64,000 nucleotides of DNA from Lytechinus pictus. Lineage: Eukaryota. This document shows positions 1 to 64,000 of the stretch, piece after piece (the first letter of the stretch is position 1; the number at the start of each line of letters is the position of its first letter). Made by a program: the position numbers and the translations under genes. The notes under the pieces are model-generated. The model was not told the DNA's origin. It saw only the letters and a list, made by a program, of their open reading frames with translations, and did not search any database. The DNA lies in NCBI RefSeq assembly GCF_037042905.1, contig NC_087250.1, forward strand, positions 11,596,001-11,660,000. Reading direction: 5' to 3'.

Positions 1-94
1 TGCGTAAAATTGACAAAATATTGGTTATCTTCTTACCCAACCAACATGCATGTTCCCATTTTACCCAATATTGGGTAAACCTTTTTTTAGAGTG
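1..94. mobile_element. CAC-ended MITE family A, partial (window edge)
   Basis: TTACCCAATATTGGGTAAA...TTTTAGAGTG|TA, shared with the copies at 9103, 9713 and 18834. Confidence 0.8.
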
Positions 95-3000
95 TAATAG
101 GCTATAACAATAACTATCACAATGATCAATTTCTAAAAATGTATATTATTCGTACTAGATCAAGCTCAAAATTCAAATTTATGAGATAGAAAAAACTATG
201 TATAATTTTATCACTAGATGGACTACAAAAAATGGATAGACTTAGAAAATAGATGTGTAAATTGTTAATATTCTTTTACCTTTTTGAAGCATCAAAATAT
301 AATAATGGAAACATCAAAACATGTTGGTTTCAAATAAAAACAGGTTTAAGTGTTTGTTATGTCTTCATCTCATAACAAACGTTTTCTTATTGAATTTCAA
401 GTGAAATAAATTGTAATTGATTTCAAGTTCAGTATAACCTGTGAAAGCTACGATTCATTCAATTGTAAAAAATATATATCAACAAATAATAGGTATTCAT
501 TTTTAATGTGACTGTTGTCAAATAAATGTGTCAGACAGACAGAGGCATAACAGGACAATTTAAATTGCTTGAAATGCCTTAAAATATTATTTGTTCACAT
601 ACATATTTCTTTTATTTTATCTGTTCTTTTACTGTAGTAAATTAGTTTCCATTTATATCTCTTGAGTATGAGGTCTCTAGTTTATAGTGAATATAGTTTC
701 ACTACACTTTTTAGATTTTACCCAATTCCAAATAAAACTAAAGAAAATCTATGATTGGTTTGTCCTTAACTCCTATAATTTCTTCTTACAAACAAAGGAT
801 AAAAAGTTGCAATTGAACTGCCTTCTAAATGTAGATCAATTCCATTACCCACATATCAAAGTTAAACAATTTTCCAATCTATAGTAAAATGAACGTCTAT
901 TCTTGAAATCTGATCTGTAACTGTAAGTTAATTCCATAAAAAGACAATTTTATTCATTTCAGTATTTTTACTTTGAAAGGGAAACCCATTCATGTCTTGT
1001 ATTAAGACAGCTTGAGAGTGACAAGCAATAAAGCCATACTCATGTTGACTTTCTTGCGTAACTTTTATGTACAAAGCCAACAATATGAGACACATAATTA
1101 ACGTATGAATAGTCAAATTAGCAGCCCCTATACGACCGAGCGAAAAAGCGAACAATATTGGTTCTAAGATGTCGTACGCCGAGCGAGATTGAAATAATAG
1201 CGGACATTGGCGAGATGCGAGCGGAGTCGGGACGGGGAGGCGATAGTGCGCTCATAGTATTTTTTTTTTCTCTCTCTCTTTTCGCGGGTTGTAATTAATT
1301 TCCGCATCGAGAATAGAAGGATGTCGTCTTTCCTCCCTTAAAGAACGAATTAAAAATAAATAAACTTAATATAAAAAGACTTTACATACCAGCTAGATAT
1401 GATAACCCAAAATGTCTTTATACGAATTCGGAATCCAGTCGAAGGTAACAATAATATCAGGCCGGCCATGCGCTATTTCGACATGGTATGAATTCGTCGT
1501 CAGTTGGAAATAAGTACGCACAATGTAAAATCGGTACTTTGTAGCTTCATAATAAAAAAACGCAAAAATCTGTACAAATTAATTATCTCAAGCTTTTAAT
1601 CATATTATTGTTGATAGAACGAATTCTAAGAATTTGGTTAGGAACGCATTTCTCAAAACTTGTGTACCTGGGAAACAAATCACATAGCAAATATCCGCCC
1701 GTTGTCATGATAACGGTCCTAACCTAACGTTGACTATTTTTTAATGGAGGAGGCATTAATTTTGGCGGCTTTGGACGGCAATCTGAAAACTTACTTCATC
1801 ACAGATAACGTAATAAGACAAACAAAGATGACTCGACCGGTTTAAAAGGTTAAATGCATTCCTTTTGATCTCGTGAATAAGGACGAGTTTGGAAGAAGCC
1901 AAACAAACAATATCACTCCATCATAATTATGAAAAAAATGACAAAAGAATTTGTAGAGATAACTATGAATATTTCTACAAAGATAATTAAATCTGTGACA
2001 ACTTATTTACATTTCCATGACAATGAATAATCTCTAATCAAAATAAATACAAGAACAAGCTATGAAAATAAAGTCGGCACCATTTTCATGTCAGAGCGAT
2101 GGTGAGAAACAGAACTCATCGATGAAGCAGAAAAAAATGAGCGATGGTCGTACACGCGCTTTGCGTAAATTCGCCTCGAAGCCATAATAAAATTAACGCG
2201 ATTAAAGAAAAACAGTTCTTAATTTTGCTTCACTCGGGGCGAAATTCAATCAGTGTCGGCGAATTTTGATTTATGGCAAGAGCAAGAAAGAAAAGCCAGT
2301 GACTAGCCAGCGCTAGTACTGTATAAAACATCTAAATCTGTCAAGCAAAGGGAAAATGTAAACAGGAATTATAGATTGATAAAGATTTTAGCAATAAATC
2401 GAAGCACGGTGTTCAAGTTTCGGAAGTTTTGAACACGCGCGCAAGAGAAAGGGGAAAACGGAGCGGCGGGGAGGAAAAATTGATTTCAGATTTCTGTCAA
2501 AATCAGATCGATTTGAAGGGAATTTCCTTTTTGGAAGACATGAGATGGCCCTTTTATCAAGACATAAAATCGTTGACCGTCTTTATCGCAGAGTTCAAAC
2601 ATAATATTTACAGGATTCATTATGTTTTTTTTATCTGGAAGTCTGGACTTCATTGGTTTCCATGGCGATGTTTATCTGCTGCTATAAACAATGCCTAGGT
2701 GATATGGCAATGTCGTGGTTTAGTGCGGCGGTATAAAAGTAATAAACAGAAGTTTTCCACTGCTTTTGTGAAATAAAAACGTATGTAAAAATGAAATTAC
2801 TTTTGAAATCTTCGTTCTTTTCTTTCTTCACTTTTTCATTCATGAAAATACTTCTGCCAACACAAAGTTGTCTATGATGCCTATATTTGTTCACATAATA
2901 ATGATAAATTTATGCTTTACAATAATTTTTCTTAAATCAAGTTTCACCATTTGAACACATACATTGACATCACATGGAACTGAATAAGAATGGAAGACAC

Positions 3001-3349
3001 TGGACCAATACTATATTTTTGAGATAAAATAATTACATGTATTCTGTTAGTATATTGAATGTGGTTCAGGTTGTTGGACAAAGAATATGATTTTCAAAAT
3101 AAATCTCAAATTCGTAGACCTATGGTGGATAAAAGGGATTAATCAACACAGTCATTATTTGGGATTAATAAGTTACCTTGAAGTTACCTTGATGGCCACA
3201 TCTCACTGTTTTCACGACGAGGGTGTACAGATGAGTGTGGCAGGGTTAAGGAGGCTCTTAGAGCCCATTTAAAAACCCAATATTGATAATAATGTTAATA
3301 GTAAGTAGTTAGTTAGTAAAAAGTTTTAGATGGTATTTTATCGACTTAC
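1..3349 (-). other. Intron of onecut between the CUT exon and the homeodomain exon (extends beyond window start)
   Basis: GTAAGT donor at 3349-3344 on the minus strand. No CKRKE/homeodomain-coding ORF is seen in 1-3349. Confidence 0.88.
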
Positions 3350-4400
3350 CAGCTAATCTGAGCGCCGACATCCTCTGGAATTCTGGTTCTTGGAGCCACT
3401 TCCACATCCTCCTGAAGGTTTCCCTGCCGCTCTTGAGTTTACTCCAGGGTTTGGGGTTCCTCAGGAGGTCAGACAGTGTCCCTTGACTCCTACACAAGAC
3501 CCTTTGGGCAAACACGGCTTGGGGTATACTGTATCTTTTGAGTTCGCTCGTTACCCTCGCTGCGATTTCTTTCGTGTTGATCTCCTCCCCGGCTTGCCCG
3601 GTGTCCCTGGACGAAACGGAGCTTCGATCACCGCTTCGACTTCCAGGTGGCGGTATCGACGGTGACGGTGCGTGATGGGGGTGACCGGCTAGTCCGTTCA
3701 GGACCATAGGCGTGGTTAGACCAGTTCTTTGGGTATGATGATGCGTGAAGCCCCGCATATGTTGGGCGTTATGGGTGAATTGGTCATAGCCGTTCATGGA
3801 CGCGGCATACCGGGGCTCGCTCGGCGAACAGGTGCCGTGGTGGGGGCTACCATAGCCCCCCATCGCCTGATGATGTCCGTAACCGTTTAACATGGAATTG
3901 GCAGCCATTGACCCGCCGACCCCGACACCCATCCCCATATTCATACCTCCAAGTTTATCGTAGTTATTCATGGCGAGGTTCGAACTGTTCATCAGCGAGA
4001 ATCCCGTGCTAGCGTTCGTATCATGTCTCAATTTATCGGCGACTGTATTAATAGGCGGCAGCGGCTGAAGAGGGGTTAACGTCGTATAACTTCCAGACGA
4101 CATGCTATTAATACTCGGCGCTCCTTGAAATGTATTCATGCCAAGCGCCGATCCCATGCCATATTCGGCGGCCGAGGCCCCGCGAAAATCTGGCTCCAGC
4201 ATGCCTCCAAAGCCGGTAAAGCTCCCCGAGCGGGAGTGGCGACTCACAGCGAAATCCGTGGCGCTGAAGAAATCGCCCGGGTTGATGCCGGGTGCTGTTG
4301 AAGACGAACTGGTTTCAGGAACACTGTGCAAAGATGCAGCCGTAGCGCTGTCACTAAGAACGCCACTTGTCTCTAAGCCGACTAACTCGCTAGAAAGCAT
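3350..4400 (-). CDS. onecut: ONECUT/HNF6-class CUT-homeobox transcription factor, first coding exon (N-terminus, STP box, CUT domain); continues in an exon outside the window
   Basis: The ORF encodes the ONECUT STP box (SYTTLTPLQPLPPI) and a CUT domain (EEINTKEIAARVTSELKRYSIPQAVFAQRVLCRSQGTLSDLLRNPKPWSKLKSGRETFRRMWKWLQEPEFQRMSALRLA). A canonical donor G|GTAAGT follows 3350 (intron starts at 3349, phase 1), at the intron position known from other onecut genes. Confidence 0.97.
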
Positions 4401-5400
4401 TTGTACTACTGGGCAGGGGCGGTTAGCGGCGTTCGCAAGCGCGAGCCGCTGGACCTCAAGATTCGAAGAAAATGATAATAGATGATAAAATGATAATGTG
4501 ATCGCCTACGCCAAGTTCATGGCCTCGACCAGCGCACGGACGTACGCGTGTGTGTGCTGTGTGTCGGCCAGTAATATTCCCTCGCAAGTCCTTCGCGTCT
4601 TGGCGACCAATTTCTTCCAAGCGACTACCCTTCTCCTTTTTTTTAACGAAACAAGCTCGCTCGAGGAATCAGCTGGCAGCGAGCGAATTGTTGACTCAAA
4701 CAACCCCCAGCGAAGTCGGCCCTGGTTAGCGCGAAGTCCCCTGCTCTTCTTTTAATACACAGAAAAAGAAAAAGGCATTGGTGTAGAGAATCCGTATTAT
4801 TATCACAAGCCCCCCTCACAGTGGCTCCACTGGTAGTATTTGAAACACTGCCGTTAGATGACTCACAACGGAGAAAAATTATTCGAGACGACGAAGAAGA
4901 ATATATGAAGAAATATTGCTTGGCTGGTCGCTAGGAGAAGAATTCCTTTTCGTAGACAGTGAATTAACGAGGCGTGATCAGTAAGCGAGGCACTGGGAGC
5001 GTAGCCGCTTCGCTTAGAATCCACTTCGTATTTAGACAGCTGTATTGGGTCCCGTACAAAACGCGCTAGATTTTTTGTTCTCACCCTGCCTCGACCCCTT
5101 AAAAACTCGAACTGGCTTCAACTATCAGAAACCATACACATCTATTGTAATAACCCGGTTCCCCACTCTCTATCTCCCTCTCTCCCACTCAATAACATTA
5201 CAACAAACCCCACTATGGGATTCAGTTCACTCAACCGTGTATTGAACCTCTTTGTTACGTTTCCATCGCGCATGCGCTATTATCTCTCAAACTACCTGTT
5301 CAAAGTAGCAATTCTATTGTGTTGAGTTTGTGTATGACAACTTGGTGTAATGGATTGCGGGGCTATATAGTTAACAAAGCAAAGGCTTAAGTTTTGAAGA
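4401..5400 (-). promoter_or_regulatory. onecut 5' UTR / proximal promoter region (TSS not determinable)
   Basis: CpG-rich, repeat-free sequence directly upstream of the ATG. Palindromic NRF1-type site GCGCATGCGC at 5268-5277. Confidence 0.6.
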
Positions 5401-8400
5401 GAGGATATTCTCGACCAAAACTGTTTTCCTGTAGTGTGTTTGGGTTCGTACGAATGTGCCATCATCTCCCCGGCATCTCCCAACATGCCCAAGAGAACTT
5501 GAAAATGGGGGAAATGTTTGTTTTATTAATTAGTAAGGGTGTGGAGAGAACTTCGACATGTTTACATAACGGAATACAGTATAGCCGCTTAGGGTCAAAG
5601 TTAAATTCAATTTCGACGATGGGATGTGGACATTTGGTTATATGCAAATAGAAGGACGATGAGCGTGCATTATGGTCATTATGGTAAAAGGACAGTTGAT
5701 GATGGTGATAATAGTGGTGGTGATATTGATAGTGGTGGTGGTGGTAGTGATGATGATGATCAGATGATGATGATGATAATGATGGCAGTGTTGGTAATAA
5801 AGATAGTGATGATGATGATGATGATGATGATGGTGATGATGGCGGGGATGGTGACTATGACACTGTCGTACAGATGGGGAGGGGGTCTTAATTGGATCCA
5901 TGCCCCCCCCTCCCACACACACAAAAAATCACGACTCTCAAAAAGGAGCAACAAAAAGAAATTGAAAGGGCAAAAACGAAATACGATAGCATTTTCTGAA
6001 TAGCATGTCACAAAATTTATCACAAAATCAGATTTTTTAATTCAGCTGGTCAAATTTGTACTCACTCGCTTTGCTCGCTCAAAGCTCTACTCAGATGTTG
6101 CACCATACCATATATGGCCCCTCAAAGTCTGTGGCTTATTTCTCCACTCAAGTAGCATGATGCTGATGGGCGTGATGGTTAATTATTTATTTATCAGAAG
6201 TTTCAGCCCCCCCCCCTCAAAAAAGAAGAATGCTCGTATTCCGGGTCGCATAATAATAAAATAAATCACATAAAGCCACCATAAATTATCGTCATAATCA
6301 TATCATTTACGATTTTCCTTGAATATTTTATAGGTTAGGCCTTTTCATGCTAATGGTAGCATTAATCATAATTTGCATAAGTTTGTTCACCAAACTTAAT
6401 CGCTTTGCAAGCTCGCAAAATTTATGAAATAATACACTTTATCTAAAACTCAACCCCTGTCAAAATTGGTGGTGCTCGTTGATAGTCTTATTCCTTCATT
6501 CTTCTTTCCTCCATTTCTCAATTTTCCCTTCTTCATTTTTTTTGGAGGGGAAGTTCACCATGAAAAAAAGTTAAATGTAAAGAATACTAGAAAAAAATTA
6601 TTAAAGATGCAGGTGAAGGTTAAGGTAAATCCATCAGAAATTAAGAAAAACATTATAAATCTTTAGATTTTGATTTGTGACGTTATATAAAAAAGTTTTT
6701 TTTCTATCAGGAGAAGATGTGAAACAGTTATGTGTTGATATACTCACGGTACATTAACAACATTTCAATATATTTTTCTTTGAGAAAATGACACTTCATT
6801 TACTTTTTTACTACACGATAGATAGAGAAGCTGTTCAGGGCCCTTGGAACGTTTTTTTTTCTTTCTTTTTTTCAGGGGGTGCTGATTTAAATTTGATAAT
6901 GAAAAGGGGGGTCCAAAAAATGAGGTTCAATTTTATTTCGGAAAAAATTGACAAGCAAAAAAAAAAATAATAATAATAATGTTTCACTAAAAAATGAATG
7001 CTTTTTTGGTCCACAGAAATTTGACAAGCAAAACAAAAAAGGTTTCGCTAAAAAATGAATATTATATTTGTTACATTTGTCCTTTTGTCACACCTGTCAG
7101 AATTCCATGGGGTGCTGCCTATGGAGAATGATAAACGCAGCACCTACCCCCCCCCCCGGAAATCTCGAGGGGGTGCTACATCCCCAGCACCCCCTGCTTC
7201 CCAATGCCATGAAGATATTCGCATATGATGTCACAATTCTAATACTTTTTCGAAAATATTTGATGATTTTCCTCAAACCAACACTAATATTTATAATTTT
7301 TTCTCCTGTTATTTTTTGCAATAAACTTTTGGTCAGAGTAAACTCCCTCTTTACCTCATTAGATAACAAAGGCGAGGGGTGACCCCACACGTTATATTTT
7401 TTTAGATTTCTTTTAAAGGGGCGGCCCTACTTCTATACGACTACAAGCGTAAGCTACAAGAAAAATCGCCCAACGTTACGACGCTAGTTACCGAAAGAGG
7501 GACAGAAGAAAGTCTTTTTCGGGGGGCAATCTTCTTTTGTCCGCTATATACCATTACGACGTCGGCTCGGCTGTTGAGTATAGCACTCGGAAATCCGTAA
7601 TGGACATCGAGTTTCCGAGAGTGGGTCCGGGTCGATCGGGGGAAACACGTGGAAATGTGTTTTTGATGTAAGGAGCAAGGGGGAGGAATATTTTATATTG
7701 AAAACATACAATATGATGGTATGGAAGTGTGTCATGTGTTGGATGTAAAGTATAGGGTCTCGGAAGGAAACGGGGAAAGTGCAATTGTTGGATGAGAAAA
7801 GAAGAATGAACGTATGTAATGTTTTATAAGGATGAAGAGGAGAAGAAGAAGAAGGGAAAAAGAGAAGAAGAAAATAAGATGAAGGAGAAGATTAAGAGGA
7901 GGAGAATAAGAAGGAGGAGGAGGGGAGGAGTAGGAGAAGAAAGGGAGATGAAGGAGAAGAAGAAGAAGAAGAAGAGAAAGAAGGAGGAGGAGGGGAGGGA
8001 GAAGAAAAAGACGAAGAAGGAGGGGAGATGAAGGAGAAGAAGAAGAATAAGGAGAGGAGAAGAAGAATGACAAGAATAAGTAGAAGAGAAGGAGGATAAA
8101 GAAGAAGGAGAAGGAGATAAAATAAGAAATAGAAATAGAAGAAAAGAGGAGGGGGACGAAGGAAAGGAGTTAGAGAAAAAAGAATAGGGATTCTAAAATG
8201 TTTTTCCATCTAATATTGTTCTCTTGTTCTTTTTCATGTGTATTTTATTTTCAATACTAGCAGTGCCTAACCACTTATCGTGCTTACACTGGTCTTATTA
8301 TAGTCATTTTATAAAACTACCAGGCCCACAAATGAGCTTTAAATTGGACAACACTTTCCTTATCCTAAAAAGAACGAATTAGCTTGTAATTCCATCCAAT

Positions 8401-8599
8401 CCCTGAGCTTATACCGCTGACATATGTTCCAACACATAAAACTAACCAATTACATTCCCACGAAGAGCTTCAACAAATTGATCCCCTCCAAAACGCTTTG
8501 AAATACACCAGAAACCCTCAAATGCTAATTCCATGCTTACTAAAAACGCATTTTGTAAATAAGGAACGGGGATAGAGAGATATGTTGTCAAAATTCATG

Positions 8600-9080
8600 C
8601 ATTGTCCCGCGATCGTAATCAGCTTTGCGATATCGATTGAGCGATAATGACTTTGAGACTCGGAGATCGATATAACTGGGGAAAAGATCGATACCCTCTC
8701 ATGGATTACGCGAGTTCTGTTTTAGGATTAGTGGGGTTACATTTCGATCTGTTTAAGCGGGCATTTCCGTCCGAAAACAACTTCAAATGACGATCAAACT
8801 GAACGAATAGAGAAAAGAAAATTTTTTAAATATTCACCTATTAAAATGGAAAGAATTATGTTTTGGTCCAAACGTTTTCGACAACTTTTTGCATTTATAA
8901 TTATCAAGAACGTATTGTTTTAATGGCAATCAACCATACAAAGTTAGTTGCGTGCATCGTAAAAAGAAATAGGGCGATATCGATAGATATCTAACTGTCC
9001 ACCGGTACATATCGAACTTGGATCTAAATCAATAATTTGATCGAAACATGAACATTCTTTTCGGGTCATCATCGATTGCC
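8600..9080. promoter_or_regulatory. Candidate enhancer with clustered ONECUT-type sites
   Basis: ATCGAT at 8632, 8666, 8687, 8979 and 9071; AAATCAATA at 9026; GGATTA at 8703 and 8725. Confidence 0.5.
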
Positions 9081-9102
9081 TTTATTATGTTCTAGACAGA
9101 CA

Positions 9103-9324
9103 CACACAAAAAAGATTTACCCATTATTGGGAAAAATGGAAACATGCATGTTGGTTGGGTAAAAAGATACCAAATATTTTGTAAATTTTACGCAATGTTG
9201 CTTTGAAATTTACCCATAAAAACATGTATTTTGCCCAATATGGGGTAAAAAAAAATTCCAGCAAACATGCATATTCCCTTTCTACCCAATATTGGGTAAA
9301 ATTTTAGTCAGTGTTTTTAGAGTG
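9103..9324. mobile_element. CAC-ended MITE family A
   Basis: AACATGCATGTT and TACCCAATATTGGGTAAA motifs; ends TTTTTAGAGTG. Confidence 0.82.
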
Positions 9325-9409
9325 CATGGAATGATAAACACCGTTATATGTAAAACAATTGTGTATTTTTTCATCTTCTCTAAACAATGATGATGGTAAT
9401 AATTATAAT

Positions 9410-9652
9410 GTTCAACATTTATATAGCTCTTAATACAATGTTTCTAAGCGCTGCATACTATTAGCATCCTGATCGGACGCACGAGCATTCAAGGAACTCC
9501 TTCCTCCCGGGTACCCATTTACTACACCTGGGTGGAGAGTGGTAAATGTAGTTAAACGCCTTGCCAAAGGACGAGAGTGCTTGCGGTGGGATTCGAACTC
9601 CAGACCTTGTGGTTAAGAGTCAAGAGATTTATCCACTGAGCCACAACACCTC
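9410..9652 (-). mobile_element. tRNA-derived SINE
   Basis: The reverse complement has A box TGGCTCAGTGG, B box GAGTTCGAATCC and the CTCTCCACCCAGGTGTAGTAAATGGGTACC core. Confidence 0.85.
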
Positions 9653-9712
9653 TACATATCCCTTTCCTTCCATGAAAACGTTTCCCCCGTAAGCTTCTTT
9701 ACACTTCTACTG

Positions 9713-9914
9713 CACCCTATAAAAACACTGAATAAAATTTTACCCAATATTGGGTTAGAAAGGGAACATGCATGTTTGCTGGGTATTTTTTTACCCTATA
9801 TTGAACTCTTTCAACGCATCATTGCGTAAAATTTACAAAATATTTGGTATCTTTTTACCCAACCAACATGTATGTTCCCATTTTATCCAATATTGGGTAA
9901 ACTTATTTAGAGTG
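9713..9914. mobile_element. CAC-ended MITE family A (inverted relative to the 9103 copy)
   Basis: Its start matches the reverse complement of the end of the 9103-9324 copy. Confidence 0.82.
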
Positions 9915-12242
9915 TACGCAGCAAAAAGTGTGTTGTACGACACCAGTCATTTTACCCCGATGTTAAATATGCGGTGTTTAATCAAAACCCATGCACGTTA
10001 TTATAGCACCTTTGTATTGTTTTTACTTTAACTCTCTTTGGTGTTATATTCATACTGTAGGGTGCTATGCTAACATCTTAGGGCGTGGTCCCCTAGTGAC
10101 AGACACTGGTGTCAATTTTAAAACCCTGGACCTTTACACCTTTTCTTTACTCTTGTTTATATTTTCACACAGCTGGTAAAGGTGCTTATATTCCATGCTA
10201 GATACCTTTGTACTGTTGTAGGTAAAGTTCTCCTAAAGAAGTTCCTACAGCATTAATCTTACTACAACGTGTAATGTTACATGTATTGTGTAAAATTTGA
10301 AAAAAATATGTATTTGGTGCATGAAACATGAGAATGTTTTGTATTATCCCCTTAAAAACAGACCTGTCCTGTTAAATTGCACATAATTTCAGTTTAAAAC
10401 AATTTATATAATGATCCTGTAATTTTTTTGTAAAGTCTTTTGTTTTCTTATGTTTTCAACTGTGTATCAACCACGCGCAAAGAGGGAGAGAGAGAGAAGA
10501 AAGGATACAGTGAAGATTGTACTCCAATAAAAGTTAAGAGGAATTAAATTTGGAAAATATTACGAATTTTCTTACCATATCTTAAGTCCTCAGTCTGCCC
10601 CCATTTTCCCTATCCATCCATGTCTTCCACGCCCCCCCCCCCTCCTACCCGCTGTTTCTCACTGGAACTTTCTCATGGTTTCTGTATTTTGTTCATATAG
10701 ACAGTTTAATTAATTCCTTTGTCAACCCCTCATCATACCAGTTGATGAGCTCTAAAAAATACCTGTTTCATTTCTAAGACGATTAGGCATTTATGGGGGC
10801 AATTCTTTACCCCCTCTGTGGGGTCAATTCTTTACCCCTCTACCACAAAAAACAGATCCGTAACAAATGCTTAATCCCCTTGTCATCCTATTCAAATGAT
10901 CCCGGGAAACAAGAGTGAATTTAACCAACAAAAACTTTTCTCTTGGCTCAGAAAGGTTTTCTCTTGATAAACCCTGAAAAGCGAAGATGAGAAATCATGT
11001 ATTTACAAAAGACCGGAGTACCTATGAAGATAAAGAACGCGAAATAGTTCTGCGGCGAAGCGCAAAATGTTGTAGTAGGGTCTTTCAAAATTCGGGAGCG
11101 TGAACGAAGGATTAGCGGATTACACGCCGGAGAGTTGTGGGAGAACAATAAGCATATACTCGTTAATACAGAAGATCTCCTTCGGGGGAAAGGGGGTGAG
11201 CAATTTCCCCCCTTTCTTCTTATTTTCAATAGAAGATCCTACGATGATTAGGGTGACGTGGCATTAAATAAAGTCCCGAAGCTCAAATTCACACCAAGGT
11301 TTAATTACTTATTTGTTACTGGAGATGAAATCGCTTATTTCTATAGTATATATCAAGAATGTAATTTCTGCCAGGATGCACGACTAAATCTGTTAATCTA
11401 TTATAATCATGATTATGTTACATGGACAAACATGATGGGTACCATAATACACGGAAGATATATGTGACAGTCAAAATTATTAAGTTACACCTATTATTAT
11501 TCTATTTAAGGTTACACTCTGAAAATCATAAAAAATAACATATTCTTCCACCATTTCTGAAGATAACTGTGTAAGAAAATTTTGAGCATTAATTTTGTTA
11601 TAAAACATGTAAAATGTCAGTAGTAAATTGTGAAATAAGCGTGATGAGAGACATGTAGAAACATGAATGAAAGAGAGGATATACCTAAAAACATATATGG
11701 AAAATTTAGACTTTTTTTTCTTTCAATCTTTATTGAAAAAAAATAATCACAGTACAAATCAAACAAATCAACAAGCTATATATTTACACGATCAAACAGA
11801 GCAGCACTTACTAACATGTAGGTATATACTTGTCAAGACAGATACATAAAACAAATTAGATATCAAATCTCCACGTTTTAAAATGTACAGGTAATTTACC
11901 ATTTTTCTTCGCCAAAACATATTCAATATCCTTAATACCTTTGATACGAGCTTTGAATTCCACAATATAGGGGGTTTTGTTATTAAATTTACTGGAAAAT
12001 GTAGACTTTTATTTCATCGACCTATATGAGTTTTATTTGAAAGACACTCACACTGACTGAAAAACAACGAAGAAAATGATTTAAAAAAACAAAACAAAAA
12101 AGAGTAACGAGTAAGGAGAAGACAGAAGTGGTGCAATAGTCAGCAGAGCAAAATTTTAAAGAATATGAGAAAGAAGGAAAAAAAGACCGATAAAAGAATT
12201 ACGAGGACCGGGAAATAAGAACGTAAAATAAAGTAGAATTAA

Positions 12243-12836
12243 AGGTCAAGTCCACCCCAGAAAATTGTTGATTTTAATGAATAGAGAACAATCAAACGAG
12301 TAGAATGCTGAAAATTTCATCAAAATCGGATGTAGAATAAGAAAGTTATGGCATTCTAAAGTTTCCCTTATTTTTCACAAAACAGTGATATGCACAACTC
12401 AGTGACATGCAGATGAGTCGTTCGATGATGTCTATCACACACTATTTCTTTTGTTTTTTATTGTTTGAATTATACAATATTTCAATTTTTACAGATTTGA
12501 CAATAAGCACCAACTTGACTGAACCATATATCATTAAACAATGCTAATTCACATGTTCAGGGAGGAATTAATTGTTATTTCACTTGACAATGAGGGAAAA
12601 TGAGAATATTTCATATAATAAAATACAAAAGAAATAGTGAGTGGGGGACGTCATCAGTCTCCTCATTTGCATACCGACCAAGATGTGCATATAACTATTT
12701 TGTGAAATTAAGCGAAACTTCAAAATGTCATAACTTTCTTATTTTACATCCGATTTTGATGAAATTTTCAGTGTTATGTTTTTGGGATTTTTCTATTTTA
12801 ATTCAAATTAACTTTTTGTTGGGGTGGACTTGTCCT
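12243..12836. mobile_element. Kolobok-like non-autonomous DNA transposon
   Basis: TTAA TSD (12239-42, 12837-40), termini AGG.CAAGTCCACCCCA / TGGGGTGGACTTG.CCT, and long subterminal inverted repeats. Confidence 0.85.
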
Positions 12837-12984
12837 TTAAGAAAAAGAAGGATAGAACAACAAGAACGGGAGAAAAAAGAAGAAGATGAAGAAAAGAATA
12901 ATATAATGATGAAGAAGATGATGATGGAGAAGAAAAATAAGATGAATAATTAAATAATCCTAATCCTAATAACCCTACTATACT

Positions 12985-13255
12985 GGGCGCGTCGCGGTCT
13001 AGTGGTTCTGACTCTCGCCTTTCAAACAGAGTGTCGTGGGTTCGAATCCTAGCCATGGCGTGTTTTCCTTCAGCAAGAAATCTATCCACACTGCACTCGA
13101 CCCAGGTGAGGTAAATGGGTACAGGCAGGAAGTAATTCCTCAAAAAGCTGTGCGCACCAGAATCGGTATAGACTAGCTTAGCCGGGGTGATATAGGAGCC
13201 CTTGAGCACCTAGCAAGGTGGATACGTGCGCTATACAAATCCTATATTATTATTG
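12985..13255 (+). mobile_element. tRNA-derived SINE
   Basis: A box (GGTCTAGTGG), B box (GGTTCGAATCC, 13039-13049), CACTCGACCCAGGTG..TAAATGGGTAC core, GCGCTATACAAAT and TAT tail. Confidence 0.85.
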
Positions 13256-13441
13256 TTACTACTACTATACTACTAGTAATATTGATAATAGTAATCTTAA
13301 TAATAATGATAATAATAATAATAATAATAACACTAATAATGATAATAATAATAATGATAATAATGACAATAATAATAACAATAATAAAAATAATAATAAT
13401 GAGAAGAAGAAGAAGAAGAAGAAGTGAAAGATGAGAGGGTG

Positions 13442-13481
<40 letters not shown>

Positions 13482-14029
13482 GACAGACAGACAGAGGGGG
13501 AGAGAGGGAGGGGTGTGTGTAGTGTATGAGAGAGATGAAATGCAGAGAGCAGGAAGAGAGGAAATAAAGGAGTGCCTGAAATTTGGCCATTGAAACCTTA
13601 CAACTGCTATACCACAATCATTGTAGTTTGCTCGGTTCAGCCCATTACGCATCGAATAATGATTATTATTTTTAGGGAACCCCAAACCGTTCACCTCAGG
13701 GAATCCCTTTTTACATGAGTCATTAAACTGAAATTCGTTAATACCATATAGGAACGATTACCAAGTTTGATTGAGTACTTGAAGAATCCTTTTTTTTTTT
13801 GGGGGGGGGGGGGTCACATTTTACAAGCTACAGTATATGCTTTTGAGTGAATCCCCATTTCCACAGATACTCTTTATTTTAAAGTTATGCATTATAAATT
13901 GTCTACAAAAAAAAAATAATAATGTAAACTTTATATATTCAGTATCACAATTTCATTGTACTTAGAAATGTATTATATTAGTTTGTATTATACTTCTGTT
14001 ATGTATGTTCTATTAAAAATAAAATTGAA

Positions 14030-14232
14030 TTTGAATTCAAGATTCAAGAAGTTTATTTTCATTTCCATGACAAATATAAATCAAATACAGATACAAATCA
14101 AAGTATTAGTACAAGATCAATTTTACCTCAGCATAATTATATAATAAAAGCTTGTATAAAATAGTATTAAGCGTGTATTGAAATTAGGGGATCCACTAAA
14201 AAGCATTGCTTGTAGAGCGTGGATCCCCTATA
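14030..14232 (-). mobile_element. 3' tail of an L2/Crack-like LINE (stem-loop plus TTGAA tail)
   Basis: GGGGATCCAC...GTGGATCCCC hairpin, and a minus-strand ATGGAAATGAAAATAAAC..TTGAA end. Homologous to 35170-35240 and 41135-41258. Confidence 0.6.
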
Positions 14233-14239
14233 GCGAGTT

Positions 14240-14732
14240 GAAGGAATAATAAAGTTATTGAAGTTTAAAATTTAGCAATATTTTGTGAAAACAGTCTTCA
14301 TGAATATTCATTAGGTGGGCTGATGATGTCACATCTACACTTTCCGCTTTCTTATGTTATTACATAATATCATATTTTTTCATTATTTCATACATGTGAG
14401 AATAATATGTCTCCCTTATAATGAAATAAGTTGCAGCAATAAATATCTAATGCTCTATATCAGTTGTCAATCCAATTTTTCTAGTTCTTGGAGGAAAAAA
14501 ATTGAATAAACCTAATTTCATATAATAAAATACAAAAGAACAAGTGGGGATGTGACATCATCAGTCCACCTAATGAATATTCATGACGACTGTTTTCCCC
14601 AAATATTGCTAAACTTTAAAATTCAATAACTTTGTTATTTGTTATCCGATTTCGATGAAATTTTCAGCATTTTGCTCAGTGAATTGTACTCTATCTATGA
14701 AGCTATAAATACTTTCAGCCCGGACCATCCCT
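14240..14732. mobile_element. Kolobok-like element, left end missing
   Basis: Right end CCATCCCT|TTAA. Internal inverted repeat CATGAATATTCATTAGGTGG.CTGATGATGTCACATC and its reverse complement. Similar to 12243-12836. Confidence 0.7.
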
Positions 14733-14852
14733 TTAAGGTCGTTCCCCCTCCTTACAAAATACACGCGCTAATATTTGATTTTGGGTTTAATTTTATTTCA
14801 TTTCTGCAGTCACATCCGAGTTGAGTAAACAACACAATCTTACACAAAGAAC

Positions 14853-15052
14853 ACTCTTAAAATGTTGGGCAACATACTGTCCACACAACGATTGGTTAAA
14901 AAAAATTTATCCAACTCTGGGTAGATTCCAACCAATACTGTGTAGTTTTCACCCGAAGCACACATTATTGGGTTAATACTACCCAGAATTGGATAAACAG
15001 TTTTAACCAATTGTTGTGTGGACAGTATGTTGCCCAACATTTTTTAAGAGTG
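14853..15052. mobile_element. Palindromic CACTC-ended MITE (family B)
   Basis: Homologous over its full length to 51660-51855. Related diverged copies lie at ~16650-16872 and ~18092-18300. Confidence 0.88.
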
Positions 15053-15164
15053 AACATAACCAATGTAACCGACTCCAAACCGATCGCTGGCATTCCATTG
15101 GAAATAACGTAATAGATTTGATCGGTTGTAACAGGGTTCGCCGGTTTGAACCCATTGGAAAGAA

Positions 15165-15400
15165 CAAAGTGTCCCACAGTGTGTTCACATTCACACTGTT
15201 AAATTTGATCATTTCAACAGTGTGAATCACATATTCACATAGCCGACCATGTGAACACGCTGTGAAAAGTCACATTGTCGAGGTGTCCACAGTGTGAAAA
15301 TACCTTCACACTTTAGAATTTGAGCCATTTAATAGTACAAATAATATTTTCTCACAGTCCACTATGTGAACACACTGTGATCACACTGTGTGACACTGCA
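15165..15400. repeat. CACAGTGTGAA-rich dispersed repeat
   Basis: Reiterated CACA(G/C)TGTG motifs. Relatives at ~17750-18070, 18340-18480 and 41490-41620. Confidence 0.55.
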
Positions 15401-16044
15401 CGTGTTCTTTCAAGCTGAGGACTGTCGCATAAAACAACAGCGAAAACAAAAACAAAATAACTCAGACGAGTTCTTTTTATCTGTGTGATATGTATCTGTA
15501 TTATATTCCCATGATCATAATGGCAACAGATACACTACCACGATAAGTGCAATAAATTGTACTATTGTTCTATTGAGCTGTTAGTTATTTTTCACTACTT
15601 CCTTATTATCTATTATTTAGCTGTTGCGCTGTTATTTTCTATTGTTATCATTTCAAAATATGCGTTAAATCTGAAATGTTAAATCAGCAATTTAAAGGTT
15701 GGAAGAGTATATGACATTTTCAAATGTTATATCAAATTTTGTATAAAGCTGAATCAAACAATAATTTAATTTAAACAGTTTGGATGGAACCATTTAAAGT
15801 GGTAAATGCAACGTGTTTGAATAGGTTGTCACTCGTCCGACCAGCCTTTCAATCGCTCATTTTAACATGTCAATTTATAGCGAATGTCATTTCTTTCTTT
15901 ATTTTCTTCTTTCACACAAATCTAATTACTGACGATGGATTCTGCTAAAAAAAAAAAAAGGCTAAAATATTTGAGTGACAATAAAGTGAGACATTACAAA
16001 GGGGGGTTGTATGAATTACAGACAGGGGAACAGAAAATGTGGTA

Positions 16045-16298
16045 CACTGTAAAACATATTGGACAAAATTTTAACCAGCACGAGGGTAATAATGTGTCCA
16101 ACCAATTCGGGGCAGTATTTTACCCAATGCGGAAGCATATTGTCCAGAAAGGTTAAAAAAATAAGCAGCAATTACTTTAGAATGGGCAAAGTTTTCATCA
16201 CTCTGGATAAACAAAAAAACCCAAAAGAAATGTCCTATGTTGGTTGGACACAGTAATCACCCTTATGGAGCATTTTTACCAAATATTATTTTAGAGTG
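16045..16298. mobile_element. CAC-ended MITE family C, TA TSD
   Basis: TA|CACTGTAAAA...TTTTAGAGTG|TA; colinear with 54937-55188. Confidence 0.85.
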
Positions 16299-18833
16299 TA
16301 TATATAGGCCTGAAAAAAGACAATGAGAAGAAATCACGGTGTTTTTTTTTCATATGCATCCTGTTTACAAATTAGGGGAGCTTAGGAAATTATAGAAAAA
16401 GCTATAGAAAATAAATGCCAAAAAAATGAAAGGATTGAGAAAAAGAGAAAGAGACAGGGAGAGAGAGAGAGGGGGGGGGGGGGGAGGGGGGTCGACAGAG
16501 AGGGAGACTGCGAAGAGAAGGAGGTTGTCAAGAAAAATATAGCTTAATAGTAACACTCATGTTAATCAAGGGGAAGATATAACAAAGAAATATGAATAAA
16601 ACATTGTTTTAATGACGTATAACGTTTAATATAATCATAATAATTACAGACTTAAAATGTTGGGCAAGGTACTGTGTTGGGTAATGTATGTTGATAAAAA
16701 ATATATATAATCTGGGCAATTTTTATCCAACTGAGCAAATTTAGTACCCAATTATTAGTTTTTATTACCCAATTTGTACGAATTTTAAACAATAGTTGTG
16801 TGGAAAGTATGTTGTCCAGGGTTGGTCAAAACTGAGTTGGGCATTTTTTTTGCCCAACTATTTTAAGAATGTAGTATAGGCCTTTCGTTTAACGGAAAAT
16901 GTAAAGTAAAGCAAATCAAAAGACAAAAAGAAGCCAAAACAGGTTATTAATGAGAGTGCAAGAAAACAGAGCGAGAGACAGAGAGAGATAAAGCTTAACC
17001 CTTTGTCATCCATTACTGTTCTATATTTACTTTAAAAATAAAAACAGTATTTTCACGATGCCTCAGAGCGATTCCGCAGGTCTATCCAAACTTTTAACTG
17101 TGTCTGGAAATTCATTTCATCGGTGGAAAATTCTCTCCTATCTTCTCCTCACATTTTGCGAACTCCGCCACGAAATGAAGCGTGATTGTGCGGCTTTTTT
17201 ACGCCTTTTTATAATCTTGGCGTAAAGGGCGAGAAAAGAGGGGAAAAGAGAAGGCGCCGAGTCTGCCGTGAGGGTTGCTTTGGGCCCGGTGGGGCTAATG
17301 GGGTACAGTGTACACAAGCCGCGCGACATCTAGCGCACGGAGCGGGGTACTGCGTTGTCTTGTCGCCTGACCCGTCCGCCTGGCTAGCCTCTGGGCTTTC
17401 GGCTGAATGCCGGGCTTCGAGCTTGTGTGGGGACAGCAATGGGGGAAATTAATGTTGCTTTCGTATGATGACGAGTCGCTGTTCGTTCGCAGTATGATTT
17501 TAATAAAGTGCTTGGATTAAATGTGATAAATTGCTTGCCGTTGTGCGATGAATACAGCAGCGTGAGAATTAAAATAAACATGCCATAATTATTATAAATA
17601 ATGAGAGAATCATGTTCAAGAAATCACAGAGATATTTGACAATGATTGACAAGTTATGGATAGGTTATCCAAGTTATGGTTAGGGAACGCAATAAAACCA
17701 TGCACTTGAAAAAAAAAATCGCCGTTTAAATTTTGATACGACTACCTTAGATGTGATTCACATAAAATGCTCATATTTAACAATGTGAGGATACTTTCAC
17801 TGGGGAAAACCTCAACAATGTGAACGGTCACTGTGCGCTCACATACTGTGTAAAGGTGTGATTAAAACAGTTGAAATGCCCATATTCTAAAGTGTGAAAA
17901 TAATTTCACTGTGAACACGTCAACACTGTTAGTGTTCCCATGGATTATGTGAATATGTGATTGGCACTGTTAAAATTCTAAAATATAACAACTTGAAGAT
18001 AGTTTCATATACTGTGCACACCTCCACAGTATGTGTCTTCTCCAGTGAGTTTACACTGTGGAGTATTTTGAATTGATGCACACTTATAATGTGAGGCAAC
18101 ATACTTTCCATTATGTTGGGTAATGTATGTTGGTAAAAATATATATATAAGTGGGCAATTATTATCCAACTGAACACATTTATTACCCAATAAGTTTTTA
18201 TTACCAAATTTGGGTAGATTTTAAACCAACAGTTGTGTGGACATTATGTTGCCCAGGGTTGGTTAAAATTTTGACATGTTTTGCCCGACTATTTTAAGAA
18301 TTTGTGATTATAACCGCTGAAATTGTCAAATTTAATAATGTATATATATATGAATATTTTCACACTGTGGAAATGTCCATCGTGTGAGTGTTCAGAGTGT
18401 GTTCAAATAGTGGAGTATTTTGAAGATGTGATTAAAACCATTAAAGCAGTCAAAATTTATCAGTGCGAAGATAATCTCAAACTGTCTACATCTCTAAACT
18501 TATTTGTTCCTATACCAGTTTACCAGTTTGATTCCTATACCAGTTTAATAAAATTTCATTTTTATTTTCTGATGTTATGTTTTATTTATTGTAATTATTG
18601 CATTGTAAATTTTGTTGGAAAAATGAATAAATAAATGAATGAATAATAGTGTGTTTTATTTAAGAGAATTCATATTTATATTCCTTTCCTATTTATTTTC
18701 ACTTATTGCTTATGTGTATATTTATTTATCTTGAAGCATCATGAACACCGAAAGGTGGACATGTGCGCTTAATAAGTAGCCACCATTATTATAATTATTA
18801 CTATTAGTGTAAATGTTACTATTTGTTCATATA

Positions 18834-19034
18834 CACTATAAAAACACCAAAGATTTGCCCAATATAGGGTAAAAAGGGAACATGCATGTTTGCTGGGTAT
18901 TTTTTCTATACCCCTAGTTGGGCTATTTCAAAGCAACTTTGCGAAAAATTTGCAAAATATTGGGTATCTTTTACCCAATTAATATGCATGTTCCCATTTT
19001 ACCCAATATTGGGTAAACCTTTTTTTTTAGAGTG
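18834..19034. mobile_element. CAC-ended MITE family A
   Basis: CACTATAAAAA...TTTTAGAGTG with the same internal motifs. Confidence 0.82.
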
Positions 19035-19308
19035 CAGTGGACTATGTTAAAATGTTCAAATCTAACAGAAAATAATTCAGTACTGTGGTCACGTCTACAT
19101 TATGAGTGTTCTAAGTGTGTTCACAATAATGGACTAGGCCTATATCATGTGGAAATGCAAAATGTGATTCATGCTCATGAACGTAACAGTGTGAACGCGT
19201 TGCTCCCTTTGTAGATTGAAAGCACAATTTCTGATAGCAAAAGTCGCTGCACCTTTAAAAAAAATGCATCTTGTATCAGTGTGGAGTTCAAACAAATGTA
19301 AACACTCT

Positions 19309-19592
19309 GGCCCGTATTCTGAAGTTAGAAAACAATTATGGGAAGCCAAACGTTTCAAAGTTTCGTTTACAGTGAATGCTTCTCACGTTTACTGTGCTCT
19401 TTACTAATTCTTTAATGGTGAAGACAACTGTCATACTTATCCTTCCCAGGCAGTTAATGATGTTTTGGGAGTCAAAATGAGCTGATGCATTGAACCTCTA
19501 CTGCTAGAGATTTATGTAACAACTGGCTTTCCATAGTTAAACCACAACTTAAAAGTAGAGTTTAAATTAAACCCGACTTCAGAATACGGGCC
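19309..19592. mobile_element. Harbinger-like MITE
   Basis: 17-bp TIRs GGCCCGTATTCTGAAGT / ACTTCAGAATACGGGCC. Confidence 0.8.
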
Positions 19593-20249
19593 TATAACAA
19601 AATAGTGGGGTGCACGATAACGCTAAAATTACAATATATTATATTACTATTATGGTATCTAGGAAAATGTAAATTTTCTTAGTCATGTTTACTAGTGTGT
19701 ATTGTATTAATAACAGCAATCATTTAAATACATCAAGAAAGTAATAAGTCAATGGAGCAAACAGTTTTCTTTTATTCTACGAGTCTTTTGGTTACGATAG
19801 CATTTCCATTTTTTTCTTCTCACCGTTATATTCACCTTAACGTTTTTATTTCCTCTTTATTGACGCATTTTGACGTATTCCATTGCCGATAGTCTTTTAG
19901 CTCCAGGCGCTTAAGGCAATTACATATTAGATTTAATGCCAATTTAGTGCGGAGGCCCGGAGCAATAGACTGGGAGCCAATTCTAAAACTCTTTTGATTG
20001 ATTGCTTGCCCGGTTGACTTCTTTATTTTTCAAGAAATTATATCCCCTCGTATTTTTCCCTTTTGTATTTTATGCTACCCTTTACTTTTCGCGTCTCTTT
20101 CTCACCTTTCCTTCAACTAGATGGCCTTTTGGCCATCAAAACAAAAACAAGATATAATACCAAGTTCTTAAAAAAGCAAGAATAAAATCATTATACATTT
20201 TTAAAGAAGACTTGCAAATAGACTAGGTAAGGGCCTCTGAGAAGCATGA

Positions 20250-20935
20250 CTTTTTATTCCTTTCCTTCTTTCTTTCTTTCTTTCTTTTTTCTTTGTTTGT
20301 TTGTTTGTTTCTTTTTTCTTTTTTTTCTTTTTTCTTTGTTTCTTTGTTTGTTTGTTTGTTTCTTTCTTTCTTCTTCTTCTGTTTTTTCTTCTTTTCATTC
20401 TTCTTCTTCCTCCTCCTCATCCTCCTCCTCTTCCTCCTCCTCCCATTTTGTCCTTTTTTACACCTCGTTCCCACCCACCTTTCCGGTTTCTCCCTTTCTT
20501 ACATCCATTCGTCTACTTACATTGCTCTTCTTATCATCATTCTCATTTTCCTTCTTTTATCCACCTCCTATTCTTCCTCGTTCACTTCTTTCTTTCTTTC
20601 CATCACATCTTCACTAATTCTTCATCAATCCCTTCATCGTCCTTCTTCTGCATTTTCTTCCCTTCTTCATCTCCTCCTCATTCCTCCTCTACTTCCACCT
20701 TCCATTCAAGTAATTTACATTATTAGCCTCCCCCTCCCCTCCTCCTCCTCTTCCTTCTTCTTCCTTCTCTCCTCCTCATCCTTCTTCTTCTCTTTCTTCC
20801 CCTCCTCCTCCTCCTTCTTCTTCTTCTTCTTCTCCTCCTCTTCTTCTTCTTCCAATTTTTGTCTTCTTCTTCTTCTTTATCTTTTTTTTCTTCTTTTACT
20901 CCTTCTATCTGTTGTCTTCTCGTTCCTAATCCTCT
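20250..20935. repeat. Polypyrimidine low-complexity tract (TTC/TCC/TTTG)
   Basis: Visible simple repeats. Similar tracts at 7830-8190, 43940-44480, 52690-52940 (GATA), 53380-53960, 61265-61520 and 62110-62520. Confidence 0.92.
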
Positions 20936-20984
20936 GATTCTGTTCCCAAGTAAATGTACCTATGTCTCTTCCGTCCTTTTATAA

Positions 20985-21310
20985 GACATTTATTTACATT
21001 TGCCACTCTCCACCCAGGGACTCGTTGCATAAAACCTTTGCCATAAAAATAATAATTAATTAATAATTTATTGCCATAGTTTTTAATGTGTAATTTTCAA
21101 TGGCATAATTTTGTTTGCCAAAGTTTTTGAATTTTTGCCAGAGTTTTTTTAATGGCAAAAGATTTATGCAACGGGTCCCAGGTGTAGTAAATGGGTAACC
21201 GGTAGGCAGGAAATCTTTGAATTTTCGAGCGTCCGATCAGGGAAGCCCTGCTAAAGCCGGTTAATAGTACGCGCTAAACAAAATCATGCTGAATATTATT
21301 ATCATTATTC
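20985..21310 (+). mobile_element. Headless SINE interrupted by a Harbinger-like MITE (21018-21178)
   Basis: The core CTCTCCACCCAG|GTGTAGTAAATGGGTA is split by an element with TIRs GGAC(T/C)CGTTGCATAAA and a CAG TSD (21015-17, 21179-81). Confidence 0.8.
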
Positions 21311-21329
21311 CTCTAAACAGGATCAATTC

Positions 21330-21640
21330 CGTTTTTTTGGAATAACTTTGCTCTAACAAAGAACACCAAGTAATTTTAAGTGCAACTAAGAACTTTTCAC
21401 TAGTAATGTCCGAGAGTCTTATCAATCTGGTTGTACCCAAGATAGCTGCCTTCTGAATGTCGTACATCCGAAGATGAGGAGAGATCTAGGTATTACAGGG
21501 TTCCATTCCCTTCTTCACCATTCCTGAGTGACCAATGGTGACTGGTGTGGCCTTCACGTTCCACATCCTCTCGATCTCAATCTTGGAACTTGAGCCGTTT
21601 GTCTCTTTCCTTTACAGCAATGCTGATATCATGGGGAACA
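21330..21640 (-). mobile_element. Degenerate 3' fragment of an R4/Dong-like non-LTR retrotransposon (restriction-like endonuclease C-terminus)
   Basis: The minus strand translates as VPHDISIAVKERDKRLKFQD / EIERMWNVKATPVTIGHSGMVKKG...MYDIQKAAILGTTRLIR, with one frameshift and one stop. This matches the RLE tail (KE.EK..KY.DL..EI..MW...QKAALLGT.RILR). Confidence 0.8.
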
Positions 21641-24054
21641 GAAATAATTTCAAATTACTTGAAATTACTTAATAATAATATTATTATTATCAATGTTATT
21701 GTTATTGTTATTGTTGTTGTTATTATTATAATTATTATTATTATTATCATTAATATTGTCTTTATTATATTTATTATTATTCACTGTTGCATCCTCAATT
21801 AAATGGAACAAACTCATTCTCACATTAAAACAATCCCCAGCAAATCGAATCATTCAAGAAGTCCCCAAACTTTTATTTTTTTAGGCATCTGCCTTCATTT
21901 TATATGTTTGGTATTGTTTAGTTGTTTTTGTATGTGAAATTGGAATTGTGAGCGCTTAGGGCCATTTGGTATCACTATCATTATTATCATTATTAATATT
22001 GTTATTATTAGTATTGTATATTATTGTTGTTGTTGTTATCATTATTATCATTATTAGAATTATTATCATTATGACATTGAATCTCATGTTTGTCTTCTAG
22101 AAATGGTCAATATTTAATTGTAACACGTAGACCTTTAGTTAACCCTTGCCAATAGAAATTACTTTTTGCACAAACACACCCAGATTAAAACTGTCAAAGC
22201 TTAAAAACAAACAATTATTTAGGGAAAAATAATTCCATTTTTAAAGATTTTTTTAAATTTTCGTCTATTTCTATATGAAACTGCCTTCTAGTCTTGCTAA
22301 CTTTATCAACCTTTTTGTTTAAGGCCTTGAGAAAATAAAATGGAAAAATGACCATCTAGAATAATAACAATTTTCTGAACATTATCTTTAATTTTTTTTG
22401 TTTCGTTATTTTTTATTTTCCCTTCCGCCACCAACTTAAACAAGTTCCAATTTACGTCGCATTTGGCCAAAAGGCAACAAAGAATCTGCTCCAATTTTCT
22501 ATCCCCACTCTCCCTCTCTCTGCTTCCCTCTACTCTCACGCCTTTTTTCCTGATGTCCCAAAACCTCCAGAAATTTTCCCCACAAATTGTCCGCCTATCT
22601 CCTCCTAATTTACTAAATGGAGGCTCGGGTTTTCTGTGTTGGAAAGTGTGATAAATTTAATTTCATTTGTTCGCCAAATTTGCTACTTTGATTTCGCGAT
22701 TGCTTTGGGCAACGTTTGTGCACCGCACTCAGCGGCGTTTGACACTGCGCGAACGCGAAACGGTATACATGTATGTTCGCGGGTGCGAGAACGCATTTTA
22801 AGAAGTGGAAAAAAATCACGCCATTTAAAGAGATATGCCATTTGCAGGCCAGGACAAAATCTTGTCACTCTATAAAATTTGGATGGAAGGGGTTTCTTTT
22901 ATGGAGTGGGGACTAGAAAGAAAGGGATTAAATAAAACAAAATAAGACTAAATTGATAACAATGGATATTTGGTAGATCAATTAAAGCCCCCCCCCCCCG
23001 CTCTGGACGTGCGTCTAGGTGTGCAGGTGTCTCGTGTGTGTGTGAGGGTGTGTGTGTGTGTGAGTGTGGGTGTGTATGAGGGTCTTTATGTGGAGCTAGG
23101 GGTCGAGATAGAGAGAGAGGGAGAATAAAGGGGAGATAAAGTAGAGGCTAGGAGAGAAAAGAGAGAAAGGAAGAGAGAGATGACGAAAGAGATAAATATC
23201 ATAATATAATTTATTGAGAGAGGGGGAGAGAGAAAGAGAGCGAAAACGGGCAGGGGGAAACAAACCAGATTTAGGGGAGTGAGTATATGCGCGAGAACCA
23301 CACACACACAAACCCACATTCGCACACCCGACAGGGACATAACAAAAAAATCCGAAACATTGCACCCCCAGCATTTAAACACTTACCCCCCTCACTTAAC
23401 GCTCGTTAATGAATCCAATGCTCTGGCATGTATCGATCTATACCGGCGGTGCGCCAGGTCGAAAACCAACCCAACACACGGCCCCAACGTTCCCGACCAT
23501 CTGTTCACCAATTCCACTGCAGTGACTGTACAACCCGCGTGCTGGTTTTACACTCAGTCACACCCCCACCCAGACGCCAGACCGATCAAAGCTATTATGT
23601 TATTCGCCAATGGCACACCATTGATCGGTTTGAAATCGGTTTCGTTGGTGTGACTGCACAGCATAAGATGGACATTACTTTCAATCATGGTATACTGGTT
23701 AATGAGTCCATGAATTTTATTTATTGATTTTTTTTGTTGAGAACGAAAAAAATTGGACTGAAGTGATTTTAATTTTGGGGAACTCTATCGGTCCATAATT
23801 AAGTGTCTATATACAACATGTACAATATATACGAGTTGTAATACAATATAAGCAATGAGTGAACACAAAATTATGAACGACATCCTGATTGGTCTTTATT
23901 AAGTCGAATGTTTTTTTTAGTCTGTCATGATGTACTTATCCACATACCTCAATACCAGTAGTAAAATTTGGAGGTCAATGACTCCGACGACCATCGTGTC
24001 AATGAATGATCCTCATTGCTATGGAATTCATAACTGTCACGAAAACAATCATTG

Positions 24055-24660
24055 CGACCCTCATCATCATCGTCGTCGTCGTCACCATATTCATCATCCT
24101 CATTTCCATCAACAGCAGGATTGAAGTCATTATCATTATTATCATCACCATCATTATCACCATCACCACAATCTTCACCATCATCATCATCATTATCCTC
24201 CTCCTCCTCATCATCAGCATCATCACCATCATCGTCATCATTATCATCATGATCATTATGATCAACATAATCATTGTCATCCTCATTGTCATCATCACCA
24301 TCATAATCGTCATTACCATCATCATCATCATTGCAATCACCATAATCTTCATCATTATCCTCCTCCTCCTCATCATCAGCATCACCACCATCATCGTCAT
24401 CTTTATCATCTTGATCACCATGATCAACATCGTCATCCTCATTGTCATCATCACCATCATCATCATCATCACCATCATCACCACCATCATCATCATCACC
24501 ATCATTCATCATTGCAATCATCATCATCATCATCATCATCATCATTCATCAACATTCATCATCATGAACATCATCCTCATCATCACCATCGTCATCATTA
24601 TCCCCACAACCACGATCACCATCATCATTATCAGTATCATTATCCTTGTCATCACTGTCG
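24055..24660. repeat. Degenerate (CAT)n microsatellite with an internal ~160-bp duplication
   Basis: The block CATTATCCTCCTCCTCCTCATCATCAGCATCA...ATGATCAACAT..GTCATCCTCATTGTCATCATCACC recurs at ~24190 and ~24350. Confidence 0.92.
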
Positions 24661-27375
24661 TCAACAGCAGTAGAATTGCCATCAAAATTTTGAATACTAT
24701 TTTTTTCATCAAATCTTCTTAATCACGTTATTTTTTTTTTGTGTTAAATCTCTTCTATTGCAGTCACATTTTCCCATGAACCCATTATTCTTCATTCCAG
24801 AAGTTTTTCGTCCAATTCATTACACCACTGACTAACGTAATAGGAATGTAAAAAAACGAAACAACTACCATCCATATGCGTTGTGCACAGATCCGTGACG
24901 TCATTAGGTATTCATAATTGCCGTTGTTATTTACATGGCGAGTATCAAAAACCTCTTCTCCACAGTGTTTCAAACTCTCAGTATTCACTCGCCAATCTTC
25001 AAACTCCCCTTCCTAAAAACCTCAGAACATAATCCCCTCCCTCCTTATTCCACTCCCCACTTCCCTTACCCCCACCGTCCCCACTGCCCCTAAAAGCCTG
25101 GTACCCCGAACCCATCTCACCCACTCCGCGCGCATCTTTACCCAACCCCGCGACGTGATCGGCAACCACTCTTCCAACAAATGCGCGTGTGTGCTTGGTA
25201 CGCGTCCATGCGAACGGCGCTCGCAATCCTCGCCCTTCGCTGCACCCGTCGTACGGGGGCTTTTAACTGCCATTAGCGTACATTTAAAACACGCGGTGGA
25301 GTATCATACTTGAGTGGCCAGTGAAGAGGGTACAGATGGCTGGAGATCTTCCCGGGCGTGCATAGAGTGTTCCGATGGCTGACACTCGCTGCTTCCCTCA
25401 TTTCCATACTCCGCTTTTTGGCAGCTATTATCCCACCACAACCATATTCTTTAAATTTGAGAATGGAACTCGGAAACATAAAAAATACAAGACTAAGAAA
25501 AAACCTTGGTCACATAAAACGAACTAATATTTATAACTTCACTAAAATCAGTGGTCTTTACGAAAGAAAGAGAACGCAGCTAATACCTGTGACGTCGGCT
25601 CGGAAAAGTTCTTAAAGTTTCTTTAACTCTATACAGATTAGAATCTCGTTAGTTTTGATCATTAATAAGTTTATTTATACAAATAGCAATATTCTCGGAA
25701 TACAAGTACTAAGCCTAAACAAATTATGTCGAAGTAAAATTATTCTGGTATATTCGCCATGAAATGACAATTATTATCTATAAACAAAAAATCTTAGCGA
25801 TATTAGTTCTACAAAGTACTCTTACACGTATTTTACGTAAAATATTTACTTTTGGGAGTCTATTTCAAGATTATTTTTGCATGATTGACACTCTTCAGGG
25901 CGTATGGTCTTATAGAGATTCGAACCCATGATCCTCGCATTCAATGGCGGATCTAGGGGCGAGGGGCACAATTTTAGGTGAAAACTTTTTCTTTTCTGTT
26001 TTGCTTGTCAAATTTTCATCGGAAAAATGTGCCCCTCTTTTGGAAAACCCTTCTCGCATTAAAAGACGAGTCGGCTACGCGGCAGCTCGTAATGATTTCT
26101 ATGCAAACAAAACAGGTCACCCCTTGACTGGCGTATGGATTGGGGAGGAGGTTGAAGGCATAACCCCCCGCCCACACAATCCACACAAAATGGGAGGTAA
26201 CAAAAAACCAGACGACAGATTGAGATATGATGTTATGTTTTTCTAAATGTTAATATCTCGAAATCTGAAACAAAATTTGATTTTGTATCAAGAAGTAAAA
26301 AAAAAATTGCCCAGTTTTTTTTTATTATTTTTTAAAATAAATTTCATCCCATACGTCATGCCTGGACCCTCGAATGCTTCTGCCCCCTTTCCCGAATAAA
26401 AAAAAATATTTTAGCGCTATCTGCATAAGATATGAATACACCGCCAGACCAAAGGAGTACAAGTTAGAGCAAATGGGGTGGAGCAATAGTGCTCTGACTT
26501 TTCAAGTGATTGAAAATAAAGAATGGGGGGGGGGGGGGGCGGGGGAGAAGAGGAAAAAGAGAAGAGGGGAAAAAAGAAAAGAGAGAAAACGGAGAGAATA
26601 TATGAAAAACACATTTCTGCGTGTAACTATGTCATAACCCTAAGCTGTTAAGCACATAATCTAAATACAGCCTATCCTAATCGTTGAATTTTTGTAAACG
26701 CGATATTCTTTTAATTTTCTTTTTGTAAGTTGAGAAAAATACATTAGCAAAAGGAGAGTTAAAGATCCCTAAAAGTATAATTGTCTGTTTAAAAATTGCT
26801 TTGCTTGGCGAAATAAAATAACCCATGGAGGGCTAAAATTGTGAAAAGGGCTTACAAGGTGAAACGTTTAGTGGTAGGGGCGGGGGTTTGGTGGAGTAGA
26901 AAATATTCGCTGATTTTTTTAAAAGGGATAATCTAGATAGAATTAAGTAGTGGAGGGCATGGATGGTATGGAGTTAGGGGGGGGGCAGAAAATATTCACC
27001 ATCCGCACCCACAAGGAGCATGTCTGCCCCATAGGCCGAACTTGCAGCTTTTTCAACTCTGCATGTCTGCTAGCCAATTAGCATACGGTATTGCAGCCAA
27101 GAACTCGCCGCATCCCCGACCATGCGGCGCAGGTGACACAGAAAACTAAAATCCTTTACATTGGGAAAGTTATTTCAGTCCGAGTCCAAGTGCCCCCTTT
27201 TCGGATTCATCTAAATTTTATTTACCACTTCTTTCAGACGGCGACGGTGTTCAGTTTCCTGGTTTAGCAGATTTTAGGGCGAGTGAAATAGGATTTGAAG
27301 TTTTTTTTCGGGTTGGACGCAAAAAAGACTCAAACTCTCTTTGTGCTTTTTTTTATATAAAAGTTTGCGAACGAT

Positions 27376-27654
27376 CAGGGCCTCGTCTTACAAAGAGTTA
27401 CGATTGATCCGATTGTTCTCAATTCTATGGAAATCCATCATTGCCATAATATTTTGTACAAGAAATTTGAAAAATGTCCTTGTAAACAAAAAGAAGCACA
27501 CTGAATTTTCAAGAAAACAATACAAATGTATGAATGTGCATCATAGTTAGATAATATTTTGAAGAAACATGCATAGTATAGGTGTTGACATTGCTGGCTT
27601 TCCATAGTTGTGATTGATTGGATCAATTGCAACTCTTTGTAAGACGAGGCCCTG
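27376..27654. mobile_element. Harbinger-like MITE
   Basis: TIRs CAGGGCCTCGTCTTACAAAGAGTT / AACTCTTTGTAAGACGAGGCCCTG. Confidence 0.82.
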
Positions 27655-27838
27655 ATGTACGAAAAAAAGATATATTTAACTATTAAAATAGGATTAAAAA
27701 ATTGAGATATTGAATTGCATCCGCCACTTTCATCGGACATCTGTCAAAACAATAATAATAAATAAGACACTTAATTCGATTTTAATCCATATATTGCGTG
27801 TTCTGATGCATCGCTGTTGCTCCTTTATGGACATTTAA

Positions 27839-28431
27839 AGGGGAATCCAGCCTTGGCCATAAAATGTTGTGTTGGGAAGGAGAAAAACAAATTAAACAGA
27901 ATGGTGAAAGTTTGAAAGAAATCGGACAAGCAACAAGAAAGTTAAAGCTGCTTTAAAATTGAGATCACTAATACTATGTAGATTTCAAATTGGCAACTGG
28001 GTAAGTAAATTATGACAAGGGGCAAGGACAACTTTCCCATAGGCCATGTACTTTATTATCAGGGATTTGTGGTTTTCTCCTAAATACCCACCCCCTGGGG
28101 CAGTAATCTAAATAGAACACAGGTAGTATATTGTTTTATGTCCTCATGAAAGAAAAATATAATTTGAAATAAAACTTTTGGGAAAAATGACATTTTAGTC
28201 ACAATATGTATTGGAGTACATGGAAGAGTAGTCCTTGCCTTACATCACTATGACATCCTATATGCGGCCAATTTGAAGTCTCCATGGGTAGAGTGATCAC
28301 CAATATTTACAACTTTTAAAAATTCATAACTTTCTTGTTGTTTGTCCAATATTGTTAAATCTTTCACCTATCAACTTGTCTGATTTTTCTTTTCCTTATA
28401 AAAACAATTTTTATTTGGGTTGGATTCCCCG
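27839..28431. mobile_element. Kolobok-like non-autonomous DNA transposon
   Basis: TTAA at 27835-38 and 28432-35. Termini AGGGGAATCCA / TGGATTCCCC. Confidence 0.8.
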
Positions 28432-30052
28432 TTAAGGTGTATTATGCAATGTAACAATTAGGTTGTGTAAGAAAATATCAAACGGTGGGTTATTTTAAAA
28501 TAGCGTGCAGACACAGACCCTGATTTAAACTTTTCGATCAACAAGTGTGCCCTCACGCAAAGACTAGCACATAAAAAACTTGCCGTTTCAATTCAGCCAG
28601 AGGGCCTTCAGTACACAAGGCATGAGTAGGCTGCACATTCAGACCCTTGACTCGAGTGGAGGGTTTGCACAGCAGCAGACTAATTTTAACGAGGGATGTA
28701 TGTTCGAAAAATATTATATAGGTAAACGCTCAAAATCTCTCAACCTATATTTCTAATTGTATAATTTGCTTTCTTACTGTTGCCCCTTTCCCATATGACA
28801 GGGCATGTAAAAAGCATTATCATGGTAAGTTTTTAATAGGATAATGTCCAGAATCACATGAACATGGCACACTGAGGGATTCTAATGAAAGGAACGGGTC
28901 ACATGATATTCTTTTATTAAAAAAATGATGAAATATATCAAATTTAAATGGCATGTAGGCCTAAATAGTAGCAATACTAAGCTGCCCATACATGACCACT
29001 TTAACTATTTGCTTTATTATTCTCCTCGTCGAAAGTGAAGACGTATTTTTACAATATGGGAAAAAGGGTGTTCGAGTCTTTATTAGATTTTCACTGTTTT
29101 TCCTGCCCGTAAATAACCACTTTGCAGTAATTCCTTCGAATAACTCATCGGGCATTATCGCTATCACTCCTCTCAAAATTATCCCGGCGAATTCAGCTAA
29201 ATTTTGATATCAAAGCTACCAAAATCATTCCCCATATTTCCCCGAGGCAATTAGGCTCTAAACGCCCCGACTGGATTTCAACCGCCAGCCTTTTCATTTT
29301 TGTAGCTATTCCTTGCGTCCTTTTTCTCAGATTGCTGTAATTTATCCCGTTCTACGCGTATTCAATGAGCAAATTGACGAAACAAAAATTGCGCAAATTG
29401 CTCGTTACAAATTCGGTATCGATATCCCCACGAGGGCGAGTATCGATATCGTGTCTGCGCCGACTGACCGCGTGCAAGCGTGTTCACTATTTCTTTCTTT
29501 TTCGTTGAGTCGTTTTTTCTCTATTTCTCTACTAATTTTAATTTTTTGTATTTTAAAATCTTCGAGTAGAATGTGCGACAGTACCTTTTGTAACATATTC
29601 TTTTAGACATAACTTAAATTCAAAAGCTTTACTGCAACGGTTATGCCTGGCTCCACACTGAAAAACCATACAAAAAAAGGTAAATACATCGATTCTTGTC
29701 AAGCAGAGATAAATGGACGCCGAAGACTGCAAGAAGAAAAAAACAGAACAAAACTGATACACAATCCTACATCAGTGTGTTATTTTATTGACTATGACAA
29801 AATCACTCCTTTCTGAAATTTCTTCTGATATCTTTGCCAGGGTCATTTGTTAAAAGAAAAGCAATGGACGACATGCAAAAACATCTTAGAAGTGGCAACA
29901 TTCCCCCAAGATTTTGTATAATTTATATTGGAAAATGATGTTTTGTGAACGGAAGAAAATAAATGTTTATTTGCATGAATGGAAAAAGTAATAAGCTACT
30001 ACATATTTTTCATCTATTATAGTAATTGCACGAATAGCGCATAACCCAACTT

Positions 30053-30200
30053 CACTCTAAAGTGCAGGGATTCAAAATAAATCCAGATTGGCTGTGAAAA
30101 GTGACTAGCCGAATCTAAGATTTAAATCTAAACCTTATACTCAGCTGGTCAACATTCCCAGCCGAACTGGATTCATTTCAAATCTTTTAGATGTAGAGTG
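30053..30200. mobile_element. CAC-ended MITE
   Basis: CACTCTA...TAGAGTG termini with internal imperfect inverted repeats. Confidence 0.65.
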
Positions 30201-30206
30201 TACTCC

Positions 30207-30444
30207 TACTGTAAAAACTGTGGTGTTAAAACTGACACCAGTTGGTGTTTAATAGAGGACCACACCCCGAAGTGTTAAAATTACACCCTAGAGATTGAAC
30301 ATAACACCAAAGAGTGTAAATGTAACAACCAAAGGTGTTGTAATAACACCTATATGTGTTAAACTAACACCATCAATTTAACACCGGAGTAAAATAACTG
30401 GTGTGGTCCTCTATGTACACCGGTTAACACCACAGTTTGCTGTG
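30207..30444. mobile_element. CAC-ended MITE family D
   Basis: ACTGTAAAAACTGTGGTGTTAA...TTAACACCACAGTTTGCTGTG; colinear with the 46871 and 51882 copies. A degenerate copy lies at ~34680-34890. Confidence 0.82.
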
Positions 30445-30501
30445 TGAAAATTCAAATTCAATCACATTTTTTCAGGAATAAAACGGCCGTGCCTAATGAA
30501 G

Positions 30502-30910
30502 CGGGGTCGTGTGGTCTAGTGGTTCGAGTATTGGACTCATAATCCCACGGCTGTTTGTTCGAATCCCTGCTCTGTCATTGTCTCCACTTTGATAAAAGAC
30601 CCGATAATAATATCTGTCGTCTATAATATCAGCCACTATCAGTGACTGATCAGTCACATTTGCTCTACGGCGGCCGTACGGCCAGACGAAAACAGCCGTT
30701 TTATTCATTTTTATTCCAGCAACCTATATTTAGCTGGTACAAAAAATGTTAAAACGGCTGTTTTCGACTCGCCGTACGGCCGCCGTAGAACAAATGTGAC
30801 CGAGGTATAACTTAGTCGTAAAAATGTTCCTATATATGTAATTGGTTATATACCAGCTTGGCGTTTCCCCGTAAAAAAACTATACTGCCCAGTTTCTTGC
30901 GGGAGTTACC
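30502..30910 (+). mobile_element. tRNA-derived SINE interrupted by a palindromic MITE (~30651-30805)
   Basis: TGGTCTAGTGG A box and GTTCGAATCC B box. Internal inverted repeats GTCACATTTG.TCTACGGCGGCCGTACGGC ... GCCGTACGGCCGCCGTAGA.CAAATGTGAC. Confidence 0.75.
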
Positions 30911-33108
30911 ATCAACAGAACAGAATCGCATTTTGGTAGTATGAGGGTTAAACCGAATGCTAAATGACGAGGGTGCTGAATTTTCGCCATGAATCTACAT
31001 GAAGTAGCTCTACTTAAAACTAATCAATATTATCCTCGTCAAGTCGGGACTCCACCCGATGGTTAGGTAACCAAAAACTCGTTCCCGAACGCTGTGTAAA
31101 TATTTTCACTTCGTCAGCGGGGGTTAAGGCCGGGGACGGTTAGATGGCATTCGCCACGACTGAGCTTTCCGAAATGACTTTGAACGCGTATGTGAGGTCC
31201 TTCGTAGTCTGCAAATTATGCATAAGCCATGTCTCATTTCCTTGGAAAATATGGACCATCCTTTACGATTTGGTAGCTCTCTATTTTGTCATTGAAACCA
31301 TAAACGTCATGAGCAAATTTTTTTAAGGTAGCCAGAAATGGCGTATGGGTCTTAGGACCTTTTTAATACAAAAAAATCCAAATTGTGGTGGCTTTTCAAA
31401 TAATAATCTGAAAATATCATCTTTTATCACCTTTTATTTTAATTTTCTTTCTCTTTTCTTTTTTTCTTGGGCCCCCGAGCCACCCCATCTTGTACGCCAG
31501 TGATAGAAACTTTTTTTAGCACTATTTATTTGAAAACTTTAATTGAGTTGTGAAGTATATTGATTTGACGTTATTCAAATACATCATCATCGGAATTACG
31601 AGGCTCATCATCACAAAATATTGCGCAAAATGTACACAGAATTCCTAACAACACCAGTTTGAGTAAGAAAAGGTGCTAAATTTTAGTAAAAAAATTGTGT
31701 TTATTGAGTAAGATATTAAGTAATAAGCGTGATTCATTGATAAAAAGTTACACAACTTCGCTAAAAAATAAATACTTTAGTGTTATTTCACCCAAGAAAT
31801 ATATGCGTGTTTAGGCTCAGGCATTATTAAATTTGGGAAACCTCTTAAGAGAGCGTATAGGCAATATATGACAGTTCATTCAAACGAGTTGATTCATCCA
31901 AAAAAATTAATGATCATGCATGGCCCTTGGCAGCAGGAAGGAGGATTCGCCCCAAAGAACAATCTTGAAAACTTACATTTTTTAACTGAAAATGTGTACA
32001 AATCACACCAAAAGTATGCATGAAATCTTTCAATTTGACTTTACAAAATGCAAAAAGTGCTCCAATGACAAGCTCAGTCACTTCGCCCCCTCGCTTTCAA
32101 TTTTTTTTTCGTAAAAGTTTACGCGCCCTGCCCCCCATAAAGAATGTCTGAGTACGGCCATCTTAATGATTACTCTAAACAGTTTATTGAAGAGCATAGG
32201 AACTTGAAGAAGAAGAGTTTTTTTAATAAAATGATTGTTAACCATACCTATGTTTTCCTTTTAAATTAAAAACGTTGGCAGACAAGCACGCCCATATATC
32301 ATTTGATAAATTTCTTGGAACAAACAATCAATAAATTCATGCAGGATTTCTTTAAAGACCATTAACAAAAACTATATGATTTTTCAAATATTGAAAGGCA
32401 CTTCATAATTAACATTTCATTCATTTCTCATTGATTTACATTCCTTTTTGTTAAGTCTATGTAGCGCTACTTCATAACTCTTTATCATGTATAATAATAA
32501 AAGTAATGAAAACGCCGAATGTAGAGGCTTTCCATCTCCCCATACCTAAACAATCAAACAAACTGTCAATGAAAAAAAAATGCAAGTCAGAATTGTCTTA
32601 ACATGATATAATGCTCATTAATGCAACTCCAATGCGCACACAAAGAGTGATGGGTCATTCATACCAACGAAACACACTCCAGATCGATCAAACCTATTAC
32701 GTTATTTGCAATGGCATATCATTGGCCGGTTTGGAGTTAGTTTCGTTAGTCTGACTGGGGCATCATGTATGCGGGGAAGCTCTGAAAGAAGGCATTGTAA
32801 TGATAACGCTCTCTTCGGTATTGGTTCCAATACGAAAGCTATTCAATGAGTACGGGAAAAAAAATCTCAGATTTGTATTTGGCAGGGTGGAAATCTGCTC
32901 GCTCACAAACCAAGATCGATTAATCCATTCCCATCTTATAGTTTGGCCGGTGTTCTATTGATACTCGATAAAGATGATTAAATGACGACAAAGTTCGCTT
33001 TTCAGAGATTTCCCTGTGATTATTTTGAGAGCTTTCAAAGCATGAGAATAAGAACAGACATTAAACACTAAAACACATTAAGCAATATGCGAAAATCTTT
33101 ACTGTTGT

Positions 33109-33350
33109 TCACAGTAAAAACGCTTTGTTTATCAAAATAAAAACAACACTTTACTTTATAAACCTCACCGTATACTTGCTTAACAAGTTTATACAAGACT
33201 AGTGTTTAAAATCTTAAACAACAATATTAAATAGTTGATATCTAATTCTCAATACATTAGGCATGGTCGTTTAAACCGCTTAACAACTACTTATATAGGT
33301 TCCTAACAGTAAACGGCGTTGTATGAAAATTAAACGTCGTTTTTGCTGCG
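33109..33350. mobile_element. CAC-ended MITE family F
   Basis: CACAGTAAAAACGC...GTTTTTGCTGCG. Relatives are split by insertions at 35143/41260-41400 and 59146/60606-60723. Confidence 0.65.
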
Positions 33351-33935
33351 TGCTTGAATATATACACTGCAATGAGCGTGTCAAACCTACACTAGTCGGT
33401 GCTCTGAATCTGGGCGGATAGCATCAAATATTTGGACACGTGTTAACTTCATAGTTTATTTGAACACCCATTGGTGTAATGATGATATATTGTTGTTTGT
33501 TATTTTAACACTTTTTATATATCGTGTATTATAACTCTAATATGTCATCTGTTCATAGTAGTTTTACTGTGTATATGGTTCGGGGAAAGGCACTGGCGTA
33601 AAGATTTCCACGATCAAAAGAAGAAAAAGGGAAAATGAAACAAAATGAAAGCAAAAGAGGTGAAATATGACATCATTCTCTGAATATTGTATCAAAATAT
33701 ATCACAAAATTGGATTTTGGTATTTAACAGATGGCATCATTTTAGACATTTATCCCCATACGATATAGTCTGGCCTCTATATAATATACCCAGGCAATAA
33801 TTATGGTAAGATTTATGGTTTGGTGTAAAAGCATTTGGTATACTTCTTAGAAGTCTAAAACCACATGGACTAAACCCACTCGGTCTACTGTAATTTTGGT
33901 CTAACTGCCGTTGGTAATTGATCTTCATTACACTT

Positions 33936-34108
33936 AGGGCCTTTTCACACGTGAATCTTGAATCATCATTGTGATGATGATTGTAGGCGTCCGTGATTCT
34001 AATCACGTTTCAATTTGGTTTCACACGTGCTAAAAATTCGTCATTAGCCTTTTTTTTTCACTGAAATAATCATTCAAATTACGATTTTTTTCACCGTGTG
34101 AAAGGGCG
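33936..34108. mobile_element. Harbinger-like MITE, diverged
   Basis: GCCTTTTCACAC ... GTGTGAAGGGC termini. Confidence 0.55.
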
Positions 34109-36243
34109 GTAATTATCATCTAGTCTATTGTCCAGTTGTGCTGATTTCCACCTTGTCTATCTGTCATAATTCATTACTTTGTCAAATGAAAATTCGGTAA
34201 ATACAGCAGTTCAACAACAGTTCTAACCAGAGGGACCAGAAAAAAGTGAAAACAGAGGAAAAGGGTCTATAGCCTAAATGGGAATTAGACGAAAAGTTGA
34301 CTAGACCAGAGGACCAAGTGGTAATTGGACCCAAAAAGTTATTAGACGAACTGGTTGTAGACAAAATTGGATTGGAGTTGACCATCGGGTATGAAACTAA
34401 ACAGGCAGCTGACAAAGTGCTTGTAGGCCAATAGACAGTTTACAAATTGATGTATCCAGTAACTGAAGTTAGCGGAAGAAAAAAAAGGAAAATCTCGGCG
34501 GAAGGTGGGTTGATCGAATAATCTATATCGTAAGCGAGTAAGCGTGCTTTCTTCATCGATATTCAATAAGTGCGATTACAGACTCGTGAATTCGGATTTC
34601 CGATCGCTTCCGATAGCTCTTAAAGGTTCATTCCACGTCTGAAATGACAGATTGGGTCGCTGCACACTATACTGGACATGCTGGAGAAACTGGGGTGTTA
34701 AAACTTAAACCAGTCGGTGTCCTACCTAGAGGACTAAACGCTGAGGTGTTATTTTTTACACCAAAAGGTGTAAACGTATAAGAACCAAAGGTGTTGTAAT
34801 AACATCCATAAGTGTGTATCTAACACCAGAAATGTGACACCGGAGTAAAACAGCGGGTGTAGTCCTTAACACCATTCAACACACCAAACTTTGTTTTGTA
34901 AGAAAAAAATAAGTTTCTCCCTAAATATAACAATGATAGCCCCTTTTGGGAGTGATCATACTTTCACTCTAAATTTAAAAAGGGTGCAGAAATGCACCTA
35001 TCCGTTAGTGTTTGCACCCGGAAATGCTCTACAAGGTGCAATTTTGTACCTTTTAGGGTGCACAATATTCAACCTAAAGCATGAAAAAGGTTCAAATTTG
35101 CACCTTCCTTATAAACGTTTCATCAAATGCCTAATGCATATACGCAGTAAAAATGCTTCTATATGAAATGGTTTTTAGTGGATCCCCTCATTTCCATATC
35201 AGATTCTGTTAAGCCTATTTTACAAATGTTTTGGAACTTGTAATTGAAATGCACGTATCAGCTATTGAGTGATCTCAATACAGTTTGGCCAAGATAACAT
35301 CTTTTTGCTGGACATGCTTGTTTACATTAATACAGCTTTTCTTAAACAACATGGTAATTCAAAAGCGCTGCTTTTTACACCTTGTTTAGAATCCTCTGTA
35401 TACTCGGCAATTCAAGGTGTACATGTCTTGTGATCATTTTATTTTACCTTTTTTAATGTTGTTTTCAAAAGAAATATAAAACAGATGGTACTTCCATTAG
35501 AATACTGAATATACTAGCGTACTGTTAAGGGGAAAGATAAGCTGTATTTATGTACACACATCGTGACTTTCGATTATTATCATTTTTTTACTTGTAATTT
35601 GCAGGTTACAGGCTTATGTGAAATATCACTCCTATTATCGGTGATATACACGATTGACATGTTGAGAACCTGAGATTCTCTTGTATTCTTTTCAGGAAAA
35701 ACTGAATAAATTTCTCTGTTATCGAATACACTAAACAAAATAACTATGGTATTGCTTTTACATAAATGCTTGTTTCTTCACTGTCATAATTTACGATATG
35801 CTGATATGACTAGTATGTACTTGTTTTGAGATATTACTCCCAAATATTTTTCTGAAGTTTTCTTTGCCAAACATATCCACCTCTGTATTTCTAATGAGGA
35901 AAAGAATATTGCTTACATTATACGCTTACAATGAGATACACTGCATGATTGAATTTATGCAAAAAAACAACAACAATTCACTCTTTCTCCTCCAATCTTG
36001 TTAGTTATTTCTTCTTTTTTGCCAGGACAAACTTGCATACGTCATTGTTTTTTTTTCCATGCTATAAACATGCTAATGGACGCAAAATAACTCTAATTCT
36101 ATTTGTATGGAAAATGAATGTCCTTTAAAATTCTCTTAAAAGTTGCTTTCAAAAATAACTTCTGGTATATTTTCTCCAATGAAAGTGATCTCACTTTGTA
36201 TCATTGTTTATGACCATCCAACTTCAATTCTGCCGAATTCACA

Positions 36244-36506
36244 TGATTTTTATTTTCATTGCAAGTAAAATCACCTCCTCAAACAGTTCAATGCAATGAA
36301 TATAGTGGAATGCCTATGCAAATGAACATAACTTATACAATTCAAACAGTTCAATGTCTTGCAGAGAACTGATTTTTTTTTCTCATTGCAAGTAAAATCA
36401 CCTTTCCAAACAGTTCAATGCAATGAATATATATAGTGGAATGCCTATGCAAATTGTCATCGCTTATTCAATTCAAACAGTTTAAAGTCTTGCACTGAAC
36501 TGATTT
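36244..36506. repeat. Two-copy ~128-bp tandem duplication inside the LINE 5' region
   Basis: TCATTGCAAGTAAAATCACCT...CAAACAGTTCAATGCAATGAATATAGTGGAATGCCTATGCAAAT...GTCTTGCA..GAACTGATTT occurs twice. Confidence 0.9.
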
Positions 36507-37708
36507 TGTATACAATGTCATCATTTATTTGGTTTGTCTGTAATCTGTCTTCCGTACGCTCTTGTCTAACTTGCAAGTAATTTAAATTACATGTAAATGA
36601 GTGTTAATAGAACAGGTTGCATTGCAAGCAAATATCTACATTATTCCAAGAGCACTATTGTATTTTATCAACACCTTGTCCCTTTTCGGATTTAATTGTG
36701 GCATCTCATTTGGTCTTTATGCTTTGTTTGATTGTTTGAAACAGAAAAATTCCTGCAAACAGATAAATGAGGTTCCCATATATAATCATGTCTCCGACAC
36801 ATCACATTATTGTCTACTGAGTTTACCATGCACTATAATTGCATTCTTTTGTATATCTTTCATCATTCCAAAGCAAAAATTTAGAGTGTTTCAATTATGG
36901 TCTGACATAAATACCTTTTTTGTAGCTATATTGCATTCATTGATCAATTAGAATTGAATCGGTTTTAAAGTATACGTATAGGTGTATCGGAATCCCATGT
37001 TAATGAGGATCTCTTTGCTCTTTCAACGACTTCTTTTAAATCACTATTTGTATAACAATTGAGACGTTGTTATGTATATATTTGATCTCGTACTTTTTGT
37101 TATTCACAGCAATGCCCGTATTGCCCTATTACATTATCAATCATTCATGTCTTGCTGACATAGAAGTAAATGCTTTTCTTTATGCATTCCAATCCCATTC
37201 ACAGTTTGATGGCAATTTCCTATTTTTTTTTCTAACTCTGAGAGGCAAGAAACTTTCTATTCAAATTGAAGACGCCTGTTTATTCATGAACAACCACATT
37301 TTGCTCTTGATAATTGTATTTGTTGGAGTTTATGACTCTATAGATGGACTATCCCCTATTCACTGTATATACATATGGATATGCCTATGCAGAAGATATA
37401 CAGGCCCGCTGTTAGTGAAGAATAGAATAATGTAAAGCACGTTAATCATTTAAGGCACTATGATGTAATGAAATCGCCATACCGTCTGGAAAAAATCTCT
37501 ATTACCAGCTGTTAATGGTATTCAAAGGTTTAAAAAGTCATTTCAATTTCATATTATTTTAAAAACTTATTTTACCAAATATTGGACAAAGATATTTCAA
37601 TATTTTCAAAGATCCATCATATAATTTATTTTAATGACAATGATGTAAGCACCAGCCCGAGTCTGTCAGATCGTCACACATAAGTGAACATGTATAACAC
37701 TTTCTTCA

Positions 37709-40700
37709 ATGCTTCTGGCATACACCTTTACTTGCACTCACATGCACCATGCACCTCGGTTACTTCAACGATTGCAAACCAAATCCTATTTATTCTCTTT
37801 CAATAGAGCAGATATACTAAACGGTGAAACTTTTTCTCCCCAGTGTAAATATTATACAGCCAGTGAATTTAATAAGGCTTTTCTTAAAGTAGCTCAAAGT
37901 GATATTCCCGACTACTTTAGTTTAATGCATTTAAATATAAGAAGTTTACCAAAAAACTTTGATACTTTCTGCGAATTTTTATCCACATTAAACACATTTC
38001 CATTTTCTATTATTGGTCTCACAGAGACATGGTTGCATTCGATGTCTCCTCCAATTTACAACATTAATAATTACAACTTCCTCCATACAGATCGAAAAGT
38101 TGGCAAGGGAGGAGGTGTCGCTCTCTATGTACATAAAGATCTTAATTACAAAGTAAGACATGATATTGAACTTCAAAATATAGAATCCTTATTCATTGAA
38201 ATTTCTAACGCTAAAAATAAGAATAAAATAATCGGTGTAATCTATAGACCCCCAACCAATAATGCTGATGTATTTTTAAATGAATTGGAATCTAGTCTCG
38301 AATCAGTTTCTCGAGAAAACAAAAAAATCTATATCATGGGCGACTTTAACATTGATTTGTCCTTTCCCTATACTACAATAGGTCAACATTTTACTAATTT
38401 ATTATCATCATTTGGATTACAACATCTCGTTAATAAACCAACTAGAATTTCTAACATATCAAATACAATAATTGATAATATTTTTTCTAATGCACTTGAT
38501 AAAAATGATAATGGAATAATATACTATGATATTTCAGACCATCTGCCTATTTTTGCAATGTATCCAAATGATAAACGCCCTCACCAACCTAGGGACAAAG
38601 AAAACATAACCAGACGAAATGAAACCCAACGTAATATAGAATCCCTGAAGGTAGACTTGGCTGAAGAAGATTGGCATGATATTTACCTAGAACAAAATGC
38701 AAATGACTCTTATGTAATATTCTTAAATAAACTTCTTTATTATTATGATAAAAACGTGCCATTACTAAGAGTTAAATCGAGCAAAAAGAAGAACAAACAA
38801 CCGTGGGTTACACAAGGTATACTTAAATCCATATTTACTCGGAATAGACTTTATAAAATATCCATTAAATCGCCTACAATTCAAAACATAAATAAATATA
38901 AAAAATTTCGCAACAAATTAACTTCAGTTATCCGCCTAGCTCGCAAATCTTACTTTTCTGATAAAATTGAAAATAACAAAGATAATAAAAATTCATTATG
39001 GAAATCTGTAAATGAGATATTAGGTAAGAAAAAAGAAAGCTATGATAACATTAATTTCGTAGAAAATGGTCAACACTTGCGAAACCCAAGTGATGTTGCT
39101 AATGCCTTTAATAATTTCTTCAATAATATCGGTCCAAATTTAGCTTCAAAAATAGTATCTAATGATAATGACTTTTCTGAGTACTTAAACGACTTTCCGG
39201 AAAATTCTTTATTTTTTAATCCGACTAATACTCATGAGATCTTAGAAATAGTTAGGTTTTTGAAACCGACTAAATCTTCAGGGCATGATGGAATAAGTGT
39301 CTATTTATTAAAACAAATAATTCACTTTATAGCTTCACCGCTCATGCATATTTTTAACCTTTCTCTGTATCATGGCATTGTTCCCGATCCACTTAAGATT
39401 GCAAAAATAATACCAATATATAAGAAAGATGATCCATGTCTTACTTCCAACTACCGACCAATATCTTTATTACCAAGTATCTCTAAAATTCTTGAAAAAA
39501 TAGTTTACAAGCGATTGTATTCCTTTTTTAACAATAATAATATATTAATTCCAAATCAATATGGTTTTAGAGAGAATCATTCAACCGATTATGCTATTTT
39601 ACAATTATTCGACAAAATATCTGATTCTCTCTCTAAAAAAGAACACACTGTTGGGATTTTTATGGATCTATCGAAAGCATTCGATACAATGGATCACCGC
39701 ATTTTACTTTGTAAATTAAAGAGATATGGAATCAGGGGGGTGGTTTTCACTTGGTTCAAAGATTACTTAAGTAATCGACGCCATTATGTTTCTTTCAAAT
39801 CAAAAACATCCAATATTTGTACAATGAAATGTGGAGTACCACAAGGATCGATTTTAGGTCCATTGCTATTTTTGATTTATATGAATGATATTGTAAATGC
39901 ATCTCGAGAATTAACTTACGTTTTATTTGCAGACGATACAAATGTCTTTTATTCCCACAAAGTCTTAAATATACTCGTCCCGACACTTAATTTCGAATTA
40001 AAGAAATTATCAAAATGGTTTAAAGCTAATAAACTCTCCCTAAATATAAGCAAAACAAATTTTATGTATTTTAAACACATTCAAACTAAACATATGTTCC
40101 TTAATATATACATAGATGACATACCTATCATTGAAAAACAAGAAACCAAATTTTTAGGTGTATGGATTGACTCAAATTTAACGTGGAACAGTCACATTCA
40201 CAATATTTGCATGATGGCATCCAGAGGAATAGGAATTTTGTTTAGATTAAAATATCATCTCTCCAAAAAATCATTATTTATGCTTTATAATTCGTTCGTT
40301 TTATCCCACTTATCTTACTGCAACTTAGTATGGGGGTATAGTAGTAAGGTAAAAATAGAAACAATTTTCCGTCTCCAAAAGAAAGCACTCCGCATATGTA
40401 CTCATTCACATTTCATTGCACATACTGATCCAATATTTCACAACTTAAAGACATTGAAAATTGAAGATATTAACATTTATCAAACGGCCATATTTATGTT
40501 TAAATTTTCATCCAATATTATCCCGATTCCATTTCGCAATTTTTTTGTTTACAACAAAGACATTCACAAATATCCAACACGACATTCAATAGATCTTCAC
40601 TTAACCAACCCAAGAATATTACTCGCTCATAAGACAATACGCCACCATGGCCCAGATATTTGGAATGCATTGCCACAGAATATTAAACAATGTACATCTC

Positions 40701-64000: not shown

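What the first reader, a model, noticed from the sequence alone, without database searches (positions are those of the whole stretch)
35248..37850. LINE whose 5' region lacks ORF1 and looks spliced, with the ORF2 N-terminus possibly split by introns
Seen: ~2.5 kb of AT-rich sequence between the candidate TSD and ORF2 has no ORF1 but several acceptor-like sites (TTGCAG ~35604, TTTTCAG ~35695, TTTTTTGCCAG ~36025, TTCACAG 37109). A GTAAGC donor at 37645 fits two acceptors. Joining to TTTCAATAG (37806) removes an in-frame TAA and gives ATG(37634)-MTMIADILNG...CKYY. Joining to TTTTTCTCCCCAG (37843) gives ...YYFKNLFYQILDKD...YFNDND-CKYY in frame. A separate piece at 37112-37210 (MPVLPYY...DIEVNAFLYAFQ...FD) resembles, from memory, the LPF..D.EF extension preceding the EN domain in Crack-like ORF2s, whereas the unspliced N-terminus (MLLAYTFTCTHMHH) does not. 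Inference: an intron-retaining LINE that may need splicing to make RT while mobilising unspliced RNA. That behaviour is known for Penelope-like elements but is unusual for LINEs.
Basis: partly seen in the sequence, partly recalled or inferred. Interest (0 to 1): 0.72.

Follow-up and report, generated by a model that had tools for sequence, protein, structure and literature searches.

The report
LINE retrotransposon with long non-coding leader
This is a copy of a jumping gene (a LINE retrotransposon) with an unusually long stretch of non-coding DNA in front of its enzyme gene; the proposed introns are mostly not supported, so it looks like a fairly ordinary member of a known kind.

Summary
The boundary holds up. 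The block 35248-41134 interrupts an older repeat whose halves rejoin collinearly, so the 2.55-kb AT-rich leader lies inside the same inserted block as an intact endonuclease/RT ORF2. No ORF1 was found in it.

Splicing is mostly unsupported. ORF2 sits in a clade of 34 proteins, all with short N-termini. The acceptor at 37843 is coding sequence shared with the closest relatives. The 37112-37210 piece scores 2.2 bits against long N-termini, where real pieces score 6.6-24.9. Acceptor-like sites are only slightly enriched (P 0.04-0.05), and there is one consensus donor.

The sister element L001 keeps the 'intron' sequence, lacks the donor and has an ATG at the 37806 'acceptor'. This copy lacks that ATG but has in-frame ATGs at 37709 and 37742, so unspliced RNA can encode the whole enzyme.

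The join 37644>37807 stays open (about 10%): no reads or other copies of this family were examined. Verdict: a CR1-group-like LINE with no ORF1 and a long leader, a new member of a known kind.

The parts
35158..35247 (+). Left (5') half of an older repeat resembling a LINE 3' tail, interrupted by the insertion
   Evidence: 85% over 41 nt to 14216-14176; collinear empty-site alignment
35242..35247 (+). Candidate target-site duplication, left copy (6 bp)
   Evidence: Identical to 41133-41138 and at the split point of the older repeat; not significant alone
35248..37637 (+). Long AT-rich, T-biased leader with no ORF1; 71 ATG triplets and 32% GC in 35248-37800; origin (own 5' UTR or captured) unresolved
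   Evidence: no dispersed window repeats in it, against 1 of 21 other tiles; no Rfam match
36244..36507 (+). Two tandem units of about 130 bp (86% identical) inside the leader
37040..37435 (+).
   Evidence: No Pfam hit; best Atlas score 0.81; piece scores 2.2 bits
37638..37694 (+). Non-coding block conserved with sister element L001 (81% over 58 nt, above the 73% DNA identity of ORF2); likely cis-acting element; lies mostly inside the proposed intron
   Evidence: no stable fold
37645..37650 (+). Only consensus-like splice donor in the leader; not kept in L001
37690..37806 (+). Short upstream ORF (38 codons) from a conserved ATG, stopping at the place where relatives start ORF2; L001 has a frame-equivalent ORF overlapping its ORF2 ATG
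   Evidence: no protein homologues of the L001 frame
37798..37810 (+). Acceptor-like site ending 37806; aligns to the ORF2 start codon of L001, which this copy lacks
37831..37843 (+). Acceptor-like site that is in-frame coding sequence (FSPQ), with F and P shared with close relatives; pyrimidine tract absent in L001
37688..40753 (+). ORF2: 1021 stop-free codons, apurinic-type endonuclease plus reverse transcriptase, catalytic motifs present; in-frame ATGs at 37709, 37742, 37925
40754..41118 (+). 3' UTR, alignable to L001, with AATAAA at 41097-41102 and a terminal 5-bp hairpin at 41104-41119 that L001 also forms
41119..41134 (+). Poly(A) tail (16 A)
   Evidence: same ending in L001
41133..41138 (+). 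Candidate target-site duplication, right copy
41139..41262 (+). Right (3') half of the older repeat, ending in AATAAA and a short tandem tail
   Evidence: 76% over 72 nt to 14097-14030

Best explanation
A young 5.89-kb insertion of a CR1-group-like (L2/Crack-type) LINE that has no ORF1 and carries its own long non-coding 5' leader. It was copied from unspliced RNA by target-primed reverse transcription into the T-rich tail of an older repeat.

Shown: the boundaries, the intact endonuclease/RT frame, the poly(A), the 3' hairpin shared with a sister element, and membership of a clade whose ORF2 starts about 15-21 residues before the YY motif.

Inferred: the leader is the family's own. This copy, or its immediate lineage, lost the clade's ATG by a small mutation at about 37803-37810, which also produced the acceptor-like TAG. 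With 71 upstream ATGs, scanning from the 5' end is unlikely to reach ORF2. The conserved block at 37638-37694 and the short ORF ending at the ORF2 start most likely serve internal initiation or stop-restart coupling (about even odds; an internal promoter is the alternative). ORF2 of this copy would then start at 37709/37742 or at a non-AUG codon, or not be translated. No intron is needed.
For: Split older repeat plus 6-bp duplication fix the block. ORF2 is intact with EN and RT motifs. A tree built without the N-termini places it in a clade of 34 of 112 proteins, support 1.0, all with 68 or fewer residues before the EN domain. L001 (68% aa identity) has an in-frame stop 7 codons before its ATG, so its genomic ORF2 begins there unspliced, and that ATG aligns with the window's 'acceptor'. 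Genomic residues 37799-37843 match relatives (BLOSUM sums 26, 31, 19, 11, -5) where join 2 does not (-22 to -26). The leader lacks the dispersed repeats seen in 20 of 21 other tiles and has a tandem subunit. PMC13343379 section 15 reports recurrent ORF1 loss in the CR1 group and 100-500-bp repeated subunits near the 5' UTR of some ORF1-less elements. Stop-restart coupling is reported for SART1 and proposed for L1 (PMC5972666 passages).
Against: No second copy of this family was seen, so a shared leader is not shown. L001 holds only about 510 nt upstream of its ATG and shows no match above background to the leader before about 37530. A lesion at the start codon of an otherwise unbroken 2.9-kb frame is a coincidence if it is copy-specific. 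The donor and the acceptor are both window-specific relative to L001, and so is the ATG loss, as a newly gained intron would also predict. Acceptor-like sites are mildly enriched. The Met at the start of database proteins is set by gene callers, so only its consistent position is evidence. The short ORF has no homologues among 1.84 billion representatives.
Confidence: 0.55

Rival explanations
1. Same unspliced LINE, but the leader is not the family's 5' UTR. It is either captured upstream sequence (5' transduction or template switch from a host transcript) or what remains of a long inter-ORF region in a 5'-truncated copy of a two-ORF element.
For: L001 shares only the last 100-270 nt before ORF2. 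A 2.5-kb leader with 71 ATGs is awkward for translation. Some distant relatives have an ORF1 directly upstream of ORF2 or several hundred nt before it. 5' truncation leaving ORF2 without ORF1 is described in PMC4120745 (passage). Low CpG (observed/expected 0.53 against 0.94 in ORF2) could mean a different history.
Against: Host DNA in this window is rich in dispersed repeats and the leader has none (1 of 21 other tiles). No ORF1 remnant was found with 42 queries.
Confidence: 0.27
2. A 162-nt intron (37645-37806) was gained in this lineage and supplies the missing start codon from 37634. RT would be made from spliced RNA while unspliced RNA is what gets copied.
For: The only GTRAG donor in 2.6 kb lies 162 nt before a pyrimidine-rich acceptor and gives an in-frame ATG. 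Donor, acceptor and ATG loss are all window-specific relative to L001. There are two branch-point-free but otherwise canonical ends. Human L1 makes a spliced ORF2-only RNA (PMC2896524 passages).
Against: 25 of 122 GT sites would do the same. No branch-point-like CTRAY/TTRAY motif was printed for 37646-37843. The most conserved non-coding sequence lies inside the supposed intron and not at its ends. Unspliced in-frame ATGs exist. The join would leave about 65 upstream ATGs in place. In human L1, splicing inhibits retrotransposition (PMC5860796 abstract).
Confidence: 0.1
3. One reading: ORF2 has a Crack-type long N-terminal extension split over three exons (37112-37210, 37534-37644, 37844 onward).
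For: The frames are open across join 2. Piece 37534-37644 scores 3.3 bits against long N-termini, reached by 18 of 921 random peptides.
Against: Piece 37112-37210 scores 2.2 bits against 6.6-24.9 for 9 real leave-one-out pieces. Join 2 is matched by 143 of 500 random joins and the three-piece product by 139 of 500. The clade lacks the extension. Join 2 deletes conserved residues. No GTRAG donor follows 37210.
Confidence: 0.02

Closest known systems
L2/Daphne/Crack lineage of CR1-group LINEs (PMC13343379, passages and section 15 read; PMC4120745, passages read)
   Same: Apurinic-type endonuclease plus RT in one ORF; AT-rich coding sequence (fish Crack and Daphne about 65-67% AT, PMC7140322 passages); ORF1 often absent; repeated subunit near the 5' UTR in some ORF1-less forms.
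   Different: Short ORF2 N-terminus without the PHD-like or LPF extension of the more distant hits; a 2.55-kb leader; a true poly(A) tail, which PMC13343379 calls unique to Zenon among CR1-group elements. The label 'Crack' is recalled and was not tested against reference sequences.
Zenon elements (CR1 group; PMC13343379 section 15)
   Same: No ORF1 and a poly(A) tail, the two features that paper gives for Zenon.
   Different: Phylogenetic placement with Zenon could not be tested; no named reference was among the hits.
Unnamed clade of 33 database proteins (P0001-P0033 in part, P0040) and locus L001
   Same: 47-71% identity for most, short N-terminus; L001 shares the pre-ORF2 block, the 3' UTR, the terminal hairpin and the poly(A).
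   Different: They have a Met about 15-21 residues before the YY motif and this copy does not. Their 5' regions are unknown beyond about 510 nt in L001.
Human L1 splicing: SpORF2 RNA and SpIREs (PMC2896524 passages; PMC5860796 abstract)
   Same: A LINE whose genomic copies keep usable splice sites and that can make an ORF2-only spliced RNA while full-length RNA is copied.
   Different: In L1 splicing is optional and reduces mobility; here no splicing is shown at all.
Penelope-like elements with a retained 5' UTR intron (PMC8557442 passages)
   Different: They have GIY-YIG endonucleases and pseudo-LTRs. This element has an N-terminal apurinic-type endonuclease and a poly(A) tail, so it is not a PLE.

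Membership tests
APE-type non-LTR retrotransposon (LINE) | N-terminal apurinic-type endonuclease followed by RT in one ORF | tested here: met
   PF03372/PF14529 at residues 81-289 and PF00078 at 579-827; motifs located
APE-type non-LTR retrotransposon (LINE) | 3' poly(A) or simple-repeat tail, no LTRs | tested here: met
   AATAAA plus 16 A; no long terminal repeat among the families shown
APE-type non-LTR retrotransposon (LINE) | Insertion marked by a target-site duplication | tested here: inconclusive
   6-bp duplication at the split point of an older repeat; not significant alone
Crack / L2 lineage | RT phylogeny groups it with named Crack, Daphne or L2 references | not testable with these tools
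   Hits carry no family names; the tree has no named references
   No piece of the leader tested scores like real extensions; 1 of 38 close relatives has such a motif
Zenon | No ORF1 and a poly(A) tail | tested here: met
   definition from PMC13343379 section 15
Zenon | RT phylogeny within the CR1/Zenon clade | not testable with these tools
   No named reference sequences were available
Penelope-like elements | GIY-YIG endonuclease and pseudo-LTR | tested here: not met
   Apurinic-type endonuclease, no GIY-YIG hit; no terminal repeat
Intron-retaining retroelement | Spliced RNA junction at a GT-AG pair retained in genomic copies | not tested
   No reads were laid on the locus
Intron-retaining retroelement | Splice sites conserved in related elements | tested here: not met
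   One sister element only: L001 1-560 has no GTRAG and no acceptor by either rule

The most novel reading that the evidence does not exclude
This LINE lineage has swapped its ORF2 start codon for a newly gained spliceosomal intron (37645-37806). The protein would be made only from spliced RNA while the unspliced 5.9-kb RNA is the one reverse-transcribed, breaking the usual preference of a LINE protein for its own mRNA. The donor, the acceptor and the loss of the ATG are all absent from the sister element, as a recent intron gain would predict.
Probability: 0.1. Interest if true: 0.68.

Novelty: new member of a known kind. Interest (0 to 1): 0.24.

Why it matters
As read here it is one more young LINE copy. 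Its modest interest is a clade with very short ORF2 N-termini, a conserved non-coding block just before ORF2, and a 2.5-kb leader full of upstream ATGs, which raises the question of how ORF2 gets translated. If the 162-nt intron proved real and obligatory, it would be an apurinic-endonuclease LINE that separates its messenger from its template by splicing. That behaviour is documented for Penelope-like elements and is only optional in human L1. I saw no such case for L2/Crack-type elements in the listings of four paper searches (listings only).

Tried and rejected
No whole genome is held for this window, so copy number of the leader and the state of other copies are untested.

Sequencing runs: 20 of 23 listed rows hold part of 33000-42000, with shares 0.31-0.38 for organism A and 0.12-0.18 for organisms B and C; no RNA holder listed on record. 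They fit both 'ORF2 and 3' UTR only' and 'whole element with 1-2% divergence', so they were not used. No reads were laid.

A 16-bp exact repeat at 33210/41290 was considered as the target-site duplication and rejected: it lies about 30 nt beyond the older repeat's tail, not at the element's poly(A).

The idea that the leader is just flanking host DNA next to a truncated LINE (my first reading) was weakened by the split repeat.

The conserved pre-ORF2 block as an RNA structure: z-scores -0.24 to +1.43; no Rfam match. As a conserved peptide: 0 hits for the L001 frame, though small eukaryotic ORFs may not be called in that library.

Searches for more DNA of the close clade gave only L001: metagenome scan, 26 loci; viral contigs, 0, 0 and 1 weak locus; genome contigs, 0 and then the best 80 of 166; 10 genomes by handle, best 47% identity. 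A search for short fragments of the window's own family found none closer than 62% (24 hits of 56 candidates). The window's ORF2 is not in the protein collection from any of three starts.

Earlier findings of the scan: none returned. PMC11203168 (passages) had nothing relevant. Supplements were not read.
Full report
Setting. The window is animal DNA, with a CUT-domain exon at 3309-4505 on the minus strand and many simple repeats. No whole genome is held. One long ORF, 37688-40753 (1021 codons), encodes an apurinic-type endonuclease and a reverse transcriptase with the catalytic motifs in place. It is followed by a 3' UTR, AATAAA, a 5-bp hairpin and 16 A.

Boundaries. I first doubted that the 2.5 kb before ORF2 belongs to the element. 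A self-comparison showed that 35158-35198 and 41194-41262 match two successive parts of one repeat copy at 14216-14030 on the minus strand. Rejoining the flanks gives one collinear alignment, score 118 against 71 and 67 for the halves. Random partners reached that score in 6 and 4 of 1500 trials; the very high maxima suggest picks overlapping the reference copy, but I did not check each one. The two halves are the best non-self matches to each half of the reference in the window. A 6-bp duplication sits at the split (35242-35247 and 41133-41138); alone it means nothing, with 7 copies in 7.8 kb. One event is likely because ORF2 is unbroken, but nested insertions are not excluded.

The leader. 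It is 32% GC and T-biased, with 71 ATG triplets and no ORF1: 0 of 42 upstream ORFs from 25 related loci hit it, and the 131-codon frame has no Pfam or convincing Atlas match. It holds a 2 x 130-bp tandem unit and none of the window's dispersed repeats, whereas only 1 of 21 other tiles is free of them. That favours element-own sequence over ordinary host DNA but does not prove it.

Splice signals. Acceptor-like sites are mildly enriched: 5 against 2.0 (P 0.036) and 11 against 6.4 (P 0.052) under two rules. There is only one GTRAG donor, against 2.0 expected, so the upstream acceptors have no consensus partner. Open joins are common: 25 of 122 GT sites would bring an in-frame ATG to 37806, and 22 of 122 would give 30 or more open codons to 37843.

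What relatives show. The best 120 of 1001 protein hits split into a close group (47-71% identity) and a distant group (mostly 45% or less). In the close group, 28 of 38 show the YY-type motif at least 8 residues in, a median of 18.5 residues from the start (one outlier at 131 is a truncated protein). Only 1 of 38 has an LPF-type motif, against 47 of 82 in the distant group. A tree of 112 proteins (the 111 of 120 hits of at least 930 aa plus the window), built from the endonuclease onward, puts the window in a clade of 34, support 1.0, all with 68 or fewer residues before the endonuclease. In an alignment of the window with 25 of the 38 close hits (13 left out, mostly short or near-duplicate), the window has Phe in the column where the others have Met. 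Gene callers impose the Met, so only its steady position counts.

DNA is available for one sister element, L001 (68% aa identity). Its ORF2 frame opens 7 codons before its ATG. That ATG aligns with the window's acceptor at 37806. L001 keeps the supposed intron collinearly, including a block of 81% identity over 58 nt, more than the 73% of ORF2 itself. It has no GTRAG donor and no acceptor by either rule in its first 560 nt.

Against a profile of 56 long N-termini, piece 37112-37210 scores 2.2 bits (54 of 1153 random window peptides reach it; nine real pieces left out in turn score 6.6-24.9). Piece 37534-37644 scores 3.3 bits (18 of 921). Join 2 and the three-piece product are matched by 143 and 139 of 500 random joins. 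The 15 genomic residues before 37844 share 7, 5, 4, 3 and 1 identities with five close relatives; the residues join 2 would put there share 1, 0, 0, 1 and 0. The acceptor at 37843 is therefore coding sequence. Join 1 keeps those residues and scores like the unspliced frame against the profile of 30 short N-termini (26.2 against 25.2 bits), so it is neither supported nor excluded. Splicing is not needed: in-frame ATGs at 37709 and 37742 would give the whole protein with a short extension.

How it most likely works. Shown: a block ending in poly(A), with a 3' hairpin shared with L001, inserted in the T-rich tail of an older repeat. From established knowledge (recalled): the endonuclease nicks the target and the RT copies the RNA from its 3' end, and L2-type RTs recognise a 3' stem-loop. 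Inferred: this copy or its lineage lost the clade's start codon by a small change at about 37803-37810, which also made the acceptor-like TAG. Scanning through 71 ATGs is implausible, so ORF2 is probably reached by internal entry or by restart after the 38-codon ORF 37690-37806. That ORF's ATG lies in the conserved block, and its L001 counterpart overlaps the ORF2 ATG. Stop-restart coupling is described for SART1 and proposed for L1 (PMC5972666, passages). No homologue of that short ORF was found and the block does not fold unusually, so this step is about even odds against an internal promoter.

Against my reading. No second copy of this family and no reads were examined. A lesion exactly at the start codon of an otherwise intact frame is a coincidence if it is copy-specific. 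The donor, the acceptor and the missing ATG all differ from L001 together, which a newly gained intron would also produce. I put that at about 10%, and capture or truncation as the source of the leader at about 27%.

Comparison with what is known. ORF1 loss is recurrent in CR1-group elements, no ORF1 was detected in vertebrate Crack elements, and some ORF1-less elements carry 100-500-bp repeated subunits near the 5' UTR (PMC13343379, passages and section 15). The same section gives 'no ORF1 plus poly(A)' as the mark of Zenon, which this element also shows. Clade placement could not be tested without named references, and 'Crack' is a recalled label. Splicing of LINE RNA is known in human L1, including an ORF2-only RNA (PMC2896524, passages), and it reduces mobility (PMC5860796, abstract). 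Intron retention is a mark of Penelope-like elements (PMC8557442, passages), which this is not. Four searches for intron-retaining LINEs listed no L2/Crack case; I saw listings only.

Verdict. A new member of a known kind, with a real and fairly long ORF-less leader. The split-N-terminus model is rejected, and one short intron remains an untested minority possibility. Interest 0.24.

Noticed in passing
window 3309-4505 (minus strand): Exon of a CUT-domain transcription factor (Onecut-like by recall); the LINE lies about 31 kb on its 5' side.
   Followed up: partly
window 37724-37752 and 40763-40795; L001 420-460 and 3540-3580: A CAC-rich motif (core CACATGCAC) occurs both shortly before ORF2 and just after its stop codon in both elements; function unexplained.
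   Followed up: no
window 41104-41119; L001 3905-3922: Terminal hairpin just before the poly(A), with the same stem and different loops in two elements 68% identical in protein.
   Followed up: partly
window 35248-35255; L001 about 3932-3940: The element's first bases (AATGCAC) are the same as the bases that follow the poly(A) in L001; could be chance, a target preference or a tandem arrangement. No longer match was found.
   Followed up: partly
window 34681-34906, 30209-30450, 46907-47106, 51884-52084, 9937-10044: A dispersed repeat family of about 200-250 bp with at least five copies in the window.
   Followed up: no
window 30650-30803, 41769-41867, 43485-43727: Inverted-repeat elements with 42-73 nt arms, MITE-like.
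   Followed up: no
window 33210-33228 and 41290-41308: A 16-bp exact (19-bp, 95%) direct repeat 8 kb apart, with a 12-bp partial copy at 35340; not at the element's ends, unexplained.
   Followed up: partly
L027-L106: At least 166 stretches in prokaryotic genome assemblies encode LINE-type ORF2 proteins, most likely eukaryotic host contamination in metagenome-assembled genomes.
   Followed up: no
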